The notes under the pieces were generated by a model. That model saw only the letters and a list, made by a program, of their open reading frames with translations, was not told the DNA's origin and made no database searches. The translations under genes were made by a program, and so were the position numbers. A stretch of 64,000 nt of DNA from a virus (Duplodnaviria; Caudoviricetes): the IMG/VR virus record IMGVR_UViG_2931369376_000001, positions 16,994-80,993 of that record; one strand, 5' to 3'. Positions 1 through 64,000 of the stretch are shown here, piece by piece. Positions within the stretch are counted from its first letter, which is position 1; every line of letters starts with the position of its first letter.

Positions 1-2043
1 GTTCACCAGGTCAACACCCAGCTTCTTGCCCATTTCCTCGTATTGGGCTCGCCCGGTGAGTTGCAGCGCGCCACGCCCACGGAATTTGTAGCCGTCGCCT
101 GGATCCTTGTTTCCCATGCGCCCGCCATAGACCTTGTTGGCGATCGCCTCGGGGTTGCCGGCGTCCGCGCGGGCGTCATCGGCGTTTTTGTAATACTTGG
201 GGAACACTTCCTGTAGGCGTTTGGCGCTGTAATTTAGGTTCTCTTCTGTTTTGGTGAAGCCCCCCGACTCATGGTCAACGTTAGCCATCAACATGGCCTT
301 GGATTTGGGGTCTGTGATGCCACCCGCGTCCATGGCCTGGATCAGCTGGTCCTTAGCCGCGCTGGAGCCGCCCGAGCCATAGCGCCCGCCCGAGGCTTTG
401 TAGAGGATGTTTGAGCCAGCATCCGCGACTTCAGTAACCTTGTCGCCGGCGTAATCCTTGGTGTCCTGCCACGCGTCGGCGGCGGTGTCCTTCCATTCAG
501 CCACTTTGTCCGTGACTGCCTTCCAGGTATCGCGTGCCCAGTCGGCCATACTGGTTATCGCGTCGGTGCCGGCGGTCACCAGGCCGGACCATCCCTCTTT
601 GACGTAATCGAATGCCGCGCCCGCTGCCTTTGATGCGGTGTCGGCCAGGCCCGTGAACGTCGAACTGATGGTGGACAACACAGAATCGAAGTCCACCGTT
701 GCAAGCCACTCGCCCACCATCCCGCCGAGCTTTTCGCCGATGAGGCCGCCAGCGATCGCGCCCGCCGGGCCGCCAAGCATGCCCAGTACGCCACCAACCA
801 GGCCGCCTACCCCACCACCGACGCTGCCCCATTTGTTTGTCTTGTTGTCTTGCGCCGACATCTCTGGATCATCGTCGGCCATAACGTCAGAGGCGACCAT
901 CAGGCCGCCGATCAGCGCGCCGATAACAGGAATTTTGCGCAGCAGGCCTTTACCCATCCTGAGCGCGCCACCGCCTGCGCTCTTCGCCATGCCTTTGAGC
1001 CCACCTCCCTTGCCTTCCGCCCTGCCCGCGCGGCTGCCAGACGCCTTGCCGGGCTTTTCCTTTCCGTCAACGCCAGGCACCGCCTGATCCGCCATTGTTT
1101 TGCCTGATCGCCTCGCGCTTCGACCTCTCCCTCCCCGGTCAGCCGCGTCACCGCCACGCCGAGCGGCACGACGGGAGCGCCCAGGCAAGAGGCTACCGGC
1201 TGCTTTCAGCAGACGCCCGGCACCCAGCAACCGGGCAAGCGCTTTGAATGGCGCCAGCACCGCGCCAACGAGCGCCAGCAACATCCCGAGCATGCCACCC
1301 AGTCCACCACGCCCCTTGCCCTTGTTGGCGTCAGCCTGCGTGCGCCAAATGCGCCGCAGCCAGGTGACGTTCTCCCGGTGCTCTTTGGTCTGCTTGGCGT
1401 CCTGGCCACGGCCAAACAACCGTCCCAATGGTTTAAACAGCGACATTGCCGGCGATAGAATACTGCTGACTTCCTTGGCCGCCTGGATAGTGGGGTCAAC
1501 GTTGTCGACGTCGGCGGTGAGCTTGCTGCCCATGTCCCGCGCCGCTTCGACGATTGAACCGCCGATAGCGCGAGCTGCGCCGGCATCCATGGAGCGCGCG
1601 CCGTCGCTTCCATTACCGCTATTTACCGCGGCCTTGGCGCTAAATCGTCCTGATGCGTCACGCTGGACGGTGTTAGGTACCTGCTCCTTTCCAGGGGCTG
1701 CCGTTGGGGCCTGTTCCTCCGCACGCCTTGCTCCTGGTTGCCGAGGCGTCACCGCCATTAGAGTGGTTGGCTCCGTTGCACGCTCGCTACGACTGGACCC
1801 TGCTCGGGAGCGTGGCTCTGGGTCGTTGGCCGCGCGCCCCACAGGAATTGCATGGCGGGCGCCAGTTGGCTCAGGTTGTACCGTGGCCAGGCCTCTGCTC
1901 AGCTGGCCAAGACGCTTGGCTATGTCGCTGGTGTTGCTTTCGATTTGGCGCAGCAGGCTCAGCTCTTGCGCCAGCTGCTCCACCTCGTCGGCGATGCTCT
2001 CACCACGCAGAAAACCCGTCGAAGCGTCATGTTCAAGTGCCAT
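1..2043 (-). CDS. Tape-measure/Sit-like protein with GH19 muramidase domain (runs off the window edge)
   Basis: My translation from ATG 2043 (MALEHDASTGFLRGE...) is open to position 1. It has Gly/Ala-rich hydrophobic segments, then HESGGF..TEENLNYSA..ANKVYGGRMGN..GDGYKFRGRGALQLTGR, which is a GH19 signature. Absent from the ORF track because there is no stop in the window. Confidence 0.78.
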   Translation of the reverse strand, partial: MALEHDASTGFLRGESIADEVEQLAQELSLLRQIESNTSDIAKRLGQLSRGLATVQPEPTGARHAIPVGRAANDPEPRSRAGSSRSERATEPTTLMAVTPRQPGARRAEEQAPTAAPGKEQVPNTVQRDASGRFSAKAAVNSGNGSDGARSMDAGAARAIGGSIVEAARDMGSKLTADVDNVDPTIQAAKEVSSILSPAMSLFKPLGRLFGRGQDAKQTKEHRENVTWLRRIWRTQADANKGKGRGGLGGMLGMLLALVGAVLAPFKALARLLGAGRLLKAAGSLLPGRSRRAARRGGDAADRGGRGRSARRSGKTMADQAVPGVDGKEKPGKASGSRAGRAEGKGGGLKGMAKSAGGGALRMGKGLLRKIPVIGALIGGLMVASDVMADDDPEMSAQDNKTNKWGSVGGGVGGLVGGVLGMLGGPAGAIAGGLIGEKLGGMVGEWLATVDFDSVLSTISSTFTGLADTASKAAGAAFDYVKEGWSGLVTAGTDAITSMADWARDTWKAVTDKVAEWKDTAADAWQDTKDYAGDKVTEVADAGSNILYKASGGRYGSGGSSAAKDQLIQAMDAGGITDPKSKAMLMANVDHESGGFTKTEENLNYSAKRLQEVFPKYYKNADDARADAGNPEAIANKVYGGRMGNKDPGDGYKFRGRGALQLTGRAQYEEMGKKLGVDLVN

Positions 2044-2046
2044 GGC

Positions 2047-2955
2047 TTAGTGACCCCTGATCACGGAATCGACAACCGACAGCGCCTTTTTCACGCCGCT
2101 GGCCACGGCGGCGATCGCGCCCTTGTCCTCTTTTTCGGGTTCAGCCTGGTAGCCCGGCAGTTCGGGGGTCAACATGAACCGGTTGGCGCTGTCGAGCATA
2201 TCGGCGCCGATGTTCATATTGATCCCGCGCTCCATCACCGCCGGCGCGCTGTCGAGCATAGGCGCCTCGATTTTGGCCTGGCGCAGACGCTCCAGTAGCC
2301 GCGCGTTGTGTTCCACCAGCTCATCGTTGATCTTGCACTGCGCCAGGTAGTCGGTGCTGATCGATGCGGCAAAGGCGTCCGATTCCTTGATCATCGAATC
2401 CACAGAGTCCAGCAATGCAGCGTTTTCCGACGCGAACGTGTCTACCGACGCAAAAACGCCTGGTGCCACGCTGTCGAGCATCACCGCATAGCCGCGGTTG
2501 TCGTCATAGTTGGGAGCGCGCACCAGGTCCATGCCGAAGTACCCCTTGGGCACGCGCACACCGCCTTCCTCTGGCGCGTAGATGGCCGAACTGAAGCCAT
2601 AGGCCTTGCTACCCCACAGGCGTTCGCCGACGCGGCCCGGGGCGGTATCCAGAAACTCTTGCTCGTGTTCTACGTCACCGTTGGGATAGCACTTGAGGTA
2701 GATCGTGCGCACCGCCGGCTCCAGCACCACCGGCTTGCCGTCAACAATCACCGTTTCAGGCACATCGAGTGTGTATTTCTCCCGGTACTGGTGACCGATA
2801 TAACCCACCACGTCGCCTTTCTGGATCGCTTCCTGGGTGGCAGCACCGTTGAACAGGCGCATGGCGGCGTCGATATCGATCTTGCGCGGCTGGCCGGTGA
2901 AGCTGCGCCCGATGTTGTTCAAGTTGTAGCGAATAACGCCCGTGCGCTTACCCAT
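2047..2955 (-). CDS. pro: Prohead protease (P1 Pro-like)
   Basis: GYIGH..VPET..DGKPVV.EPAVRT..NGDVEHEQEFLDT.PG..GFSSA resembles P1 Pro. Lies directly downstream of the portal gene, as in P1. Confidence 0.75.
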   Translation of the reverse strand: MGKRTGVIRYNLNNIGRSFTGQPRKIDIDAAMRLFNGAATQEAIQKGDVVGYIGHQYREKYTLDVPETVIVDGKPVVLEPAVRTIYLKCYPNGDVEHEQEFLDTAPGRVGERLWGSKAYGFSSAIYAPEEGGVRVPKGYFGMDLVRAPNYDDNRGYAVMLDSVAPGVFASVDTFASENAALLDSVDSMIKESDAFAASISTDYLAQCKINDELVEHNARLLERLRQAKIEAPMLDSAPAVMERGINMNIGADMLDSANRFMLTPELPGYQAEPEKEDKGAIAAVASGVKKALSVVDSVIRGH

Positions 2956-4570
2956 TCTTTCCGTCCTCTTCTTCGTTGTCGGCGCCAGCCACTGGGGGCA
3001 GATCGATGTCGTTGTCTCCGCCGCCGAAGCCTGGTTGCGCCGGTGGCTTGGCGTTGGCCAGGCCCTTGGCGAACATGTCAGCCGCCTCCTGGTCGAGTTC
3101 TGCTGTCTTGGCCAGCATGTAGGCGTTGGTTTTTTCGTCCATGCCGATATCGCGCATCTGCGCCAGGATCTGGACCAGGATCGCGGCCTTGTTCATGGCC
3201 TTCTCGGAGCTGGCTTGCTTTTCAGCCTCCAGCGCCGCGATACCGCCGTAGAAATTGATCGTGTAGGGGCGTTCGGAGTCCGGCCAGCACTTGCCGTACT
3301 TGGCCATCATGTGGCGGTCTATGGTGTCGTTGCAGGTCTTGGTGTAGCTGGTGCGCAGCATCCTGGCGCGCTCGGCGCCTTGGCTGCTAGTGCGGTTGAA
3401 TCCGCCGTCACCCAGGCCACCCGACAGCTGATCGGCAAAGCCCAGCATGGAAATGTCGGTACCGAGGGTGCCCGCCAGCTTCTTGGCATGGAACAGCACA
3501 TCCTCGACGCCCAGGTTCTGGCCGTTGGCGCCTGATGCGATGGCGCTCACCTGGGTCAGCTGCTTTTCGTTCCAGACCGGCATGATGTTGAAGTTGCGCG
3601 ACGTCGAGTAAACGCCCTCTTCCACCTGCTTGTGCGCCCGGGCCTTCATTTCCGTGAGCATCTTGGTGGTGTTTTCGAGAATCTTGGCGCGTTGCTCCTT
3701 GGTAGTGTCCGCCATGTTCATCGTCAGCAGCACTTCCTCGATGGAGCTGGCGATACGCTGCCCGACCAAACCGCGCAAGGCGGAATACAGGTTGTCGAAG
3801 TCCTGCTCTGCCGCTTCCAGCAGGGAGCCGCCCACCAGCGCCGGGAGCGGCATGATGTTGCGCAGGTCAGTGGCTTCGAGATTGATCTTCTGTGCGTTCT
3901 CGATGGCCTTCATCTGCGGCAGCATCAGCATGCGCGGCATCTTCAGGCGCACCATGTCCATATGGCTGACGCGGCTCTGTAGCTTCTCGCCCAGGCTCAC
4001 GACATAGCCAACAGTCCGGCCCAGTTCCTCGTATGGCTGCACCAGGGGCGAAAAGAGTGATTCATGGTCGAACGCCACCAGGCCTTCGCCCTTGACGGTG
4101 TACAGCCGCGCATAGGCATCGCCAAACCCGCCGGCGTTAAAGCCCATGGAGTGCGCACTGTCGTTGAGCATTTTGATGACCGGCGCCAGCTCGTCGACCA
4201 TCTTCTGGTCACCGCGGGAGATTCTTGGCTTTGCCTCCAGGAACACGGTTTCTCCTGTGGTTTCATGCCCGCCCAGCGCCATCTGGATGTTGTTGCGCAA
4301 GGCCGTGGAAATAAGGCCTTCCTGCATCATGAAGTGGTACTTCATGTAGATTTGCGAGCGGGTGCGCACTGGCTTGCCGGAGTTGCCCAGCAGCATTTCA
4401 ATGCCGACATAATCCGAATCGAACGTGTCCACCTGAGCCAAGCGGCTCATAGCCTGCTGATTGGCCTGGCTGGCGCTCATATCGGATAGTTGGCCGCCCA
4501 GGATTAGATCCCGCGCACCGCCGACCAGACGCGCCACCAGGCCTTTTGGGGATTCAGTTGAATTGGCCAT
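2948..4570 (-). CDS. prt: Portal protein (P1 Prt-like)
   Basis: 540 aa, coupled to pro, with RxxIYxxYxxM and GGLGDGGFxRTS motifs and an acidic C-terminal tail. Confidence 0.72.
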   Translation of the reverse strand: MANSTESPKGLVARLVGGARDLILGGQLSDMSASQANQQAMSRLAQVDTFDSDYVGIEMLLGNSGKPVRTRSQIYMKYHFMMQEGLISTALRNNIQMALGGHETTGETVFLEAKPRISRGDQKMVDELAPVIKMLNDSAHSMGFNAGGFGDAYARLYTVKGEGLVAFDHESLFSPLVQPYEELGRTVGYVVSLGEKLQSRVSHMDMVRLKMPRMLMLPQMKAIENAQKINLEATDLRNIMPLPALVGGSLLEAAEQDFDNLYSALRGLVGQRIASSIEEVLLTMNMADTTKEQRAKILENTTKMLTEMKARAHKQVEEGVYSTSRNFNIMPVWNEKQLTQVSAIASGANGQNLGVEDVLFHAKKLAGTLGTDISMLGFADQLSGGLGDGGFNRTSSQGAERARMLRTSYTKTCNDTIDRHMMAKYGKCWPDSERPYTINFYGGIAALEAEKQASSEKAMNKAAILVQILAQMRDIGMDEKTNAYMLAKTAELDQEAADMFAKGLANAKPPAQPGFGGGDNDIDLPPVAGADNEEEDGKNG

Positions 4571-4675
4571 TCACGTACACACAGAGGCTTGAGTTAACCT
4601 CCAGCGTACAGGCGCCATCGGGCGCTTTGCGGTGCTGGTTTGCCTGCCCTGGACGGCAAAGACCCGAGCGTTTGA

Positions 4676-5314
4676 TTAACTCACGGCGAGCCGATCAGCC
4701 GGGTACTGGCGCAGGAAATCGAAGCTTTCATGCGCTGGCGCCGTCAACCAGTCCCGATACAGGCCTTTGGGCAATATCACCACCATGCGCTTCTCGTCGT
4801 CGGGCTTGTGGTAGTTGCGCATAAATTCGTGGTCATCGGCGTTGACGGTCAACATGGTGTAGCTGTGCAACACCTGGCTCGACGCTGGATCGCGCCAGCG
4901 CTCCCACAGGCCTGCAATACCCATCGGCTCACCGTCTGCCCGGACGATGCGCGTAGCGATGGCCTTACCCGTTCGCCAATCCGGCTCATAGATTGCCGCC
5001 GCCGGGATAATGCAGTGCTGGGCCCGACGCCAGGCGTTTCTGTAGGAAGGCTTCTCGGCTACGGTTTCGGAGCGGGCGTTATACGTGCGCCGGGCAAGCT
5101 TGGTGTCTTTGCTCCAGGTCGGAATCAGGCCAAAGGAACCCGGCATTACCTCTGCCGCCTGCGTGGCGCCCTCCCCGTCCTGTTCGGGATCGATTGCGCG
5201 AATGAATGGACCCAGGTACCCAGGCCACAGGTCTGTCTTGGTCTGCTCTGGCAGTGCCAGGCCGAACGCCATCCTCAGTTGCGCCGCTGTAGGCGCTTCG
5301 TAGTGGCTGCACAT
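4676..5314 (-). CDS. SRAP/HMCES family abasic-site protein
   Basis: N-terminal MCSHY (catalytic Cys2), TYNARSETV.EKPSYR.AW, FYEP-like IYEP, MGIAGLWE, H.PDDEKRMVVIL. Confidence 0.9.
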   Translation of the reverse strand: MCSHYEAPTAAQLRMAFGLALPEQTKTDLWPGYLGPFIRAIDPEQDGEGATQAAEVMPGSFGLIPTWSKDTKLARRTYNARSETVAEKPSYRNAWRRAQHCIIPAAAIYEPDWRTGKAIATRIVRADGEPMGIAGLWERWRDPASSQVLHSYTMLTVNADDHEFMRNYHKPDDEKRMVVILPKGLYRDWLTAPAHESFDFLRQYPADRLAVS

Positions 5315-5356
5315 AGTTCCCCCCTCTCGCTTACGCCCAGCCACGCCCACCAGGTG

Positions 5357-5866
5357 CTATTCGTCCAGATCCTCACTGGCCGCCTCATCTGGCCGCGGGT
5401 TGAGCAGGTACTTGCGAGTATACGGCGGGATATTCACGTTGCCGGTAACGTCGACGATCTCAAAATTGATAATTACCCCTTCACCCATGAGCACAGCCAC
5501 CAGCATGCGCTTACCTGGTTGAACGTAGCCGCTGGTACCGGGCTCGGCCAGGGGCTCAATTGAGGCCTCAAGAACACCTTCAGCGTAGTCCAGGCGGCTG
5601 CTGTCATCGGAGGTGTTGCCCAGCGGTGCGGCGTAGCCTTGTGAGAAGTGGATCATCGCTTCGCCAGTCTCAACCCACTCATAGGCTGCCTCATCCTCAT
5701 CGCTCATCACGCCAAGCGGGCCGATGGTTGGGTAGCCGTCCGCCGTCTGGTCATCGCTGGTGCGGGTCACTTTCTTGTCAAAGAGCACGCATGGGATGGC
5801 GTTGGGCTCGCGCAAGGTGCGCTGGCGATTCGCCCGGTTTATCTGGATGGCCACGTTGTTGAGCAT
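5357..5866 (-). CDS. Putative virion morphogenesis (head-tail) protein
   Basis: 169 aa in an operon with other structural genes, downstream of a late-promoter motif. Confidence 0.45.
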   Translation of the reverse strand: MLNNVAIQINRANRQRTLREPNAIPCVLFDKKVTRTSDDQTADGYPTIGPLGVMSDEDEAAYEWVETGEAMIHFSQGYAAPLGNTSDDSSRLDYAEGVLEASIEPLAEPGTSGYVQPGKRMLVAVLMGEGVIINFEIVDVTGNVNIPPYTRKYLLNPRPDEAASEDLDE

Positions 5867-5869
5867 GTC

Positions 5870-6979
5870 TTACCCCTTTACCTTTTCCACTGCGCTGAGC
5901 GCTGCGGCGATCTGTTTCGCGCTGAAGCCTTGAGCCTGCATGGCTGCCATGAGCGCCTGGTGCTGGACGCTGGAGGCCTTCCTGTTCACCTGTGAGGCTT
6001 TACTGGCGCGCAGCCGGTCATTGGCCGCCTTCACCCTTCGCGCCTCCTGCTGGCGCTGGTACGACGGCTGTGCCTGGCGCTGTGCCTTCTGCTCTTCAGC
6101 CGTTTTGATGACCGTCCCGCGCTTGGCCTTTTGGCGATCGCGCAGCGCCTGCTCAATGAATGCCTGCTGTTCGGCCACAGTGACGGGGGTTTGCTTATTG
6201 CTCAGGGTGCGCCGACCGGTTTCGATCATGCGCTTGGCGAACAGGTTGAATGTCGCCCCGGCGTTGATGGTGGCCATCACGCGAATGACGTGCTTGCAGG
6301 CAATCCCCATGAGTTTGGGGTTTCGGATGCGTGGGAAGCCGTCCTCAGGGCGTCCATAGTTGAAACTTCCGATGCTGGCGATATAGCGGTACCAATACGT
6401 GTGTCGCCCACAGTCACAATCGAATTTCAGCTTGCCCGCCAGCATTCGCCGCGCGGCCTCCAGGGCAGTGTTGCCATCCGCCAGCACCTTGTCGTAGTCC
6501 AGGAACTGCACCATGACGTGGTGGCGCGCTACGTCCGACTTCGCGCTGGCATTGGTCTGGATGTGCACGACACCGCCGCGGTTGCTGACGGGGATAACGG
6601 TATGGATTTCACGGCTGGCGCGCCCACGGTCATCCGGTGATGACAGGTTGATCACCTGCTTGGCCAGGATCCCGCCGCCGGCACCGGAGACGGGCACGTT
6701 GCCCTTGCGCTGACCATGCCGACGCTGAATGTCGTGGACCGCGGCCCGGAACGCTATCAAATCGTCGCGCGTCAGCGGCCTGAACTCACCGCCGAGAGTC
6801 GTGAACAGCCCCCGCTTGGGGTCGTACAGGCCGGCCATATCGTCGGCGGACAGAATGGCGTTCTGGTCCCCGATCCGCTGCGCGCGGTCAGCCTCGAAAC
6901 GTCTGCGGGCCTCCGCGCTCAGCTTGTTCGCAGCGACCACCAGCGTGTCGCGGGGGCGGGCTCCCTTCTTGGCAGCCAT
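5870..6979 (-). CDS. SWIM-type zinc-finger morphogenesis protein (P1-like)
   Basis: CDCGRHTYWYRY...NPKLMGIACKHV gives a CxC...CxH motif. Confidence 0.55.
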   Translation of the reverse strand: MAAKKGARPRDTLVVAANKLSAEARRRFEADRAQRIGDQNAILSADDMAGLYDPKRGLFTTLGGEFRPLTRDDLIAFRAAVHDIQRRHGQRKGNVPVSGAGGGILAKQVINLSSPDDRGRASREIHTVIPVSNRGGVVHIQTNASAKSDVARHHVMVQFLDYDKVLADGNTALEAARRMLAGKLKFDCDCGRHTYWYRYIASIGSFNYGRPEDGFPRIRNPKLMGIACKHVIRVMATINAGATFNLFAKRMIETGRRTLSNKQTPVTVAEQQAFIEQALRDRQKAKRGTVIKTAEEQKAQRQAQPSYQRQQEARRVKAANDRLRASKASQVNRKASSVQHQALMAAMQAQGFSAKQIAAALSAVEKVKG

Positions 6980-7275
6980 CAGCGGACCGACCTGGTAGCC
7001 GTGACGATGCCGGCTTTTTGCTTGAGATAAGCCAGGTGTTCTTTGGTGGGCAGCACCACGTCTTGCTCCACCAGCTCGCTGTCTACCGTCGACAATCCAG
7101 CAGCGGCCATAACCACCAGCGTTTCAGTAGCATCACCGTAGACGCGCAGCGCCATCATCGGCAGGTGATAGCGCTCACTCGGGAAGCTGCGCACTACCTG
7201 GCGGCGGGACGAATAGGACGGCTCGGTCAGTGCGAACTTGCGCACCTCCAGATAAAACCGGGCTTCGGGGATCAT
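6979..7275 (-). CDS. Small baseplate wedge protein (LysM/tail-X/gp53-like)
   Basis: ERY..P.MALRVYGD....VVMAAAGL....ELVEQ.VVLPT pattern. Confidence 0.5.
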   Translation of the reverse strand: MIPEARFYLEVRKFALTEPSYSSRRQVVRSFPSERYHLPMMALRVYGDATETLVVMAAAGLSTVDSELVEQDVVLPTKEHLAYLKQKAGIVTATRSVR

Positions 7276-7369
7276 TGGGCGGCCTCTGTGAACACCCGGG
7301 AATTATCCGGGCATCACCAGCGGCGCCGGCGAGGCACTTTGCGCGACTCGAGGACTTTGAGACAGGCCG

Positions 7370-7400
7370 AAAAAAACCGCCCCAGCCGAAGCCAGGGCGG
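7370..7400 (-). terminator. Intrinsic terminator after the small peptide ORF
   Basis: CCGCCC/GGGCGG stem followed by U7 on the minus strand. Confidence 0.75.
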
Positions 7401-7416
7401 CCCCACCTATCAGACC

Positions 7417-7515
7417 TTACAGGCCATCAAAGTAGTCTCGCAGCAGTTCGTATGTGTGATGAACACGCACACAAACCACCACGAAGTCCCACGCACGTCT
7501 TAACAACTTAGACAT
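7417..7515 (-). CDS. 32-aa peptide, candidate type I toxin (MSKLLRRAWDFVVVCVRVHHTYELLRDYFDGL)
   Basis: AGGAGG SD 7 nt before the ATG, partly sequestered in an ACGGCCC/GGGCCGT hairpin. Has its own terminator. Confidence 0.65.
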   Translation of the reverse strand: MSKLLRRAWDFVVVCVRVHHTYELLRDYFDGL

Positions 7516-7911
7516 ACACGGCCCTCCTGTTGCTGGGCCGTCCTCCAGCACGCTTACCGGAACACGCGTGCCTTCGGGACACTTCACCAAGCGTTCCCTG
7601 TGAGGCGGCTGGGCTGATGGCCTCCCAAAACATCCTCCGGCACGGGTTCCTAATCCGTGAAGGGAGGGCCAAAATTCGCGCGCAGGCCCGGCCAACTCAA
7701 AGGTGACGCACGCGGAACGGCCCCATCTTACCCCATAAATCTTCAGGTAATGCGCGGCGCCGTGGCTCATTTTGCTAGACTGCCCGCAAGGCTTCTTGGT
7801 GTTTTATAAAACGTTATTTCCGGGCACCTATACCCGCCCAAGCCGATCACGGGAAAACGCCCCCTAAACGATGACAGGCGATTAACGGGAGTGAAGCAGC
7901 GTTATTCCCCA

Positions 7912-7940
7912 TTGCGTCATTGATCAAATGTGAATAACAT
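7912..7940 (+). promoter_or_regulatory. Sigma70 promoter for the sRNA
   Basis: TTGCGT-17 nt-TAACAT. Confidence 0.6.
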
Positions 7941-7946
7941 TATCTC

Positions 7947-8033
7947 CACACCAAGCGTTCCCTGTGAGCGAGCAAGCCCAACCCCTAATTGGATTTGCAA
8001 AGAAAGACCGCCTCTCCTAAGGCGGTTTTTTTT
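7947..8033 (+). ncRNA. Candidate trans-acting antitoxin sRNA (~87 nt)
   Basis: Lies between the promoter and an ACCGCCT/AGGCGGT+U7 terminator. Positions 7949-7968 are identical to 7585-7604, so they are complementary to the peptide mRNA leader. Confidence 0.65.
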
Positions 8034-8353
8034 CGCCTGCATTTTCCCCGGCCAGACAAAACAAACCCCGCACAAGGCGGGGCAATGTCCAACAGACGCG
8101 CTACTCCTGGTCCTGCCACTTCCTGTGCGGCCAGGTCTTATCGGTATATGCCATGGCGGCTTCCCTGCTGCTGAAGCGCCTGCGCATCACCTTGTCAGGG
8201 TGCCCTTTGTCCTTGGGATCGCCCGTGATGTAGGGCGCCCAGGCCAACCAATAGTCAGCTTCAGGCTCATCATTCCAGCCATGGGCTGCGAAGCCCCTGC
8301 GCCGTCAACTCGCGTCCAGCTGCTTGGCCGGAACTCACTCCACAGCGACACCT

Positions 8354-9154
8354 CTAGCCCGCCATCAGGGTGGCGCCATCGGCACCTTTCAGTCGCTCAC
8401 TCTCTTCGTCCAGGCATAGCAAGCACAGGGCCTCAAGCTCACGTTCTATCCGGTCGCCGGGCTTTGTCAGCGCGATGAGGCCCCGTCTATCCACATGAGG
8501 GGCCATACGTGCCATTTGGCTCGCCAGCGTTTCAATGGGCGGGCACTTGATCGCCTTCATGATGGCGCCCTGCTTGTAGCGGTCGAACGTCAACGCGTAG
8601 CCGTCCAGGTACTGGGCGCGTAATGGTTCGCTTTCGGGGCGGCACTGAAGGTTAACGGAGTCCCAGGTAAAGCTGAGCGACGGCATGCGATTCAGCAAGC
8701 GCGGGAGGTCGCAGCACCACGAAAGCCCGTGAATCAAGACACGAGGTGACTCAAGCGCGGAGGCATAGACCGCCAGCTTTTGCACATAGGCTTCCTGCTT
8801 GTCGTAGTCCACGCTCCCGTTAACTGTTCGATCGCTCAGCAACACCGCCCGCCGGCGCCCGCCAGTGCTTCGAGCTGGGGCCACGATGAAGTGGAAGGCG
8901 TAGAACCGGTATCCGTCGCACAGCACGGTAATGAGGTGTTCGAACGCTTCCCCAGGCTTGATTGGACCGTCCGCCAGCGCGGCCTCTACCAATCCGGGCA
9001 CGTCGCTTGGCTTCAGCGAAGGGCCCGCCGGGCGGTATTTCTTTCTGTAGCTGTCATATGGCGTGGCCGCTGGAACCTTGGAGTAAGGAACCTTGCTGAG
9101 TTGCCCCGTGCGCGCACGGAATGCCAGGTTATCGTCGTGCCGGCTGCGCTTCAT
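8354..9154 (-). CDS. Hypothetical protein (266 aa)
   Basis: ATGA-coupled to the LytTR gene; no family recognised. Confidence 0.6.
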   Translation of the reverse strand: MKRSRHDDNLAFRARTGQLSKVPYSKVPAATPYDSYRKKYRPAGPSLKPSDVPGLVEAALADGPIKPGEAFEHLITVLCDGYRFYAFHFIVAPARSTGGRRRAVLLSDRTVNGSVDYDKQEAYVQKLAVYASALESPRVLIHGLSWCCDLPRLLNRMPSLSFTWDSVNLQCRPESEPLRAQYLDGYALTFDRYKQGAIMKAIKCPPIETLASQMARMAPHVDRRGLIALTKPGDRIERELEALCLLCLDEESERLKGADGATLMAG

Positions 9155-9543
9155 GCTGCCACCTGCTGCGCGTTGTCTTGCGCTGCGTGGAAATCGGCGT
9201 GGCGGGTGTAGGTCACTTTTTTGCACTTGCGGGAAACTGGGAACTCCCGCCCACCGACCCGGCAGAAATAATCCCGTGTGACGGCTCTCGGCTTGGTTCG
9301 CCGTTCATTGCGAGCGCTCAGGCTCTCGATTGCGCCCACACGCACCAAGCTGGCGCGGTGTATCCGGACCAGGCCCTGGTCGCCGGCCTCGATCATCTTG
9401 AGCGCGTGATCGCCGGTAAGCATCCACTCCACACCGTCGACGTCCAGCGCCGACACGTATTTATCGTCAGCCCAAAAGGCGACGAACACCGAGGAATCCA
9501 CCTTTTCGGGCCGACGGTGCCAGTTCTTCCTGAAGCGGCGCAC
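9151..9543 (-). CDS. Stand-alone LytTR DNA-binding domain protein
   Basis: LVRIHRASLVRVGAIESL and FPVSR motifs. Confidence 0.65.
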   Translation of the reverse strand: MRRFRKNWHRRPEKVDSSVFVAFWADDKYVSALDVDGVEWMLTGDHALKMIEAGDQGLVRIHRASLVRVGAIESLSARNERRTKPRAVTRDYFCRVGGREFPVSRKCKKVTYTRHADFHAAQDNAQQVAA

Positions 9544-9566
9544 TTCTATAGCGTTACCTCACAAAA

Positions 9567-9578
9567 TATCCCCGGACA
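9567..9578 (-). promoter_or_regulatory. Operator motif TGTCCGGGGATA
   Basis: One of six copies; about 25 nt upstream of the LytTR start. Confidence 0.6.
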
Positions 9579-9674
9579 ATAGATCGCGCTTTTTTGCGCA
9601 AGAATGACCAGAAGCACGGGGTTTGCTTCGTGTCTCCGAAGGAATATACACCAGCAAACAATAAAATGTATGTT

Positions 9675-11225
9675 TTATGCGACGTCGGCGAACATGTCGG
9701 CGGCTTTACTCAGGGTTGCTTCGGCGCGCGAGGTCTGCGCCACCTCTGTCTCTTCGTTGCACGCGACATAGTTCACGTCCTCGAGGAAGGCCATGCATAG
9801 CGTGTCAAAAAGGTCCGGGGACGACAGGCCGTCAGCGGCCATGCTCTCTTTGCTGGCGATCTTGTACCGGCCCAGCTCGTCGAAGGCGTAGGGCAGGCGT
9901 GAGCCCTGGTCTATGAGGTCGCGCTTATATTTGGTCGACAGCTTGACCACGCCGTCCTTGATCGCCTCGGTAGCGTGCACGGTGCACTGCGCCCGCTGGT
10001 TGATGAAGCGCTTACGGTTCTCGTTGGAGTGCGGGCGGGCGCCCCATTGGACACCCTGGATGATCATGCTGCCCTCTTGCAGCTCCTGAAGCCGGCGCAG
10101 GAACTGCATGCCCATGGCACTGACGTCGATAACGATGGTGACGTTCGGGAAACGCATTGCGTAGTCACGCAGCTTGACCGCCAGCGGCGTCCAGTCCTCG
10201 GATGCGCTGTAGATTGGGATGTCGACAACCTCAACCCGTCGGCGCCGCTCGTTCGCCATGCGATCGCCCTTGCCGCTGACGCGCAGATGGGTGGCCACCG
10301 TCTTGTCTCGCCCAACGCCCGCGGCGACGTCGACAACGATGAGGTGCCCCCACTCTTCTCCCGGAAGGATTGGACTGGCCAGGCCCATGGCCCGCTCGAT
10401 CATGACCGAACTCAACAGGTACTTGCTGAGGTTGGTCGGGAACATCCCCCGCACTTTGATCTGATATTCCGGCTCGTCGACGCCGCCGTACTGGAGCCGC
10501 TTCTCCTTGATGAACTTGATGCCCACAATCGGGCTTTCTTCGGAGTTGAACACCAGCGGCACCCACGAGCCGCCGCGGTGGATCGACTGGCCGTGGTGGG
10601 TTTCCCAGAAGAACCCGGTCGAGCGCGTGGGCTGGCTGGCCATGATGAAGCGGTTGCGCTCATCAGTCATCGCGCCGCCAATCACGCCAAAGTTTTCGTC
10701 AGGGATCCCCGACGCTTCGTCCGCCAGCCAAAGCAGGTAGTCGGCGTGGGTACCGGCCAGGTTCTCAGGCGAGCCGCGCGGTGCGGTGCGGGTGGTGACG
10801 TACCAGGTGGCGCTGTGCCCGGCCACGTAGACTTTCTCGGCCTGAATCACAACGTAGTCAGCGATCCAGGCATGCGGGCCTTTGCGAATCTCGGCCAGCA
10901 TGGTGGTGATTTCTTTCCACACACCCTCTCGCACCGTCTTGAGTTTCGGCGCGGTCACGTAGGTGTTGGAGTTGAAGTAGCACAGCAGGTGCCAAAGGCA
11001 GATGACGCCGAAGCTCCGGGTTTTACCAGTACCGTGGCCAGACGATACCGATACCCGGCAGCCATAGGCTGAGGACTCATCAAAAAGCTCTTGCTGTTGC
11101 GGTGTGACATCCATCAAACACGCTTCAACCGCAAAGCCGTACAGGTTGAAGGCGTAACGCTCAATGAATTCGGGCCACCTCGGGTCTGCCTCTAATCGCA
11201 GACTCTTGGGTTTCGGCTTGGCCAT
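9675..11225 (-). CDS. pacB: Terminase large subunit (PacB-like)
   Basis: Walker A SGHGTGKT, Walker B LWLADEAS, nuclease motifs VVDVAAG, VIDV and SPDLFD. Confidence 0.9.
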   Translation of the reverse strand: MAKPKPKSLRLEADPRWPEFIERYAFNLYGFAVEACLMDVTPQQQELFDESSAYGCRVSVSSGHGTGKTRSFGVICLWHLLCYFNSNTYVTAPKLKTVREGVWKEITTMLAEIRKGPHAWIADYVVIQAEKVYVAGHSATWYVTTRTAPRGSPENLAGTHADYLLWLADEASGIPDENFGVIGGAMTDERNRFIMASQPTRSTGFFWETHHGQSIHRGGSWVPLVFNSEESPIVGIKFIKEKRLQYGGVDEPEYQIKVRGMFPTNLSKYLLSSVMIERAMGLASPILPGEEWGHLIVVDVAAGVGRDKTVATHLRVSGKGDRMANERRRRVEVVDIPIYSASEDWTPLAVKLRDYAMRFPNVTIVIDVSAMGMQFLRRLQELQEGSMIIQGVQWGARPHSNENRKRFINQRAQCTVHATEAIKDGVVKLSTKYKRDLIDQGSRLPYAFDELGRYKIASKESMAADGLSSPDLFDTLCMAFLEDVNYVACNEETEVAQTSRAEATLSKAADMFADVA

Positions 11226-11276
11226 AGGATCCTTAAACACAAAGGGGCCAGTTCCCCGGCCCCTATCACTCTACGG

Positions 11277-11999
11277 CTACGCCAATCGGACTTTGAGCGA
11301 CGGTTTGCATTCGTGCGTGGCGTTCAGCACGAAAGAATCCCAGTGGCCACCCGACGCCCAGCAACTGCTGCCCGTTGTTTGGGTGTCGCGGAAAAAGCCT
11401 TTGCGGAGTCCGCGGCCCGCGTGCAGCACCATGCCGCCGTCACCGCAGCAGGCCAGCCCTTCCCGCGCCACCTGAAAGCTCACCGCGGCCATGGCGTTGG
11501 CGTCCTCCATCAGCCACATCACGTCGTGCCCACAGAAGCCAGCCATGCGTTCAGGGTAGTGCTCGCTCGCAGCCATAAAGAGAACACCACGCCCGGAATA
11601 CTGCTCCTGCTGGTTTAGCCTGATGCTTCTGATGGTGATTCGCAGGTAGTCGAGCAGCCATGCGTGCGGGCCGACGATGTTCTTGGCCAGCTTGCCGTAT
11701 TGCTCACAGCAGCGAAGCATGTCGCCGAAGGGCACGGCGACCATCGTCAGGGAGTCGGGCCGGCACAGAAGGCGCCACAGCGCGATAGGCGCCAGCGGGC
11801 TGACTACCCCCATTTCCATTGGGTTCCGGTCAGAGGCAATCGACACCCGGCAGCCAGGCAGCCCCACGCACTCGAATGCCCGCGCCAGCCCCTTGTCCAC
11901 TTCTACCCCGCACACCTCCCGAGCGAAGTCGGCCAGGTTGTTGGCGTAGCGGCGGGCGAATGCAGGCCACCGCTCATCCTCTTGAATCAGGCGGTTCAT
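11277..11999 (-). CDS. Degenerate paralog of the terminase ATPase domain
   Basis: Collinear with TerL residues ~15-260 (RWPAFARRY vs RWPEFIERY; GPHAWLLDY vs GPHAWIADY; GFFRDT vs GFFWET). Walker A and Walker B are destroyed. Confidence 0.85.
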   Translation of the reverse strand: MNRLIQEDERWPAFARRYANNLADFAREVCGVEVDKGLARAFECVGLPGCRVSIASDRNPMEMGVVSPLAPIALWRLLCRPDSLTMVAVPFGDMLRCCEQYGKLAKNIVGPHAWLLDYLRITIRSIRLNQQEQYSGRGVLFMAASEHYPERMAGFCGHDVMWLMEDANAMAAVSFQVAREGLACCGDGGMVLHAGRGLRKGFFRDTQTTGSSCWASGGHWDSFVLNATHECKPSLKVRLA

Positions 12000-12595
12000 G
12001 ATGCGGACTCAGCGGACAGCTGCGCCGATTCCCGCTCGTGCTCAGCGATCAGCAAAGCCGCGGCCTTCTCGATCGCCCGCAGTCGTGTTTCTTGTTTCAT
12101 TGGCGCGTGCGGCCACGGCCACACCGTGGTGGCGTAATCCGGCACCAGCACCTGGAGAATGTAGCCGGCGGCGGCGCGCAGCAATTCGTCATTGCTGTAG
12201 CGCAGGTCGCGCTGCGGGTGATACCCCTTCACAACCAGCTGGCGCTGGCGCTCGCTCAGGATGGCGTTCTCGCTTGGGCCCGTCACCGGCATGGCTGGCC
12301 ACAGCGCCAGCGGCTGCTCCCAACCATTCGCAGCCCTTTGCGCCCACTCGCTCGGCTGCATGCGGGCGTATGGGCGGGTCACCGATATACCCTGATCCCG
12401 GCCCCGACGGACCAGGAGCCAGGCTTTAGGCTGCTGGGTTGCATGTTTGGACTGCGCCAGCGATTCCCACACCTGGTACGTCTTTTGTGTGTGGGCGTTC
12501 ACGTATTCGCCGGCGTCGGCGTTGTACGCCAGGTCACTGATGCCAGCATGCCGGCAGGACCGCTCAAAGTGTTCGCGACTGAAGAACAAGGTCAT
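11996..12595 (-). CDS. Phage hypothetical protein
   Basis: ATGA-coupled on both sides. C-terminal ERQRQ..KGY....D..Y...EL..AAAGY...WPW module is common in phage accessory proteins. Confidence 0.65.
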   Translation of the reverse strand: MTLFFSREHFERSCRHAGISDLAYNADAGEYVNAHTQKTYQVWESLAQSKHATQQPKAWLLVRRGRDQGISVTRPYARMQPSEWAQRAANGWEQPLALWPAMPVTGPSENAILSERQRQLVVKGYHPQRDLRYSNDELLRAAAGYILQVLVPDYATTVWPWPHAPMKQETRLRAIEKAAALLIAEHERESAQLSAESAS

Positions 12596-12831
12596 GACGG
12601 GCTCTCTGCCGAATTGGAAAACTGAATCGCCGTTGACGCTGGCATGGCCCCACAATCGTGGCCCCAGGCAGCCAGGCCGGTGTCCTGGAAGGCCCACCGG
12701 TCGCCCGGGAGCTGGTCGCGTTGTACGTGCTCGATCTCGCCCGCGGCATTGCACAACCACAGCTCGTCCCCAAGCTCCAGGTATACCGTCAGCGACTCGC
12801 CGGTCAGGCGATTGGTCACGATTTGGCTCAC
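12592..12831 (-). CDS. Hypothetical protein
   Basis: ATGA/GTGA-coupled member of the operon. Confidence 0.6.
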   Translation of the reverse strand: MSQIVTNRLTGESLTVYLELGDELWLCNAAGEIEHVQRDQLPGDRWAFQDTGLAAWGHDCGAMPASTAIQFSNSAESPS

Positions 12832-13319
12832 TTCATTTCCCCGGTCCTGCGATTGATCTCCGTTGGTTTCGTGAAAGCCCGGGAGAACCGGAACTCCTGG
12901 ATTACCTGGTTGAAATTGGTTTCCACCCGGTCGAAGTACTGGTTACCGTCGGCCATCAGCGCTTGCGCCAGCATGGCCGCGCCTACGCTGCGCCCCTCCA
13001 TCACGTAGGTGGCCAAGCACCGCACCAGGCGCTGTTCGGCATAGGTCCCGCTGAAGCCCGGCAGCAAGCGGCCTGTACCACGCACAGACGTCTCCAAATT
13101 AACTGGACGCGCATCTGCCGTCGGCGGCATGAAATAGAAACCACCGAGTCGCTTGGGCTCCAACCGCGCCAGCTGTCCGTCCTTGCCAAAAATGTGCATT
13201 CCGCACGCGGCCAGGGACTTGAAGATCAAGTTGGCCGTCTCCAGCCGGTATTGCTGGCGTGCGCTCAGCTTCAATGCGGCAGGCGCCGCCGGTACCGCAG
13301 TTGCTGTTTGCATGTGCAT
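12828..13319 (-). CDS. Hypothetical protein
   Basis: Coupled ORF with an AAGG-type RBS. Confidence 0.65.
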   Translation of the reverse strand: MHMQTATAVPAAPAALKLSARQQYRLETANLIFKSLAACGMHIFGKDGQLARLEPKRLGGFYFMPPTADARPVNLETSVRGTGRLLPGFSGTYAEQRLVRCLATYVMEGRSVGAAMLAQALMADGNQYFDRVETNFNQVIQEFRFSRAFTKPTEINRRTGEMK

Positions 13320-13322
13320 CCC

Positions 13323-13493
13323 TTAAATCTTGAGCCGCAGCTGGGCGCGGTCACATTCGTTTTCACCGTGTGGGAGCTTGTGGGCCTGGGCCTCACAGTT
13401 CCGGCGCCCGCAATCACGGCAGTAGGTGTAGGCGGGGGCGTTTCGTGGCCTCCGCCAGATGACGCGATCGCTTTCGCAAAAACGGCAGTCCAT
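13323..13493 (-). CDS. 56-aa zinc-ribbon protein (MDCRFCESDRVIW...YCRDCGRRN...)
   Basis: My translation. Two CxxC pairs and an AGGA RBS; below the ORF-track cutoff. Confidence 0.6.
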   Translation of the reverse strand: MDCRFCESDRVIWRRPRNAPAYTYCRDCGRRNCEAQAHKLPHGENECDRAQLRLKI

Positions 13494-13495
13494 CG

Positions 13496-13520
13496 GTCCT
13501 GTCCCGGTTTATCCCCGGAC
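13496..13520 (-). promoter_or_regulatory. Extended operator GTCCGGGGAT-N5-GGGACAGGAC
   Basis: 20 of 25 nt are identical to 35392-35416 in transcription orientation. Confidence 0.6.
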
Positions 13521-14815
13521 TACACGGGGCGTTGGTCGATCATCGCTTGCGCGTACACCCATCGGCGATTAGCAAAGGCGGTTAGGCTTTCGCCCTCTGC
13601 CTGCACCAGCGGACACGTCACTGCGAAATCATCGCGCAGGTCTACCAGGTACGCGTCCAGGGGTTTGCTGGTTACCTTGGGTGCCTGGGCCGGGTCGGAT
13701 TGCATTTGTGCGGATTTCTCCACGACGGTGGGCAACTTGACGCTATGGAAAGCCAGGCAGATAGCCTCAAACAAATCGGCGGAACTGTTTGCCCGCGGGC
13801 TCCCTTCAGGGGCGCCCACCCGATAGCGGGCCTCAGCCGTGAAATGGAATGGAAGCTTTGCCCCGAACAGCTCAAGCGCGGTTTCGTGGTTTCGGTAGGT
13901 GGGCCAGCAGTGTTTCAGCTTCAAGGCACCGTCTTTGATCGCCTCAGCAGCGCGAACACTGCATTCCGCGCGCCGGTTGAAGAACCGAGCGCCGCCAGCC
14001 TTCTTGGACAAGGGATTACCCATGGTCATGCCGTACCGCTTCACCGTTGGGCTCGACATCGCTTCCAGGCAGCGCAGAAACTCCAGGCCATGACCGAGTA
14101 CGTCTACCAAGATCGTGGCATCTGGCAGCGCCGACGCACACTGGAACAGGTGTTTGGCCTGTTGCTCGATGTCTCCAGGGTCGCCATGAATTGGGTAATC
14201 CACCACTTCAACAAACCGCTGGCAGCGCCCTACCTGCGTCGGGCTGTCATAGACCCTCATGTGGGCGGCTACCGTGAGGCCTGGGCGGATACCGCCACCC
14301 ACACGCACACCGAAGACATCCTTGGCCACAACGCCATCAGGGATAGGGCTGTCGATGTCCAGCGCTCGCTCGATGTCGGTGCCAGCGACGAGGTACATGC
14401 CGGGATCGCGTGGAGCTGCCTGGAGAATTGCAGGCACGTCGCTGTTGGTGGCCTGGGCGGGGGGCTGTACTTTCCCACTGACAACGATTTGCAGCGGGCC
14501 GGGCTTCTGGACACGGACCACATCCTTGATGGCGCTGGCCATAGGCGACGTAAGGAAGCTGTTCAGCAGCTGCCGCAGGCGGTAATGGGTCTGTGCATAG
14601 CGCGCCTTGCGGCCAAAGCCTTCCTGCACCGATACAGGCTTGCACCCTGGGATCTCAACCCAGTAGTGCACGCCCCGATCAGCGTTCAGTCTATCGGGCT
14701 CCGTCACTTTGACGCCCTGGGTGATGAGCCATTGCTTGAACACCGATACATTGCTGGCCAGCAGCAGGTCCGTGTCGTGCTTTTGTCCTTTCGCTTTTGC
14801 TGCGGTGTTCGACAT
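13520..14815 (-). CDS. Chimeric protein with a degenerate terminase nuclease-domain paralog
   Basis: 13748-14398 is collinear with the TerL C-terminal half (IERA..SPI, TVAAHMRV, VEVVD.PI, RFFNRRAECSVRAAEAIKDG, SADLFEAICLAF). The first catalytic Asp is lost. Confidence 0.85.
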   Translation of the reverse strand: MSNTAAKAKGQKHDTDLLLASNVSVFKQWLITQGVKVTEPDRLNADRGVHYWVEIPGCKPVSVQEGFGRKARYAQTHYRLRQLLNSFLTSPMASAIKDVVRVQKPGPLQIVVSGKVQPPAQATNSDVPAILQAAPRDPGMYLVAGTDIERALDIDSPIPDGVVAKDVFGVRVGGGIRPGLTVAAHMRVYDSPTQVGRCQRFVEVVDYPIHGDPGDIEQQAKHLFQCASALPDATILVDVLGHGLEFLRCLEAMSSPTVKRYGMTMGNPLSKKAGGARFFNRRAECSVRAAEAIKDGALKLKHCWPTYRNHETALELFGAKLPFHFTAEARYRVGAPEGSPRANSSADLFEAICLAFHSVKLPTVVEKSAQMQSDPAQAPKVTSKPLDAYLVDLRDDFAVTCPLVQAEGESLTAFANRRWVYAQAMIDQRPV

Positions 14816-15105
14816 CAGTCAGCTCCTAACGGGTTGGCCGTGAATGGCCTCAGGTTCTCGGGGCGCCCGCGGCGAATGGCCTTGGGACGCTTTTCAACGA
14901 CAGGCTTGAGCCACAGCTGTCCGGTTTTGAACAGGAACAGCTCCCACAGCCCAAGCTTGATTTTGGTAGCGCCCTTCTCGTACAGCCGCCAGGACTCGCG
15001 ACTCACGTAGATCAGCTCACCCGCGGCGGTTTCGCTCAGGTTCACGTTCTTGCGGGCCTTCCGGATGTTTTGCGGGGTCGGCTGGCGATCGGCGGCGAGC
15101 GTCAT
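14815..15105 (-). CDS. XRE/Cro-type HTH protein
   Basis: IRKARKNVNLSETAAGELIYVSRESWRLYEKG. Confidence 0.75.
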   Translation of the reverse strand: MTLAADRQPTPQNIRKARKNVNLSETAAGELIYVSRESWRLYEKGATKIKLGLWELFLFKTGQLWLKPVVEKRPKAIRRGRPENLRPFTANPLGAD

Positions 15106-16223
15106 GCGTCACCGCCGCTGTCCAGGGCATCGATCTCGGCCCGGCGCTTGGCCATGGCTTCACGCTGGGCGGTGGTTTTTTCCTGGCCGCTGGCATAAAT
15201 GGCGTCCAGTACGTCTTTACTCACGGTGGCCACGACTGGCTGCGCCGGCTCGATGTTCATATTGAAAATCCGCCCCAGCATTTCCAGGTATGGGCGTTGA
15301 TCGGCGATCCTCATTTTGAGCCCGTCCTTGGTTTCCTCCACGCCGCCGTACAGCGCCAGCGCGCCCGGGGAAAGGTGACGGGTATCCTTGAGCACCAGGT
15401 GCCCTACACCGTTGCCGTTGCACTCCGGGCAATCCGGGTGCGGGTCAAGGTTGGCATCAAAGCCCAGGCCGCCCAGCTCGTCGAACTCCGGGGCCTTGCG
15501 CTTTTCGCGCTTCGCTTCTGCTACGGCCTGGTCGTGGCGAGCCTTGCGCTCAGTCATCTGGTTCGGCGTCATCTGGTACCGAAAGTCCTTCCCATGGCAC
15601 CACCGGCAGCACTTATAGACGTATTCCACCAGCTCACGAGGGTCGGCCAGAGCGGCGCCGTAGACACGTTCAATCACGCGACCGGTGATTTCCTCTGTCT
15701 TGGCAAACAGCTCCGCGCGCTTGGCCAGCGTGTATGGGTGCTCCTTAACCTTCCTTAACAGGCGACTGGCCGCGGCAGCCGCCACAGCGTCCGATTTGCA
15801 CTCGAACCCCGCATCCAGATAGGACTGTGTGCCGTTTTGCGTGACCAGCCAAAGGTCGACGAACTTGGCCTGGCGCGCATCGAGATCGTGAAGACTCCCG
15901 GCCTGCAAGGCTTCCAGCTCTTTCGGCTTCAGCTTTACGGCTTTCTTGACGCGGGTGCTCCCTCCGGTTTTACGCGTCGGTTTTGCTGGCGCTGGGGTGG
16001 TGCTTGCAGTGGACGCCGGCTTTGCCGCGGGAGGTTTTGGTGCCTTTGTGGCTGGCTTTTTCGTAGCCTTTGGCGGTGCCGTTTTTACAACGCGACCGCT
16101 CTTCACCTTAACCACTGGCGGTTTAGGGGGAGTAAATACACGTCCAGGAGCCTTGTCCGGGGATTGTTTATCCTCGGCTGGCTTGGTCTGCGCTTCGGTA
16201 CTCTCGATCTTCTTCCGTGCCAC
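15102..16223 (-). CDS. Terminase small subunit with zinc-finger insertion (PacA-like)
   Basis: LDARQAKFVDLWL..NGTQSYLDAGF...AAASRLL; CCRWCHG and CPECNGNG; Pro/Lys-rich N-terminus. Confidence 0.8.
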   Translation of the reverse strand: MARKKIESTEAQTKPAEDKQSPDKAPGRVFTPPKPPVVKVKSGRVVKTAPPKATKKPATKAPKPPAAKPASTASTTPAPAKPTRKTGGSTRVKKAVKLKPKELEALQAGSLHDLDARQAKFVDLWLVTQNGTQSYLDAGFECKSDAVAAAAASRLLRKVKEHPYTLAKRAELFAKTEEITGRVIERVYGAALADPRELVEYVYKCCRWCHGKDFRYQMTPNQMTERKARHDQAVAEAKREKRKAPEFDELGGLGFDANLDPHPDCPECNGNGVGHLVLKDTRHLSPGALALYGGVEETKDGLKMRIADQRPYLEMLGRIFNMNIEPAQPVVATVSKDVLDAIYASGQEKTTAQREAMAKRRAEIDALDSGGDA

Positions 16224-16299
16224 GGGTCAGCAACCTTAAATGCAAAGTTCTTTGGCTATCAGCCACGTAAACAACGCCAACCTTCTGCGCGCCTGGCGT

Positions 16300-16320
16300 A
16301 AAAAAACCCGCAACTGCGGG
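16300..16320 (-). terminator. Intrinsic terminator upstream of terS
   Basis: CCCGCA/TGCGGG stem followed by U7. Confidence 0.75.
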
Positions 16321-16574
16321 CCGGATCCTGAAAGGATTAGCCCGCCGAAACGGGCTCCCCAATACCGTATAGGGGCCGCCACGGCTGGCGCTGCAATGGT
16401 GTCGATACCATTTCCCCAATTTTGACGTTATCCAACATCGAATACCTGATGGCGACTCCCTGTCGAAAGCCGCCACAAGCGCGGAACCGTGTGAACAATC
16501 CCATCGCCCCAGTACCTAGCGCACGACGCCCCGCATGGCCACCCTATGCCGGGTGGCTGGCTTACAAACCGGTG

Positions 16575-17216
16575 TTAGAACAGGGCTTGCTGTACTGCTT
16601 CGCTGACCTGCTGCACCGTGCATACAGGATGATCGAATTCGATAAGGGCAGATTCGCGCTGTTTGCTCGCAATTCGCTCTTTTACGGACACTGACAGTTC
16701 GGAAATCAAGCGCTCCAGCTTTCCGCCGCCGCGCAGCTCTTCGAAAGCAGCGCCGTGATGCTTGCGGATGACCGCCAGTGACGCGCTCAGCTCGATGGAA
16801 ATGTCTGCAACCTTGCCCAGTAGGACACGATCCATGCTGGCGCCTTCGACGCTGATGGCCGTCACCTGGGCCAAGCCTTCCAGGTAGCGCTGGTTGTATT
16901 TGCTCAGGACTGCGGTCAACACGCCGGTGATCAATGCCTGGTTGCCCTCTTCGGGAGCCAGGCCCAGGCTGTCGGTGCGACCCAACAGGTAGTCCGTGGT
17001 CACGCTGTAGAGGTCTGCCAGCAGTTGAAGGTTTCGCAGGCTTGGCGATCGGTGACCATTTTCAAACAGGCTGATCATGGTCAGGTTGGAGTGGCCAAGG
17101 CGCTTGGCCACTTCAAGATCCTTGAGGCCAGCGGCGCGGCGAGCTTTTACCAGTCGGCTGGCGACGATATCCCGCAGTGCCTGCTCTTCGTCCTTGGCAC
17201 GACTGGCAGGGCTCAT
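16575..17216 (-). CDS. XRE-family HTH regulator
   Basis: RLVKARRAAGLKDLEVAKRLGHSNLTMISLFENGHRSPS..LADLYSVTTDYLLG. Start chosen from the GGGGAGGG RBS. Confidence 0.8.
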   Translation of the reverse strand: MSPASRAKDEEQALRDIVASRLVKARRAAGLKDLEVAKRLGHSNLTMISLFENGHRSPSLRNLQLLADLYSVTTDYLLGRTDSLGLAPEEGNQALITGVLTAVLSKYNQRYLEGLAQVTAISVEGASMDRVLLGKVADISIELSASLAVIRKHHGAAFEELRGGGKLERLISELSVSVKERIASKQRESALIEFDHPVCTVQQVSEAVQQALF

Positions 17217-17596
17217 GCCCTCCCCGCAGTCCTTGGATTCGAACATCGCCAAGCTTTCGGCGGCGGCTTCAACCTGCCCTCCGTCTGCCAGCTCTACCCC
17301 TTTCCCGCTATCACCGTTTGCAGACACTTTGACGTCACCTTTACGACCAACCCTGTCAGTGGCGCCATTAAATTGTATCCCCGTACCATTCGCAACCCCG
17401 CAATGCCTAAAAAGTTCCCATGGCACCGTGGTTTTTTTGCCAATGTTCTATTTTTTGGATCCGGTTTGATTGGGATATAGGCGTCTTTTTAACGACAATC
17501 GCAGGCGGATCAAATCAAATTGCCATCATCGACCGCCCGTCCGGCCAATACCGCTGAATATGCCGGCAAAGCCACTGATAAAGCGGCTTTCCTACG

Positions 17597-17863
17597 CTAT
17601 GCGGCGTTCTTCTCGCTCTCATGTATCTCCAGTAGCAGCGTCTTCAGAGCCTCACAACGCGTCGGGTCGACGGGTTCAAGGCGTGCCAGGTACGTCCGGC
17701 GGGTGTGCAAGTCCTCGCTCATCAGGAAATGCGCCAGGTAGCGATCGTGAAGCCCTGAACCATCATAACAATAGCGTTTTGTTGGTGGATAACATGAGGT
17801 GCAGCGCAGCACATGATTCAGGTACTGGTCATGCGCTCGATAGGTGGCTTCATTCAGCTGCAT
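17597..17863 (-). CDS. Hypothetical protein with CxxC
   Basis: Coupled ORF containing HVLRCTSCY. Confidence 0.6.
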   Translation of the reverse strand: MQLNEATYRAHDQYLNHVLRCTSCYPPTKRYCYDGSGLHDRYLAHFLMSEDLHTRRTYLARLEPVDPTRCEALKTLLLEIHESEKNAA

Positions 17864-18372
17864 TAGAATTCCTCCCGCTTCCAGGAGGTCGCCGCGCCCT
17901 TCTTCCCACCCTCTTTTTTCACCGCTATAAACTTGAAAATTGGGAATTTGTCGGCGGCGACTTTGATCTTTACCCTGGCGTCATCCGTCCAGAAGCCTTT
18001 CACTTCGTGCACCTCCAGGTAGCCATTGGCCAACTGCACGAGAAAGTCCGGCGCGTACGTCGTTTTGGGCGCCAGCACAAGCCGGAACGGTTCGAACTGA
18101 TACCACGCAATCTCCCCAGCGATGCGGCGTTGCTCAAGGTGGTCCTGGTAGGCTTCCTCGGTTTTGTTGAGAGTGCCCGTCTCGAGCCGCCCCAACGCCT
18201 GCATGGCCCTCATACCGCCTTTGCTGGCTGGCTTTTGTTCCTCGGCGCCGAGCATGCGCATGTGCTCCGGCTCAGCTTTCTTGCGCGATGCCGGCTTGCT
18301 TGCGAACGCTCGACGGGTCATTTCCGGCGGCAGGCTGGCCAGGTACTCTTCTGAGAACACTCGCTTGCTCAT
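17863..18372 (-). CDS. PD-(D/E)xK nuclease (DUF1064-like)
   Basis: YAPDFLV...EVHEVKGFWTDDARVKIK. Confidence 0.75.
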   Translation of the reverse strand: MSKRVFSEEYLASLPPEMTRRAFASKPASRKKAEPEHMRMLGAEEQKPASKGGMRAMQALGRLETGTLNKTEEAYQDHLEQRRIAGEIAWYQFEPFRLVLAPKTTYAPDFLVQLANGYLEVHEVKGFWTDDARVKIKVAADKFPIFKFIAVKKEGGKKGAATSWKREEF

Positions 18373-18572
18373 CGCTGCACCGCGCCGCCACAGCAGTGGC
18401 AGGACCGGACAGAACCACGAGCACGCAGCCAGATCATGTATTCCCGCTGGACCTGGGGCTCCTTGTATTCGTCCAGGTCGCGCCCCATCGGGCCTTTCTT
18501 TCGATCAAATGGGCCTTCGTGGTCACACTCGAAATCACTGCGGGCCTCATCAGCCACTTCAAACACGCTCAC
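18369..18572 (-). CDS. Hypothetical protein
   Basis: Coupled small ORF. Confidence 0.55.
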   Translation of the reverse strand: MSVFEVADEARSDFECDHEGPFDRKKGPMGRDLDEYKEPQVQREYMIWLRARGSVRSCHCCGGAVQR

Positions 18573-18705
18573 TTCACAGCCTCCAGACGTTTGGACGGGA
18601 TCGGTACAGCTCCCCGCATAGCGCCATCAAATTTAATGGCGTGCACGGCTTCGCCACCCACAGGGTTTGCAGGTGTTCGAACCATTCAGGGGGTAGCGCC
18701 GGATA

Positions 18706-19503
18706 TCAGGCTTGCAGCTGCTCGGGCTGCCTGTCGGCCTGGTGGCGCAGGTAGAACGCGGCCAGGTCCATCGGGAACAGCGATCGCTCACCGGCCTCGA
18801 TGGCGGTGTCGAAGGTCCACTGGCGAGTCTCCGAACTCAGCCGGTGCCAACCAGTGTTTGGAAAGTATCCAAAGTAGGACAGCTCTTCAGTGGCGTCACA
18901 TAGTTGGAAGTGAGTGGCCATGGCCTCTTCGCCCATCATTCGCTGGATCTCATCCAGGTGGTACGGGCGCAGCCCACCAGGCAGCGCATGACCGTTGTAG
19001 GCTATAGGGGGTTCCAGCCCCATGGTTTCGCTACGTTCCAGGTGAAACGCCAGCGATCGAACCGGACCGGCGTCATCGTTCACTGCATAGGCTGCATGCT
19101 TGAACAAGCGTCTCGCCCTCGGCATGCCCTCTTCCACGGGCGCTTCCACCGGTACCCGTGGCCTTGCTACCAACTTCGGGTGAACAGCGCCCAGGGCTAC
19201 AGTGGGGGCTTCCTGCGGCTGATCGCCGGCGTCAGGTGCAGCCGATGGCCTGGACCTGGAAGGCTTCAGCAGCTCAGGACGTTCACGCAGCGGCAGAAAT
19301 CCGTCTTCGCCGAGGATCACGCTACCCACCTCGCGCCCCAGCTCGGCCTGGTCCAACACGAACTCAACCAACGCCAGGCCGCGCGCCAGCAATAGGTTCA
19401 GGTTCTTGTGGCCGCAACGCTTCAACAGCCCCTCAACGCGCGCCATGCTGTCGGGCGCCATAGTAAAAACGATCTCGTGACGCTGTGGTGCCTGGGCAGT
19501 CAT
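18706..19503 (-). CDS. Hypothetical protein, possible N-terminal RHH domain
   Basis: First gene after the bipartite promoter motif. Confidence 0.6.
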   Translation of the reverse strand: MTAQAPQRHEIVFTMAPDSMARVEGLLKRCGHKNLNLLLARGLALVEFVLDQAELGREVGSVILGEDGFLPLRERPELLKPSRSRPSAAPDAGDQPQEAPTVALGAVHPKLVARPRVPVEAPVEEGMPRARRLFKHAAYAVNDDAGPVRSLAFHLERSETMGLEPPIAYNGHALPGGLRPYHLDEIQRMMGEEAMATHFQLCDATEELSYFGYFPNTGWHRLSSETRQWTFDTAIEAGERSLFPMDLAAFYLRHQADRQPEQLQA

Positions 19504-19536
19504 GGTGGCCTCTGCGTGTCTTAATTTAGCTTGCGT

Positions 19537-19573
19537 CATAATGACATAAAAACACCTTATCACAATAGCGTTT
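19537..19573 (-). promoter_or_regulatory. Bipartite early promoter/operator, copy A
   Basis: Minus strand AAACGCTATTRTGAT-N12-TGTCATTATG, with three copies at identical spacing. Confidence 0.7.
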
Positions 19574-19616
19574 GTGTGTTTTTTGTTCGGTTTGCCGGGC
19601 GCCAACCTCCAGACAC

Positions 19617-19640
19617 AAAAAAGCCCGCACGCGGCGGGCT
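19617..19640 (-). terminator. Intrinsic terminator
   Basis: AGCCCGC/GCGGGCT stem followed by a U-tract. Confidence 0.75.
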
Positions 19641-19662
19641 ACTGGGTAATCGATGGCGTTAG

Positions 19663-19926
19663 CTACCCCGCCGCCTCGGCTTCTGCATCCTGCACCAACT
19701 TGTTCACCCCTCCTATCAACTCGCCAACGGCCACGTTATAGGCTTCCTCTGCCCTGGCACACTCGCGCAGCACTTTGGCACGCTGCCTGGCGGTTAGGTC
19801 ATTCAACTGCTCCAGCGGCTGCATTGCCTTGCGGTGTTCCACCTGGGCTTCATTCACAGGATCAAGGAAGCGGCGCAGGTAGACGGTTTCAATCTTTGCC
19901 ATGACGGGTCTGTCCTGGTTCATCAA
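19663..19926 (-). CDS. Small hypothetical protein
   Basis: Member of the small-ORF array. Confidence 0.55.
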   Translation of the reverse strand: MMNQDRPVMAKIETVYLRRFLDPVNEAQVEHRKAMQPLEQLNDLTARQRAKVLRECARAEEAYNVAVGELIGGVNKLVQDAEAEAAG

Positions 19927-20140
19927 ATTTGTGGGTCTTTACGTACTGTACGAGTGCCACACAGCCCTGGCAGTCCACGAGAGCGTCAGTGGGCAGCGCC
20001 TGGTCGAGATCGGACTGCTTGAGGCCACAGAGGGTGGCAAGCAGTCCACGACCTACGTAATGCGTTTGGTCACGACCAGGGTCATAGACCTTCTCTGCCA
20101 GTGGCTTGTGTTTGGTCATTCTGCTTGCCTCATCGGACAT
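19889..20140 (-). CDS. Small hypothetical protein (H..LCG..CQGC zinc motif)
   Basis: Member of the small-ORF array. Confidence 0.5.
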   Translation of the reverse strand: MSDEASRMTKHKPLAEKVYDPGRDQTHYVGRGLLATLCGLKQSDLDQALPTDALVDCQGCVALVQYVKTHKFDEPGQTRHGKD

Positions 20141-20165
20141 GGCGTTGGATCGAACATAAACGGCG

Positions 20166-20423
20166 TTACTCGCTCGCGGTGGCCACCTGAAACACTCGCG
20201 CGCCTTCCTCAGTCATCACCGACGCCCAGTGCCCCCAGTTTCGATACGGCGCCGCCCAACCTTTGCGGTATAGCGCACGGATGGCGGGCACGTGCCGTTG
20301 CGCCGTGATGACTTCCGGGTGCTGCTGACTGAACTGATCCAGTTCGTTCAGCAGGCAGGCATAGGGATAGCTGCGTGCCAGAAATCGCATCACTTCAATC
20401 TGACGCGGGGTCGGCTTGGTCAT
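20166..20423 (-). CDS. Small hypothetical protein
   Basis: Preceded by the ACTGAAAGGAACCC repeat. Confidence 0.65.
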   Translation of the reverse strand: MTKPTPRQIEVMRFLARSYPYACLLNELDQFSQQHPEVITAQRHVPAIRALYRKGWAAPYRNWGHWASVMTEEGARVFQVATASE

Positions 20424-20437
20424 GACGGGGGTTCCTT

Positions 20438-20677
20438 TCAGTACTTGACCGGGTCGCCTTTGTACCGCCAGCGCTCGACCAGTTGTGCGGTCCAGCTCTC
20501 GCCCAGCCGGGCCAGCGCCTCAGCTATGGTGTCATTGCCCGCGGCCAGCAAGTCGGCACGGTTCGCGGCCAGCACCACATACAGGTACTCGCCACGGCTC
20601 AGCACGCCCAGGCTCGTTTCATCGCCCTTGGCCACGCGCAGCGCCAGGGCGTCCAGATGATCCAGTTGTTCACTCAT
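20438..20677 (-). CDS. Small hypothetical protein
   Basis: GAAAGGAA RBS. Confidence 0.65.
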   Translation of the reverse strand: MSEQLDHLDALALRVAKGDETSLGVLSRGEYLYVVLAANRADLLAAGNDTIAEALARLGESWTAQLVERWRYKGDPVKY

Positions 20678-20736
20678 GGTTGAATTCCTTTCTGTTCGTT
20701 ATGGGTATTCGAACGACGCCATGGCGCGGGTTCCTT

Positions 20737-21036
20737 TCAGTTATGACGCTCGGCCGCATCGACCTCTATTTGCGCGGCTTTACTGGCCCGCGACTCGGCG
20801 TCAGCGGTACGGTGTGCCGCTTCCATTTCAGGGGCCTTGGCTTGCTGATACAGCGCCTCGCGCTCTTGCTCGCTGATTACCTGAGCATCCAGCAGGCCCA
20901 GCAAGTAACCCTCAATGCGGACCATGGCGCGAGCCACGTCACGTTGCGTTTCGGCAGTGTCGAATGCCGCTCGCAGCCAGAACAAGCGGTCAAGTTGTAC
21001 GGCGTTCAGTTTCCTTTCAGCGGCAATCGTAGTCAT
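20737..21036 (-). CDS. Small hypothetical protein
   Basis: Preceded by the ACTGAAAGGAACCC repeat. Confidence 0.6.
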   Translation of the reverse strand: MTTIAAERKLNAVQLDRLFWLRAAFDTAETQRDVARAMVRIEGYLLGLLDAQVISEQEREALYQQAKAPEMEAAHRTADAESRASKAAQIEVDAAERHN

Positions 21037-21073
21037 AGAACGGGTTCCTTTCAGTTGGCTTGAGGTGTGCGGG

Positions 21074-21298
21074 CTATTCGCCTTGGGCGGCGCCCCAGTC
21101 CAGCGGCTCGCCCACAATCCGCGCTGCCGCAAGTTTGGCACCGCGCACGGTGTCGTAACGGCGCGGCAGCTCCAGCCAGGCCATGTCGCCCTTGTACCCG
21201 GTGTTGCACGTCAGCACGATGCCCTTGTGCGAGCTGTTTACGGCCTCAATACGCATTTCATTGATCCCCACCTTGGCGGTGAACAGAACCTGACTCAT
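21074..21298 (-). CDS. Small hypothetical protein (ELPRxYxTxRGAK family)
   Basis: AAGGAAG RBS; paralogous to the N-terminus of 21877-22377. Confidence 0.65.
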   Translation of the reverse strand: MSQVLFTAKVGINEMRIEAVNSSHKGIVLTCNTGYKGDMAWLELPRRYDTVRGAKLAAARIVGEPLDWGAAQGE

Positions 21299-21353
21299 GG
21301 CGGCTTCCTTACAAGATTGCCGGTAGTAGCCACATCATGCTGATGACAGCATA

Positions 21354-21369
21354 CTGGTTATACATACAG
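21354..21369. promoter_or_regulatory. LexA (SOS) box
   Basis: CTGGTTATACATACAG fits CTG-N10-CAG with an AT-rich core, 15 nt before ATG 21385. Confidence 0.8.
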
Positions 21370-21384
21370 TTTTAGGTGTAAGCC

Positions 21385-21645
21385 ATGCCCCGTGAACTAC
21401 CGACATTCAGGCCGGTCACGCTGGACGAATTGCGTTCGATCTGGTCCCAGTATCCTGACCCCGATATCCGCCGCTTGGTGCTTGAGGTCGAGCGGTACCG
21501 GCGTGTTATCAAAGAGATCGACCAACTGTACAAAACCACGCACCAGGCCTGGCGCGATACGGTTGGCGGCAATCTCACCGCGCTGCACTTGCTTCAGAAA
21601 CTCATGTTCCTGGAAATTGGACGCCTGCCCTACACACCGGACTGA
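21385..21645 (+). CDS. SOS-regulated small protein
   Basis: The only plus-strand gene in this block, with a LexA box upstream. Confidence 0.75.
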   Translation: MPRELPTFRPVTLDELRSIWSQYPDPDIRRLVLEVERYRRVIKEIDQLYKTTHQAWRDTVGGNLTALHLLQKLMFLEIGRLPYTPD

Positions 21646-21875
21646 TTCAGCTCGCGGGTTATCGCTTCTTCCAGGTGATGGCTGTAGGCAGCATCGGCCA
21701 GCTCTCGCATGTCATGGGCCTCCAGGGGATCCACCAGGCCATCGGCTTTCAACTGGTCCACCTCGCCGCGCAGGTCCGCGTGCCATGTATCGAGCGGACC
21801 AGCGGGAGGGCGTTCTAACTGGTCCTGCCAGTCCGCCAGGCGACGGGCTTTTTCGGTGGGTAGGCTCTCGGTCAT
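21630..21875 (-). CDS. Small acidic helical protein
   Basis: GGAGG RBS; convergent with and overlapping the SOS gene. Confidence 0.65.
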   Translation of the reverse strand: MTESLPTEKARRLADWQDQLERPPAGPLDTWHADLRGEVDQLKADGLVDPLEAHDMRELADAAYSHHLEEAITRELNQSGV

Positions 21876-21876
21876 G

Positions 21877-22377
21877 TCAACCTCCATCAAATTTTGGGGC
21901 GTCGGTGTCTTCATCCCACCGTGCGATCGGCATGCGGCAGTTGCTGCAATACGCCGTCCTGCCAACGGTGTGGTTCAGCCCGTCGTACATGCCGGTGTTG
22001 TCGGCCCATGCGCCAGAGAAGGACCGGTGATAGCCGCCGACCCCCTTGTAACGCTGAACCACATGGAATGTATCGCTTCCACAATGGGGGCAGGCTTTCA
22101 AATCACTGATCGGTGGCAGCCCTGCTTTCTTCTTCGGCAGGTCCGCCGGCGCTTCGCCCGGTCTTACCCACACCAGCTTTTCACCTGCCAACAACCCCGC
22201 CGCCTGCTTGGCGCCTCGCTCAGTGCGGTAGATGCGCGGCAACTCGTCGAATACCTTGAAACCTGATCGCGTGAACCCACAGTCAAGGAAAAACAGTGCA
22301 GGCTCGTCGGTGTCGGCCAGGCTGATGTACAGGGATTCCCCGCTTTTCAGTTTGGCCTCTAACAGCAGCTTTTCCAT
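21877..22377 (-). CDS. Two-module protein: ELPRxYxTxRGAK domain plus zinc ribbon
   Basis: CPHCG and CSNC motifs; first gene after promoter copy B. Confidence 0.65.
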   Translation of the reverse strand: MEKLLLEAKLKSGESLYISLADTDEPALFFLDCGFTRSGFKVFDELPRIYRTERGAKQAAGLLAGEKLVWVRPGEAPADLPKKKAGLPPISDLKACPHCGSDTFHVVQRYKGVGGYHRSFSGAWADNTGMYDGLNHTVGRTAYCSNCRMPIARWDEDTDAPKFDGG

Positions 22378-22412
22378 CAGCAATCCTCAACTATCCGACC
22401 AGTCCACACTGA

Positions 22413-22449
22413 CATAATGACACAAAGACGCCACATCATAATAGCGTTT
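22413..22449 (-). promoter_or_regulatory. Bipartite early promoter/operator, copy B
   Basis: Plus strand CATAATGACA-N12-ATCATAATAGCGTTT. Confidence 0.7.
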
Positions 22450-22482
22450 TAATGTTTATCTATTGATGTCTGCCCTTGCTTA

Positions 22483-23133
22483 TCAGAACGATTCGTCTGT
22501 TTGGCCGCCGGCATGCGCATAGCTGATGTTAGGCAATTCAAACCGGACGATCAGGCTGGATGACTGGCCCTCGCTCAACAGCCTCACAGCTGCTCGTCTG
22601 ACGTCTTCTTGGGCCGCTTTCTGAATTGCTTCGACATTTGCGTAGCCAACAGTATCCGGCACTTCCAGGTAGGTGTACGTGATGTCACCGGTGGCGAGCG
22701 CTGCCTTCTCAAAGGCCTGGAACTTCTGCACGTAGTCGGCCTGGTCTTTCGCTGTGTTCCTCAGCGTCACCATGTCGATAAACGACTTCTCGTTTTCCAT
22801 GGAAATGATATTGAAGGACTTGACCAGCGCGTTGGACACCTTCTGATAAAGGCTCTGCTGGTATGGCGCGACCAGCGCAACCGCATCCAACTTGTTCTCC
22901 CTGAAGAACAGGGCGACGGTGAACTTCTGCCCGACAAACTCAAAATTGTCGGTGCACCGGCCTGTGTGCTCGCTGTTCGAACAGTCGTAATAGCCCGCCG
23001 ACCGGGTGTATTTCGCAATGGGGGTGCCGTAGGTGTAGTCCTTGAACAGACTCACGCCAGCGGACGCGGTGGGCATGCCAGAAAGCAGGCCAAGGCCAGT
23101 GGTGAGCGCGATCGCGAGTAGCTTTTTCGACAT
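22483..23133 (-). CDS. Secreted/periplasmic protein (moron)
   Basis: Sec signal MSKKLLAIALTTGLGLLSGMPTASA and one Cys pair. Confidence 0.75.
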   Translation of the reverse strand: MSKKLLAIALTTGLGLLSGMPTASAGVSLFKDYTYGTPIAKYTRSAGYYDCSNSEHTGRCTDNFEFVGQKFTVALFFRENKLDAVALVAPYQQSLYQKVSNALVKSFNIISMENEKSFIDMVTLRNTAKDQADYVQKFQAFEKAALATGDITYTYLEVPDTVGYANVEAIQKAAQEDVRRAAVRLLSEGQSSSLIVRFELPNISYAHAGGQTDESF

Positions 23134-23231
23134 CGAGGAAAGTCCCTTTAGCATTGGATTATTGGCGTTGTGCCAGCAAACAATACTATGAAAGGGACAC
23201 CGCCGCTTCGGTGCGGCGGGTTCAGTGGTTA

Positions 23232-23600
23232 TCAGGCGCCAGCGATGGGGGTTTTGCGCTTTTTGATGATTTTGAGCCGGTAGTTCGCACAGCACGCGGT
23301 GCAAAACACGCGCATGGAGCCAGACCGGTTTTGTTTGAACTGGCCACCGCATTCACACCTTGCCGTCTCCAGGTGCTTGGCCACCAGGGTGTTGATCGCC
23401 GCATTGTTGTTTCGCCGCGGGGCAGTGATGCCCAGCGCCTTGCAGACGCGCCGATATTCCGTCTTGATCCATGCTTCATCTGGTTCATGGCCCAAGCCGT
23501 CGCCAAGCATGTCCCCCAGCTGGACCAACTGCCGATACAGCCCCGCCTTGGGATCCTCCGGTGGCTTGGGCTTGTGCTCTTCAAACAGGTCCGCTTGCAT
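23232..23600 (-). CDS. Hypothetical protein with CxC..CxxC
   Basis: Last gene of the coupled early operon. Confidence 0.65.
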   Translation of the reverse strand: MQADLFEEHKPKPPEDPKAGLYRQLVQLGDMLGDGLGHEPDEAWIKTEYRRVCKALGITAPRRNNNAAINTLVAKHLETARCECGGQFKQNRSGSMRVFCTACCANYRLKIIKKRKTPIAGA

Positions 23601-24054
23601 TGCCTGCCCCCCTACCCGCTTGTGCTAACACCTCAGGTACCAGCACCGAGTCGCCACGATGGGCCAATACGATCGACCGGCACGCTGCAACCCGAATGTT
23701 GGGCCCGGCGCCGAGGCGCGAAAACTTTGGAAAGCCATCGGCCTCAAGCTTGTAACCGTGGGCACGGATACGCACCTGGTCCGCGGTGCGTGGCTGCTCG
23801 GGAGTGCAGACCGCGCCAAAGGTCACAAAAAAGCGCTCCAGCAGCGGCCCGCACTGGCCCCAGTCAACAGTTGGCCGGTAAGCGCAGCCCGTGGCGACCT
23901 GGAACACCCGCCAGCCGGTGCCGTAGTGTGGTGGCGCCAGATCAACCGGCACGCCTTCAATTTGCGCCACAACCCAATGCAGCGCCGGGCCGTCCAATTC
24001 CGCCGTCTTGACCTCAACCATGTTCAACGCACCAGTAACCGGCCCTTTACTCAT
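23581..24054 (-). CDS. DUF2591/NinX-like phage protein
   Basis: VKTAELDGPALHWVVAQIEG..YRPTVDWGQCGPLLE. Confidence 0.6.
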   Translation of the reverse strand: MSKGPVTGALNMVEVKTAELDGPALHWVVAQIEGVPVDLAPPHYGTGWRVFQVATGCAYRPTVDWGQCGPLLERFFVTFGAVCTPEQPRTADQVRIRAHGYKLEADGFPKFSRLGAGPNIRVAACRSIVLAHRGDSVLVPEVLAQAGRGAGNASGPV

Positions 24055-24620
24055 GCCGCCGCCCTCTGGCCGACCATCACATCAGCGACGATTTCCCACA
24101 GCTGGGCCGGTGACCATTGGAACCGGTCAAAATCTCCATCTGGCGTCACACCGACACGGCACGTCGAGTGGGCGCCTTTCTGGCCCTCGTATGTCTTCTG
24201 CATAATCGTCGCCACCTTGCCGTCACCCTGAGGCTCTGTGCGGTGGTATTTGTAGGCGCTCTGGTGGTAGCTCTGGCCAGCGCTGATAACGTTGTCACAC
24301 ATGGCAATCATGTCCGTCCGGCCATCCGGCACCCAAGGGCGCCCGCCTTTCTCCGTTCGGGCGCCTTCATGCAGGTACATCACAAATTCGCCGTCATCGC
24401 TCCACACATCAGCGAATTCGATGTTGCGCTGAGCGCCCACCAGCACACGTGATGTGAAATCAAAGCGGTGGTCATGGATCGCCGAGTGCTCGAAACAAGT
24501 CCGCCGCGGCAACTCCGGGTGCCAGACATGCAACCGCTGATTCCCCTGGAGCTGGACCTGAACAAAGCCCAGGCCATGCAGGGTGATTTTGTCCGTCATT
24601 ACGTCGTCAATGATGCTCAT
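24051..24620 (-). CDS. Cupin-like metal-binding hypothetical protein
   Basis: LHVWHP..IHDHRFDFTSRVLVG..YH motifs. Confidence 0.5.
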   Translation of the reverse strand: MSIIDDVMTDKITLHGLGFVQVQLQGNQRLHVWHPELPRRTCFEHSAIHDHRFDFTSRVLVGAQRNIEFADVWSDDGEFVMYLHEGARTEKGGRPWVPDGRTDMIAMCDNVISAGQSYHQSAYKYHRTEPQGDGKVATIMQKTYEGQKGAHSTCRVGVTPDGDFDRFQWSPAQLWEIVADVMVGQRAAA

Positions 24621-25084
24621 ACCTGCTCCCCCTGGGTCATGGCTGCGGTTGCAATCGATTCAATCTGGTCGCAGTGGCTGTAGATGTCCTGGACGTCATC
24701 GCGCCCATTCACGCAATCACGGACGGTTGGGCGGATATTTCCATCGACCTCAGCGGCAATGTCCTGGAGTGCCTGTCGCAAACGCTGGTTCTCGGCGATT
24801 AGCGCCTTAACAGCGGTCGAGACGTTCAGGTGCCCGAGGTCCACGGTAATGGCCTGGGCTTCATCGAACAGCTTGACCTTTTGATCACGCTCTTCAGCCG
24901 CTTGCCTGGCCTCTTCCTGATCACGAATCTTCAAGCACCGCTTACAAGTGACGTAACGCCAGTCGTTGGTCAGCTGTTCGTCCGTCATGTCGCCTTCGGT
25001 ACCGCAATAGACATGTTCTGGCATGTCCTGGTCCGCCTCGGTGCCCCCGTCCCACGGGTAGAGGTGAATCACACGCTTGCTCAC
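24617..25084 (-). CDS. Hypothetical protein
   Basis: Coupled ORF with VYCG..VTCKRC. Confidence 0.65.
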   Translation of the reverse strand: MSKRVIHLYPWDGGTEADQDMPEHVYCGTEGDMTDEQLTNDWRYVTCKRCLKIRDQEEARQAAEERDQKVKLFDEAQAITVDLGHLNVSTAVKALIAENQRLRQALQDIAAEVDGNIRPTVRDCVNGRDDVQDIYSHCDQIESIATAAMTQGEQV

Positions 25085-26304
25085 GGCGTCTCTCCCTTGC
25101 TCCTGGCAGCGTCGATCACAGCGTCGACGTCAGTGAACTCCGCGTCACTCGGGAACCAGTCTTGAATCAACCAGATGAAGGTCTGCTTTTCTCGAAGCCA
25201 CAGGTACCGATCGGCATTCTTGCGTACTGCCGATAGGCCCCGCTTCACTTGGGCGACGAGATCACACAGCTTGGCTTGAGGCGCGGCACCTTCGCCGTTG
25301 AGTAATACGTCCAGTTCACGCACCAGGGCATCAATGTCCGCGGCGGCATACCAACTTTCGACAGCCGAAGCCGGTGCACCGTCAAGTGCCTGATTGAGGC
25401 GTTTCAGCTCGGCCTCGTATCCGGCCCAGCCATCGGCATAGCCTTCATCCCAATCGTGACTGTTGTGAGGGTTACCGACCTTCCGCTCCGGCAAAACCAT
25501 CGCTACCGGCGCGGGCTGATCGGGAACAAGGAACGGAACCCACACATACCCGCCGCGTTCCGCCTGCTCAATTGCCTTGGTATCCGGGGATCGCGATTGA
25601 TGACCTATGACGAACCCATCATGCTTTCGCGTCAGGTTCCAGCCTTGCGACAGGCCGGTGGGCTTTGGCTCGCCCTGGGCCTCATCGGCTGGTACGGGTT
25701 GGCTTGAGAGGAAAGCGTTACGAGCAGCCCACCAAGCGGGCGTTACGTGCCAGGCGTTGCGTAACAGCTCCTGCGCCTTCGCCAATTCGGATTTCATGGC
25801 GTCCTGTTTGTGGCAAAGGTGGGTGGTGCGCCCCTTCCACAGCTTGACCTCTGCTCGTAGCGCCGTGCCAGTTTCCTCGGCCGCTTCCATGTAGTCGTTC
25901 TTGTGCTGGCGCAGTTGGCGTACCTCAGCCTGCAACCGGGTGACGTGGGCGCGGTCTACCAACTCCACAAGCACGGGACCGGTATAGTTTTCGGACAGTT
26001 CCAATAGTTCGTCCTTGGTCAACCGAATGGCGTAGCGGTTGCCCTTGACGCTATAGCCCAGCACTTCCACATCCCCGCCAGCAGGCGGCACAGGGTCAGC
26101 CCCGTTCATGCGGCGTTCGATCATCTGCCAGGCGGGCTCGTACTCGGGCCAGTCGCTTTCAACGACCAGGCACTCGCGATGGGGCAGATGAGACAGCAGG
26201 GATAGCATCGGGTCCACTAGGTGACCACGGTACGCCACAGGCACCTTTTTCAGGTCGCTGCGCTTGATGACGATATAGCGGTTTTCGCGTTCGAAGTTAC
26301 TCAT
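25081..26304 (-). CDS. Ead/Ea22-like mosaic phage protein
   Basis: FERENRYIVIK start and a DADRY.WLR-like end (KNADRYLWLRE). Confidence 0.6.
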   Translation of the reverse strand: MSNFERENRYIVIKRSDLKKVPVAYRGHLVDPMLSLLSHLPHRECLVVESDWPEYEPAWQMIERRMNGADPVPPAGGDVEVLGYSVKGNRYAIRLTKDELLELSENYTGPVLVELVDRAHVTRLQAEVRQLRQHKNDYMEAAEETGTALRAEVKLWKGRTTHLCHKQDAMKSELAKAQELLRNAWHVTPAWWAARNAFLSSQPVPADEAQGEPKPTGLSQGWNLTRKHDGFVIGHQSRSPDTKAIEQAERGGYVWVPFLVPDQPAPVAMVLPERKVGNPHNSHDWDEGYADGWAGYEAELKRLNQALDGAPASAVESWYAAADIDALVRELDVLLNGEGAAPQAKLCDLVAQVKRGLSAVRKNADRYLWLREKQTFIWLIQDWFPSDAEFTDVDAVIDAARSKGETP

Positions 26305-26737
26305 GGCTTTGAGCCTCGGCGGTTGAATTGAGGGCCGCGTCGATCCTGGAAAGGAGTGCGTAGAGTTCGTCACCGTCACCCAGGCCCTTCATCCCGGCGT
26401 GATATTCAACACTTCGACGGGCTTCCAGCAGCAAATTCAACAATCCATCCCTCCGCTGGTGCTGTGCTTTGAGGCGCTTTTGGAGGGAGTCACGCTGTAG
26501 GCCTGAGCGCGCCAGCAACCGGTCATAGTTCTGGTTGTCCTGGCGCAGACGATCGACTTGCAGGACCAGACTCTCGCGATCATCGGCACCCGCACAGGCT
26601 GAATCCGGCTTGAAGATAGGCATCGTGAGCGGTGTAGGCCCCTTGCCGGAGCCAGACCGCCCAGGGCAGTCCGGCGCGTGGCGTTCCGGGGCAGCCTTGA
26701 AGCCAGCAGGGCAATTGCAAAACGTGAATCGGCTCAT
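26297..26737 (-). CDS. Hypothetical coiled-coil protein
   Basis: Coupled ORF. Confidence 0.6.
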   Translation of the reverse strand: MSRFTFCNCPAGFKAAPERHAPDCPGRSGSGKGPTPLTMPIFKPDSACAGADDRESLVLQVDRLRQDNQNYDRLLARSGLQRDSLQKRLKAQHQRRDGLLNLLLEARRSVEYHAGMKGLGDGDELYALLSRIDAALNSTAEAQSHE

Positions 26738-27051
26738 ATCGCCCCCCGGGACGCCTGACCAGCTTCGTTCTGGCCCGCCGGCGGATGGTCATGCCCAGGG
26801 CAGCCACCACCTGCGTAGTCAAAGCCTTCGCAGGGCGCACCGACGGGAAGGACCTCCCGGCCTTGGGCCAGGCACTCCAGCAGACGGTCTTTTGCCTGGT
26901 CGGCAGTACAGGGCCGTCCATCTTCAAGCTTGAATAGCCCCTTGAGCTGACGCTTGCTGAAATCGCGGATGGCGCCACGAACGCTCAGGTGGACGTGAAA
27001 GGTGCGCCCGGTCGGGCCGAAAGGCTCGGTAGGCTTCTGTTCTGCGAGCAT
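26734..27051 (-). CDS. Hypothetical protein
   Basis: HLSVRGAI...GREVLPVG.PCEGFDY.GGGCPGH, a conserved-looking phage motif. Confidence 0.65.
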   Translation of the reverse strand: MLAEQKPTEPFGPTGRTFHVHLSVRGAIRDFSKRQLKGLFKLEDGRPCTADQAKDRLLECLAQGREVLPVGAPCEGFDYAGGGCPGHDHPPAGQNEAGQASRGAI

Positions 27052-27095
27052 GATGAGTCCTATGCCGGGATATCCCCCGGCGGTGGGTTCTGGAG

Positions 27096-29009
27096 TTATG
27101 CCGCTAGGCGCTTGTAAAGCTCAATGATGTCCGCTGCGTTGGCGCCCACCAGCTGTTCGGGCTCTTCCGGACAGACGCTATTGCCGATCAGTCGAACCTG
27201 GTCGGTCTTATTGATAGGCAGCCATTGCTCAGCGCCAGTCACTGGATCAACGAACAGTCCGCGGTCAATGATGTAGTCCTTGCCGAAGCCCTGCGCCGCC
27301 TTCAGTTCCGGCGGTTGCAGCATGCGAAGCGTGATGTCCACCAGCACGTAGCCGCCGACCATCACCATGTCTGCGGGGTCCTTGAAGTGCTCCGGCAGAT
27401 ACTTGTGCATGAATGCTGCGCAGCGCTGGGCCCCCTCCAACTGCTCGGGCGTCAACGTGTTCGGCACCTGGGTCACCTCAACCAACGCCACCCGATCCTT
27501 CGTCGGCAGGGTATGCATTGGCTCTGTCAGTGAAATTCCATCCTTCTCGCTGCCGTAGTACTTCACCAGGTAGGCGCTCACCAGCCGTTGGTTGGCGCCG
27601 GACTGGCAGACAGTGGAAAGCGGCGCGTCAGCTGCGCGGCCATCCCCGTCATAAAATCCGCCGTTGGCCTGCTCGAAAAACGCGGCTGATATCGCATGAT
27701 GCCCGCTGCTGGTGGCGACAACCCCGAGTGGGTTTGCAACGTCAGCCCCTACCGATCCTTTACGCAGAGTGACCATGTTTGCGGCGACCAGCGCTTGCTC
27801 ACCGCGGTTAGCGCCGGTGACAGTGCGGAAAGGATCGTTCGGTGAGTACCCGCTGCGCTCACCATGATGCGTTAGGTGAGTCAGATGGCAGGCCGCCAAT
27901 GCAAAGTGACCACCTTTGACCTGGGCGACCTGCGTGCGCAAAGGTTCCTGGACATCGAAGTTGCGTTGAACCGAGCCATTGGCACACTCGGTAAGGAACG
28001 ACGCGGCAACCGGCTGCACCAACGCGTGATGTGTGCCGCCGGCACTGATAGTGGAAAGCGGTTCATCCGAGCTGTGGGTGCTGGTGTGGGCCGCCGACGT
28101 GCCACGCATCGGGACGATGAAGGGCTTCGCGCTGGTCAGCACATGCCGCCAGCAGCCCTTGGCCACGCGGCGCATCGTGTTCTCAGCCATTGGCTTCTCA
28201 CGGAAGATGGTGCGACCGAGTAGGCTCCAATCTATGCACTCCGCGGCTGCTCTCCATGGCAACTGATTTGCGGTCGGGTTCTTATGGCGCTTTGGCGCGG
28301 GCCAAACGATTGGCTTACCGTCGCTGCGGGCAACCAGGTACAGACGTTTGCGGATAGTCGGCGTGCCGGCGTTGGCCGCGATGCGCTCCCGCCATTCAAC
28401 GTTGTAACCCAGTCCGCGCACCAGTGCCTCCATGGGCACGAACTCGCCAATCGCTTGCATGATCTCCGGCATATCCGGGTGATCGGCGGGAAGCCCCGTG
28501 CTGAGTGCGGCAATGAATGCCTTGAACGTGCGGCCCCGCTCTGCCTTGATCGGCTGACCTTCATCGTCGATCGGCCCCCAATCGCAAAATTCCTCGACGT
28601 TCTCCAGGAACATCAGCCGCGGTCTGGTGGCATGCGCCCAGCGCACAACGACCCAGGCCAGTCCACGGACGCCACGATCGCGCGGCGCACCGCCCTTGGC
28701 TTTGCTGTGATGCCGGCAATCTGGCGATGCCCAAAGGATGCCAACCGGCTGGCCCCCCGTAGCCTGTACTGGGTCAACCTCGAACACGTCAGCGACGTAG
28801 TGCGCCGTCTTTGGGTGGTTGGCACGGTGCACCGCGAGGGCGATTGGGTTGTGGTTTACAGCCACATCAGGCTCACGGTACGCCCGGGCGATGCCGGTAC
28901 TGGCGCCGCCACCGCCGGCGAACAGGTCAACCACCAGCTCTTGCTCAAAAGGCAGGCCCATGCTCGGCTGGCGGGCGTTGATCTTTGGAAATTTCTGTTG
29001 TGCGGACAT
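27096..29009 (-). CDS. dcm: C5-cytosine DNA methyltransferase
   Basis: DLFAGGGG (motif I), SPDC (catalytic PC), ENV (motif VI), RKRLY, IGNSVCP. Confidence 0.92.
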   Translation of the reverse strand: MSAQQKFPKINARQPSMGLPFEQELVVDLFAGGGGASTGIARAYREPDVAVNHNPIALAVHRANHPKTAHYVADVFEVDPVQATGGQPVGILWASPDCRHHSKAKGGAPRDRGVRGLAWVVVRWAHATRPRLMFLENVEEFCDWGPIDDEGQPIKAERGRTFKAFIAALSTGLPADHPDMPEIMQAIGEFVPMEALVRGLGYNVEWRERIAANAGTPTIRKRLYLVARSDGKPIVWPAPKRHKNPTANQLPWRAAAECIDWSLLGRTIFREKPMAENTMRRVAKGCWRHVLTSAKPFIVPMRGTSAAHTSTHSSDEPLSTISAGGTHHALVQPVAASFLTECANGSVQRNFDVQEPLRTQVAQVKGGHFALAACHLTHLTHHGERSGYSPNDPFRTVTGANRGEQALVAANMVTLRKGSVGADVANPLGVVATSSGHHAISAAFFEQANGGFYDGDGRAADAPLSTVCQSGANQRLVSAYLVKYYGSEKDGISLTEPMHTLPTKDRVALVEVTQVPNTLTPEQLEGAQRCAAFMHKYLPEHFKDPADMVMVGGYVLVDITLRMLQPPELKAAQGFGKDYIIDRGLFVDPVTGAEQWLPINKTDQVRLIGNSVCPEEPEQLVGANAADIIELYKRLAA

Positions 29010-29075
29010 ACGGATCCTCGCCGGTTGGCGTAATTCAAGTTCTGTGACGATTGTTTGGTGACTGTCGGTGGCGGG

Positions 29076-29282
29076 TTACAAGTGCAACCGGTCCTTGATC
29101 TCGGTGTACTGGTCAGCACTCAGCCTGTTGGCGTTCATGGCTTCGCGGAGCAACGTTTGAGCGGCGGCCAGGTGCTTTTTGGTACCGGCGCCAGCGAAGC
29201 TCTCAATGGTGTTCTCAAGGTGGGCCCGGGTACGGAACGTGAGGCCGTTCGACGTCCAGGGGAATTTCTGCTGTCCAGTCAT
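29076..29282 (-). CDS. Hypothetical protein
   Basis: Coupled ORF. Confidence 0.6.
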   Translation of the reverse strand: MTGQQKFPWTSNGLTFRTRAHLENTIESFAGAGTKKHLAAAQTLLREAMNANRLSADQYTEIKDRLHL

Positions 29283-29701
29283 AAAGCACCTTCGGCCTGG
29301 TTGGCGTTGCGGAATTCGACAAAGCAGCGCGCCAGGTCCTCGGCGCCGTTCTGCACAAGATCGGGGGTATCGGTGAGGTATGGCAGGGCCAGCTCCATCA
29401 GGCGCAAGGCTTCGGCCAGCGTGCTTTGCAGGGCAGCTTCCCGGGGCTGAGAGGTGGCCACCACCTCAGGGGTTTGGTTGGGGATGTGGTTGATAAGCCC
29501 CATCGCCTGGACACAGCGCAGTGCTTCACGCACCGGCATACGGCTGACGCCGTAATGGTCTGCGATTTCCTGCTGAATCAGCCGCGTGCCCATCGGCAGC
29601 TGGCCGGTGGTGATGGCTTCGGCGAGCTGCGCGGCAATGAACAGTCCGTCTACGGGATGTGCCGGGGCCGGGCCCAGCGCTTTCAGCAGGACTTCGCTCA
29701 T
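29279..29701 (-). CDS. GntR-type winged-HTH protein
   Basis: GQLPMGTRLIQQEIADHYGVSRMPVREAL. Confidence 0.8.
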   Translation of the reverse strand: MSEVLLKALGPAPAHPVDGLFIAAQLAEAITTGQLPMGTRLIQQEIADHYGVSRMPVREALRCVQAMGLINHIPNQTPEVVATSQPREAALQSTLAEALRLMELALPYLTDTPDLVQNGAEDLARCFVEFRNANQAEGAL

Positions 29702-30459
29702 TTTGCGGGCTCCTGCGGTGCGTTCTGCGCCACGATCGCCTTTGCTGCGTGGTTGATCATGTACAGGCACTGCATCAAGCCGTGGGCCGGCTCATCGACG
29801 CGGTGCTCATACCATTCATCACCCAGGCAAAGCACCTCTGAGTTATCACGCATGAACAGCTGCGCTTCTTCGGCGAAGCCGATCTCCGTGGCGGTATCGA
29901 GTAAGTCATCCCATTGCAACCAACGGTCATCGGCGTGGGACGTATCGCGGCGCTTCGCCAACACGACTTCGCGGAACTCCATCCAATGCTTGCCTTCGAC
30001 CTGATCAGGGTCTTGCAGCCATGCAGGCAGAGAGTCGAACAGTTCCTCGGCGCAGGTGCTTTGCAACTCCTGGGCGATGCTGCGCATCAGCACTTCGCGG
30101 AATAGCTCTTCACTAAAATCACGCTTCTTGCACCTCTCATCGAGCTTGGTGTGGAGGTAGTAAGAAACGTCATCGCCGGCGAGAAAATTCAGGCCGTAGC
30201 CGAGCCCGACCGAAAAGGTCAAATTGTCGATATCGCCAACTACAGCGATGCCGAAGCGGGTCATCATGATGTCGAAGGCATAGGCGTTGGTCTGCGGTGC
30301 TTTGCAGCGCCAGACAACAACGTTTTCCTGCTGCACGAGACAGGTGTATTGGTGCTGAGCCAAGTACTCGGCGGCACGGGCCTGATATTCCTGCTCAGTC
30401 TTTTTGCGTTTGGCTATAAAGGCCTGGCGAAATTGTTCGGTATCCATGGGAATTTCCAT
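29698..30459 (-). CDS. Phage hypothetical protein
   Basis: Long coupled ORF. Confidence 0.65.
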   Translation of the reverse strand: MEIPMDTEQFRQAFIAKRKKTEQEYQARAAEYLAQHQYTCLVQQENVVVWRCKAPQTNAYAFDIMMTRFGIAVVGDIDNLTFSVGLGYGLNFLAGDDVSYYLHTKLDERCKKRDFSEELFREVLMRSIAQELQSTCAEELFDSLPAWLQDPDQVEGKHWMEFREVVLAKRRDTSHADDRWLQWDDLLDTATEIGFAEEAQLFMRDNSEVLCLGDEWYEHRVDEPAHGLMQCLYMINHAAKAIVAQNAPQEPAK

Positions 30460-30502
30460 TGCAGGCACCACCGCCCTGACCAGGCGGCAGCGCATCCTTG
30501 TT

Positions 30503-31510
30503 TCAGGCCTTGGCCCGCTTCAGTTGGTCTACCAGCGCCATCGGCAGCCCGCGCAAGGTCAGCGTGCCGCCCTCGGCATCGAACTCAATCTTGGAGCCCA
30601 GCAGGTGTGCTTCGAAGCTGATCGACATACCTTCGGCGCGGCCAGTGAAGCGGCGGAACTGGTTGAGGGTGCGTTTGTCAGCTGGGATCTCCGGCGACAA
30701 GCCATAGTCCTTGTTGCGGATGAAGTCGTAGAAGGCTTTCGGTCGGTCATCGTCGATCGCTTCAGACAGCTCTTCGAGTCCCATCGGCTCGCCAAGCTTG
30801 GCCTGGCTGCTGGCGTAGCACACCAGGGCGTGGGTTTTCTCCCGGGCAGAGTCCTCCGGCAGTTCCTCGCTCGCCACGTAGTCTGCAAAGGCTTTGAGCA
30901 ACGTGCGCGTTTCACCCGGGGCGTCGATTCCCTCCTGGCAACCGATAAAATCGCGGAAGTACTCGTTGACCTTCCGGCCCTGCTTGCCCTTGATGTACGA
31001 AATGTACTGACGCGATTTTGGGTTGTTTTTCCACTCGGTGACGTTGATGCGCGCTGCCAGACGGATGTGGTCCAGGTCCAGGCGCTTGATCGTCATCAGG
31101 CTCAGCTCTTCGGTCATGGTCACCGCTTCGGTTTCCTGGACCAGCGCGATGGCCAGGTATTCGGTCAGGCCCTGCTGGTAATGGCAGAAAAGCGCATGAC
31201 CACCGGTGATCAGGTTCGATTCCTCCATCAGCTTGACCAGGTGCTCCACAGCGATGGTGCTGAACTCAAGGAAGTCGCTCCCGCCAGCCAAGTACTTGTC
31301 CAGCCAGCCACTGAGCGGATAGGCACCTGATTCCGCATGGAAGAGCCCCCAGGCCTTGCCGGTGGTGGCGTTGTAGCTTTCGTTGAACTGACTCATGAGG
31401 TCATCACGGGCCTGGCTCTCGACTTGCTCAGCACTGCCGAGGAACAGGACCGCGGGGGTGCCGTCGGGCTTTTTGTCGATCTTATGGATTGCGGTGTGGC
31501 GAATGGGCAT
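30503..31510 (-). CDS. ndpA: Nucleoid-associated protein NdpA/YejK family
   Basis: [38 protein letters not shown]. Confidence 0.9.
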
Positions 31511-31566
31511 TTTCGTTTTCCTTGAGAGGGGACTGGCTCGCCACCCGCGGCGAGCCGGCGCAGGGG

Positions 31567-32340
31567 TTACAGGCCGTAGGAGTGGTCCCCTTCACGGCAG
31601 TCGATAATCAGCTTCGCAGCCCCGAAATACAGGGCCGCAATCTGCCGTTTCCATTTGGAAGTCATGCCGAAATGGCGCCCGATAGGCTCGCCCTCCAGCA
31701 ATGCGCTATACACCTCGCCGTACTCATGCCCCCGGTCGGTGTGCCCGGTGATGCGTACACTGATGCGATTGGCATAATCGATTTCTGAGCGAGTACGCTC
31801 CCGCATTTCGTGGCGGTCGCGGTAGCTGGTTTCGGGCTCGGGATCGAAGAGGATGTGCACGTAGCGCTGACGTATGCCGTCGGCTTCGCTGATGGTCACA
31901 TGTGGGAAATGCCAGCCCTTTTCGGCGGCTTTTTCCTGGTGAACTTCAACAAAAGACTCGAGCAGATGGTTCAGGCTGATGAACTCGGGAATCATGTCGT
32001 CGTGCAGGACTTCATCGATTGCCTTTTCTGCCCTGCGGAGCATGTCACCGGTGACACCTGCGTCCATCCAGCGGTCTTTGAGCGCTGTAATGATCAGGTC
32101 GTTGTAGCGCGGCAGCTCGATCACGTTGCTGATATTCGATGGCAGCGCCTTGGCGATCTCTTCACGGACCTTGCCGCTGAAGGAACCGTGGGGGCTGAAG
32201 GCGTCCTTCAGGGCTTCGGTAAACAAACGCTCCACACAGGCACTGATGACCTCGCCCGGGCGGGTACTGTTGGAGAACGCGACGACATGCTCTGTCAGTA
32301 CGTCCTCCAATGATTTCTTTCTCGCAGCAGCTGCACACAT
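31567..32340 (-). CDS. Phage hypothetical protein
   Basis: Long ORF upstream of ndpA. Confidence 0.65.
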
Positions 32341-32371
32341 AGTGTTACTCCCTTCTTCACACTCGTGAAAA

Positions 32372-32728
32372 TCAGTCGATGGCGTGAGCAACATCCAGCA
32401 TCACCCGACGCCCAATGAACGGCTCAAGCCGGCGCGCCAGCAGAGAGGCCAATTCCAGCCACCCCGCCTTTGCCAATCCGATCCTGCTGCCCTCCAGCGC
32501 CTCAACCAGAATCACCGTGTTCGTGCGGTCCATTTCCACCGCCAGACCCGCTTCCAGTCGCTGCGCCAGTTCAGCGGCAGCGCGCGCCCAAACGTCGGCG
32601 CAGAACGACGGCTCTTCAGCCGCCTGGAAGGTTTCAAGCATCACCTGGGTGGCGGACAGGAACCGGAGCCGGTCGAGCAGGAAGCCCGCTGCAACACGGC
32701 TGATAAGCATTGGTGAATTCATCGTCAA
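32372..32728 (-). CDS. Hypothetical protein
   Basis: First gene after promoter copy C. Confidence 0.55.
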   Translation of the reverse strand: MTMNSPMLISRVAAGFLLDRLRFLSATQVMLETFQAAEEPSFCADVWARAAAELAQRLEAGLAVEMDRTNTVILVEALEGSRIGLAKAGWLELASLLARRLEPFIGRRVMLDVAHAID

Positions 32729-32754
32729 AGCCCTGGATGGCTAACCGTCCATGA

Positions 32755-32791
32755 CATAATGACACAACATCACAATATCACAATAGCGTTT
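32755..32791 (-). promoter_or_regulatory. Bipartite early promoter/operator, copy C
   Basis: Plus strand CATAATGACA-N12-ATCACAATAGCGTTT. Confidence 0.7.
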
Positions 32792-32823
32792 TTGTGTTAT
32801 TGCGTTTCGCCATCCTCACTGGC

Positions 32824-33249
32824 CTATGCCGCGCCACGGTGTTCATGTTCATGGTCCTGGTACTGCTGGCTGCTGTACCAACGCGCCAGAAGGGCCCGGA
32901 CTTCTTCAGGTACGTCTCGCCCCGCCACCTCGACCATTTGCACGCAGGCCTCAAGCAGCACGATCTCCCGGGCGTATTCGGCGATAAAGTCGGCCTTGTT
33001 GCCGTGTACCGCCTTCATCGACTTGATAGGGCCGGTACCGGGCTGGTGGTGGCCGGCACAGAGCGGCAGCACGTACCAATGCGCGTGCTTTTTCGTGCGG
33101 CCATCGCAGTGATGGATTGACACATAGGCGTGCTCTTCGTAATTGCGCGGCCTCCCGTCCAGGATGCAGCAGATGCAACCGCACACGTCCGCCACGGTGT
33201 CATGCCACCGCTGCTCGCCCATCGTCTTGGTTCTTCCGTCCATTGCCAT
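32824..33249 (-). CDS. ref: Ref-family recombination-enhancement HNH nuclease
   Basis: GRTKT.GEQR..CICC..VSIHHCDGRT..LPLCAGHHQ matches the P1 Ref core. Confidence 0.85.
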   Translation of the reverse strand: MAMDGRTKTMGEQRWHDTVADVCGCICCILDGRPRNYEEHAYVSIHHCDGRTKKHAHWYVLPLCAGHHQPGTGPIKSMKAVHGNKADFIAEYAREIVLLEACVQMVEVAGRDVPEEVRALLARWYSSQQYQDHEHEHRGAA

Positions 33250-33260
33250 GCTCACCACCC

Positions 33261-34358
33261 CTACGCGGTCAGTCGGTCTTTCATAGAGCCGCCCACAATC
33301 CGCCCGAGCTGAGCCCTGGCTTGTTTGGCGACTTCGGTTATCTCGGGCCTTGCGCCGGCCTTTGGTGCGGGCGCTGCTGTCACGGGCACGGCCTTGGCGG
33401 CGGCCTCCACGACCTTTTCGGTATCGGCCCTGCGGGCGCGCTGTTTCTCGTGCGCCTGGGCCTTCACCACGTAGGATTCGCAGTGACGGAGCAATGAGCT
33501 GATGGGGTGGCAATTGTCGGCAATAGCGGGAGTCTTCACCGCTTCGACGTAGTAGCGCGCTGTGAGGGGGGCAATGTCCTGCCCAATCCGCTCGACCAAC
33601 TTCGCCATCTGCCCGCCTATGGTGGCGTTGTAGATGGGCCACTGGTGATACCTGGTGTTGAATGCGATGGCATAGGCCAGCCAGGCGGCAAAGGTTTTGC
33701 TGGCCGGGCTCTGCGGATAGTTGTCTGGCGCCAGCGATAACGCTTTGCGCTCGTCGTCATCAAGCGAGTCTTGAGGGCTAGCTCCCACAGTGCCGCCCAA
33801 TGAAATAGGGATGTTTGCCGCTGTTTGAGCCGACTTCGCTCCCACAGAGCCATCGGTGAGATTCTTTACTGCTTTTTCAATGCTAACTGCTTGTTTATTA
33901 ATAACTAAAGCGTCGGGATTTGCCGGGTCCGGCTGAGCCGTATTCGGTGAATCCGCTACCGGCGCGACCGTTTCCGTGTTTTCCGTAAACGGTTGGCTCT
34001 TGCTCTTTTTCTGGCTGGCCATGAAAGCCGCACCGGCATCCAGGTCCGGGTTTTCCGACACTTCGTAGGTCATTCCCTGGAAGGCACCGCCCTGCCGGTC
34101 GTACTGGCGAACCACGTACCCGGCCATTTGCAGCTCCTTGAGAATGCCGTACACCTTGTCACGGCCAGAACGCCGCCCCAGGCAGTTGCGGGTACGCGCC
34201 AACAGATCCTCGATGCGGACTTCCCAGTGGTCTGGCTTGCTCAGCAGGTACACCAGCATCCCCCGAGCTTCCCAGCTCAGGCGGTTGTCTTCGATGGTGG
34301 TGGTTGGAAGGACGTAGAATTGGCTTTTGCGGGCAGCGCGAATGATGCTCATAGGCAC
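33261..34358 (-). CDS. Phage replication initiator (HTH, replisome-organizer type)
   Basis: IEDNRLSWEARGMLVYLLSKPDHW..EDL..GRD..Y.IL.EL..AGY N-terminal wHTH. Confidence 0.75.
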   Translation of the reverse strand: MPMSIIRAARKSQFYVLPTTTIEDNRLSWEARGMLVYLLSKPDHWEVRIEDLLARTRNCLGRRSGRDKVYGILKELQMAGYVVRQYDRQGGAFQGMTYEVSENPDLDAGAAFMASQKKSKSQPFTENTETVAPVADSPNTAQPDPANPDALVINKQAVSIEKAVKNLTDGSVGAKSAQTAANIPISLGGTVGASPQDSLDDDERKALSLAPDNYPQSPASKTFAAWLAYAIAFNTRYHQWPIYNATIGGQMAKLVERIGQDIAPLTARYYVEAVKTPAIADNCHPISSLLRHCESYVVKAQAHEKQRARRADTEKVVEAAAKAVPVTAAPAPKAGARPEITEVAKQARAQLGRIVGGSMKDRLTA

Positions 34359-34627
34359 CCACCGTGGAGGCAGGAAGCACGGGCAACAGTCTGATTTGCT
34401 GCGTTGGAAAGGCGGGAATGCCTCTCAAAAATCGCAAAAAGAAGGATTGCAAAGCGCAGTGAGGCTTTGCTATGGAAGCAATTATGGTAAAGTCGGAACA
34501 CGGTGCTCGACATCTCCTGAGGTTATTGGGCGATGGAGCGGTTCCCACGGCTGACAGCTTTGATAAAAAGCAGGCCTAAAGCATGGAAGGCTTGGTGGTG
34601 CAAAAGGTTTAAGCATCGTATGCGTTT

Positions 34628-34671
34628 AAAAAAAGAACCTTCGCTTGCCGGCGGACCAGGTTCTTTTTTTT
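34628..34671. terminator. Bidirectional terminator in the rep leader
   Basis: A7-GAACCT...AGGTTC-T-tract. Confidence 0.6.
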
Positions 34672-34737
34672 TGCCTCTAATTCAGTGGATCACGGATAAG
34701 CAGGGCGCTGTATACCATACAGGCGCATTGCCATCCA

Positions 34738-34766
34738 ATTAATCCCTTATCCCCGGACATTGTAAA
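34738..34766 (-). promoter_or_regulatory. Leftward promoter with the operator in its spacer
   Basis: TTTACA-17 nt-ATTAAT; the spacer contains TGTCCGGGGATA (34748-34759). Confidence 0.6.
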
Positions 34767-34768
34767 TA

Positions 34769-34784
34769 CTGTTCTTTTGAACAG
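34769..34784. promoter_or_regulatory. LexA-type box
   Basis: CTGTTCTTTTGAACAG fits CTGT-N8-ACAG and is palindromic. Confidence 0.5.
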
Positions 34785-34795
34785 TCCCGCCCAGT

Positions 34796-35320
34796 TCAAG
34801 ATTGCAGAGGCAGCTTTTTCAGCTTCAGTCTCGCCTTCTGGTAGAACGTTTCCGACACCCCACGCAACCCGAAACAAGCTTGCTCAAGCTGTTCAAAATT
34901 GCGCTTTCCAACTGCTCCCGCAGCCGCCTCACCCCGCACATCGGCCATACGCTTCAAACGCTTGGCACGGCAAAGCGATGCCCGTAGCTCAGGGTATGGA
35001 TAGGGCTGGTCAAGGTAGCCAAACGGCAGCCCCGCGGCCTCTTCGACCTTTCTAGCCAGGAACTCAGGGAACCCACCCCGGTCTTGCATCGCCTGAGTGA
35101 TCTGGTTCGCAAGGGCATGGCATTCCGCATCAGGCAGATGCGTGAACAACGCGCGAATGCCCCTCGGACTATGCAGGTCTGAGTACAGGCTAAAGCGCTG
35201 TTGTCGTGCCCGCTTCCCGGCGTCCACCGCTTCCCTCGCGGTACTGGCGCCTTCAAACACTTCTAGGTTCATGCTCAAGATTCCATTAGAAAACCGTGGG
35301 TAATTTACGCGCAACCCCAT
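34796..35320 (-). CDS. Putative repressor-like protein
   Basis: LARKVEEAAGLPFGYLDQP resembles the tail of phage repressor HTH domains. Divergent from rdgC. Confidence 0.5.
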   Translation of the reverse strand: MGLRVNYPRFSNGILSMNLEVFEGASTAREAVDAGKRARQQRFSLYSDLHSPRGIRALFTHLPDAECHALANQITQAMQDRGGFPEFLARKVEEAAGLPFGYLDQPYPYPELRASLCRAKRLKRMADVRGEAAAGAVGKRNFEQLEQACFGLRGVSETFYQKARLKLKKLPLQS

Positions 35321-35390
35321 AAAAACGCTATTAAACTTTGGAAAACCTGTTTACTCTTCTCGATCTGGAAAAGCGAGCCGCAAACATACC

Positions 35391-35416
35391 TGTCCGGGGA
35401 TCTTTAGGGACAGGAC
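35391..35416 (+). promoter_or_regulatory. Extended operator upstream of the rdgC operon
   Basis: TGTCCGGGGAT-CTTTA-GGGACAGGAC. Confidence 0.6.
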
Positions 35417-35507
35417 ACAATAAGAACGGCTCCTATTGAGGGGGCAATTCCCAGTTCAGCAAATGTGCGGCTCATGGCCTTGCAGCCACCATCAGTAAGG
35501 AAACAGT

Positions 35508-36635
35508 ATGTTTTTCACGAATCTCACGCTCTACCGCATCACCCAGGACATCGACCTTTCAGCCCACAGGCTGGAAACGGCTCTGGCATCCAAGAAGGCC
35601 CGCCCCTGCGCTACGCAAGAAATGACCACCTATGGTTTTGTGGCGCCCTTCGGCAAAGGCGAAGAAGCCCCCTTGGTGCACGTCAGTGGCGATTTCCTCC
35701 TGGTGAGCACCCGCAAGGAAGAACGCATCTTGCCGGGCAGCGTGGTGCGCGATGCACTGAGGGAAAAAGTCGAAGAGATCGAGGCCGAGCAACTGCGCAA
35801 GGTCTACAAAAAAGAGCGCGACCAGATCAAGGACGAGATCATCCAGGCCTTTCTGCCCCGGGCTTTCATTCGCCGCAGCACCACCTTCGCCGCAATCGCC
35901 CCGAAACTGGGCCTGGTGATCGTCAATACGCCAAGCGCCAAACGCGCGGAGGATTTGCTATCAACGCTGCGTGAGGTGTTGGGCTCTCTGCCGGTACGCC
36001 CGGTAACGGTGAAGATCGCGCCAACCGCAAGCCTCACCGATTGGGTGAGAGCTCAAGAGGCCCCTGATGATTTCTTCGTGCTTGATGACTGCGAGCTGCG
36101 CGACACCCACGAGGATGGCGGCAGCGTGCGGTGCAAGCGCCAGGACATGACCGGCGAAGAGGTGCAACTGCACGTCAGCACCGGGAAGGTCATCACCCAG
36201 CTGTCGCTAGCCTGGCAGGACAAACTCTCGTTCGTGCTTGACGACAAAATGGTCATCAAGCGCCTGAAATTCGAAGCCTTGCTGACCGATCAGGCCCAAC
36301 AGGACGGTGGCGACGATGCACTGGGGCAGTTGGACGCCAGCTTTACCCTGATGATGCTCACCTTCGCGAGTTTCCTTCCCGCACTACTGGACGCACTCGG
36401 CGGCGAAGAGCGTCCACAAGAGTTTGCGGCTGCCCCAGCGGCACCTCCCGCCGGCACCGACGACGAACTGCTGCCCAAGGCGATCGCCTACGTTCGCGAA
36501 TCACGCCAGGCCTCAACCAGCGCTATACAGCGCCACCTACGGATTGGCGTCAACCGCGCTTCGCGCCTTCTGGAAAGGATGCAAGCGGACGGCATCGTGA
36601 GCCCTCTCGACAACGGTGTCAGAACCGTTCTGTGA
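35508..36635 (+). CDS. rdgC: RdgC (P1 HrdC-like) fused to an FtsK-gamma domain
   Basis: [33 protein letters not shown]-terminal [47 protein letters not shown]. Confidence 0.9.
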
Positions 36636-36952
36636 CTGCACTGCCCGACGAGCCCCCACGCTCGCCGAATACGCCAAGGATTAGCGAAATGATCGTAACT
36701 TTTGATGGCCGCCGTGAAACCAACAGCGGCGATAAGCCAAACAAACCAGTGAAATGGACAGGCAGTTTTGTCGTAACAGACCAGTCGGGGAATTCCCTGG
36801 AGGCGACATGGGAGCCGAACGGGGTACCCCGCATGAATTACCAGGGCGCCCGCAACAACGCGACGTCGCTCATTGAAAGTTTGAAGGCTCGACTCTTCGA
36901 ACAACACAAACAGCCGATCCGGAAGGCGGCTTATACATTGACATCCAGATGA
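36632..36952 (+). CDS. Hypothetical protein
   Basis: GTGA-coupled. Confidence 0.55.
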
Positions 36953-37428
36953 GATATTACGAGATCGAGGGCGCCGACTTGCGGTTGCCGCAGTTCCTGG
37001 TTTCCCCCCAGGTCAGCACGCGCATACAGAGCGGGAAGGCCCGCTTGATGATTCTCCCCTTCCGTCCTCAGCCGTCCGTTTGTACGGGCGCGCTGGAGCG
37101 GTTCGGCCTGGATTCTTTTACCGATGACGACCTGTTGGCAGCCGCTCGCCTGGCATTCAACTGGGGGCTGATCCCACCCCCAATCCCGGTCGGTTATGCG
37201 TTCGAGCTCAAACATGAATTCGTACCAGAAAAGAGCCGCAAATTTGGTACGGGGATAGTGCGACAAATGGGCATAACTCGGCTTCTTGATATAACCGCCA
37301 AGCATTGGAAGCTTGGAGGGTACACAAGCCGGAACGACTTCCATTCATATTGGCACCAGGCTGCCGCTGACCTCAGCGAGCATCCAAACCCATGGTGCTG
37401 GCTGATCGAATTCACCTTCAAGGGGTAA
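36949..37428 (+). CDS. ASCH/PUA-like protein
   Basis: ITRLLDIT....GGY....F...W......NPWCWLIEF pattern. Confidence 0.55.
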   Translation: MRYYEIEGADLRLPQFLVSPQVSTRIQSGKARLMILPFRPQPSVCTGALERFGLDSFTDDDLLAAARLAFNWGLIPPPIPVGYAFELKHEFVPEKSRKFGTGIVRQMGITRLLDITAKHWKLGGYTSRNDFHSYWHQAAADLSEHPNPWCWLIEFTFKG

Positions 37429-37431
37429 ACC

Positions 37432-37725
37432 GTGGAAATACCTGTGATCGCAGCGCTACTCCTGCACGTCATCTGGCTTGCGCGTTCCTACCAGCATGCG
37501 AAACCTGAAATGATGCAACGGGTTCGGACTGCCAGTGCCCTCAGCTCGCTGATTCTGACAACTTGGCTATTCTGTTTGATCTACAGCCGTGTGAGCGATT
37601 TGGCAGACCTAAATTTTAAATTCAGCGCACAACCTGGTGGTCGTGAGGTTGTGCGCGTCATATCTTCCCCCGACAATTCAGTTTGTTACGCTGAAATCGG
37701 CACTTTTGACGATTTCCTGAAATGA
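37432..37725 (+). CDS. Small membrane protein (2 TM)
   Basis: Two hydrophobic segments. Confidence 0.55.
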   Translation: MEIPVIAALLLHVIWLARSYQHAKPEMMQRVRTASALSSLILTTWLFCLIYSRVSDLADLNFKFSAQPGGREVVRVISSPDNSVCYAEIGTFDDFLK

Positions 37726-38034
37726 CAACTACCGTCCGTCGTTGAATCTGTGTGCTATTGGAACTTAGCTTCCTACTTGCTACCTTAGCGAGTGTGGGGC
37801 GCAGTGTGGGATCGGTTTTTTCAGCTCGCTGAGAAACCCTTATGCCACAAGGCCTGGAGGCCAATTGAACCGGGGATACACCATCCCCGTAGCTTTCGTT
37901 AAAATCTGCGCCCCTTTACCCCAATGAAGTACGGACTGGGAAAGCTCCCACAACCCCCTGTCACCTAGTCCGAGAATGGAAGCTGCAAGCAATGCGAACC
38001 CAAGCCGTTACACCCTGCAAAAAGGTCGAAAACT

Positions 38035-39246
38035 ATGTCGCTCAATCAAAAAGTTATCGAGAAGATAACAGTCCCAGGCGTCTATTCCGATAAGAACGGA
38101 TTGAGCCTGAAGGTCAGACCCACGGGCACCAAGTCGTGGATCCTGCGCTATCAATTCAACGGTAAACGCCATGACATTGGCCTGGGCTCGTTCCCGGAGA
38201 TCAGTCTGGCCGACGCACGCAAAAGCACGATGGAATATCGTGTACTAATCAACAAAGGGATTGATCCTCTGGAACAACGCAAGGAAGCGTTCAGCGCCGC
38301 GGTTACCGTTGAAGATGAGGCATTGGCCTACATTGAGCGACATAGAGCAGGGTGGTCGGACAAGCACGGTACACAGTGGCTTAACTCCCTCACTGAGTAC
38401 GTGTTTCCTGTGATCGGCACCATGCCGATCGGGTCCGTAGAAACCCCCGACATCATGAAGGTGCTCGATCCTATCTGGCATGAAAAGCCGGAGACAGCTC
38501 GGCGCGTGCGCAACCGCCTGGAGCGGGTTTTTGACCACGCGAAAGCCCACGGGCACCGCCAGGGCGAAAACCCGGCGCGCTGGAAAGGCCACCTGCAGAA
38601 CCTCATGCCGAACAACCAGAACAGCGTCACGCAGTTGGACAGCATGGAGTTCACCCGCATCCCGTACTTCATGTACATGCTCGATGGCGAGGACTCCCGG
38701 ACCGCACGCTGCTTGCAGTTCCTGATCCTGACGGCCTGCCGCACCAGTGAAGCCCTGGGAGCGAAGTGGGAAGAGATCGACATGATCAATCGCGTGTGGA
38801 CGATTCCCGCCACGCGCATGAAAAACAAGGTCGAACACCAGGTCCCGCTGAGCGAAGAGGCAATCCAGGTGCTGAGGGACACTGGATCGCGCGGGAGAAG
38901 CGATTATGTGTTCCACGGCCCACGCTCGACGACAATGCTCCCGGATAACTCCCTGCGCCGCCTCTTGCGCAAGATGGGTGAAAAGCACTGCACCCCACAT
39001 GGGTTCCGGGCAACGTTCCGCACCTGGGCCAACGAGAAAACCGCCTTTTCGTATGAGCTGTGTGAAATCGCGCTGGCTCACGTCGTGGGTAACGTGACCT
39101 CCCGGGCCTATGTCCGAGGTAACCAGTTGGAAAAACGTCGGCCTTTGATGGCCAAGTGGTCGAAGTTTGTGATGGAACGGGTAACCCCGCATCACCCAGT
39201 CATGGCGAAACAGGCTGTACCTGAGCAGACCCTGACGTTCCTGTAA
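38035..39246 (+). CDS. int: Tyrosine integrase, P4-like with arm-binding domain
   Basis: GLSLKVRPTGTKSWILRYQ..GLGSFPEISLADAR; ILTACRTSE (R), HGFR (HxxR), LAHVVG..AY (H, Y). Confidence 0.92.
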   Translation: MSLNQKVIEKITVPGVYSDKNGLSLKVRPTGTKSWILRYQFNGKRHDIGLGSFPEISLADARKSTMEYRVLINKGIDPLEQRKEAFSAAVTVEDEALAYIERHRAGWSDKHGTQWLNSLTEYVFPVIGTMPIGSVETPDIMKVLDPIWHEKPETARRVRNRLERVFDHAKAHGHRQGENPARWKGHLQNLMPNNQNSVTQLDSMEFTRIPYFMYMLDGEDSRTARCLQFLILTACRTSEALGAKWEEIDMINRVWTIPATRMKNKVEHQVPLSEEAIQVLRDTGSRGRSDYVFHGPRSTTMLPDNSLRRLLRKMGEKHCTPHGFRATFRTWANEKTAFSYELCEIALAHVVGNVTSRAYVRGNQLEKRRPLMAKWSKFVMERVTPHHPVMAKQAVPEQTLTFL

Positions 39247-39378
39247 CCTGGTTGAAGCTTTACCGGTGGGCGCCCTCGCCCACCGGGCTTTCCCCTAGAC
39301 CCCGCTCCATTCCCTCATGCCAAACCATAAAAATACCCGTTTTTGGGCGTTTTACTGGCATTTTGCCACCTAAAAAAC

Positions 39379-39390
39379 TATCCCCGGACA
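39379..39390 (-). promoter_or_regulatory. Operator motif TGTCCGGGGATA
   Basis: Exact copy between the int and o-spanin gene ends. Confidence 0.55.
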
Positions 39391-39417
39391 AGTTTTGTCA
39401 TGAACTGACGTTTTGCG

Positions 39418-39732
39418 TCACTTACCGGCCCCCACTGCGAGTGGCAGCGCCTTTTGCTTCTGAGTTTCCTGCTCAGCGGCCTGCTTCTTGATGCAGTCGA
39501 TAACCTGGGTAGCGCATTCCGTCAGCGCGCCTTCTACTTCATCAAGCGCTCGATACGGATCCTCATTGAGCTTCAGCGCTGGTCGGCCCGGCAGGCGACA
39601 CGGCACCAGGCTCAGGCAGACCGGTGGAGCCTGCTCGATAAGCAACGGGGTCGGTGGTTTCTGGTCGTGCGTAGCGCACCCCGAGATCAACAGGGACAGG
39701 CTGGCGCAGGTAATCAGCAATAGCTTTGTCAT
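39418..39732 (-). CDS. o-spanin (Rz1-like lipoprotein)
   Basis: Lipobox LISG-C, Pro-rich, overlaps the i-spanin gene. Confidence 0.85.
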   Translation of the reverse strand: MTKLLLITCASLSLLISGCATHDQKPPTPLLIEQAPPVCLSLVPCRLPGRPALKLNEDPYRALDEVEGALTECATQVIDCIKKQAAEQETQKQKALPLAVGAGK

Positions 39733-40018
39733 TGCGTTTCAACTCATCAAAGTTGCGGTTGATTTGGGCCGACTGGGTGGCCAAGGTACTGTTCATCTGC
39801 CTGGTCGCCTTGCCAACCTCGGCCAGCTGCTCTTGCAATGCCGTGCGATCGGCCAGGGCCTGTGTCAGCGTTGCGGCGTTGGCCGCCAGCGTGTCGACGT
39901 CTCCCTTCAGACTTTCCACCTGCTGCTGAGCGGCGTCGGCGCTCTGCCGGTAATGGTCCGCGGCCCACAATGCCAGGACCGCCAGAATTGCCCCGGCAAA
40001 CCATCCATATGCGTTCAT
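39563..40018 (-). CDS. i-spanin (Rz-like)
   Basis: N-terminal TM segment followed by coiled coil. Confidence 0.85.
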   Translation of the reverse strand: MNAYGWFAGAILAVLALWAADHYRQSADAAQQQVESLKGDVDTLAANAATLTQALADRTALQEQLAEVGKATRQMNSTLATQSAQINRNFDELKRNDKAIADYLRQPVPVDLGVRYARPETTDPVAYRAGSTGLPEPGAVSPAGPTSAEAQ

Positions 40019-40045
40019 TCCTACCTCCCGCGCCTCAGCGCACAG

Positions 40046-40366
40046 TTATGCCTTGTCGGGCTCATCCTGAGCTTGCAGCTCCTTACGGGGACGCTCCACC
40101 GCCTTGCCGGCGACGTAGCCTGTAGTGACGGCCCCCAGCACCAGCCCGGAAATAACCTCCAGGGAGCCGGCGATGATCCTCACCAGCTCGACGGCCTGGG
40201 GACTGCCGTGCGCCATCCACACCACGCCCCCCATCACACCGCCGAACAGGCCGATGATTGCCGACAGCACAGTCACGCACAGCGCAAAACCGAAGCGCTT
40301 TACTGACGGCCTGCCGGTGGTGCCCTCTTCGACGAAACGCCCCATCCAACGCAGGAAATTGTTCAT
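40046..40366 (-). CDS. Holin-like 2-TM protein
   Basis: Two TM helices, located between endolysin and spanins. Confidence 0.65.
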   Translation of the reverse strand: MNNFLRWMGRFVEEGTTGRPSVKRFGFALCVTVLSAIIGLFGGVMGGVVWMAHGSPQAVELVRIIAGSLEVISGLVLGAVTTGYVAGKAVERPRKELQAQDEPDKA

Positions 40367-41085
40367 GTCTGCATCGCCTTCTGCGCCCGCACCAGGTACG
40401 CCTCGCGCGACTGGGCGCCGATTTGGCCGCCATTGATCTTCTCGGTGATCATCGTGAAGTTACCGACGTCCGCCAGCTCATTGAGGCCGCGCGTCTCCCA
40501 GTACCAGGCCGCAGACAGGGCGGCACCTTCAGGCAGCCGCAGATAATCGGGCACCAGCGCCAGCTCCAGCCCGATGGCCTTACCGAACTCCAGGTGGTTG
40601 GCTTTGAACGTCAGCTGCTTCAACCCAGCACCCCGGTACCGCCAACCATCACCACTTTCCTCCGGGCCATTGCCGAACCGGTTGGCGTAGACGTTATTGG
40701 CGATCGCTTCCGGGTTTCGTTCCAGCTTCAGGGCCTGGGCGTTTGGTTTGTTGCGTGGCCTGCCGTTTACCAGAGTCTTGACGTAGCCACCCTTCCCATC
40801 CGGAACGGCGAAACGCTTGGGCCAGGTGTTGGCCAACCCGTCGGCGCTGTAGTTCAAGCCCTCCGTAACCCGGGTGAAGTCACCCGACTCATGTGCCACC
40901 TGGGCCAGAAATGCCGTGATGCGCGGGTAGGTGTTGATCCTCCGCAACTGCATCGCGGCATTCAGGGGTTCGACGTACTGGGCGCATGCCTCGCGCCCTT
41001 TCTGCGTGATGCAGACTGCTTGCAGCTGCGCCAGTGTCACCAGTTCATTACCGGCCATTGCCACGCTCCCGCTCCAGTTGTTCAA
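40363..41085 (-). CDS. GH19 endolysin
   Basis: FLAQVAHESG, EGLNYSA, GDGWRYRGAGLKQLT, ITEKINGG. Confidence 0.9.
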   Translation of the reverse strand: MNNWSGSVAMAGNELVTLAQLQAVCITQKGREACAQYVEPLNAAMQLRRINTYPRITAFLAQVAHESGDFTRVTEGLNYSADGLANTWPKRFAVPDGKGGYVKTLVNGRPRNKPNAQALKLERNPEAIANNVYANRFGNGPEESGDGWRYRGAGLKQLTFKANHLEFGKAIGLELALVPDYLRLPEGAALSAAWYWETRGLNELADVGNFTMITEKINGGQIGAQSREAYLVRAQKAMQT

Positions 41086-41362
41086 CCTTGAAGCCGAGGC
41101 GAGCTACCAGCTGCTCCAGCGTTTCGTTTTTGCCTTCCAGCCGGCCAACCCGCTGCGTCAACGCGACGACATCACGGTCTTGTAGGGCCTGCTTGGCGGC
41201 GATATCTGCGATGGACTTCACCACCCCATCCAGCTTGTTGCTGAACGACGTCACTGAAGTGATGATGTTGCTGCCTAACCAGATGATGAAGGCGGTGAAC
41301 AGCACCTGAGAGCAGCCCATCACCCACTTCACCACCGGGTTTTCCCAAACCTGAGAGGTCAT
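41048..41362 (-). CDS. Single-TM coiled-coil lysis protein (holin/antiholin-like)
   Basis: One TM segment, first gene of the lysis operon. Confidence 0.55.
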   Translation of the reverse strand: MTSQVWENPVVKWVMGCSQVLFTAFIIWLGSNIITSVTSFSNKLDGVVKSIADIAAKQALQDRDVVALTQRVGRLEGKNETLEQLVARLGFKVEQLERERGNGR

Positions 41363-41439
41363 ATCCGGATCCCATTCCCCATAAGCACATGGCCATCATT
41401 TTCCGATGGCCATGCGGGGTTTCAGGTGGGAGGTTTGCG

Positions 41440-41691
41440 CTATCGGCGCCGGCGGCCACCCAACACGCCGCCCAGCATGTTTAGGCCCTTGATGATGTTG
41501 TTGATGCCGCCGATGACCGCTGATAAGCCTTTGTTGTGGTTTTCCTGGCTTTTCTTCCAGTTCTGATAACTTGGGCATTCAAACAAGGCGATGACCTCGC
41601 TCTGGCTGAGCCGGCCCGCGGTGATCAGGTCCTGATTGAAGTACAGCGCCAGGTCAGCCTTGGTGTTCGTCATCTGCTTCCAGTAATTCAC
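41440..41691 (-). CDS. Small tail assembly protein
   Basis: Overlaps the upstream ORF by 38 nt. Confidence 0.5.
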   Translation of the reverse strand: MNYWKQMTNTKADLALYFNQDLITAGRLSQSEVIALFECPSYQNWKKSQENHNKGLSAVIGGINNIIKGLNMLGGVLGGRRRR

Positions 41692-42454
41692 ACGCCCTTC
41701 TGCTGATTCCGGAACGGGGGTGAAATCGGGCAGGACCCAGCTCGGGCACCCCCTTCACGCCGTCGACGTCAGGTGTCGGCTCAGTTACCTGGGCCGCCAG
41801 GACGCCCTGGGCGTTGAATACGGCGTGCACGAAATGCTGAAGCCGCTGCGAGGCCTCCAGGTACGAATCAAAAAGCTGCATGAACTCCGTCTCTGGCGCG
41901 CTGCGCAGCACCTCGATACGGGCCTTCAGCGCTTTCCCATAGGACACGGGGTTGTCGTATTCCAGGGGAGCTTCGTCCACGCCACGGATACACGCAGACA
42001 TTACGGCGAGTTGCCAACTGAAGTAAGTTTTCGGCAGTGCCCCCGTCTCAACCAGCGTTTCAATAGCTTCAGCCTGGTAGCCGTGCAACGGGGTGCAGAG
42101 GTGGGGAACGCCGCCATGGTCAAACTCGACGGACTCCACATAATCGGTGTTGGCCAGCAGGTAGTCGTGCAGATGCCCTTCGCCCAGCTTGAAGTCGGGG
42201 CCATCCTCGAGCATGGCCGCCAGGTAAAAGATGACGACGTTCATGCGCTCGTTTACCGACCAAAACAGGGGATCGGTCACCGAAAGTTTGCCCGCCGGGC
42301 GGGGAATTTGCTCGCACACCGCATTGAGAAAGGCAGTGATTGTGCGCTGCGCAAAGCGGTAAGGGATGGCACACAGATCCTGTATCTGCCCGATCGACAG
42401 TTCACGAGGTTGCACCGAAATACGCAGCGTGTGAACGGGTTGGATCGCCTTCAT
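41654..42454 (-). CDS. Putative tail assembly chaperone
   Basis: ATGA-coupled within the tail operon. Confidence 0.55.
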   Translation of the reverse strand: MKAIQPVHTLRISVQPRELSIGQIQDLCAIPYRFAQRTITAFLNAVCEQIPRPAGKLSVTDPLFWSVNERMNVVIFYLAAMLEDGPDFKLGEGHLHDYLLANTDYVESVEFDHGGVPHLCTPLHGYQAEAIETLVETGALPKTYFSWQLAVMSACIRGVDEAPLEYDNPVSYGKALKARIEVLRSAPETEFMQLFDSYLEASQRLQHFVHAVFNAQGVLAAQVTEPTPDVDGVKGVPELGPARFHPRSGISRRACELLEADDEHQG

Positions 42455-43155
42455 AAAGCCCCAAACGATTCGTACTGAGTGAAAGTCAGGTTCAGTGCCG
42501 AAAACTCTTCGACGCCACGGTTCTGCGCCACTTGGCAGCTCACCGGGACCAGAACCCACGAGTTTGCATACCCCCGGCCTTCTTCAATGGCTCCATGGGT
42601 GATGGTGAAGGTGTTGGCGTAATCGCCAGGCAAGCCAAACGTGCCGTCAGGGTGCGCGTGCTGGCTCTTCAGCTCTTCGAACCAGGTCTTGATCTCACCG
42701 TCGACGTCGTAACACGTCAGGGTCAGCTCTACCGGGTCAGAGCCAGCCGGTACCTGGACGAACCCGGAACCGATTTTTTTCGTCTCATACCCCAGCTGCA
42801 CGCCGTTGTAGCTGAACTCCGTCGCCAGCAAGTTCACCCGCGGCGCGTTGACTTTGCCGATCGGCTCCACGAGCACATGCCACAAATTGGACCGCTCGCG
42901 CATAACCCCCATGGACTCTTCGTACATTGCGTACAAAGTGGCCCAGCTCGTGCCCGCCAACGCTACGTTACCGCCGCCGTACGAGCTGGAGGGGCCCAGG
43001 AAATTGTCCATCAGCCCGTTGGCCGCCGCCGATAGATTCCCGTTGAGCAGGTTCCCGGCAATTTTGGTGAACTTCACCACCGGCGCCGAGGCGCTAAGAG
43101 CCCCCGCCGCCTTGCCCAGCGCCTGGTAGCCGAGACGTTCGAAAATGCTGGCCAT
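42451..43155 (-). CDS. Tube-fold baseplate/tail protein
   Basis: RERSNLWHVLV..NLLATEFSY..ELTLTCYD..IKTWF..PDGTFGLP.DY tube-like pattern. Confidence 0.55.
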   Translation of the reverse strand: MASIFERLGYQALGKAAGALSASAPVVKFTKIAGNLLNGNLSAAANGLMDNFLGPSSSYGGGNVALAGTSWATLYAMYEESMGVMRERSNLWHVLVEPIGKVNAPRVNLLATEFSYNGVQLGYETKKIGSGFVQVPAGSDPVELTLTCYDVDGEIKTWFEELKSQHAHPDGTFGLPGDYANTFTITHGAIEEGRGYANSWVLVPVSCQVAQNRGVEEFSALNLTFTQYESFGAL

Positions 43156-43544
43156 CAGATGCTTATCCAGTCTTCACAGAACGCCAGTTCCGGCAGCCGC
43201 AGCTCGTAGTCCTGGATTGCTGGCTGCACCTCCGCGACGGCTCGCCCAAACAGCTCAGCCCCCTGCGAACGTGACGCCTCCAGCGCCATGCTGTTTTCTT
43301 TCTCCAGGTACAGCAGCCACAGCGGACGAATAAGCGACAGCTCGCCAGCGGTCAGGTCGACGTCCTGTGTCGGGTCGGCCCCGATCAGCGCCTGGGCATT
43401 CACGACCTGGCCGCTTTTCAGATCGGCACAGCCGCAGTACTGCCGCGTGGCATCACGCAGGCTGCGCTCGACCTGTTCACTGGTGAGAACGCAGCCGATC
43501 GGCAATTCGGCCATGTGCTGCGCGGCCAGCTCGCTGATCTTCAT
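43155..43544 (-). CDS. Putative head-tail adaptor
   Basis: Small helical protein in the tail operon. Confidence 0.45.
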   Translation of the reverse strand: MKISELAAQHMAELPIGCVLTSEQVERSLRDATRQYCGCADLKSGQVVNAQALIGADPTQDVDLTAGELSLIRPLWLLYLEKENSMALEASRSQGAELFGRAVAEVQPAIQDYELRLPELAFCEDWISI

Positions 43545-43553
43545 GCTGGCCCC

Positions 43554-44024
43554 TTACTTGTTGGCGAACCAATGGAAGTGCAGGGTTCCCGCGAACAGCA
43601 GCGGCGTATCATTTTCCCAGTCGCGGTCTGGCGTATCCATGACCAGGAACGCGCCCTTGATGTCTTCGCTGTACGTCGAGTCTTCTGGACGACCGGCATA
43701 GGCCGTGGCGTCGAACACCGCGCCGGACTCGATCATCTTGACGAACTCCTTGCCAACGGTACCCGCAACAACTTCGTAGAACGCCACCGGGCCTTCGAAC
43801 TTGGTCTTGTTGTTCTGTGGCTGCGCCATCGCCTGGCCATTCGGGCCGAAGAACTCCATGGCGTCCTTCACGGTCGCGACGGGCCAAGGAAACTGTTTAC
43901 ACAACAGCTGGATGCCCTCCATGCCGTTAATAACCAGCACCGCATCGGCGGTAGAGGCCTTGCGCCCCAGGTCGTTGATGTTCTGGAAGGTGCTGGAAAG
44001 CACCTGATGTGTATTGACCGTCAT
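43554..44024 (-). CDS. Tail tube protein (P1 BplB/Tub-like)
   Basis: QFPWP..E.FGPNG..QP..EG.V.FYE..G pattern. Confidence 0.7.
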   Translation of the reverse strand: MTVNTHQVLSSTFQNINDLGRKASTADAVLVINGMEGIQLLCKQFPWPVATVKDAMEFFGPNGQAMAQPQNNKTKFEGPVAFYEVVAGTVGKEFVKMIESGAVFDATAYAGRPEDSTYSEDIKGAFLVMDTPDRDWENDTPLLFAGTLHFHWFANK

Positions 44025-44066
44025 CGGGACACCCCTGAGTGTGTGTATTCAGGGTAATGATCGGAC

Positions 44067-44097
44067 ATAAAAAACCCCGCTCAATGACGGGGTTTGC
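44067..44097 (-). terminator. Terminator overlapping a late-promoter motif
   Basis: CCCCG/CGGGG stem followed by U6, preceded by AAACCATGCAAA. Confidence 0.7.
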
Positions 44098-44112
44098 ATG
44101 GTTTGATGGCCG

Positions 44113-45273
44113 TTATCTGGTGAAGAAGCGCTTGATGTCAGGACGATCCAGGGCGGTGAGCGTGGCCATACTGAGCTGAACCGTCAGGGCAATGAAATTG
44201 CCCCTCGAATCCTTGGGCCCGTGCAACGGGTAGCTGATCGTCTCAAGCACCATGGGTGAGTAGGTCTGCCCTGCATAGGTCAGCCCCAGCAGCTTCGGTG
44301 CGAACGATGGAAATAGCGCCTTGATGAAGCTGTCCACGTCACGCGAAGTCTGCAACACCTCCGACAAAATGCCCTCTTCTGCCAGCTCTTGTGGGAACAC
44401 CCACTCCAGCAGCCGCTGAAGCGGCGCCATCACTTCCCTGGCCGCATCCGTGGTCGCGCGAAACTCCATGCTGAAGTTGATCCGTGTCGGCGGCGCCCCA
44501 CTGAACACCTGGCGCGAATTCAGCTTGGTCATGCCTGTACGACCTTCCAGCTCTTTCACCGCCGCTTTGAGCTTGTCGGCGCCGGCGTCTAGCATCCCAC
44601 CAACCTTGCCGTTGGGGTCCGGGTTTACCGCCTGCAAGGCATTGAGCACAGGCACCAACGACCCGCTTTGAATCATCGCCGTGAGCGCGGGCGCCTTTGT
44701 TTCCGGCCCCATGTTTTCAAAGGGACTCTGCCAGTTGAAGGTCGCTTCGAACGAGCCCTCTTCCAGCGCGCCATAGACGCCTTCGTATTCCCGGATATCC
44801 GCCACGCCTTTGGCGTCGCACACGAACACACGCGCCAGCAGAAGCGGCGACAGGTTCCCCCAGTCGCTACCCAGGTCATTGCTGGCCGCCCGCATCCCCA
44901 ACAACGAGTCGATGGCGCCCCCCATTGCTAAACCAGCAGTATCACCATCGAGCAAGGCCGACACGGACCCACTGATCTTGTCACCGACTGCCGAAAAGGT
45001 AGTTTCACCATTCCAAAGCGCCGAAACGGTACCGGTGACCGACTGGGCACCGCTCTTGAGCAGGTTCAGGTTTTCCTTACCACCGACAAACCCGGCAAGC
45101 GTGTTTTCCGCCTGCTTGGCAGCGCCGGTGATAAGCCCTTCCCCTATGCGCCCGGTAGCGGTGGCAGCTGACCCCAGCAGCTTGTTCGACGTGCTCCCCG
45201 CCAGGGTGCCGGTGACACCCTTCAGGGAGCTGGAAGCGTATGCCGCTGCCTTGTCGATACTGAAGTCAGCCAC
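44113..45273 (-). CDS. Baseplate-tube junction protein (T4 gp48-like)
   Basis: NWQSPFE..KLNSRQVFSGAPP.RI.F...F..P..L.LTY.G.TY.PMVLE.ISYP. Confidence 0.6.
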   Translation of the reverse strand: MADFSIDKAAAYASSSLKGVTGTLAGSTSNKLLGSAATATGRIGEGLITGAAKQAENTLAGFVGGKENLNLLKSGAQSVTGTVSALWNGETTFSAVGDKISGSVSALLDGDTAGLAMGGAIDSLLGMRAASNDLGSDWGNLSPLLLARVFVCDAKGVADIREYEGVYGALEEGSFEATFNWQSPFENMGPETKAPALTAMIQSGSLVPVLNALQAVNPDPNGKVGGMLDAGADKLKAAVKELEGRTGMTKLNSRQVFSGAPPTRINFSMEFRATTDAAREVMAPLQRLLEWVFPQELAEEGILSEVLQTSRDVDSFIKALFPSFAPKLLGLTYAGQTYSPMVLETISYPLHGPKDSRGNFIALTVQLSMATLTALDRPDIKRFFTR

Positions 45274-45276
45274 GGC

Positions 45277-46005
45277 TTACAGGCCCATTTTCCGGCGCAG
45301 ACGCATGGACTTGGCGCGGCGGATCTTCGCGGCGCCGCTGAAGGCCTTGCGCTGCATCTTGCGTACCGCGGCCTTCTGCGCGGCGTTGAGCCGGATGGTG
45401 CCTGCAATGCGCTTGTTGATGCGCACCTTCTTGCCACCGCGAACGACGATCTTCTTGCGGTAGGTTGCATCCAGCATGTCGTCGTCGCCGCCGTCAACAA
45501 AGCGACCGGCATCGTCCAGCATGGCTTCTTCGCCGTCGGGAAGCTTGTCCAGCAGCGCTTCATGCACGCGCTCGGCCACATCGTTGTCGAAGGACGCATC
45601 GCCGATCAGTGCGTCGATATCGTCCTCAGGAATGCCCTTGTCCTCCAGGTAGTCGCCCACCACCTCCGCGACCATGCCCGCATATTCAACTTCGTCTTCG
45701 GTCAGGTCATTTTCGCTGTGAGCCGCGGTGCCCACGACCAGCGCCAGGAGCCGGTCGCCGTAGCCCTCACCCTCGGCCAAGTCATCGGTCTGCGCCCACT
45801 CGGCGATCACCCGGGTAGCATCCAGGCGCACGTCCTCGGTGTACACGACGTCTGGCACTTCCTCGGCGCCCTTGTTGTCGTTGTTTTCGGTGTTGGCGTT
45901 GTCGAGCATGTTGCCCGCATCGTTTTCGGTGCTGCCAGCAGCGGCCTTTTGCACGGCCAGCGCAACGGCAGAAGCGTTTTTCATGATGTCGCTGATCATG
46001 TTCAT
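45277..46005 (-). CDS. Prohead core protein (T4 gp68-like basic tail)
   Basis: Acidic body with MLD motifs and C-terminal VRGGKKV..LNAAQKAAVRKMQRKA..AKIRRAKSMRLRRKMGL. Confidence 0.6.
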   Translation of the reverse strand: MNMISDIMKNASAVALAVQKAAAGSTENDAGNMLDNANTENNDNKGAEEVPDVVYTEDVRLDATRVIAEWAQTDDLAEGEGYGDRLLALVVGTAAHSENDLTEDEVEYAGMVAEVVGDYLEDKGIPEDDIDALIGDASFDNDVAERVHEALLDKLPDGEEAMLDDAGRFVDGGDDDMLDATYRKKIVVRGGKKVRINKRIAGTIRLNAAQKAAVRKMQRKAFSGAAKIRRAKSMRLRRKMGL

Positions 46006-47670
46006 TTATGCCCCCTTGGTTTGACGCACAATGGTCTGTTGAGCTTTGGTGATTCGGTTGGTGCCCTGGTAGCACACGTCGTAGAGCACGGACATGACGT
46101 CATAGGGCGCGGATTCGTCCGGCTGCACCAGGCTTTGCCAGGCAGCACCGTTCAACTCGGCGGTACCGTTGAACCAGCCAGCCGACTCGCAAGCTGGGAG
46201 CAGGCTCTTGCCCAAGAAGCGAGTCATCATCGTGACCGCCTCGTTCATGGGTTTTTGCAAGGTTTCCTGGGCATAAGCCGCTACCTTGTCGTCCAGGAAG
46301 GTCGCCATTTCAGCCACCGCAATCAATTTGGTGGCCCCGGTGGTTTGTTTGCCGGTCAGCGAATCGACCCAGGCGTACTTCCCGCCGCTGGTTGGATAGT
46401 CCCTGTAGATGCAGGGGTTGATCTGGTTTTCGGCCAGCAACTCCAGGTCATCGACTTCGTTCACTTCATAGGTCTGCGTGATGTTGGTGCCCTTGAGCCC
46501 GTAATCACTGCCCGCAATTACACGGTTGCGCGGCGCAATACCCTTGGCGTTCACCTGGGCGTTACGCGCGCAGCGCAGGCCAATTTGCTGGCCAGAGGTG
46601 CCAAAGTGCGCCTTGCCGCCGGCGATTGGATTGTCGCGCTTGAGCGGCGCCCAATATGCATGAGCATATTCGGTTTTGACGCTCGCCCCGATCGATTGAA
46701 CGAACGCAGCAGCTGCCTCCGGAGACAGTCGTCCGGGAATGTCGTATGGGAACTGCTTATTCAGTTCCCGGCCCAGGTCAGCCATCAGCGACAAAAGCGC
46801 AACGTTCTCGGTACCGCCGGCGTTCAAGTACGTAAAGTTCGGCTTGGCGCGGCGCAGGCGATCAGCAGCCGCAGCCATTTCCGCAGAGGTGTACACCATG
46901 CGGCCTTCGGTAAAGTAATCCAGCCGAGACGAAACAAACTTGTCCTGGTTATTGGCCTTACCGTAGAAACCGCACGTTACTGGCACTTCAGCATTTTCCG
47001 CGACCTCGATCACGTCCAGCTCATCCGTGCCTTGGTCGATGACATCAGCGATGTAGCTGCTGTTGCCAAACTCATCGGTCGCCGTCGGGTCCAAAGAGCC
47101 GGTGAAGGGTCCAATGATGGTTTTGCCGCTCGCCGGGTCAGTGAACTGCACGGTGATGATTTTCGACGGCACAGCCACGCCCTGATCGTCCTCAGCCGCT
47201 TGCGCGTTGATTTCACAGGTCAGGCCATCGTTGAAGCACTCAAGGTGCTTGAACGCGATCAGAGCGCCCGCTGGCAACCCTGCACTTTCGAGGCCGGTAC
47301 TCCAGACCGCCGGCGCAGCACCACCACCCTGAGGCGGAACAGTGGCGGTGGCGATCAGCAGCTTGTTCACCGCGTCGGTGGCGATCAGCCTGGAAACGAT
47401 GGCTTGTTGCATGCCATCGCGCAGCGCTTCGAAAATCTGAATCTGCGCTTCGCCCAAGGCGGAGACGGTCAGGCTTACCGCCTTCCCCAGTTTTCGCTCA
47501 AGCCGCTCACGGGAAACGGCAAACACTTTATCGGTGCGGCCACGGGTGAAACGGCCAATGAAACCGCCGTTGTAGTCAGATGCGACAGAACCAATCTCGG
47601 ATTTATCCGCGATGTAGTTCTGCTGTACGCCAGAGCGCTTATTGATGGCGCGGGACATGTTTACAGTCAT
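46006..47670 (-). CDS. Tail sheath protein (P1 gp22-like)
   Basis: 554 aa with GRFTRGR, LAENQINP and DSLTG motifs. Confidence 0.8.
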   Translation of the reverse strand: MTVNMSRAINKRSGVQQNYIADKSEIGSVASDYNGGFIGRFTRGRTDKVFAVSRERLERKLGKAVSLTVSALGEAQIQIFEALRDGMQQAIVSRLIATDAVNKLLIATATVPPQGGGAAPAVWSTGLESAGLPAGALIAFKHLECFNDGLTCEINAQAAEDDQGVAVPSKIITVQFTDPASGKTIIGPFTGSLDPTATDEFGNSSYIADVIDQGTDELDVIEVAENAEVPVTCGFYGKANNQDKFVSSRLDYFTEGRMVYTSAEMAAAADRLRRAKPNFTYLNAGGTENVALLSLMADLGRELNKQFPYDIPGRLSPEAAAAFVQSIGASVKTEYAHAYWAPLKRDNPIAGGKAHFGTSGQQIGLRCARNAQVNAKGIAPRNRVIAGSDYGLKGTNITQTYEVNEVDDLELLAENQINPCIYRDYPTSGGKYAWVDSLTGKQTTGATKLIAVAEMATFLDDKVAAYAQETLQKPMNEAVTMMTRFLGKSLLPACESAGWFNGTAELNGAAWQSLVQPDESAPYDVMSVLYDVCYQGTNRITKAQQTIVRQTKGA

Positions 47671-47684
47671 GTTGTGCAGCCCCT

Positions 47685-48038
47685 TTATGCTGTCTCAGCG
47701 TCGGCGGCCTTGTCGGCGCCTTTGCTGGTGGTTTTTTTGGGGGCAGCGACTTCGATGGTTACGAAATCATCCTTGTCGCTGTTGTAGCGCGCAGCCAATG
47801 CCGCGCTGTCGGTCACCAGCACCCACGCCTGTTCGAAGTTCTTAACCTTGAACTCCACTTTTTCGCCTGGCTGAATTACTGCGCTCAGCCCAGTCGACGG
47901 CACCAACAGCGGCTTGACCGCCTGATGGGCAATGGTTGCCATGAACGGGAACGACTGCCCGGCGCAGATGGCGTCAGCCAACTTGCCAGGGTCATCCCCT
48001 GCCCCCCGCTTAATCTCGATCTTCACCATGCTCGCCAT
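47685..48038 (-). CDS. Hypothetical virion protein
   Basis: Lies in the capsid operon. Confidence 0.55.
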   Translation of the reverse strand: MASMVKIEIKRGAGDDPGKLADAICAGQSFPFMATIAHQAVKPLLVPSTGLSAVIQPGEKVEFKVKNFEQAWVLVTDSAALAARYNSDKDDFVTIEVAAPKKTTSKGADKAADAETA

Positions 48039-48648
48039 GTGTCACCCGTAAGCCCTTGTCTGAATCCCAGCGCTCTCGCCGCGCGCGGCCAGCGAATTCG
48101 CGTTTGATTGCCTCGTACTGCTTGGCCGTCGGGCACTGCACTGTCTTCGTGCTGAACTGCAAAAGCCTGGTGTTCAACGGGCGCACCACAAGGATGTTCC
48201 GGGTGTTGTTCACAAGGGTCAGTTCGGCAGGAAATTCGGCAATGTCCGGCAAACCCCACGACGGAAACTGTACGGCCTCATCGCCCTCGCTCTCGTCGGT
48301 GGTTTGCTCCCCTTCGGCGTCGTCAGGCTCTTCGCTTTCCAGTGCTGGCTTGGGCTTCCAGTCCGCTGGAAAACGCCCCATCCCTGGGAAAAACTCGCGC
48401 CGGACGAACACCGGGGCCGCCTGGTCAGCTCCAGCGCCCGGCTGAGCATTGTCAGCAGGTGCAGCGGGTGCGTTCGTGGCGGTGGACGTGTCACCAGCTA
48501 CGGCCTGTTCGACAAGCGAAGAAACGGGCGCCTTGGCGCCCGTCTCCTGGTTGTCGAGGGCTGCACTGGCTGGAGCAGTAGCTGCCTTGCGTGGCGCCCG
48601 GGCGGCTTTGCCCGGGGCTGCGCTGGCCGGTTTACTTGGCTTAGCCAT
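48010..48648 (-). CDS. Hypothetical virion protein, low-complexity N-terminus
   Basis: Lies in the capsid operon. Confidence 0.55.
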   Translation of the reverse strand: MAKPSKPASAAPGKAARAPRKAATAPASAALDNQETGAKAPVSSLVEQAVAGDTSTATNAPAAPADNAQPGAGADQAAPVFVRREFFPGMGRFPADWKPKPALESEEPDDAEGEQTTDESEGDEAVQFPSWGLPDIAEFPAELTLVNNTRNILVVRPLNTRLLQFSTKTVQCPTAKQYEAIKREFAGRARRERWDSDKGLRVTHGEHGEDRD

Positions 48649-48660
48649 GAAGCCCCCTTA

Positions 48661-50346
48661 TCAGTCCGCCAGCAGGTCGACGTTCTTGACGGTGATGAGC
48701 GCGCAACCCATCGCGGACAACTCGTGCGGGTTGATCTCGGTCAGGTTGCGGCCATACAGCGCTGCACCGGACTTCAGGTCGCTCAAGATACCCAGCGGGA
48801 TCAGCGTCGGCGCCAGGGCGTCCGAGAAGACAATCGGGTTGCGGGCGACCTGCGAGGCACGACCGACGGCCAGCATTTCCAGGTCGGTGTCGGTTTCGTT
48901 GACGTGAACCGGGGTGTAGTAGACGTCGTACTGGTTTTTGTAGCGGCCTACGCGGTACACACCAGGACGCGCCTGGACGCCCGAAGGGGTGAAGTCATCC
49001 GCGCCCATCGTGCGGAAGTTGGAAGCCCCTTTGGCACCCACAAACAGGTACGAAATGCCGTACTCCATGGTGTTGTTGGCCACTTCCTGGTCCACTTCAC
49101 CCATGAAGGCGGCGAAGTCGCGCCAGCGTTGCGCACGGGACTTTTGCAGCAGCTGGTTGGCCGCGTCGAAGTCGAACATCTTGCCGGTGATGGCCGCGAC
49201 TTCCCGCAGTTTTTCCAGAGCCAGGTAGTAGCGCTCGTTCGCCAGTTGCCGGCGGGCCGAGTTCACCGATACGGTCAGGAAATCGGCACCCAATTCGTTT
49301 TGAGCTTGGCTACGGGCGCCCGGCGTGGTCTGCATCAGCACGCGGTATTCAGCACAGTAGAGGCTGAAGCTTTCGGCCTTGGTTTTGATCGAAGGCGTCA
49401 GGTCCGGCTTTGCCTCATAGTCGATGAAACCCACGACTTTAGGCACAACGTCAGCCGGGAGCGCAGGGTTGAACGCCAGGGTACCGGTACCGGCGGCGAA
49501 GGCAACGCTACCGGAAATGCTGTACGTAGCACCGGCAACTTTCACCTGGCCGGCAATCTGGCGCTCTGCGGTGGCTGCGTTCGGGTTGATCTCGATCGCA
49601 ACCTTCAGGCCGTTGACCTTGACGTAAGTGCGCGTAGGCAGCAACGGAACAGCCGCGCCAGCGGCAGCCAGGTCCGTCTTGAACGCAAACGTTGCCGAGG
49701 CACGGTCACCGGCCATCTGCGCCACAACGATGCGCTCAGGGCTGATGTAGTGCTGACCACTGTTCACGCCGTCCAGGATGTCGCCATCCTTGTACGCGCC
49801 GAAGTTCGAACCGGCAGTGCTGTTGACGATCGCCAGTTTCGATTCGTTCGAAGAGAGGTCGGATGGCAGATAGGCGCCGATCGGCAGGGATTCAGCCAGG
49901 CCACCGCAGATGGCCACCGCGATACGGTTCGGCTGGTGCGACAGCGGGCTCGATTGCAGCGAGCTGCTGACGCTATCCAGGGTTGCGCCGTTGGGCAGGA
50001 CGCCAGCCGAACCATCGGCAACCGAAAGACCCTGCGCCAGCGCCGAGTCAATCATGTCCGCCGAAGGCGTGAAGCCGTGCTCATACTCGAAACGACGGAT
50101 ACCGTCGAGCAGGGAAGCCAGGACTTGCGGACGGTGTTTTTCTTCAACTGCCGCCATCAGAGGCGCCATACGGGCTGGCAGCAGGTCGTCAGGGTTTTTC
50201 AAGGCCTCGCCGATCGCGCTCACCGCGGTGGAAGAGGTGCTGTCGAGCATGTTGCCAGTGCCGCGGCTCAGGCGAACCAGCTCGCCGACCTTCTGCTCAT
50301 CTGCCGCCAGGGTGGTATCGGGCGCGTAAACGTTGTTCTTGCTCAT
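48661..50346 (-). CDS. Major capsid protein (P1 gp23-like)
   Basis: 561 aa with an N-terminal pro-region and QAQNELG.D..RQLANERY. First gene after a late-promoter motif. Confidence 0.8.
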   Translation of the reverse strand: MSKNNVYAPDTTLAADEQKVGELVRLSRGTGNMLDSTSSTAVSAIGEALKNPDDLLPARMAPLMAAVEEKHRPQVLASLLDGIRRFEYEHGFTPSADMIDSALAQGLSVADGSAGVLPNGATLDSVSSSLQSSPLSHQPNRIAVAICGGLAESLPIGAYLPSDLSSNESKLAIVNSTAGSNFGAYKDGDILDGVNSGQHYISPERIVVAQMAGDRASATFAFKTDLAAAGAAVPLLPTRTYVKVNGLKVAIEINPNAATAERQIAGQVKVAGATYSISGSVAFAAGTGTLAFNPALPADVVPKVVGFIDYEAKPDLTPSIKTKAESFSLYCAEYRVLMQTTPGARSQAQNELGADFLTVSVNSARRQLANERYYLALEKLREVAAITGKMFDFDAANQLLQKSRAQRWRDFAAFMGEVDQEVANNTMEYGISYLFVGAKGASNFRTMGADDFTPSGVQARPGVYRVGRYKNQYDVYYTPVHVNETDTDLEMLAVGRASQVARNPIVFSDALAPTLIPLGILSDLKSGAALYGRNLTEINPHELSAMGCALITVKNVDLLAD

Positions 50347-50410
50347 GTCTTACCTCGTTGCCAGTTTTGGGCTGCGCCCGATCTGTGTCAGCAACAATGG
50401 TAAGGTCGCT

Positions 50411-50437
50411 AAAAACCCCCTTTTCGAGGGGGTTTGC
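50411..50437 (-). terminator. Terminator overlapping the capsid late-promoter motif
   Basis: CCCCC/GGGGG stem followed by U5, preceded by AAACCATGCAAA. Confidence 0.7.
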
Positions 50438-50460
50438 ATGGTTTCTCGGACCTTGGCCGC

Positions 50461-53400
50461 CTACTTGTGCAGCACGATCAGCCGAGCATTTGCCGAGGTT
50501 TGCGCCAGCAGCGCGTTGTCCTGGAACGTCCCGCCGTCCAGCTTCTCAACGACGGCGCCGTGCGCGTCGAGCCAGGCCCGGAACTGTTCGGCTTTCTGGT
50601 CACTGCCAAAGAACACGCCCTCCCCCGCGATCGCCACCAATGTCCCGCCGCTGGCCAGCATCCCGTAGGCCCGCATGATGTGCTCTGCATCCTGACGTTT
50701 GGAGAATGGCGGGTTCATCAAAATCGCCCGGTAGGGCTCGTCCGGTGTGAAGGTCATGAAGTCGTGATCAACGGCTTTGTAGCCCTTGGCCGTGAGAATG
50801 TCGCGCAGTTGGCTGCTGATCTCTACCACGTCCACCTCCGCGCCTTCAGCCGCCGCCGCGTCGGCAAGGTTGCCATTGCCGGCGCTTGGCTCCAGGACCC
50901 GCATCCCTTTGCTGATTCGCGCCAACCGCGCCATGCGGTGAGCAACAGCCGCAGGCGTCGGAAAGAAGTCGATCCCGACCTTCTGGCCGATAATGGCGCG
51001 CTCAGCTTTTACCACCGCGCTTTCTTCTTGCTTCTCGGCCAAGTGCGGCAGTAACGCCCTGCAAGCGTCCTGCAACTGGGCGTCGTTGGTGATGCCCATA
51101 CGGTTCAGGCGTTCAATTCGTGCCAACATTTCGATGGGGTCTTTCAAATCCCACTGTTCTTTGACGGTACCCAGCACCTTGTAGGCCTTGCGGGTGATAG
51201 CAATGTCCCCGTCGTTCACCAATGACCAGCGCTCAGTCCGCTCCCCCAGCTTGCTAACAGCAGCAATCAGCCTGAAGTTGCCCTGGGCTGCTGTCCTGGC
51301 CAGCGTCTTCGCCGCGGTTTTGTACCGACTCGACCAGACCAGACGCGGCGGCATGGTGACGTGTTGGAGTACTTCGGCCTCAAATGGGCGCCCGCGTCGT
51401 TCCTGCTGCTCGGTGTAGGTCAAGCCACGCTCAGATTCGAACTTGGCCTGTACCAGCACTTTTTTGAGTTCCTGAAGTTGGGCCCGGCTGTTGAGGTTGG
51501 CCAGAGGCCCCGCGGCGCCGACTTCGATTGCATCGGCAATGCTGTTCAACGTTTTTCCGTCCGCCTCATCAGCTGCCGCCCGGGCATAGGCACTTGCCGC
51601 CATCCCCGCCCGACGCGATGTGTTGGTATTACGCTCGGCGTTCATGCCCTCCTGACCACTGGCGATCGCTTTGCTACCAGCCGCCCGCAGTTTTTCCACC
51701 TGGTTGGAAATGGCTTGCTGCTGACGCTCCAGGGCCACCCTGCGATCGCGGTCTTGCTTTTCGGCTTCCTGCTCAGGTGTAAGCACGACAGGCACGGGGG
51801 CCGCCTGGATGGCGCTGGTGTCGCCTGCCAGATGCTTCTCTCGGATGAAGTATCCACCGTTCATCCGCCAGGTGTACGGGTCAATGGCCTTGGCTTCGGC
51901 CAATGTCAGGTCGGTGCGGATGATCCCGCGCAAAACCTTATCCCGCTTGGTGGTGTACTCGATGATTTGGTGGGGGCCAACACCTGGTGCCGGCACTGGA
52001 CTGGAGTCTGGCGCCTGGGTCTGCTCAAGCGTGGCCGGTGGCGCTGCCTCTTCTGGCTCAGGGGCCCGCTGTTCAGTGGGCAGCGCCAACAACTCAGCAA
52101 TACGCTTTCCAGCACCACTACGGGCGCCGAACAGCGCAGCCATACCGCCAAGCTCGGCCACCTGACCCTCCATCAGCTTCAGGCCTGCCAAGGTTCCCGC
52201 CGGGTCGGCCTGGTAGGCCTGCTCAATCAGCTTGAGAGCCTTGGGTGATGCCCATTTTTTGGACTCGCGGGCCAACGTCGGTTGTTTGTTGCGGGTGTAT
52301 TCCGCAAGCATCCCGGTGTACTCCGCAACCCGGACCAGGTTCGCATTCACCGCCTGGGTCTTCTTCACCTCAGCCGGGCGCATGGCGTACAGGGTTGTTG
52401 CAATGCTGGCGCGGAACGTCTGAAGGCTCTTGTAGGCCTCCAGGCTGCGATCAGACTGGCGCTGTGAGGCGCTTGCCGCCTTGGCCATGTTGCGCCCGCT
52501 GCGCCCCGTCACAAACCACGAGGGATTGTTTGCGCCGGCGACCAGATCCCTGCGCATGTCTTCGGCGCTACGCCTGGCGTAGACCTCAACCAGCGCGGCA
52601 GCTTCAGCCTTCTGCTCAGCGGTATCCAGCGTGTGCTTCCTGCTCGCCAGGTCGCCCAGCAGGAGGCTGACATCGCTGGCCAGCTCTGCGTTGACATCGC
52701 GGCCCTTCCCCATGTGGGTGGCGCGGTTGTAATCGGCTTCGATTTCCTTGCTGATCAGCGGCACTTGTACCGAAACACCCGCTACCTCAACGGTTTGCGT
52801 AGCGGCTCTGGCTGGCGCGGCAGTTTCACGTTCATCCGCGCCAACACTGGACACTTTGTCACCGACGGAAACCACCTTCAGGATGGTGATATTGAGATCG
52901 TCGTCTGCTAAAGTGGACTCAACGGCGCCCGACTCACTGTCGAGCATCCCGTTGGCGGCGTTACCGGAGCGGGGCCCTTCCCCTGCATAATCCGGTGCGC
53001 CGTTTTCTTTTGCCTGCCAGGAATCCCGTCCTTCGTGGGACACGCTGTAGAAGAGATTCCCCTGGCCATCCTCGGCAACCGTCACGCCCGCCGTCACCAG
53101 CAGATCGTCGACCGTCACCTGTTTCTGAATGAAATAGAACGCCACCAGGCCATCCGTGCGGACCTTGTGCGGCGCCTGGCGACCGCCTGCGGTACCCGTC
53201 TCCAGAATTTCGCGGACATGCTCGATCAGCCTGGCCTTGAGTGGATCGGACTTCATGCCGTGTTTCGACTTCTTCCAGCCGGTACTGTTTACCCGTACAG
53301 GGCCAATTACCGAGGTGATCAGCTGCCCCTTGAGGTTTTCTTGATAGAACTGGCGCGCCTTCTCAAACGCTGCCTGGCCTACATCTGCCTCTGGCTTTGT

Positions 53401-53568
53401 GGGCTGGCCCAACATGGCGCGAATGGCCAGCCCACGGGTACTGGCGCGAACCTTATCGATCGGTGCCAGCGTGTCACCGGCCAACTTGGCCCGGATCGTC
53501 AAAAGCTCAGCACTCAGGCGCGCCCGCTCAATCGGCGAAATGACGCCTGGTTGGTTCAAATCAGTCAT
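50461..53568 (-). CDS. Polyvalent virion protein: LPD3-like domain plus C-terminal adenine methyltransferase (DarB-related)
   Basis: FFPTP, VLEPSAGNGNL and MNPPF motifs; LPD3-like GPVRVNSTGWKK..K..LIEHV.EIL..G. Start coupled to the stop at 53561. Confidence 0.8.
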   Translation of the reverse strand: MTDLNQPGVISPIERARLSAELLTIRAKLAGDTLAPIDKVRASTRGLAIRAMLGQPTKPEADVGQAAFEKARQFYQENLKGQLITSVIGPVRVNSTGWKKSKHGMKSDPLKARLIEHVREILETGTAGGRQAPHKVRTDGLVAFYFIQKQVTVDDLLVTAGVTVAEDGQGNLFYSVSHEGRDSWQAKENGAPDYAGEGPRSGNAANGMLDSESGAVESTLADDDLNITILKVVSVGDKVSSVGADERETAAPARAATQTVEVAGVSVQVPLISKEIEADYNRATHMGKGRDVNAELASDVSLLLGDLASRKHTLDTAEQKAEAAALVEVYARRSAEDMRRDLVAGANNPSWFVTGRSGRNMAKAASASQRQSDRSLEAYKSLQTFRASIATTLYAMRPAEVKKTQAVNANLVRVAEYTGMLAEYTRNKQPTLARESKKWASPKALKLIEQAYQADPAGTLAGLKLMEGQVAELGGMAALFGARSGAGKRIAELLALPTEQRAPEPEEAAPPATLEQTQAPDSSPVPAPGVGPHQIIEYTTKRDKVLRGIIRTDLTLAEAKAIDPYTWRMNGGYFIREKHLAGDTSAIQAAPVPVVLTPEQEAEKQDRDRRVALERQQQAISNQVEKLRAAGSKAIASGQEGMNAERNTNTSRRAGMAASAYARAAADEADGKTLNSIADAIEVGAAGPLANLNSRAQLQELKKVLVQAKFESERGLTYTEQQERRGRPFEAEVLQHVTMPPRLVWSSRYKTAAKTLARTAAQGNFRLIAAVSKLGERTERWSLVNDGDIAITRKAYKVLGTVKEQWDLKDPIEMLARIERLNRMGITNDAQLQDACRALLPHLAEKQEESAVVKAERAIIGQKVGIDFFPTPAAVAHRMARLARISKGMRVLEPSAGNGNLADAAAAEGAEVDVVEISSQLRDILTAKGYKAVDHDFMTFTPDEPYRAILMNPPFSKRQDAEHIMRAYGMLASGGTLVAIAGEGVFFGSDQKAEQFRAWLDAHGAVVEKLDGGTFQDNALLAQTSANARLIVLHK

Positions 53569-55885
53569 CAAAGCCCCCAAAAATCGAATCCAGCAGTGCG
53601 GTGTTGGCCAGCGCCTTCTCGAAGGTCTTACCGTCACGCAACGTCTTGAATAGCTCGTCGAACGCAGCGCCAATGCGCAGGCGCTCTTCTCCCTCCGGGT
53701 ATGGCTTGAACGGCATGCCCTGTTCGGGGAAGTAGTGGTGTTTGTTGTCAGCCAGGCAGCTCAGGTAATCGTTCTGGCGATCCATAGCCGCCAGCTTGTC
53801 CTCCAGGTACGACTGGAACGCCCGAGCGGCCAACTCAGGGGTGGAGGACCAGTATTTGCCCTCCTTGAAGTTGTCCAGCGCCGAAGCTTCGGCCATGTAG
53901 CGTGAAACACCCTTGCCCGTGCTCAGCCGAACTTCAGTCGTTCCCTCAGGCGAAAAGTACGCCGCGGCCAGGGTTCGCCAGTTCTTTTTGTACTTGAGCG
54001 ATCGGCTGTCGTTGCGCTTGCCAAAATAGGCGTCCACCGCCAGCACCGCGGCTTCAGCGCTGCCCGCCGCTTTGACGCGCCGGGCAATCTCGTGACTGGG
54101 ATTGTCGAAGTTCAGCCGTGCATTACCGAAGGAGCGCGGCGTGAACTTGATTGTTTCGGGCAGCCGCTGGTCCCCCTCGGTCAGCGCCTGCTTGAGCCCA
54201 ATAAACGCATTCCGGATTGGCCCCTCGGGTACCAGCTCCGGTTTTTCCACGCCAAACTCATCAGCCGCGCCAGCCTCGCCGCGCAGCAGGCCCGGCAGGA
54301 TGTTGTCCATTGCGTGAAAGTGCTCGTGCCCCAGGCCACCGCCACCGTTCATCTTGGTGATGTTGATCGCGCGTAGCACAGGCTCGTACTGGGCGGTCGC
54401 TGCTCCCTTCCCGCCCTTGCCCCGGGCGCCGAATGCCAGGCCGAGACGCCCGCCAAAGCCGAGGTTCTCTTCGCTGATACCCAGGACGTCGGCCATATCC
54501 ATCATGGCGCCGGCGGACTGCTCTACGTGCCACTTGGAGCTGTCGCGGTCATCCAGTACCCAGTTGCCGGACTGCACGGCCCGGAAACCGCACAACTGCT
54601 GTAGGGATCGGGTGGAATTGACCGCGACCGGGCGACCGCCCTTGCGGTCGAAACGGTCCACTACCTTCAGCGCGAACGTCTGGCGCTTCTTGGTCGGGAC
54701 CTTGGGCGCGCCCTGGATTACATCGCCCCCCTTCTTCTCGGCCCAATCCCATTCCTTCGGATCTCCGGATAAGGCATTGGACACATGCCTGGCGAACGTT
54801 TCGGAGCCCGAGCGGCTACGGAACATCAGCGCCTTGACGAACTTGTCCCCCATCGACATCCACGCGCGATTTACTGGCGAGTTCAGGTTGCGCGCCTTGG
54901 CGACGCCCATGATTTCTGCCCGCTCCTGGTACAGCGCTGTGCGTGCCGCGGTCAGCTGCTCGATGGCCGGCTTGTTCTTCTCCAGGAGGCTTGTCCAGGC
55001 CTTCATGGCTTCCCGGTAGGCCTTGTCAGCTTCACGCACCGCCTGCTCATGTTGTGGCTCGACTTTCCAGCCACGACTGACACGGTTGTCGAGGTCGCGC
55101 TGCGCCTTATTGTGGAGAGCGCTGGCCTCATACATGGCGTTTTGGAGGCCGTTTTGCTCTGCCTCGATGTTGCGGACCTGTTCCGTCAGGCCACGGGCAC
55201 GGTCGGTGATGCTCTCGTACCGGTCTGCCTCATCAGCGTCGAGCTGGGAGCCCAGCAGCTCGTCGCGAATCTCGTCCAGTGTCGCTACCACCTCTTTGGA
55301 GGTCAGGCACTGCTCCAGGCGCGTGCGTAGCGTCTCCAGGCCCAACACATAGGCCCGGCGGGCCGTAGGGCTGTCCTCGGTGGGCTCTTTGGCGATAGAG
55401 GCGTACACACGGTCCATCAGGAACGCCGCGGCAGGTTCTGTCCCGCCCTGCTTCATCGCCTCCCAATCGACAACTCCGAACAAGTTCGACTTGACCACCA
55501 GCGCCCGCGCTTCTCGTGGCGTTTCCTCAATGGCGTCGAAGTCGATATCGGTACCGCGCAGCATGCGGCCCTCGGCCCGGGCTTTGCGGATGGCGCCCGC
55601 GGCTTCTTCCTTGCGGCTACCAGGGATGTAGCCGACATCGGCATAGCGGTAGTTGGGGCTGTTGGGATCGTCGCTCAGACCGTCGTCTACGGCCTGCTCA
55701 GCGGCGGTAACTGCATCCACTTGTGGGGCAGGTAGTACCTGGCCGGTCAGCCGCCGGCGGATATCCAGGGCTTCAGCACTGGCGCGAACCTTTTCCAATG
55801 CTTTGAGGGCTCCACTGATCAGCAACTGGCGCAGGGCCAACAGTCGTGAACTCAGGCGGGCTTTCTCGATGGGGGAAATTTGCAT
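53561..55885 (-). CDS. Polyvalent virion protein with LPD1-like domain
   Basis: GFRAVQSGNWV..LGLAFGARG..A.YEP..INIT..NG.G.LGHE.FHAMD (HExxH) and YWSS.PELAARAF. Confidence 0.75.
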   Translation of the reverse strand: MQISPIEKARLSSRLLALRQLLISGALKALEKVRASAEALDIRRRLTGQVLPAPQVDAVTAAEQAVDDGLSDDPNSPNYRYADVGYIPGSRKEEAAGAIRKARAEGRMLRGTDIDFDAIEETPREARALVVKSNLFGVVDWEAMKQGGTEPAAAFLMDRVYASIAKEPTEDSPTARRAYVLGLETLRTRLEQCLTSKEVVATLDEIRDELLGSQLDADEADRYESITDRARGLTEQVRNIEAEQNGLQNAMYEASALHNKAQRDLDNRVSRGWKVEPQHEQAVREADKAYREAMKAWTSLLEKNKPAIEQLTAARTALYQERAEIMGVAKARNLNSPVNRAWMSMGDKFVKALMFRSRSGSETFARHVSNALSGDPKEWDWAEKKGGDVIQGAPKVPTKKRQTFALKVVDRFDRKGGRPVAVNSTRSLQQLCGFRAVQSGNWVLDDRDSSKWHVEQSAGAMMDMADVLGISEENLGFGGRLGLAFGARGKGGKGAATAQYEPVLRAINITKMNGGGGLGHEHFHAMDNILPGLLRGEAGAADEFGVEKPELVPEGPIRNAFIGLKQALTEGDQRLPETIKFTPRSFGNARLNFDNPSHEIARRVKAAGSAEAAVLAVDAYFGKRNDSRSLKYKKNWRTLAAAYFSPEGTTEVRLSTGKGVSRYMAEASALDNFKEGKYWSSTPELAARAFQSYLEDKLAAMDRQNDYLSCLADNKHHYFPEQGMPFKPYPEGEERLRIGAAFDELFKTLRDGKTFEKALANTALLDSIFGGFDD

Positions 55886-55978
55886 GGTGTACAGGCCTGA
55901 TCATTTGCAGGCCTGTATTTTGGGGCGCCGGTGAGTGGCGCCTCGGGGGACATTTGCGCAGTTAGATGGCGCTTTCGA

Positions 55979-56383
55979 TCATGCCTCGCCAGCCATGAAA
56001 TGCGGCACACCGTCGACATCCTTGATTACGCCGGCGGCGTACAGCACCAGGTCGATGCGGCGGGCAGCGGATCCCTGGACGAAAGCAGCAATGGCGCTCA
56101 TGTCAGCCCGCCCGCCTTCAGGCAGCACGGTTTTGTAGAATGACTCCCAAGCCCTGGCCAGCGCGCCTCGGACGTCGGAGTAAGAGGAAATGGCAAAGCG
56201 CCGGCTGAAGACGCCCCCTCCTATGTCGACGGTATGCAGGTGGGTGTAACCCGCCTGGCTACCGTCGTCATCCTTGCAGCGTACACAACCGCAGGGGCCG
56301 TCTGCATAGGCACTCATGAGGCAATCCGCGAAGGCCAGCACGGGCTTTAGAAACAGGCGCTTGTCGTCTTCGAACAGATCCAC
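55979..56383 (-). CDS. Hypothetical protein (CGCVRC)
   Basis: AAGGAG RBS, downstream of the par operon. Confidence 0.6.
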   Translation of the reverse strand: MDLFEDDKRLFLKPVLAFADCLMSAYADGPCGCVRCKDDDGSQAGYTHLHTVDIGGGVFSRRFAISSYSDVRGALARAWESFYKTVLPEGGRADMSAIAAFVQGSAARRIDLVLYAAGVIKDVDGVPHFMAGEA

Positions 56384-56386
56384 GGC

Positions 56387-56752
56387 TTACTCCTTGTTTC
56401 CGGCGGCCCTTTTTTCCTTCTCTTCCAACGCGTCCAGCGCGTCCCCCAGCAGCTGATGCAGCACCTTGATACCGCGCTCTTCAGCCATGCGGTAGTACCG
56501 GTCGTGCATTGGAACAGGGATCTTGATGTTCAGCTGCTTTTTTGGCTCTGCCGCGTTGAAGCGCTTTGTTTTCGCGGGCTGCACCGGCTTCGCCTCGCGA
56601 GAATGGAAGCCGTTATCTTGAGCTACCAGATTGATATCTTTTTCTATCTCTTTGGTAACCACAGGTACGCTTGAGGGTTTCGCCTTGAAATCCGCAAGAA
56701 TTGCGAATGCATTGGCGGCTTCTGTTGGCTCCTTGGCTTGATCTCCACTCAC
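56387..56752 (-). CDS. ParG-like RHH centromere-binding protein
   Basis: Coupled to ParA; C-terminal [17 protein letters not shown]...L.DALD RHH pattern. Confidence 0.7.
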
Positions 56753-57444
56753 GATGCAGGCTCCTGAATAGACTTGAGTTTCACCAGCAGTTCAGCGGTC
56801 ACGGCTTCGGCGTTCACGATTGCAGTTGCAATGCCCGGCACCAGAGCTGGGTCCAGCAATTCCAGCGGACGCTGAAACTTGAACATCGATTTGTAGGCAT
56901 CACGATCCTTCAATTCTGTTTCGAACATCGGGATGTTCAAATTTTGCAGATCCTGACGCAAACCCGCCGTGTTCCGGGTTTCGTACGCAGCAGGCGTGCA
57001 AGTGAACAGGATGGAGTATGGCAGGCGGTAGTTTGGAACATGTCGACGCACTGCCAACTCTTGATCAGTTACCAGCTTGATAGCCTTACCCGCCTCTCTG
57101 GCGTCCAGATGAGAACCGCGCATAGGGATGAGCACAAAGTCAGCCTGCTGAAGCGCGTTAACCACAATCTTGGCCGCGGTTCCCTCCAGGTCGACCAAAA
57201 CAAACGGCACCTTCTCTGCGGCTTCACGGATCTTGTCGCCAATATTGTCTTCGTTGACGTCCGGCACAATCAGCAGATTTTCCGGGCAATGACCTCCGGA
57301 CGCAAAATCTTTGAGCGGATTGTTGGGGTCGGCATCAAGGAGGGCAACCTGTGCGCCCTTCTTCGCCAGTTGCAACGCCATATTGAGCATGGTGGTGGTT
57401 TTCCCTACGCCGCCCTTGGGGCTCACTGCAACCGTTGTAGGCAT
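56749..57444 (-). CDS. parA: ParA Walker ATPase (type Ib)
   Basis: [20 protein letters not shown]. 231 aa with no N-terminal HTH. Confidence 0.92.
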
Positions 57445-57479
57445 ATCCGAAACCTCAAATATAAGAAGATAGAAAGTTT

Positions 57480-57722
57480 TATCTCTTGATACCGCAAGAT
57501 ATCACTGTATATCCATGCAAAAGAGGTATCAACGGATATCTTTAGATATCCACAAATATTATTGGTTATCTTGAGGTATCTCTTTATCCCAACTGGTACC
57601 TATTGGCACGGCTACCTGTAGGTATCTATTGGTACCTTCTTTGTAATGTGGCTGTAGCAGCCCACACAGTGGGCTTTAACCAATCCGAAAAAAAAGATAT
57701 CTCATGGTATCTCTTAGTAGCC
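57480..57722. repeat. parS-like 10-bp-period array upstream of parA
   Basis: Consecutive 10-mers aagaggtatc/aacggatatc/tttagatatc/cacaaatatt/attggttatc/ttgaggtatc, with more GRTAYC copies to 57722. AT-rich. Confidence 0.7.
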
Positions 57723-57745
57723 AACAGTAAGGCGCGGGGCAGAAT

Positions 57746-57973
57746 TCAAGCCGCTCCTTCGAACGCTGCCAGGCTCTCCAGAGCGTACTGCGCTGGGTAT
57801 GGCCAGACATGGGTTCCCGCGATCCAGTTCTTGAGCGTGGCGTGAGATACGCCTATCCGGACGGCGCAGGCGCGTTGACTCAAGCCCGTGCGCTTGATCA
57901 CCTCAGCAACGTAGGCCGCATCGGTCCTGTGTCGCGCCGCATCCGGCGCGCTGATCTTGGTTATGGTTGCCAT
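57746..57973 (-). CDS. Small XRE HTH protein
   Basis: IKRTGLSQRACAVRIGVSHATLKNWIAG. Confidence 0.75.
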   Translation of the reverse strand: MATITKISAPDAARHRTDAAYVAEVIKRTGLSQRACAVRIGVSHATLKNWIAGTHVWPYPAQYALESLAAFEGAA

Positions 57974-58007
57974 GGTGAGCCCTGGTCAGTCAGTTGGATA
58001 CGCACAA

Positions 58008-58028
58008 AGCCCGCAGAGGCGGGCTTTG
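58008..58028. terminator. Hairpin/terminator AAAGCCCGC-AGAG-GCGGGCTTT
   Basis: Perfect inverted repeat. Confidence 0.55.
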
Positions 58029-58048
58029 TGGTGTTGCGTGAGCGATCG

Positions 58049-58294
58049 CTACGCCGCAGCTTCGCCGAGAGCGATACAGTGCCCCAGGTCAACACAGCCA
58101 CTCTTGCCTTCCAACCAGATGACGGCGCTATGGCCGCCGAGTACCTGGGCTTCACTTATGGATTTGCCACGGAAGGTTTCGCCGCCACCGCGTATCTCTT
58201 CGTAAGCGACAGTGGTGCCGACGGGATTGGCGGCGTTCCAGGTATCGCAATGCTTTTGCAACTGAGCCGGGGAAGGGCGTTTGGATGCAGACAT
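58049..58294 (-). CDS. Phage hypothetical protein
   Basis: AAGGAG RBS; WNAANPVGT.V..LGGHSAVIWLEGKSGCV. Confidence 0.65.
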   Translation of the reverse strand: MSASKRPSPAQLQKHCDTWNAANPVGTTVAYEEIRGGGETFRGKSISEAQVLGGHSAVIWLEGKSGCVDLGHCIALGEAAA

Positions 58295-58559
58295 GGGTCA
58301 ATCTCCTTGTGTTGGTACTGGCAAAGCCCCGTGAGGGGCTAGGGGTAAGCGGATCGTTCAACCGCGACGCTTGTTCAGTCGCGCTTCGCTCATGTGATAC
58401 CTCTGCATCCCGCGGTTACGCCGGGCTTCTTCTGGATATCCGGCCTTGCAATGCCTCACGGCCAAAGCTGAATAGCAGCGCGCAAGGCTCACCTCTTGTT
58501 GCACTGTCGTTTGCATTTTTCTCACTCCAGTTGTGCCCGGAGAACCGGGCGGTGTTGAT

Positions 58560-59324
58560 TCAGGCGACCAGCTCGACCAGGGGAATACGGCTCATATGCA
58601 TGGTGTAACCGGTGCGTTTCTCCAAGGCGTCATACTGAGCAAGCAACCCAGGATGATGTCTACCGCCGTTCCTCAAGTCCCCCTTGTTGGCCATCATGCA
58701 GAACACACAGCTGAGTCGGTCGTTACCCTCGGCGTAGGCGTAGTGAGGCTTCTGGCCAGCCTGCTCGATGATTCCGAAAATTTCCGCCTTCGTCAGCTCG
58801 TGGACAGGGAGCCATTCATACCAGGTGCTAACCGAATTGCTTATCCCCATCAGGCTGAAGTCCTTTCGTTTGGCCCGACCTGGCGACTCCTGGGCGCGTA
58901 ACCCCAGGCAGTTAACAATCACCTTGTAGCCATTGGCCTTGGCATAACGCCGCACTTCACGCTGTATCGGGCCACGCTTGAGATCGCTCGTGCACTGCCG
59001 GGTTGAGGCTGACGGCCAGCTTGGTACCTCAGGACGCCCCTCAAACCGGCGCTGGACCATTTCCAGCAGCGTTTTGGTTGCGGTAGCCACGATAAACGGA
59101 AGCCCCGCGGCTGTCGCTTGATCCCGCGCCAGCTCCATCGCCCCGGGCCACTCCATAGCGCCAAGCGAGGCATGCACCACGATCATCTGCGCTGCTGGTA
59201 CGCGCTCAAGCAGGCGAATGAGCTGCGCTTGGGAATCCTTGCCGCCCGAATGGTTCGCTACAAAAAGCGCTCCGGCTGAAATCAGGGCATCGATGTTGCC
59301 AGTGGCGGTGTGGATCTTCGTCAT
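58560..59324 (-). CDS. PAPS-reductase-family protein
   Basis: SGGKDS (PP-loop), GLRAQES.GRA, RLSCVFC. Confidence 0.85.
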   Translation of the reverse strand: MTKIHTATGNIDALISAGALFVANHSGGKDSQAQLIRLLERVPAAQMIVVHASLGAMEWPGAMELARDQATAAGLPFIVATATKTLLEMVQRRFEGRPEVPSWPSASTRQCTSDLKRGPIQREVRRYAKANGYKVIVNCLGLRAQESPGRAKRKDFSLMGISNSVSTWYEWLPVHELTKAEIFGIIEQAGQKPHYAYAEGNDRLSCVFCMMANKGDLRNGGRHHPGLLAQYDALEKRTGYTMHMSRIPLVELVA

Positions 59325-59397
59325 AGCGGGATCTTCCTGCTGAGGTTTGTTACTGGCGAAGCCCCAATAGAGGGGCCTGAGGGGAGGGCGAGCGGGA

Positions 59398-59619
59398 TTA
59401 GTGGTTGGTCACTTTCAACAGAGTTATATCGCTACGGCCTATCACCGCGGCGGCATACATTGCGCGCGCTTCGGCTTCGGTGTGAGTGGTGAATCGCAGA
59501 AAATCGCGAAGGTTGGTTTTGGTTACGTAATGGAAAAAATAGGAAGTCATTTCGTCGTCATGCTCGATGGCCCGTTTCAATGGGGTCACTTTACGGGCCA
59601 GATTCTGGCCCGTCAACAC
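59398..59619 (-). CDS. Small hypothetical protein (true start may be internal)
   Basis: First ORF of the accessory islet. Confidence 0.4.
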   Translation of the reverse strand: MLTGQNLARKVTPLKRAIEHDDEMTSYFFHYVTKTNLRDFLRFTTHTEAEARAMYAAAVIGRSDITLLKVTNH

Positions 59620-59681
59620 TATTATGATTTATCATCAAAACATAACAGGTGTCCGTCGAAGACTCTTTGCCCCAAACGTGA

Positions 59682-59703
59682 AAAAGCCCGCGCTAGGCGG
59701 GCT
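59682..59703 (-). terminator. Terminator AGCCCGC/GCGGGCT followed by U-tract
   Basis: Inverted repeat. Confidence 0.6.
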
Positions 59704-59704
59704 C

Positions 59705-59758
59705 TATCAAAGGATATCTTTAGATACCTTTTAGTATCCTTCAGTATCTTTAGGTAGC
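59705..59758. repeat. Second parS-like 10-bp array
   Basis: ggatatcttt agatacct ttagtatcct tcagtatctt taggtagc; GGATATCTTTAGATA is shared with 57535-57549. Confidence 0.65.
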
Positions 59759-59768
59759 ATAAACGCAC

Positions 59769-59903
59769 TCATGTGGGCAGGCAGCGACTTTCCTCCCAGT
59801 GCTGGCGGCCAGCGCGATCGCACTCTGCTGTAGCCATCTGACATTGCAGCACCATGGCCAACAGCGCCCCCCACATCACTCGCTTCATGAGCTTCTGGTT
59901 CAT
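59769..59903 (-). CDS. 44-aa putative secreted peptide
   Basis: My translation is MNQKLMKRVMWGALLAMVLQCQMATAECDRAGRQHWEESRCLPT. GGAGG lies 10 nt upstream, inside the darA end. Confidence 0.45.
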   Translation of the reverse strand: MNQKLMKRVMWGALLAMVLQCQMATAECDRAGRQHWEESRCLPT

Positions 59904-59905
59904 GT

Positions 59906-62900
59906 TCAGAAGGCCTCCGCCGTGGCTTTCAGTGCGTGCTGGCTGTAGGCCTCAGCTGCATCAGCGAACAAGCCGCTAAGCTCGCCCTCGCCGAAGGCCG
60001 CATAGATGCGCTCCAGTTCCTTCATGACGCCATCCGGGTCGCCCAGGTCGGCGGAGCCGTCAATGATGCTGTCCAGGTAAGCTTTGGCAGTCTGCAAGGC
60101 GGTTTCCTCCTCGTCAGGGTTCGCCTGGTCAACGGCTTGTGCCGCTGGCTGGCTGAAGAGGTCATTTTGCTCGATGGCGAACACACCTTCACCAAATTCC
60201 TTTTCCAGCTCGGCATTGGCAGCCTTCACGATATCGGCAAAGCGGGCGGGCTCATCACCAAACAGGCCGGCGGTTTGCTTACGCCGGGCTTCCGACTCAA
60301 CGAACTGAGCCATGGCTTTGAATGCAGCACCGAGGCGCTTGGCGCTGCGGTTGTTCTTGCTGATGAACATCGCCATCGCAGCAACCGACGGATCAACATC
60401 ACCGAACATGTCACCTTGGCGAAGGAACTCGTCCAGGCCCAGGCCGCTTTCTTTGGCTTTGCGCAGCACGTTGGTCGCGCTGATGATCGCGTTAACCGCC
60501 TCTTGGTCCAGGGATAGCTCCAGGGAGTCCGTGACCTTCTCGCCGGCGGCCTCTGCGCCAGCCAGGTCCAATTCCTTCGCTCGCATGAAATCAGGCGCCG
60601 CCATGTTCAGCGCGCTGACGATGTTGGCAATCTCCGGCTTGCTGGAATCAGCGGTTAGCTCCAGCAGACGATCATCCGAATAGGCGCCAGCGAAGAGGGC
60701 GGCCTGCACCCGACTGATCAAACTGGCCGTAGGGCGACCGTCAGTGGTCATGTATTGCGCCGCTTCAGCATCACCCAGGCTTTGCAGGAACGCACTCACA
60801 AAGTCGCGGTTCCCGGCGCTGGTAAGGTCACCGTCGACCAATTTCGCCATCATGGCCGCGTCAAGGCGTTTGGCATCGCTGCGAGCCTTCTCGGTGGCGG
60901 TCATGGCCAGCTTGTCGTCTTGGTTGGCCTCTACGGCGAACTCCGCGCGGTCAACGGAGCTAACGCGCACACGGACCAGGACCGGGGCTTTCATGCTCTC
61001 GATCCTCGAGGCGCTGACCTGGAAGTACTCCGCATTTTCCAGCAGCCACTGGCGGTATTCCTCGGCCTGGCCGATGCGATACGCCTCACGGATGGCCATG
61101 GCGCGACCGTTGCCGGACTCCACTACACGGTCTTTACCAACGATAGGCGCGCCGCTGTCGGCCCGGTTCGTGCGCCCCAGGCTGTCCGGGTCAAGATTGC
61201 GGGCCGTCTTCTGCACCCAGGCCTGCGACGTCGCACGCGCTCGGTCACGCGGTTGTAGTTCGCTCGGGTAGTCCGGGTTGGCCGTACCGTCGGATTCATG
61301 GCTGATGATCAGGTTCTTCGCGTCAATCACCTTGAAGCCGGTGACCACCTTGGTTCCTTTGGCAGTTTTTACGGTGTTCTCGCGCCCCTCGGGCTCGATC
61401 TCGCCCAAGTCGTCATCAACGGCTGTGTTTTCCTGCTGCGCAGCGCTGGCGGCCTCCTGGGCGCCTTCCTCGCTAGACTTGTCCAGCTCACGCAGGCCGA
61501 AACCGTCCACCTTGGCTTTCGCGGCGCGCACCAGGTCACGACCTACACCGGCTAGAATCTCGTCTTTGGTACCACTTCCGGCCAGGCTGAAGCCGGCTTT
61601 GAGCACCAGCTCGCGCAGAGCATCAACGTCGTCGACCGCATCCAGCACCCCCAGTGCGCCCATGACGTTACCCGCCACCAGCGCCGCGGTCAGCTTCTCC
61701 AGGTCGGTGCGATTATCACGCAAGGCCGGGTCATCACCCAGCATATCGGGCTGGGCATCGCCTGTTGCCGCTTGGAAGATGGTTTGTGTTGCCGCCTCAA
61801 TCGAGACGCCAGCCTGGTACTGAGCATCCGCGAGCCCTTGCTGCGCCTCGACAACGCCAGCCGCATCGCCGTAGTCGACACCCAGCAAGTCAGCCACCCC
61901 CTGGGTCACCCCTTCATCCCAAGTGGTGCGATCGATCTGCGACACAGGTTGATTGTCCTGGTTCTCTTCGCCGGCAGATTGCTGCGCTTCCAAGCTGCGC
62001 AACATTTCGGACACGTTCGCCAGGTAGTTGCTGGCGTTGACTGAGGCCATAATCCCACCGCTATCGAGCGCAGCCTGCGTTTCGGCAATAGCGTTGGTCA
62101 GCCACTCCATGGCGCTCTTCTTGGTACCACCCTTGCCGACGATCGAACGACCGGATTTTTTGCCCGTGCGCACAGCGTCGAGACTCGCCCTGTAATCGGC
62201 CAACTGCCCGGTGAGGTATTCAATGGTGAAGCCCTTCCGGTCGCCGCTCGCCACCTGCGCCATGAACTCTTCTTGCGTCAGCGGTGCGCCACCCAAAGCC
62301 TTGATTTTCTCTACTACCTCAGCCGCTTTCGCCAGGTACTGCTGAGCGTAGTCATTTGCCTTCGCGGGAACGTCCTCAGCGTCGGTATCCGGTTCTGCAA
62401 CTGAAACCGGCAACTTGGCGACCTTGCTCTGCAACTCCGCGAGCTGCTCATCAAGCCCCTGCAACTCAGCCGCTTTGTTCTGCACCTCGGCTTTCAGGGC
62501 TTCGATTTTCGCCGCGCTCTCGGCGCTGGCGCCGCTGGCCTTGATGAACTTGGCGCTGTTCTTCTCAACCAGGGTCATGATGCGGCGGGCCACCTGGCGC
62601 GGGCTGATGTCTTGCCCACGCTCGGGCGCCACCACCAGGGTGATGTCCTTCTTGTTCAGCACCCATTTCCAGCTGATCAGCTCGTCGGTAGACGTGAGCC
62701 GGTTGGGCGTGCTGTCTGGATTGTGAAAGAACACCGAAACGCTCTGGCCATCGCTCATTGTGAACAGCATGGCCACCTGGGTAGTGCCTCGGTTCTTGAA
62801 GGGCTTACTGACCTCCACGCCGTCGACCTTGACGGTTGCGGCGGCGGCCTGCATCACGCGCAACAGCTGGCTGGCCTTGCGGTCAAACTGCGCATACTCG

Positions 62901-63613
62901 ATGACCATCGCGTCCAGCATGTTCCCGTCACTCAGCAACTCAGTGATATCGGCCATGCTCGCACTGTCCAGCAACAGCTTTTCAGGGTCGCCGCGGCGCA
63001 GGCCATACAGCACCTCGCCCAACGTCATGCCAACGGGCAGGTTGTCTTCGCCCCAGGCCACAACAGCGCCGGTCATAGGTTTCACCTCATCTTGGATCAA
63101 GTCGGCGGCCTCAAGGGGCCGGGTAAGGTCGCCTGACTTGAGCCAGGCCTTGAACTGCTTCACAGAGCACGTCACGTAGCTGCCAAGCCCTTTCCAGCCC
63201 TGTTCGTAGCTGTTGCGGTACGCCAGGATGGCGCTGTCGACGTCATGAAAGCCCATCACCGCCTTGTGCTCATCGAAAGAGCGATCCTTCTTCACCTGGT
63301 TCACCACAACCACCAGCGTGCTTTCCGGGACCGGCCCCACGTACACATCGAAGGCGTCACCGTCGGCGCCGTTGTAGCCGTTGAGGTAGCCGTAGTTCGC
63401 CATGCAGACAATCGACCAAGGCTCTCCATCCGCCTTGCCGGTGCGCGGCGTGAACATGGGGGTTTCGATAGTGATGGCCAGGCCGTGAAGGCGCAGGCTG
63501 CCTTTCTGATAGTTGCCTGCCCGTACTTGGGCGGCAGTTGGCGCACGCTTATTGCCCAGGCCAAACGCACCGCTATGCGCGGCGGCGGTCAACGTTGCAT
63601 AGGGATCAGTCAT
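59906..63613 (-). CDS. darA: DarA-like fusion: InPase-like + DarA-N + ddrB-ParB + DarA-C
   Basis: YGY..G..GADGD..DVYVG..DEHK.V.G (InPase-like); SDGQSVSVFFHNPD..WKWVLNKKDIT..APE.G.D (DarA-N); LQPRDR.R..GAPIV..VESGNGR (ddrB-ParB); helical DarA-C end. Confidence 0.85.
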   Translation of the reverse strand: MTDPYATLTAAAHSGAFGLGNKRAPTAAQVRAGNYQKGSLRLHGLAITIETPMFTPRTGKADGEPWSIVCMANYGYLNGYNGADGDAFDVYVGPVPESTLVVVVNQVKKDRSFDEHKAVMGFHDVDSAILAYRNSYEQGWKGLGSYVTCSVKQFKAWLKSGDLTRPLEAADLIQDEVKPMTGAVVAWGEDNLPVGMTLGEVLYGLRRGDPEKLLLDSASMADITELLSDGNMLDAMVIEYAQFDRKASQLLRVMQAAAATVKVDGVEVSKPFKNRGTTQVAMLFTMSDGQSVSVFFHNPDSTPNRLTSTDELISWKWVLNKKDITLVVAPERGQDISPRQVARRIMTLVEKNSAKFIKASGASAESAAKIEALKAEVQNKAAELQGLDEQLAELQSKVAKLPVSVAEPDTDAEDVPAKANDYAQQYLAKAAEVVEKIKALGGAPLTQEEFMAQVASGDRKGFTIEYLTGQLADYRASLDAVRTGKKSGRSIVGKGGTKKSAMEWLTNAIAETQAALDSGGIMASVNASNYLANVSEMLRSLEAQQSAGEENQDNQPVSQIDRTTWDEGVTQGVADLLGVDYGDAAGVVEAQQGLADAQYQAGVSIEAATQTIFQAATGDAQPDMLGDDPALRDNRTDLEKLTAALVAGNVMGALGVLDAVDDVDALRELVLKAGFSLAGSGTKDEILAGVGRDLVRAAKAKVDGFGLRELDKSSEEGAQEAASAAQQENTAVDDDLGEIEPEGRENTVKTAKGTKVVTGFKVIDAKNLIISHESDGTANPDYPSELQPRDRARATSQAWVQKTARNLDPDSLGRTNRADSGAPIVGKDRVVESGNGRAMAIREAYRIGQAEEYRQWLLENAEYFQVSASRIESMKAPVLVRVRVSSVDRAEFAVEANQDDKLAMTATEKARSDAKRLDAAMMAKLVDGDLTSAGNRDFVSAFLQSLGDAEAAQYMTTDGRPTASLISRVQAALFAGAYSDDRLLELTADSSKPEIANIVSALNMAAPDFMRAKELDLAGAEAAGEKVTDSLELSLDQEAVNAIISATNVLRKAKESGLGLDEFLRQGDMFGDVDPSVAAMAMFISKNNRSAKRLGAAFKAMAQFVESEARRKQTAGLFGDEPARFADIVKAANAELEKEFGEGVFAIEQNDLFSQPAAQAVDQANPDEEETALQTAKAYLDSIIDGSADLGDPDGVMKELERIYAAFGEGELSGLFADAAEAYSQHALKATAEAF

Positions 63614-63745
63614 TTACGGGGCTCCGCTGGAAAGCCTCACAATACCTCGGCACCAAACGCCCACCAGGCGCAGGTTTTCACGATCTCCAGACGCAGAAAA
63701 GGCGCCTTTTGGCGCCTTCCTGGAACAACGGTGAGCTTGTGGACT

Positions 63746-63925
63746 TCAACCGCGCTTAAACGCCGGTTCGCGCGCCGCATCGATCAAGTCGCCCACGATC
63801 TTCGATTGCGTTACGTCATCCTCGATCGCCAGCAGCCTGACCTTCTCTTTCTGAGCGCTTGTCAGATAGAACGCCATCCGTTCCTTTTCTTCTTTCTGGT
63901 CTTCGGCGCTCGGTCGCTTTGCCAT
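63746..63925 (-). CDS. CopG/RHH small DNA-binding protein
   Basis: ERMAFYLTSAQKEKVRLLAIEDDVTQSKIVGDLID. Confidence 0.65.
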   Translation of the reverse strand: MAKRPSAEDQKEEKERMAFYLTSAQKEKVRLLAIEDDVTQSKIVGDLIDAAREPAFKRG

Positions 63926-64000
63926 GTGAGGATCTGCCCGCTGTGGATATGATGCCATTATGATAAAGCAATTTACGGCTAAAGCGAAATGAGCACGAAA

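What the first reader, a model, noticed from the sequence alone, without database searches (positions are those of the whole stretch)
7370..8033. Unannotated type I toxin-antitoxin candidate with tisB/istR-like divergent layout
A plus-strand sRNA (promoter TTGCGT-17-TAACAT at 7912-7940, terminator to 8033) starts with CACCAAGCGTTCCCTGTGAG (7949-7968). This is an exact copy of 7585-7604, so it is perfectly complementary to the minus-strand mRNA 70-90 nt upstream of a 32-aa ORF (7417-7515). That ORF has a hairpin-occluded AGGAGG SD and its own terminator. Divergent sRNA, ~20-nt upstream pairing and a structured leader are the established layout of tisB/istR-1, dinQ/agrB and shoB/ohsC. Inference: an addiction or abortive-infection module for the plasmid state. 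The peptide is amphipathic rather than a classic TM helix.
Basis: partly seen in the sequence, partly recalled or inferred. Interest (0 to 1): 0.8.

Follow-up and report, generated by a model that had tools for sequence, protein, structure and literature searches.

The report
Small-RNA-controlled 32-residue peptide cassette
A 700-base cassette inserted in this Pseudomonas phage-plasmid encodes a tightly locked 32-residue peptide gene and a divergent small RNA that pairs with its leader. It belongs to an apparently undescribed, Pseudomonas-wide family that looks like an RNA-controlled (type I) toxin-antitoxin system, but the peptide is not a membrane peptide.

Summary
The 20-mer occurs exactly twice (7585-7604, 7949-7968), with none expected by chance. 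One copy lies in the leader of a 32-codon minus-strand gene, 89-70 nt before its AUG. The other forms the 5' end of an ~86-nt plus-strand sRNA (7948-8033).

I found 47 distinct related modules in Pseudomonas phages, prophages and chromosomes. In 41, the two sites form an uninterrupted 14-25-nt duplex, and four more form strong interrupted duplexes. The sequences fall into 18 non-cross-pairing classes, one of them unrelated in sequence, and 39 of 41 sRNAs pair best with their own leader. Most differences between the two copies are G.U-compatible. Both RNAs have covariation-supported structures, and the SD and AUG sit in hairpins. The peptide is under purifying selection and is predicted to be a single helix with no transmembrane segment.

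In the window the cassette is a ~700-bp insertion absent from seven syntenic relatives. The peptide family is detected in 70 of 401 Pseudomonas species genomes, and 21 copies share one chromosomal locus. Rfam, Pfam and the papers I searched do not cover it.

RNA-RNA control is very well supported. Toxicity and addiction remain inferences. An earlier report in this scan (e1-3420400) found the same kind of cassette on another Pseudomonas phage-plasmid.

The parts
7350..8047 (.). Whole cassette: a ~700-bp insertion bounded by two outward-facing terminators. The boundaries are approximate.
   Evidence: Seven syntenic P1-like relatives (L055-L061) keep terL, the 130-aa and 290-aa genes, and the 98-aa and 369-aa genes, but give no blastn or peptide-motif hit for the cassette. 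In L061 the flanks lie 72 bp apart. The conserved block in homologues runs from terminator to terminator.
7370..7400 (-). Intrinsic terminator of the peptide mRNA: 10-bp stem, UUCG loop, U7.
   Evidence: Helix 13 of the mRNA alignment has 4 compensatory pairs.
7417..7515 (-). 32-codon ORF (stop codon included) encoding the conserved peptide.
   Evidence: There are 16+ variants, with W9, L25, R26 and D27 invariant. Pairwise codon differences are 481 synonymous against 315 non-synonymous. AF2 predicts a single helix over residues 2-31 with pLDDT 88.
7432..7492 (-). Long hairpin formed by the coding region.
   Evidence: RNAalifold helices 9-11 are 95-99% paired.
7493..7517 (-). Hairpin that sequesters the AUG.
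   Evidence: Helix 8 has 7 pairs, is 100% paired and includes 1 compensatory pair. P(unpaired) of the AUG is about 0 in 6 of the 7 loci folded (0.14 free and 0.08 bound in L005).
7518..7541 (-). SD hairpin. The SD, AGGAGGG, is at 7522-7528, half in the loop and half in the stem.
   Evidence: Helix 7 has 2 compensatory pairs.
7585..7604 (-). sRNA target site in the 5' UTR, at -89 to -70 from the AUG. It lies partly in the closing stem and one arm of a three-way junction (about 7542-7610).
7641..7659 (-). Conserved 5' hairpin of the leader (CACGG...CCGUG).
   Evidence: Helix 1. The L010 remnant breaks inside this hairpin.
7725..7730 (-). Candidate -10 box of the peptide mRNA (TAAGAT on the - strand). 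The transcription start is not determined.
   Evidence: A positionally conserved TAACAT/TACCAT/TAGAAT/TATCAT is found in homologues, but without a consensus -35. This is an inference.
7912..7940 (+). sRNA promoter, TTGCGT-17-TAACAT.
   Evidence: Read directly from the sequence. TTGC-17-TAnnnT is conserved 6-8 nt before the seed in homologues.
7948..8033 (+). The ~86-nt sRNA. It has a single-stranded 5' seed (7949-7968), a stem-loop (7972-7998), an A-rich linker, and a terminator (stem 8008-8012/8021-8025, U8 to 8033).
   Evidence: Across 37 sequences, 96.7% of cells are paired, 8 pairs have compensatory changes, and 0 of 500 shuffles reach the observed values. The cognate duplex energy is -47 kcal/mol.

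Best explanation
This is a self-contained type I toxin-antitoxin-like cassette.

**The peptide mRNA.** A minus-strand mRNA runs from an undetermined start, probably near 7718, to the terminator at 7370. It has a long, highly structured 5' UTR. Both the Shine-Dalgarno sequence and the AUG of its 32-codon ORF are held in hairpins, so translation is intrinsically poor.

**The sRNA.** A divergently transcribed ~86-nt RNA (7948-8033) uses its single-stranded 5' end of 20-22 nt to pair with the leader 89-70 nt upstream of the AUG.

**Proposed mechanism.** By analogy with tisB/istR-1 and zorO/orzO, I infer that this duplex blocks ribosome loading at an upstream standby region, triggers RNase III cleavage, or both, and so keeps the peptide off. 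I also infer that the helical, non-membrane peptide inhibits growth when made. This would happen when the sRNA decays after loss of the phage-plasmid or after transcription shut-off by an infecting phage. The cassette would then stabilise its carrier or abort infection.

**Shown:** the two RNAs, their structures, their specific and co-evolving pairing, the coding status of the ORF, and the cassette's portability.

**Inferred:** the direction of regulation (repression), toxicity, and the biological role.
For: **Repeat significance.** The exact 20-mer occurs twice, with 0 expected by chance.

**Co-evolving pairing.**
- Of 47 distinct modules, 41 have a 14-25-nt uninterrupted duplex (G.U allowed) between the leader at -91 to -78 and an upstream opposite-strand segment followed by a terminator. 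The wrong-strand control gives 9-14 nt.
- Four more have interrupted duplexes of -35 to -48 kcal/mol.
- The cognate run has a median of 21 nt against 8 nt for non-cognate pairs. For 39 of 41 sRNAs the cognate leader is the best partner. There are 18 non-cross-pairing classes.
- L014 has an unrelated sequence, GTAGACGTTTTCAGCGA, at the same two positions.
- Differences between the two copies are G.U-compatible in L009, L025 (2) and L026 (3). There is one A.C mismatch in L007 and another in L032 module 1.
- The peptide barely changes between seed classes, so no protein encoded in the cassette could track the repeat.

**RNA structures.** The sRNA structure is 96.7% paired with 8 compensatory pairs, and 0 of 500 shuffles reach this. 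The mRNA structure is 96.2% paired with 17 compensatory pairs, against 36-46% in slid controls. The AUG is always paired, and the SD is half sequestered.

**Coding status.** Synonymous codon differences outnumber non-synonymous ones, 481 to 315. In L014 the peptide is conserved while the leader sequence is entirely different.

**Behaviour typical of TA modules.**
- The cassette is an insertion absent from 7 syntenic relatives.
- In other phages it sits next to a ParA partition gene, and in another locus next to mazEF.
- Some genomes carry several copies, including tandem copies.
- Co-resident copies belong to different seed classes.
- The one copy without an sRNA (L010) has also lost its promoter region and 5' hairpin.

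**Layout.** It matches the divergent type I systems reviewed in PMC4147584.
Against: - The peptide is not hydrophobic. No known type I toxin of this size is soluble.
- No family, structure or atlas match hints at an activity.
- Modelled sRNA binding does not change SD or AUG accessibility, so the direction of control is not evident from folding.
- No consensus promoter is seen for the mRNA.
- tblastn found no copy in the 72,556 PLSDB plasmids or the 50,697 GenBank phages.
- 21 copies lie at a housekeeping chromosomal locus. This does not fit a purely plasmid-addiction role.
- No expression or toxicity data exist.
Confidence: 0.6

Rival explanations
1. This is an sRNA-repressed but non-toxic small protein. 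On this reading the cassette is a moron whose helical 32-residue peptide binds and modulates a host or phage protein, for example as a regulator, anti-defence factor or exclusion factor. The sRNA merely sets a tight expression threshold, and there is no killing and no addiction.
For: - The peptide is soluble-looking. It is predicted to be a single helix with a heptad-like hydrophobic seam (F11, C15, V18, Y22, L25, F29, L32), which suits protein-protein binding.
- It has an invariant W9 and LRD motif.
- The main chromosomal branch lies between chemoreceptor and glyoxalase genes.
- Toxicity is untested.
Against: - The 18 orthogonal seed classes on a nearly constant peptide, the tandem and multi-copy loci, the triple lock on translation, and the loss of the promoter together with the sRNA in L010 are what selfish TA modules show. 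They are harder to explain for an ordinary regulator.
- The same cassette sits in unrelated phage backbones and in chromosomes, so it cannot depend on a partner specific to one phage.
Confidence: 0.25
2. The sRNA activates translation rather than repressing it. Pairing unzips the three-way junction whose closing stem joins the CCUC of the target to an upstream GGAGG. The leader then refolds so that the ribosome can reach the true start.
For: The target includes CCUC paired to GGAGG at alignment columns 70-74/134-138. Anti-antisense activation is a known sRNA mechanism (general knowledge).
Against: - With the target constrained as bound, the unpaired probability of the AUG stays near 0 and that of the SD stays at about 0.5-0.8, in all 7 loci tested.
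- The freed GGAGG has no start codon at a usable distance.
- In the four divergent systems with this layout, the sRNA is described as the repressing antitoxin (PMC4147584).
Confidence: 0.08
3. The two 20-mers act at the DNA level. They would be operators for one DNA-binding protein, a duplication scar or recombination sites, and the 'sRNA' would not be a functional antisense RNA.
For: Direct repeats 364 bp apart flank a divergent promoter region. L014 carries six TTGCGC(A/G) repeats in that spacer.
Against: - The repeat sequence changes completely between classes, while the only protein in the cassette stays nearly constant.
- In the five loci where I examined the differences between the two copies, six are G.U-compatible in the RNA sense and two are A.C mismatches.
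- One copy always begins 6-8 nt after a conserved promoter. It is followed by a covarying stem-loop and a terminator.
- The minus-strand promoter-like site at 7968-7939 is not conserved.
Confidence: 0.02

Closest known systems
tisB/istR-1 of E. coli (type I TA with standby-site control)
   Same: - The genes are divergent and do not overlap.
- The 5' end of the sRNA has about 21 nt of complementarity to the toxin 5' UTR, roughly 100 nt upstream of a structurally sequestered RBS.
- The mRNA is monocistronic, encodes about 30 codons, and has its own terminator (PMC4147584).
   Different: - There is no sequence similarity of the peptide or the sRNA.
- There is no LexA box: only 2 of 45 modules have even a weak match.
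- The peptide is not a hydrophobic membrane helix.
- The host genus is Pseudomonas.
zorO-orzO / zorP-orzP and shoB-ohsC, dinQ-agrB (E. coli divergent type I TAs)
   Same: - The architecture is the same.
- Tandem duplicated loci with discriminating sRNA seeds occur, as with zorO/zorP; compare L032 and G073.
- The antitoxin does not overlap the translation start.
   Different: - There is no homology. The ohsC Rfam model scores 20 bits against a gathering score of 50, and only over the terminator.
- Those toxins are hydrophobic.
- This family spans 18 or more seed classes and occurs on both chromosomes and phages.
hok/sok-type plasmid and phage addiction modules
   Same: - A small peptide gene carries a heavily structured, translationally inert mRNA.
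- A short, constitutively transcribed antisense RNA acts on it.
- It is carried by mobile elements, with post-segregational killing or phage exclusion as the proposed role.
   Different: - In hok/sok the antisense RNA overlaps its target in cis, and control works through the mok leader ORF and 3' processing.
- Here the sRNA gene lies 364 bp away and acts in trans on the 5' UTR.
- There is no upstream coupling ORF.
- The peptide is not a membrane toxin.
P1 c4 / P4 CI immunity antisense RNAs (Rfam C4, RF01695)
   Same: This is a phage-plasmid-borne small RNA that controls a downstream small gene by pairing with short sequence blocks in its leader.
   Different: - The window region gives no C4 hit, although a true C4 RNA scores 88 bits elsewhere, in L026.
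- C4 is processed from the same transcript that it controls, whereas this sRNA is divergently transcribed with its own promoter.

Membership tests
Type I toxin-antitoxin systems (general) | An RNA antitoxin that base-pairs with the toxin mRNA | tested here: met
   The window has 20 nt of exact complementarity. Seed and target co-vary in 41 of 47 modules across 18 classes, and mismatches are mostly G.U-compatible.
Type I toxin-antitoxin systems (general) | A small protein (<60 aa) that is toxic when expressed | not testable with these tools
   The size criterion is met (31-35 aa). Toxicity needs an expression experiment.
Type I toxin-antitoxin systems (general) | A hydrophobic, membrane-active toxin (typical but not universal; SymE and RalR are exceptions) | tested here: not met
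   GRAVY is 0.07-0.13 and the best 19-residue Kyte-Doolittle window is 0.6-0.9. There are 9-10 charged residues plus 2-4 His.
Type I toxin-antitoxin systems (general) | A toxin mRNA kept translationally inert by its own structure | tested here: met
   The SD and AUG hairpins carry compensatory changes. P(unpaired) of the AUG is about 0. This evidence is in silico only.
Type I toxin-antitoxin systems (general) | A labile antitoxin RNA and a stable toxin mRNA | not testable with these tools
   This needs rifampicin-chase half-life measurements.
tisB/istR-1-like divergent subgroup (tisB, shoB, zorO, dinQ) | A divergent, non-overlapping sRNA gene that targets the long 5' UTR well upstream of the RBS | tested here: met
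   The target lies at -91 to -78 in the 41 modules with an uninterrupted duplex. The sRNA gene lies 350-430 bp upstream on the other strand. The layout is as described in PMC4147584.
tisB/istR-1-like divergent subgroup (tisB, shoB, zorO, dinQ) | Sequence homology of the toxin or the sRNA to those families | tested here: not met
   Pfam and NCBIfam give no hit for the peptide itself. No Rfam family reaches its gathering score; ohsC scores 20 against 50 bits, over the terminator only.
tisB/istR-1-like divergent subgroup (tisB, shoB, zorO, dinQ) | SOS (LexA-box) control of the toxin promoter (tisB, dinQ) | tested here: not met
   CTGT-N8-ACAG with up to 1 mismatch is found in only 2 of 45 modules, and not at a conserved place.
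tisB/istR-1-like divergent subgroup (tisB, shoB, zorO, dinQ) | Competition at a ribosome standby site and/or RNase III cleavage of the duplex | not testable with these tools
   This needs toeprinting, structure probing and an rnc mutant.
P1 c4 / P4 CI immunity RNA (Rfam RF01695) | A match to the C4 covariance model | tested here: not met
   There is no C4 hit in window 6500-9500 at E<=10. A genuine C4 in L026 scores 88 bits.

The most novel reading that the evidence does not exclude
This would be a previously undescribed, genus-wide Pseudomonas family of type I toxin-antitoxin modules. Its toxin would be a soluble 32-residue helical peptide acting on an intracellular target rather than on the membrane. 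Its sRNA and leader recognition sequences have diversified into at least 18 mutually orthogonal 'address codes', on phage-plasmids, prophages and one syntenic chromosomal locus.
Probability: 0.45. Interest if true: 0.75.

Novelty: new variant of a known kind. Interest (0 to 1): 0.62.

Why it matters
- **Gap in Pseudomonas.** RNA-controlled (type I) toxin-antitoxin systems are almost unknown in this genus. A survey of 339 P. syringae genomes found TA systems to be 'almost exclusively type II', with a single hok/sok prediction (PMC8790059). This family is detected in about one in six of 401 Pseudomonas species genomes and has escaped annotation because the gene is tiny and the sRNA is in no database.
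- **A new kind of toxin.** If the peptide is toxic, it would be a rare non-membrane type I toxin of about 30 residues, pointing to a new intracellular target.
- **A natural experiment.** Whatever the peptide does, the 18 naturally orthogonal seed-target pairs on a constant scaffold amount to a ready-made compensatory-mutation experiment. They could also serve as a parts list for orthogonal riboregulators in Pseudomonas.
- **Relevance to this phage-plasmid.** The cassette is a candidate maintenance or exclusion module, acquired as a discrete insertion.

Tried and rejected
1. **Rfam.** Scans of the region at E<=10 and of six homologous loci at gathering thresholds gave only sub-threshold terminator matches (Thr_leader, ohsC, RNAI). 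I rejected these.
2. **DNA similarity to GenBank phages.** No match.
3. **tblastn of the peptide.** No match in PLSDB plasmids or GenBank phages.
4. **L004.** This is a single 20-mer hit inside an apparently unrelated, coding-looking region with no module around it. I treated it as a chance match.
5. **Minus-strand promoter-like site at 7968-7939.** The consensus scan flagged it, but it is not conserved in homologues and arises from the complement of the sRNA -10 region. I rejected it.
6. **Alternative frame.** A 28-aa ORF at 7410-7496 lies in another frame. I rejected it because substitutions follow the 32-aa frame.
7. **Peptide family and similarity searches.** Pfam, NCBIfam and the ESM atlas gave nothing for the peptide itself. 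The APO_RNA-bind hit on P0041 is below its cut-off and falls partly in a miscalled N-terminal extension. phmmer against 1.8 billion representatives returned only 5 family members.
9. **LexA-box hypothesis.** Rejected.
10. **Metal-binding idea (C15, H19, H20).** Weakened because L026 and other variants lack these residues.
11. **mRNA promoter.** I could not identify a consensus promoter. There is only a conserved -10-like box, so the 5' end is not determined.
12. **The search for related loci with the 290-aa neighbour.** It found no relatives. The 369-aa neighbour did.

Full report
**1. Where the window comes from**

The window is bases 16994-80993 of an 81-kb IMG/VR virus record rated 95% complete. 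The finding lies in a ~1-kb gene-poor gap inside the packaging and structural region. A PacB-like large terminase is at 9675-11240 (-), a portal at 2948-4570 (-), and small structural genes at 5357-7275 (-). Earlier notes of this scan call the element a P1-like phage-plasmid of Pseudomonas fluorescens. My own searches fit that: every cellular homologue of the module is in Pseudomonas.

**2.

The 20-mer CACCAAGCGTTCCCTGTGAG occurs at 7585-7604 and 7949-7968 and nowhere else in the window, even with 3 mismatches. None of 100 shuffles gave a match.

The sRNA promoter is weak by consensus and the scan did not flag it. It is conserved in position in the homologues.

**3. The module is a conserved unit**

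Exact and degenerate pattern scans of viral and genome collections found related modules. So did look-ups of peptide relatives and an HMM search of 401 Pseudomonas species genomes. Together they gave 47 distinct modules.

Conservation falls into two blocks separated by a variable promoter spacer:
- Block 1 runs terminator, ORF, then ~160 nt of leader.
- Block 2 is the ~86-nt sRNA with its terminator.

**4. The pairing co-evolves**

This is the decisive result.
- In 41 of the 47 modules, the leader at -91 to -78 forms an uninterrupted 14-25-nt duplex (G.U allowed) with an upstream opposite-strand segment that is followed by a terminator. The wrong strand gives only 9-14 nt.
- Four further modules have single-mismatch duplexes of -35 to -48 kcal/mol.
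- The seeds fall into 18 classes that do not cross-pair. The cognate run has a median of 21 nt against 8 nt for non-cognate pairs. For 39 of 41 sRNAs the best leader is their own.
- Duplex energies show the same pattern: cognate -35 to -51 kcal/mol, cross-class -17 to -38.
- The most diverged MGE-borne member, L014, has a completely different leader. It still carries GTAGACGTTTTCAGCGA both at -86 and at the 5' end of a promoter-seed-stem-loop-terminator unit.
- Where the two DNA copies differ, six differences give G.U pairs in the RNA duplex: L009 (1), L025 (2) and L026 (3). Two, in L007 and L032, give an A.C mismatch.
- The peptide is nearly constant across seed classes, so a cassette-encoded DNA-binding protein cannot explain the co-variation.

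**5. Both RNAs are structured**

*The sRNA.* Across 37 sRNAs the consensus is a single-stranded 5' seed, one stem-loop, an A-rich linker and a terminator. 96.7% of cells are paired, 8 pairs have compensatory changes, no shuffle out of 500 reaches the observed values, and slid controls give 34-61%.

*The mRNA.* Across 10 sequences there are 88 pairs, 96.2% paired, with 17 compensatory pairs. Slid controls give 36-46%. The elements are:
- a 5' hairpin;
- a three-way junction whose closing stem and one arm contain the target;
- an SD hairpin;
- an AUG hairpin;
- a long hairpin within the coding region;
- the terminator.

The AUG is essentially never unpaired in the ensemble. Constraining the target as 'bound' does not change SD or AUG accessibility. 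The sRNA therefore does not act by directly occluding or exposing the start. That is compatible with standby-site competition or duplex-directed cleavage, as in tisB/istR-1 and zorO/orzO (PMC4147584), but it proves neither.

**6. The ORF is a real gene**

- In the conserved core, synonymous codon differences outnumber non-synonymous ones, 481 to 315, across 15 distinct sequences.
- L014 keeps the peptide although its flanking RNA sequence has diverged beyond recognition.
- W9, L25, R26 and D27 are invariant across 16 variants.
- The exact product is in NCBI nr, and relatives are filed as 'hypothetical protein'.
- AF2 with the family alignment predicts one continuous helix, residues 2-31, with pLDDT 88.
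- The peptide has no transmembrane-grade hydrophobic stretch and only a weak hydrophobic moment. My reading of the sequence finds a heptad-like seam at F11, C15, V18, Y22, L25, F29 and L32.
- Pfam, NCBIfam, the ESM atlas and a 1.8-billion-protein phmmer search give no functional lead.

**7. Genomic behaviour**

*In the window.* The cassette is a discrete ~700-bp insertion (about 7350-8047). Seven syntenic relatives keep the flanking genes at 77-86% DNA identity but lack the cassette. In L061 the flanks are 72 bp apart.

*In other phages and islands.* In ~35-41-kb temperate phages it lies directly next to a ParA-type partition gene, near a CI-like repressor. In another locus it sits beside mazEF.

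*Chromosomal branch.* 21 species carry it at one syntenic locus between a chemoreceptor gene and a glyoxalase-family gene, with many different seeds.

*Copy number and decay.* Some genomes carry 2-3 copies, including tandem ones. Co-resident copies use different seeds. The only copy without an sRNA (L010) has also lost the promoter region and part of the 5' hairpin, although its ORF is intact.

These features are what type I TA loci show in enterobacteria. They are circumstantial evidence for toxicity, not proof.

**8. What argues for caution**

- The peptide is unlike known small type I toxins.
- There is no SOS box.
- The mRNA promoter is not recognisable beyond a conserved -10-like box.
- tblastn found no copy in PLSDB plasmids or GenBank phages.
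- The chromosomal branch lies in a housekeeping context.

The 'addiction module for the plasmid state' reading is therefore plausible for this phage-plasmid but cannot be the family's general role.

**9. Comparison and novelty**

[quoted passage not shown] It is not a sequence member of any of them and it is not a C4-type immunity RNA.

Five full-text searches found no description of this family. A P. syringae survey reports TA systems there as almost exclusively type II.

An earlier report of this scan (e1-3420400) describes the same kind of cassette on another Pseudomonas phage-plasmid and reached a similar view from nine relatives. My analysis was done independently of it. It extends the family to 47 modules, 18 seed classes and a chromosomal branch.

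**10. Verdict**

- RNA-RNA control is very likely, above 0.9.
- Repression is likely.
- Toxicity and a TA function are probable but unproven, at about 0.6.

I class it as a new variant (a new family) of a known kind of system.

Noticed in passing
L014:2790-2860: The variable spacer between the two divergent promoters of this module carries six tandem TTGCGC(A/G) boxes with a 10-11-nt period. They look like iterons or operators. I did not notice such an array in the other spacers I read.
   Followed up: no
L026:2682-2768 (-): A bona fide C4 antisense RNA (Rfam RF01695, 88 bits) lies about 1 kb from the second, highly diverged module of P. frederiksbergensis. That copy therefore sits in a P1/P4-type prophage immunity region.
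   Followed up: no
L032:1000-2300 (G183:C42): Two complete modules lie in tandem, 659 bp apart, with identical peptides. The first sRNA pairs with its leader apart from one A.C mismatch. The second sRNA pairs poorly with its own leader (-22 kcal/mol) and resembles another seed class. This may be a decaying or re-targeted copy. G073 has copies 498 bp apart.
   Followed up: partly
L010:1320-2131: This is a truncated remnant. The ORF, SD and target site are intact, but the sequence breaks inside the 5' hairpin, and the promoter region and sRNA are gone. The same genome carries a second, complete module of another seed class (L025).
   Followed up: partly
window 8041-8353: A 48-codon minus-strand ORF (8101-8247) is followed by its own terminator (8083-8065). 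The stretch is 74% identical to L061, so it is probably a real small gene of the phage backbone. The cassette is inserted just after this terminator.
   Followed up: partly
window 7363-7392 and 8010-8039: The two terminators that bound the cassette form a 30-nt imperfect inverted repeat (77% complementary; CAGGC-A7/8-CCGCC at both ends). The sRNA terminator looks bidirectional, which would shield the peptide gene from read-through. No target-site duplication is visible at the insertion junctions.
   Followed up: partly
window 4676-5350 (-): A gene for an SRAP (SOS-response-associated peptidase, PF02586, E=3e-34) sits between the portal gene and the structural genes of the phage.
   Followed up: no
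L039 and 20 other loci (for example L025, L031-L052): The chromosomal branch of the family, with peptide MSKFARRTWNLVVNCLRAYHVWKFLRDSFDDR, occupies one syntenic site between a methyl-accepting chemotaxis protein gene and a Glyoxalase_7 gene in 21 species. Many different seeds occur at this orthologous locus.
   Followed up: partly

Follow-up and report, generated by a model that had tools for sequence, protein, structure and literature searches.

Non-catalytic derivatives of both TerL domains in the packaging operon of a P1-like phage-plasmid of fluorescent pseudomonads

Among the proteins of tailed phages, the large terminase subunit TerL is the most strongly conserved, and bacterial pattern-recognition immunity has it as a prime target. 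Why would an element with an intact terL keep, in the same operon, further genes that resemble either half of TerL and lack its catalytic residues? This question is raised by the window analysed here, a stretch of 64,000 nucleotides from the virus record IMGVR_UViG_2931369376_000001. The element is, with very little doubt, a P1-like myovirus phage-plasmid of ~80 kb from fluorescent pseudomonads, and its packaging operon carries two non-catalytic and separately evolved derivatives of a PacB-type TerL, termed nucP (nuclease-like) and atpP (ATPase-like). Plasmid CP048608.1 of P. fluorescens DR133 is near-identical to the element and its annotation was used for the gene calls (Table 1). An earlier interpretation of the DNA without database searches, the sequence-only reading, had placed two ORFs between terS and terL, while the CP048608.1 annotation counts seven genes in this interval.

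Table 1. Features of the packaging operon, in transcript order (positions in the window)
Feature	Position	Strand	Description	Basis
terS	15102..16223	-	small terminase, 373 aa	Pfam Terminase_2 1.4e-11; phrog_51 1e-16
o96	14815..15105	-	small HTH-like protein; in clades A and B	weak HTH_31/MqsA-type matches
nucP	13520..14815	-	431-aa chimera	TerL nuclease homology, AF2 model, dN/dS
nucP N-domain	14531..14788	-	aa 10-95, alpha+beta	AF2 pLDDT 82
nucP dead nuclease domain	13736..14407	-	aa 137-360, RNase H-like	BLASTP, Foldseek, tree
nucP C-tail	13523..13654	-	aa 388-431, helical hairpin	alignment, AF2 model
o56	13323..13493	-	zinc-ribbon-like peptide, CxxC...CxxC	sequence
o163	12828..13319	-	clade A only	comparison with relatives
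o79	12592..12831	-	5' part of mechanical 254-aa ORF	CP048608.1 annotation; relatives' gene calls
o199	11996..12595	-		phrog_9763 1e-16 and seven other PHROGs of unknown function
atpP	11277..11999	-	240-aa dead TerL ATPase-domain copy	TerL homology, motif table, dN/dS
hairpin	11243..11264	-	GC-rich 9-bp hairpin, then T tract, between atpP and terL	terminator-like
terL	9675..11225	-	P1 PacB-type large terminase	phrog_2 5e-33, phrog_5902 3e-69

Of the two TerL-like genes, nucP comes first in the transcript and atpP last, with four genes between them; they are separate genes 1.5 kb apart, arranged in the reverse of the TerL domain order, and do not form one polypeptide. TerL itself retains Walker A, Walker B and the acidic residues of the nuclease, and is 34-37% identical to pacB of P1, P7 and D6. 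TerS passes the gathering score of Pfam Terminase_2 (45.6 bits, cut-off 26.1) and its N-terminal ~100 aa are rich in Lys, Pro and Ala. Among relatives, o96 and o56 are 54-93% and 59-93% identical, respectively, and the o96 homologue in pKF715C is annotated as an HTH regulator. The C-terminal ~80 aa of o199 represent a widespread phage domain; a tblastn search of o199 against phage records gave no match. Searched against Pfam, NCBIfam and PADLOC, the seven genes between terS and terL returned only the weak HTH matches of o96. Long shadow ORFs are frequent in this genome of 61% G+C, for example of 436-459 aa on the opposite strand.

Stop and start codons overlap from terS through nucP (terS/o96 ATGA, o96/nucP TGATG) and again from o163 through atpP (o163/o79, o79/o199, and o199/atpP ATGA). 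The start/stop coupling described in the sequence-only reading was thus found at five junctions from terS to atpP, but it does not extend to terL, since atpP and terL are split by a 51-nt spacer carrying the terminator-like hairpin. Loci of clades A and B retain this hairpin through compensatory changes, also where atpP is absent. A simple scan of the region gave no promoter-like sites.

Residues 135-389 of nucP align with TerL 268-517 (33% identity, BLASTP E 3e-32), and the AF2 model of nucP finds the TerL nucleases of E217 and Sf6 as top Foldseek matches (E ~1e-6), with the terminase nucleases of G20c and HCMV also among the matches (probability 1.00, E 6e-7 and weaker for the four). The model therefore places this part of nucP in the RNase H-like fold of TerL nucleases. 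Five acidic positions are invariant in 19 TerLs; nucP keeps two of them, TerL D367 and D471 (nucP D238 and D347), and changes D299 to Arg, D307 to Gly and D474 to Glu, so that the metal-binding acidic set is incomplete. The Arg in place of the first catalytic Asp (R171) is invariant in the family, and G179 stands at the position of D307. A nuclease-domain paralog within this ORF, as expected from the letters of the sequence, is therefore confirmed by homology, fold and the loss of D299.

The whole protein is laid out as an N-domain, a linker, the dead nuclease fold, a second linker and a C-terminal helical hairpin, with both linkers flanking the nuclease fold disordered in the AF2 model. The N-domain is the most conserved part (dN/dS 0.05-0.19) and the C-tail is nearly invariant (LRDDFA..CPL..E..AFA.RRW.YAQAM). 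Both are common to all clade A and B loci, while the middle part varies. The N-domain also occurs in proteins of loci L021 and L002 that have no nuclease fold, and the C-tail recurs at the end of syntenic proteins that are unrelated in their other parts, in L002, L003, L016 and throughout clade B. Since N-domain and C-tail proteins without the graft exist in L021, L002 and L016, nucP is evidently an older protein of N-domain and C-tail that received the nuclease fold of a TerL as a graft. In the tree the nuclease domain is sister to the TerLs of its own clade, which supports an origin of the fold from the element's own TerL lineage. The N-domain could not be matched to a fold: modelled alone, it produced background-level VIA matches (METTL16 VCR/KA1 at Z 6.2, the N-terminal domain of RNase H3 at 6.0 and LsoA at 5.8), Foldseek E values of 0.4 or above, and in the Atlas nothing but viral hypotheticals of ~100 aa. 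An Atlas feature search with the graft-less L016 protein yielded no usable match. A remnant ATPase domain at nucP 57-100 (E 0.78 to the TerL Walker A region) was considered and rejected, as the topology of the N-domain model is unlike that of a P-loop.

The second derivative, atpP, aligns over residues 5-239 with TerL 16-243 (31% identity, BLASTP E 3e-23), matches phrog_5902 as TerL does, and is most TerL-like at its N-terminus, where the first ~50 residues are 44% identical. PDB sequence searches with atpP and TerL profiles gave no matches. Walker A, Walker B and the Q motif of the TerL ATPase domain are each altered: Walker A (SGHGTGKT in TerL) is a variable acidic loop without GK[ST] in atpP and all 30+ short family members, Walker B (LWLADEASG) reads LWLMEDA with ED replacing DE, which removes the catalytic Glu and appears as xE[D/G/N]A in every short member, and the Q motif (TPQQQELF) is replaced by DKGLARAF. 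The prediction of an ATPase-domain paralog that lacks key catalytic residues is borne out, and the motif loss is family-wide. The family comprises about 40 clusters at 50% identity and branches outside all sampled P1-type TerLs; it is much deeper and also broader than the nucP graft. Compared with the element's own PacB-type TerL, both copies are homologous (31-33% identity) and the nuclease copy branches beside own-lineage TerLs, but they are single-domain derivatives lacking Walker A, the Q motif and the catalytic Glu or the first catalytic Asp, and nucP in addition carries two foreign modules.

Our locus survey covered 32 TerL-anchored loci, 16 of them in clade A. The synteny terS-o96-nucP-o56-o16x-o8x-o199-atpP-terL is kept in 15 of the 16 clade A loci, and atpP ends 51 nt 5' of terL in the window as in 23 of the 32 loci. 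Locus L013 has a clean junction without atpP, although its TerL differs from that of L009 by a dN of only 0.025; in L021 the anchor protein is without the nuclease graft. The graft is absent from all clade B loci, five of which carry no TerL-derived copy at all. All these absences are clean, with no decayed remnants, and the nucP graft and atpP are thus optional and dispensable in nature. Alleles are also replaced independently of TerL and TerS: between the window and L012, identity is 99% for TerL, 94% for TerS and 93% for nucP but 67% for atpP, and dS is 0.63 for atpP against 0.07-0.25 for its flanks. The sister clade has separate dead nuclease-domain ORFs just downstream of terL, in which the Asp is changed to Val. 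The graft carries Arg instead, and it is probable that the group gave rise to dead copies of TerL domains on more than one occasion. The view of a split, dead copy of TerL holds insofar as both domains were copied and are catalytically dead; that they are halves of one duplicate was rejected, because the graft sits in an older protein, the atpP family is deeper and each copy occurs without the other. The co-occurrence that was to be checked accordingly fails in L013 (no atpP) and in L021 and clade B (no graft). Within this one phage-plasmid group there are at least three arrangements of selection-maintained, catalytically dead copies, and both TerL domains are represented.

The C-terminal domain of phi29 gp16 is kept for binding. 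This 'vestigial nuclease' (PMC7672431) resembles the nucP fold in being TerL-type, RNase H-like and without catalysis, but it lies within an active packaging ATPase, whereas nucP is an additional paralogue encoded apart from the active TerL, with its dead fold joined to modules that are not ATPases. A 'truncated large terminase', CBB_274, adjoins terL in the Rak2-like phage vB_PcaM_CBB, and others are known from phiM12 and phiN3 (PMC5259590). Going by its description, it is like atpP a stand-alone partial TerL directly upstream of the real terL, and atpP, as an ATPase-domain-only homologue in this position, fits the type; CBB_274 differs in belonging to the T4 gp17-type TerL lineage, and the one paragraph devoted to it describes no nuclease-domain counterpart (PMC5259590). 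T4 vs.8, likewise compared by description, is a separate TerL ATPase-domain homologue restricted to one phage group, but in contrast to atpP, which lost Walker A and Walker B, it has retained the two motifs and is an activator of EcAvs2 (PMC13601566). Literature searches for a terminase decoy, a dead paralogue or a 'truncated large terminase' gave no direct matches, and no description of dead TerL nuclease-domain copies was found. The lack of precedent stated in the sequence-only reading therefore stands for the pair and the nuclease half, not for the ATPase half, in view of CBB_274 and vs.8.

Could the copies be functionless leftovers of duplication, open by chance at 61% G+C? Catalytic residues are lost and shadow ORFs of 436-459 aa are common on the opposite strand, as such an origin would allow. 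However, dN/dS is 0.17-0.23 for nucP and 0.16-0.35 for atpP, with all 95% confidence intervals below 0.5, which is higher than for TerL (0.02-0.07) and comparable to terS and the other cassette genes (0.1-0.3). Orthologues persist at full length (24 nucP clusters at 39-93% identity), several motifs are invariant in the nucP family, the substituted Arg among them, and genes that are missing have gone without decayed remnants. No interrupted copy of nucP or atpP occurs in the 32 loci, so that the ORFs, free of stops and frameshifts as first noted, are intact in all carriers. With dN/dS well below 1 for both, nucP and atpP are evidently under purifying selection, in agreement with the earlier view of retained function, and chance survival is highly improbable.

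We tentatively propose that atpP and nucP are optional accessory subunits which modulate pac-type packaging by binding and not by catalysis, although we hold this to be somewhat less than an even bet. The TerL N-terminus binds TerS, as established for gpA and gpNu1 of lambda. By its retained TerL-like N-terminal helices, atpP might take the usual place of TerL at its contact with TerS or with an adjacent TerL. The conserved N-domain and C-tail would anchor nucP and hold its non-cutting nuclease fold on flexible linkers, where it could clamp onto DNA or act as a competitor for the nuclease of TerL and so tune pac cleavage or headful termination. A translationally coupled message shared with TerS would position the copies before TerL acts. 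This proposal is consistent with the combination of dead motifs, purifying selection and conserved synteny, with the overlapping stops and starts in the two coupled blocks (terS to nucP, o163 to atpP), and with the distribution of conservation, which is highest in the N-domain and C-tail beside disordered linkers in nucP, and most TerL-like at the N-terminus of atpP. It has to accommodate that both genes are dispensable (L013, L021, five clade B loci), that alleles were replaced without TerL and TerS following suit in the L012 comparison, that a terminator-like hairpin separates atpP from terL, and that fold searches with the nucP N-domain gave no functional lead.

Optional presence, high allelic diversity and replacement by recombination would also suit weapons against rivals, that is, dead subunits that poison the terminase of a related phage, phage-plasmid or satellite in the same cell, or make it assemble wrongly, while the own TerL is resistant. 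Satellites act on terminase subunits, and copies derived from the element's own TerL lineage would fit closely related terminases. Yet the copies are co-transcribed with the terminase of their own element, to which they should be most similar, the simple scan of the region gave no promoter-like site that would point to expression in the plasmid state, and no satellite or rival was identified, which makes this role quite improbable. We consider it unlikely, if less so, that the dead folds are made together with TerL as mimics that occupy or shield against the host sensors Avs1-3 and Upx. SeAvs3 reads bound ATP and active-site residues, exactly the features absent in atpP and nucP; since the ATP and metal sites are missing, such mimics would not trigger the sensors. 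Presence of the genes is optional, they swap alleles and they reach a dN of 5-40 times the TerL value; both domains probably gave rise to dead copies repeatedly, as the D to R graft and the D to V solo ORFs indicate, and an anti-defence role was floated for the stand-alone ATPase-like vs.8 of T4 by its authors (PMC13601566). On the other hand, a fold mimic may activate instead, as vs.8 is toxic with EcAvs2 (PMC13601566), and copies without the recognised active-site features may escape sensor binding altogether. Anti-defence genes are not usually placed in a late operon, dN/dS does not exceed that of the neighbouring cassette genes, no PADLOC or other family matches were obtained, and no description of an anti-Avs decoy was found in the literature. 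In a wider form, in which phages repeatedly copy single TerL domains, erase the catalytic sites and co-express them as non-activating look-alikes blunting Avs1-3 and Upx, the idea seems to us about equally doubtful; here it would cover both TerL halves, with a nuclease look-alike probably invented twice, once as a graft (Asp to Arg) and once as a stand-alone ORF (Asp to Val).

The recurrence of the copies suggests that terminase look-alikes may have a general use. As regulators of the packaging motor they would add a new control layer to pac-type packaging; alternatively, they could serve as mimics in conflicts with the host or between phages. The question is directly testable, because nature provides loci that differ in which copies they carry while their TerL and TerS are nearly identical (L009 versus L013, and L021 versus the remaining loci) and the host strain on record is cultivable (DR133, CP048608.1).

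The sequence-only reading had taken nucP and atpP, the two terminase-like genes between terS and terL, for the halves of one split copy of TerL, but graft-less relatives, separate trees and gene order rule this out. In the P. putida plasmid pKF715C (L002) the syntenic protein has the two ends of nucP, N-domain and C-tail, around an unrelated middle (hhalign), while L021 and L042, whose TerL is 85% identical to that of the window, encode a 196-aa protein of N-domain and C-tail only. Two further syntenic proteins have the tail, in L003 as the only part in common with nucP and in L016 next to a middle that is not TerL-like. Since such proteins exist without a TerL-like middle, the nuclease fold was, judged by this comparison, grafted into an older protein whose ends stay constant. 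A maximum-likelihood tree built on nuclease domains recovers the graft clade as monophyletic (100/100), on a stem of 1.3 substitutions per site; its sister group is the TerLs of the phage-plasmid lineage to which the element belongs, and the P. psychrotolerans TerL falls outside (97/87). By this placement the graft was copied from the element's own terminase. In the ATPase tree atpP and its relatives, one long-branch outlier aside, make up a single weakly supported group outside all sampled TerLs; the internal diversity of this family far exceeds that of TerL, and its origin may be older. In the transcript the nuclease-like gene comes first and the ATPase-like gene last, in reverse order and with four genes between.

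That both are TerL paralogues lacking key catalytic residues was confirmed. Residues 135-389 of nucP align with TerL 268-517 (33% identity, E 3e-32); the first catalytic Asp, D299, is replaced by Arg and the TerL-invariant D307 by Gly, and D367 and D471 are kept. In the AlphaFold2 model of nucP (pLDDT 72) a disordered linker connects a small alpha+beta N-domain to the RNase H-like domain, and the fourth part consists of a second linker and a C-terminal helical hairpin. Foldseek matches of the middle domain are terminase nucleases from E217, Sf6, G20c, HK97 and herpesviruses. The nucP homologues form 24 full-length clusters (393-440 aa, 39-93% identity), whose sources are without exception ~80-kb Pseudomonas contigs or metagenomes. 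Invariant in their alignment are D238, D347 and the Arg that replaces the catalytic Asp, together with a large part of the N-domain and nearly the entire C-tail. TerL 16-243 matches atpP (31% identity, E 3e-23), in which Walker B is ED rather than DE and both the P-loop and the adenine-binding Q motif are absent. None of its relatives (~40 clusters at 50% identity, 185-262 aa) has Walker A; in all of them Walker B is altered to xE[D/G/N]A, and D.RW..F..RY..DL..FA.EVC, an N-terminal motif, and PE.LAG are retained. A few short matches that do have an intact P-loop resemble pieces of genuine TerLs. No similarity to TerL was found by sequence comparison for the other cassette genes. The TerL C-terminus, ending ..A[AE]D[ML]FADVA, resembles the beginning of the nucP C-tail, ..L.DLRDDFA[VI]; this likeness, too short to test, might be a shared docking motif.

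The element (G+C of the window ~61%) is a P1-like myovirus phage-plasmid, since its TerL is a P1 PacB-type large terminase (34-37% identity to pacB of P1, P7 and D6), portal, tail sheath and DarB-like-segment proteins are encoded, and the window is nearly identical to CP048608.1, an 81-kb circular plasmid of Pseudomonas fluorescens DR133. Several methyltransferases are also present. The packaging operon lies on the minus strand, and the start/stop coupling claimed for it holds at five junctions with overlapping stops and starts (terS/o96, o96/nucP, o163/o79, o79/o199, o199/atpP).

Features of the packaging operon and of related loci (window coordinates unless a locus is given)
Feature	Position	Strand	Remark
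HTH regulator gene	16575-17426	minus	upstream of terS
Terminator-like hairpin, T7 run	16305-16322	minus	in 350-nt gap between HTH regulator gene and terS
terS	15102-16223	minus	Pfam Terminase_2; first of operon
o96		minus	between terS and nucP
nucP	13520-14815	minus	431 aa; after o96
nucP N-domain	aa 10-95		AlphaFold2
nucP RNase H-like domain	aa 137-360		AlphaFold2
nucP C-terminal hairpin	aa 388-427		AlphaFold2
nucP C-tail	13523-13654
o56, o163, o79, o199		minus	in that transcript order, between nucP and atpP
Mechanical 254-aa ORF	11996-12760		two genes, o79 and o199 (CP048608.1 annotation; gene calls in relatives)
o199 C-terminal ~80 aa	11996-12240
atpP	11277-11999	minus	240 aa; after o199, before terL
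Pre-terL hairpin	11243-11264	minus	between atpP and terL ribosome-binding site
terL	9675-11225	minus	last in transcript order
TerL C-terminus	9675-9720
Downstream stand-alone nuclease ORF	L016:5940-6824
Downstream stand-alone nuclease ORF	L024:9589-10473
Downstream stand-alone nuclease ORF	L026:9593-10312
Downstream stand-alone nuclease ORF	L030:9555-10442
Downstream stand-alone nuclease ORF	L048:7110-8024
Tandem atpP-like genes	L046:412-1056, 1026-1853		clade B; directly upstream of terL
Upstream nuclease-like protein	L028:678-1739		clade B; 353 aa
terL with intein	L003:8010-10286
terL with intein	L008:10437-13019
terL with intein	L034, L035, L040

Related loci were collected by a TerL-profile search of genome, viral and metagenome contigs, all locus ORFs were then scanned with per-module profiles, and duplicates among the loci were merged manually using the survey tables. 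In clade A (TerL identity to the window at least 84%) graft and atpP are each present in 15 of 16 loci; in clade B (63-70%) eight of 16 loci have atpP and none the graft; three distant loci (at most 55%) have neither, nor other TerL-derived copies. L013, of clade A, lacks atpP and has a clean ~55-nt gap alone 5' of terL, five clade B loci carry no TerL-derived copy whatever, and in pBVIE05, a Burkholderia plasmid, terL directly adjoins the gene upstream of it and the cassette is absent. Another five clade B loci have, immediately downstream of terL, a stand-alone nuclease-domain ORF of 239-304 aa that differs from the graft: Val, not Arg, takes the place of the first catalytic Asp, and D307 is missing in most. 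These ORFs are 40-45% identical to each other where the TerLs are 91% identical, show dN/dS of 0.27-0.47, and form a clade apart from the graft in a tree whose deep nodes are weak. A third configuration occurs ~6 kb upstream of terL in L028, where a weak TerL nuclease-like domain follows a long predicted helical N-terminus in one protein. Since the Val-type ORFs form a separate clade and presence is patchy, dead TerL-domain copies are optional and variable in this group and probably arose more than once, the nuclease half probably having been copied at least twice. Some of the downstream ORFs have a C-terminal extension (DAW.FDLDRI...GASSGDTLRLL). The inteins in terL (Hint and LAGLIDADG) lie in or beside the Walker A region; the terL of the window has none.

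Selection was estimated as dN/dS by the Nei-Gojobori method, from codon alignments of the syntenic genes of ten loci, with bootstrap 95% CIs; synonymous sites are saturated in distant pairs, so conclusions rest on closer pairs. The values are 0.17-0.23 for nucP (CI 0.10-0.37) and 0.16-0.35 for atpP (CI 0.08-0.49), compared to 0.02-0.07 for TerL and 0.13-0.18 for terS. The N-domain is the most constrained part of nucP (0.05-0.19), the nuclease-like part reaching 0.21-0.29 in unsaturated pairs. With CIs below 0.5 and full-length homologues persisting, decay is excluded, the claim of retained function stands, and it is very improbable that nucP and atpP are neutral leftovers. At the same loci TerL is 85-92% identical to that of the window, terS 59-78%, nucP 41-61% and atpP 31-76%, and dN/dS of nucP and atpP is similar to that of terS and other cassette genes; their high rate is notable against TerL, not against neighbouring genes. 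Between the window and L012 atpP is only 67% identical (TerL 99%, terS 94%, nucP 93%), and its dS of 0.63 against 0.07-0.25 in the flanks indicates replacement of the allele by recombination. Between L010 and L014 nucP is the divergent gene (dN 0.17 vs 0.004 for TerL).

Mutating the catalytic residues in question abolishes ATPase and nuclease activity of TerL. Since they are missing, catalysis by nucP and atpP is excluded on residue content, and both must, on the same grounds, act by binding. We tentatively favour a modulation of packaging, although we rate it at somewhat below even, because the genes lie within the operon that runs from terS to terL and are tied to it by translational coupling, and because the closest resemblance of atpP to TerL is in the N-terminal helices ahead of the lost P-loop; the corresponding region of lambda gpA binds the small subunit. 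Likewise, the docking-like N-domain and the C-tail are the best-conserved parts of nucP and constant in both clades, and the dead nuclease fold sits between flexible linkers in the AlphaFold2 model, where it could be a tethered DNA- or TerL-binding module.

That both genes are dispensable in nature and swap alleles weighs against a core role and keeps conflict-type roles open. One of these, non-activating terminase look-alikes acting as immune decoys against terminase sensors, we consider unlikely. SeAvs3 reads active-site residues and bound ATP, and T4 vs.8, a stand-alone ATPase-like relative of gp17 that keeps its Walker motifs, unlike atpP, activates EcAvs2; an anti-defence role was floated by its authors (PMC13601566). 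nucP and atpP lack exactly the features that sensors read, which fits a non-activating look-alike but equally a protein that sensors ignore, and our literature search found no terminase decoy described. Interference with rival elements, also of the conflict type, appears less probable still.

As a partial TerL copy directly upstream of terL, atpP resembles the truncated large terminase of Rak2-like jumbo phages, phiM12 and phiN3, described in a one-paragraph note (PMC5259590), and belongs to a barely described kind, stand-alone copies of the TerL ATPase domain. The dead nuclease fold has its closest parallel in phi29 gp16, where a vestigial nuclease domain is part of the active motor protein itself (PMC7672431), whereas nucP is an extra paralogue; neither a grafted nor a stand-alone version of such a paralogue was found described in our literature search. 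With both TerL halves copied, disarmed and kept, the system is of moderate to high interest, and the lineage offers natural knock-out variants.

The N-terminal ~100 aa of TerS are rich in Lys, Pro and Ala, and its paired Cys motifs (CCRWC...CPEC) suggest a zinc ribbon. The o199 gene is coupled to atpP at the level of translation; its C-terminal domain matches the C-termini of eight function-unassigned PHROG families (E down to 1e-16), including 500-685-aa proteins. The pre-terL hairpin, a 9-bp GC-rich stem followed by a T tract, shows compensatory stem changes and is kept in clade A and B loci, also atpP-less ones (75 nt 5' of terL, L002-L023), with a GTAGAGTG box 5' of it in most loci with the hairpin. 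It could be an attenuator, terminator or mRNA-stability element setting the TerL level.

Follow-up and report, generated by a model that had tools for sequence, protein, structure and literature searches.

The window analyzed here, a stretch of 64,000 nucleotides, comes from a circular plasmid of Pseudomonas fluorescens DR133, CP048608.1 (80,993 bp), which genes for a portal protein, a tail sheath, a DarB-like protein, and a methyltransferase identify as a P1-like myovirus phage-plasmid. On the minus strand, the small terminase gene terS is followed by seven open reading frames (g96, pNuc431, zn56, g163, g79, g199, and pA) and then by the large terminase gene terL. The features of this gene set, in order of coordinate, are as follows.

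9675 to 11225, minus strand: terL, a PacB-type large terminase of 516 amino acids (aa) from an ATG at 11225 (phrog_2, E = 4.6e-33; 34 to 36% identical to P1 PacB).
11243 to 11264, minus strand: a GC-rich hairpin and then a T-run, terminator- or attenuator-like, between the pA stop and the terL Shine-Dalgarno sequence.
11277 to 11999, minus strand: pA (GZ982_30070), 240 aa, a pseudo-ATPase that is a stand-alone paralog of the ATPase domain of TerL (BLASTP, profile comparison, and fold model).
11277 to 11773, minus strand: the hypervariable, recombining 3' two-thirds of the pA gene (nucleotide identity to locus L005).
11499 to 11516, minus strand: a Walker B remnant, W-L-M-E-D-A, aligned with L-A-D-E of TerL.
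11796 to 11834, minus strand: a degenerate P-loop region, S-D-R-N-P-M-E-M-G-V-V-S-P, aligned in the place of the TerL Walker A motif.
11996 to 12595, minus strand: g199, a conserved 199-aa protein whose stop overlaps the pA start (ATGA).
12592 to 12831, minus strand: g79, a small acidic protein with a C-terminal half that is hypervariable in locus comparison.
12828 to 13319, minus strand: g163, a basic protein of ~163 aa, present in most, not all, members of the clade.
13323 to 13493, minus strand: zn56, a Cys-rich, zinc-ribbon-like 56-aa ORF conserved in all loci.
13520 to 14815, minus strand: pNuc431, 431 aa, composed (from alignments) of an N-terminal domain, a TerL nuclease-like domain, and a conserved C-terminal tail.
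13691 to 14413, minus strand: the TerL nuclease-like domain of pNuc431 (aa 135 to 375), 33% identical to TerL 268 to 517 (E = 3e-32).
14815 to 15105, minus strand: g96, a small 96-aa helix-turn-helix protein with a weak MqsA/XRE-like match, conserved in all loci.
15102 to 16223, minus strand: terS, a small terminase (Terminase_2) in a 373-aa form (PF03592, E = 1.4e-11; phrog_51).

Every gene of the module, terL included, is deposited in CP048608.1 as a “hypothetical protein,” pA under the locus tag GZ982_30070. The deposited terS starts downstream and encodes 268 aa, against 360 to 375 aa in relatives, and these homologs back the long 373-aa form. The ORF zn56 is unannotated in this record; tblastn finds it in 13 of 13 related loci (48 to 98% identity; dN/dS, 0.05 to 0.35), and it is likely a real gene missed by annotation. 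The pI of g79 is 4.2 to 6.1, and an atlas feature search with g199 was uninformative (scores of ≤0.84). Elsewhere in the window, very large proteins encoded at 50461 to 55885 and 59906 to 63613 on the minus strand have DNA-methyltransferase and DarB-like antirestriction matches, which suggests a P1-type Dar system of virion-carried antirestriction proteins.

The first-pass annotation had proposed that pA is a collinear copy of the TerL ATPase domain with its Walker motifs erased. BLASTP of pA against the window's own TerL (queried as the ORF at 9675 to 11240, in which the coding sequence from the ATG spans 9675 to 11225) returned a single collinear alignment, pA 5 to 239 with TerL 16 to 243, at 31% identity (E = 3e-23), and all five motif pairs originally quoted for collinearity are found in it. 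When 31 pA-family members were compared with 29 TerL N-domains using hhalign, the two profiles matched over 228 columns (probability, 100%; E = 1.1e-50), a similarity that at the level of sequence profiles is far above chance. The C-terminal RNase H-like nuclease domain is absent from pA. The protein, proposed to end where the ATPase domain ends, stops at the equivalent of TerL residue ~243, some 20 residues before the TerL ATPase-nuclease linker. Pfam and NCBIfam gave no match for pA, its distant relatives, or the window's TerL, and none of the pA profile, g199, and TerL matched a PDB entry in sequence searches.

An AlphaFold2 model of pA built on a 135-row alignment has a pLDDT of 91.8; it supersedes a model built on only 12 close homologs, which was unusable (pLDDT, 45.7). 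The top PDB matches of this model are the ATPase domains of the P74-26 TerL and T4 gp17 (TM score, 0.54 to 0.67; probability, 1.00). Since the alignment contains TerLs, this fold assignment is not independent of sequence homology, and the model confirms that homology without extending it. Sequence and model both assign pA the predicted ASCE ATPase-domain fold of its homolog, the PacB-type TerL. The pairwise and profile homology, the TerL-ATPase-like model, and the family-wide loss of the P-loop described below support the view of pA as a disabled, stand-alone TerL ATPase-domain paralog adjoining terL.

The motifs with which a terminase handles nucleotide are degraded in pA. The TerL Walker A sequence, S-G-H-G-T-G-K-T, corresponds in pA to a longer loop with a 3-residue insertion and no Lys-Thr; the loss of Walker A reported earlier is thus borne out by the segment found at the aligned position (11796 to 11834). 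For Walker B, the change from L-A-D-E to L-M-E-D is as first described, but “erased” was the wrong word: the motif is permuted and degenerate rather than blank, with an invariant Glu in the Asp position and D, E, N, G, or S in the catalytic-Glu position among close relatives. In the alignment, the Q-motif and the S-Q-P coupling motif are also missing. None of the stand-alone pA-family members carries G-x4-G-K-[ST], and their P-loop segment varies in both length and sequence. Among full-length TerL relatives, all those free of a P-loop intein retain G-H-G-T-G-K-[ST]; G72, K73, E175, and D304 are invariant in an alignment of 53 TerLs, and in the window's TerL both Walker motifs and the nuclease Asp residues are intact. 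Two kinds of exceptional relatives were seen alongside these. P0052, P0057, and P0074 are PacB-type TerLs of 640 to 870 aa with a Hint or LAGLIDADG intein placed exactly in the Walker A P-loop (the check covered three of the eight matches in this size range), and P0090 is a 268-aa Walker-A-less relative that lies within another TerL clade, on a 2.5-kb contig.

Judged by sequence, the P-loop, Q-motif, catalytic Glu, and coupling motif are all lost from pA. We infer that the protein cannot bind or hydrolyze ATP in the canonical way and therefore must act by binding. One could suppose that pA is still an NTPase, using a noncanonical site, given that an acidic E-D pair survives at the Walker B strand of the window's copy. 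We consider this exceedingly improbable: there is neither a P-loop Lys/Thr nor a Q-motif, the second of the two acidic positions is occupied by D, E, N, G, or S, and the P-loop segment is itself inconstant across the family.

Despite these losses, pA belongs to a family of genes maintained by selection. A word-indexed search found 12 clusters (236 to 240 aa, 53 to 100% identity). An exhaustive profile search extended this to 161 relatives, among them dozens of 50%-identity clusters of 185 to 262 aa without a P-loop; the full-length relatives (~500 aa) carry G-H-G-T-G-K-[ST]. The dN/dS of the whole pA gene is 0.18 to 0.32, compared with 0.07 to 0.09 for TerL, and by segment it is 0.16 for aa 1 to 100 and 0.28 for aa 101 to 240, at a dS of about 0.6 to 0.8. 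These values indicate purifying selection; no gene-wide positive selection on pA was seen (dN/dS of <0.6 in all segments, medians of 0.16 to 0.28). Among close members 72 columns are invariant, 47 of them in the N-terminal 100 aa, and the N-terminal helices of TerL are kept almost unaltered. In amino acids, pA evolves ~3 to 5 times faster than TerL.

A duplication origin and the loss of all catalytic motifs would also be expected of a functionless remnant, a pseudogene-like ORF left by duplication of terL. That reading is very improbable in view of a reading frame that is intact in every locus, the segment dN/dS values at the dS just given, the dozens of 50%-identity clusters that stay within one length class, and the 72 invariant columns; on selection and conservation, we reject pseudogene status.

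The position of pA is as constant as its frame. It had been placed directly upstream of terL, and its stop is indeed 51 nt upstream of the terL ATG at 11225; the same adjacency is kept in 16 of 16 related elements examined (14 loci, plasmid pKF715C of P. putida, and genome G001), in which TerL identity ranges from 98% down to 66%. The genome scan and the metagenome scan for related loci yielded one locus each. In all 16 elements the order is terS, helix-turn-helix gene, pNuc-family gene, small variable genes, g199, pA, and terL. The overlap of the g199 stop with the pA start is kept in all loci and suggests translational coupling. In the nearest outgroup TerL in which the module was not found, that of a Pseudomonas genome (L028; G351:C243:83500-94500) with a 55%-identical PacB-type TerL, there was no recognizable terS, pA, pNuc, or g199 within 8 kb upstream on the same strand. 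The only match to pA in phage Rb1 was the large terminase, and no pA was found there.

The hairpin between pA and terL is present in 11 of 11 loci compared, with compensatory changes at 3 pairs, and its structure is conserved across divergent sequences. A conserved motif, C-C-G-T-A-G-A-G-T-G, lies just upstream of it at 11266 to 11276. The hairpin and this motif (11243 to 11276) may form an attenuator or other regulatory site controlling terL expression. The suggestion that pA is made just before TerL remains plausible from the gene order, though a conserved terminator-like hairpin separates the two genes.

A second TerL derivative lies in the same module. In the nuclease-like domain of pNuc431, the position of the first catalytic Asp (the invariant D304 of TerL) is Arg in 13 of 13 pNuc-family members aligned. 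The sister group of this domain is the set of cognate TerL C-domains (SH-aLRT, 97), and a branch with a support of 90 separates pA, together with the cognate TerL N-domains, from the rest of its tree; both trees point to an origin of the two pseudo-domains by duplication of the lineage's own terL. In three deeper lineages (L008, 6043 to 6957; L010, 5862 to 6506; L013, 6153 to 7007), the pNuc-family protein consists of the N-domain and C-tail only, so pA does not depend on the nuclease-like domain. The pNuc N-domain and the C-terminal tail (L-R-D-D-F-A ... R-R-W-x-Y-A-Q-A-M) are universal in the family, and the TerL nuclease-like middle domain is limited to the subclade of the window and L011. 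The N-terminal 135 aa of pNuc431 were considered as a shrunken ATPase domain on account of a stretch, G-C-K-P-V-S-V-Q-E-G-F-G-R-K, that resembles the TerL P-loop region; this candidate was rejected (hhalign probability, 0.2%).

Relative to the PacB proteins of P1, P7, and D6 and to the window's TerL, pA has the ATPase-domain fold and collinear sequence in common but no Walker A, Q-motif, catalytic Glu, coupling motif, or nuclease domain; it is 240 aa long against about 500 to 520 aa, with a rate of evolution several times higher. The best structural matches of its model, T4 gp17 (3CPE and 2O0H) and the TerL of Thermus phage P74-26 (4ZNI/4ZNL), share 11 to 14% sequence identity with pA and are active enzymes with bound nucleotide. 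Truncated large terminases have been mentioned in published work, although only in passing: phage CBB (vB_PcaM_CBB) encodes an incomplete second gp17-like protein, CBB_274, beside its large terminase, and a similar truncated large terminase in other Rak2-like phages and in Sinorhizobium phages phiM12 and phiN3 was called unusual, with no function proposed (Buttimer et al. 2017, PMC5259590). Like pA, these copies are stand-alone, N-domain-only versions of TerL adjoining a full terL, and there is structural similarity between the pA model and the 235-aa CBB protein (TM score, 0.56 to 0.57). Unlike pA, which comes from its own lineage's PacB-type terminase and lies within a conserved multigene terS-terL module that includes a nuclease-like TerL derivative, the jumbo-phage copies derive from T4 gp17-type terminases. 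The tree that places pA with the PacB-type TerL of its own lineage argues for an origin separate from that of the jumbo-phage copies, to which the likeness is known from structure only. A literature search turned up no specific account of a decoy terminase or of an inactive paralog of the enzyme.

A further dead PacB N-domain paralog occurs in E. coli P1-like phage-plasmids (MH422554.1, 16015 to 16761 [L025]; ON470617.2, 40348 to 41094 [L024]), as part of an ORF of 368 to 376 aa. It resembles pA in having a PacB-type ATPase domain whose Walker A (P-H-G-I-G-E-T) and Walker B (I-N-S) are both degenerate and in lacking a nuclease domain, but it differs in lying far from pacAB, in carrying an extra, unrelated C-terminal domain of about 90 aa, and in being optional among P1-like phages. 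The E. coli paralog nests with P1-type PacB, and a single clade uniting it with the Pseudomonas pA family is rejected (AU test, P = 0.0066), so it arose independently of pA.

On this evidence from sequence comparison, pA arose by duplication of terL within this phage lineage, and we tentatively favor, as plausible rather than probable, a role as a binding-only, noncatalytic TerL mimic that would act stoichiometrically in terminase assembly. It would occupy, or hand over, the site used by the TerL ATPase domain on TerS, TerL, or the portal, and could thereby time or limit pac cleavage and motor assembly; its variable C-terminal two-thirds would then be a surface that is free of, or faces away from, conserved partners. 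What leads us to this reading is the fixed place of the gene in the terS-to-terL operon, the apparent translational coupling to g199, and the preservation of the TerL N-terminal helices. In the lambda and T4 terminases, it is the N-terminal region of the large subunit that contacts the small terminase. Extending that TerS contact to the N terminus of PacB-type enzymes is, however, an analogy borrowed from lambda and T4, which weighs against the assembly role, and the adjacency of pA and terL may be a mere result of origin by tandem duplication.

A further difficulty for the assembly role comes from the pattern of variation within the module. Nucleotide identity to the closest relative (L005) is 90 to 99% across the module except in two patches, 12521 to 12800, where it is about 60%, and 11183 to 11773, where it is 49 to 83% (49 to 79% inside the pA gene). 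Mean amino acid distances among 10 close elements are 0.075 for TerL, 0.20 for TerS, 0.20 for the N-terminal part of pA, 0.38 for its C-terminal part, 0.43 for the nuclease-like domain, and 0.60 for the C-terminal half of g79, the most variable segment of the module. The C-terminal two-thirds of pA is swapped by recombination among otherwise near-identical phage-plasmids: its alleles differ by up to 0.5 to 0.65 between elements at a TerL distance of ≤0.10, and elsewhere they are nearly identical between more distant backbones. In a mirror-tree comparison across 10 loci, no co-varying partner of this part was found among the module genes (Spearman rho of ≤0.29), and its distances correlate only with those of the N-terminal part of pA. 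Such swapping, independent of TerS, TerL, g199, and the other module genes, together with a rate ~3 to 5 times that of TerL, counts against an assembly factor and is seen more typically in genes engaged in conflict than in the core parts of a machine. So does the presence in the same module of a second hypervariable gene, g79, which is a second recombinant patch (12521 to 12831) with the profile of a conflict gene.

One conflict in which pA could take part is that between related elements: as a dominant-negative piece of TerL, it would poison the terminases of relatives or satellites infecting the same cell and leave the resident TerL unharmed. The diversity of pA alleles and their recombination would suit such a weapon, and dead subunits are expected to poison ring ATPases such as the ASCE ring motors. 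We nevertheless regard this as quite improbable. TerL is 90 to 98% identical among elements with very different pA alleles, so an allele could hardly tell its own TerL from a foreign one, and there is no evidence of satellites.

Conflict with the host offers another explanation, under which pA, perhaps jointly with the dead nuclease-like domain, would act as a mimic of TerL for host sensors of the terminase fold (Avs1-3-type STAND NTPases) or would shield monomeric TerL from them. Abortive infection would then be blunted without risk to the active enzyme. Avs1-3 sense TerL by direct binding, and their apparent targets are monomers (PMC13581612), a mode of sensing with which such evasion would fit. 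The hypervariable C-terminal two-thirds, with deep allelic lineages (p-distance, 0.5 to 0.65) shuffled among backbones of nearly uniform TerL, is in keeping with immune evasion, as are the evolutionary rates of the two TerL-derived pseudo-domains, which are among the highest of any segment in the module. The trait is also recurrent, having arisen independently as dead PacB-type copies in E. coli P1-like phages, and truncated TerL copies are present in jumbo phages. Moreover, with pA upstream of terL and a terminator-like hairpin between them, pA could be made earlier than TerL or in excess of it.

Other observations make immune evasion rather doubtful. Antidefense genes are usually optional, but pA is fixed and syntenic inside the packaging operon of every member of the clade. 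Structural work on Avs3 and TerL reportedly shows that what Avs3 reads are the active sites of the ATPase and the nuclease, the very features lost here. TerL is nearly invariant, and one would expect a decoy of it to keep its likeness instead of diversifying. Finally, the literature yielded no terminase decoy, and any sensor or host partner is putative. The more specific proposal that the two dead, fast-diversifying pieces, pA and the nuclease-like domain of pNuc431, are both mimics that intercept or blind Avs1-3-type receptors of the TerL fold is in our judgment unlikely.

Few phage enzymes are as conserved or as well studied as the large terminases, which are also a main target of pattern-recognition immunity in bacteria. 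Here, selection has maintained dead copies of the TerL ATPase domain, which are fixed throughout a clade of Pseudomonas phage-plasmids and make up a family for which there is no Pfam or NCBIfam model. This points to a hitherto unrecognized, nonenzymatic job for the terminase fold, in the regulation of motor assembly or in host-virus conflict. The system is testable, given that the cultured hosts P. fluorescens DR133 and P. putida KF715 (plasmid pKF715C) carry pA. Were the decoy explanation true, pA and the nuclease-like domain of pNuc431 would be a virus-encoded decoy of a conserved viral “pattern,” and the strategy would be a general one, given the similar copies of independent origin in P1-like phages and of probably independent origin in jumbo phages.
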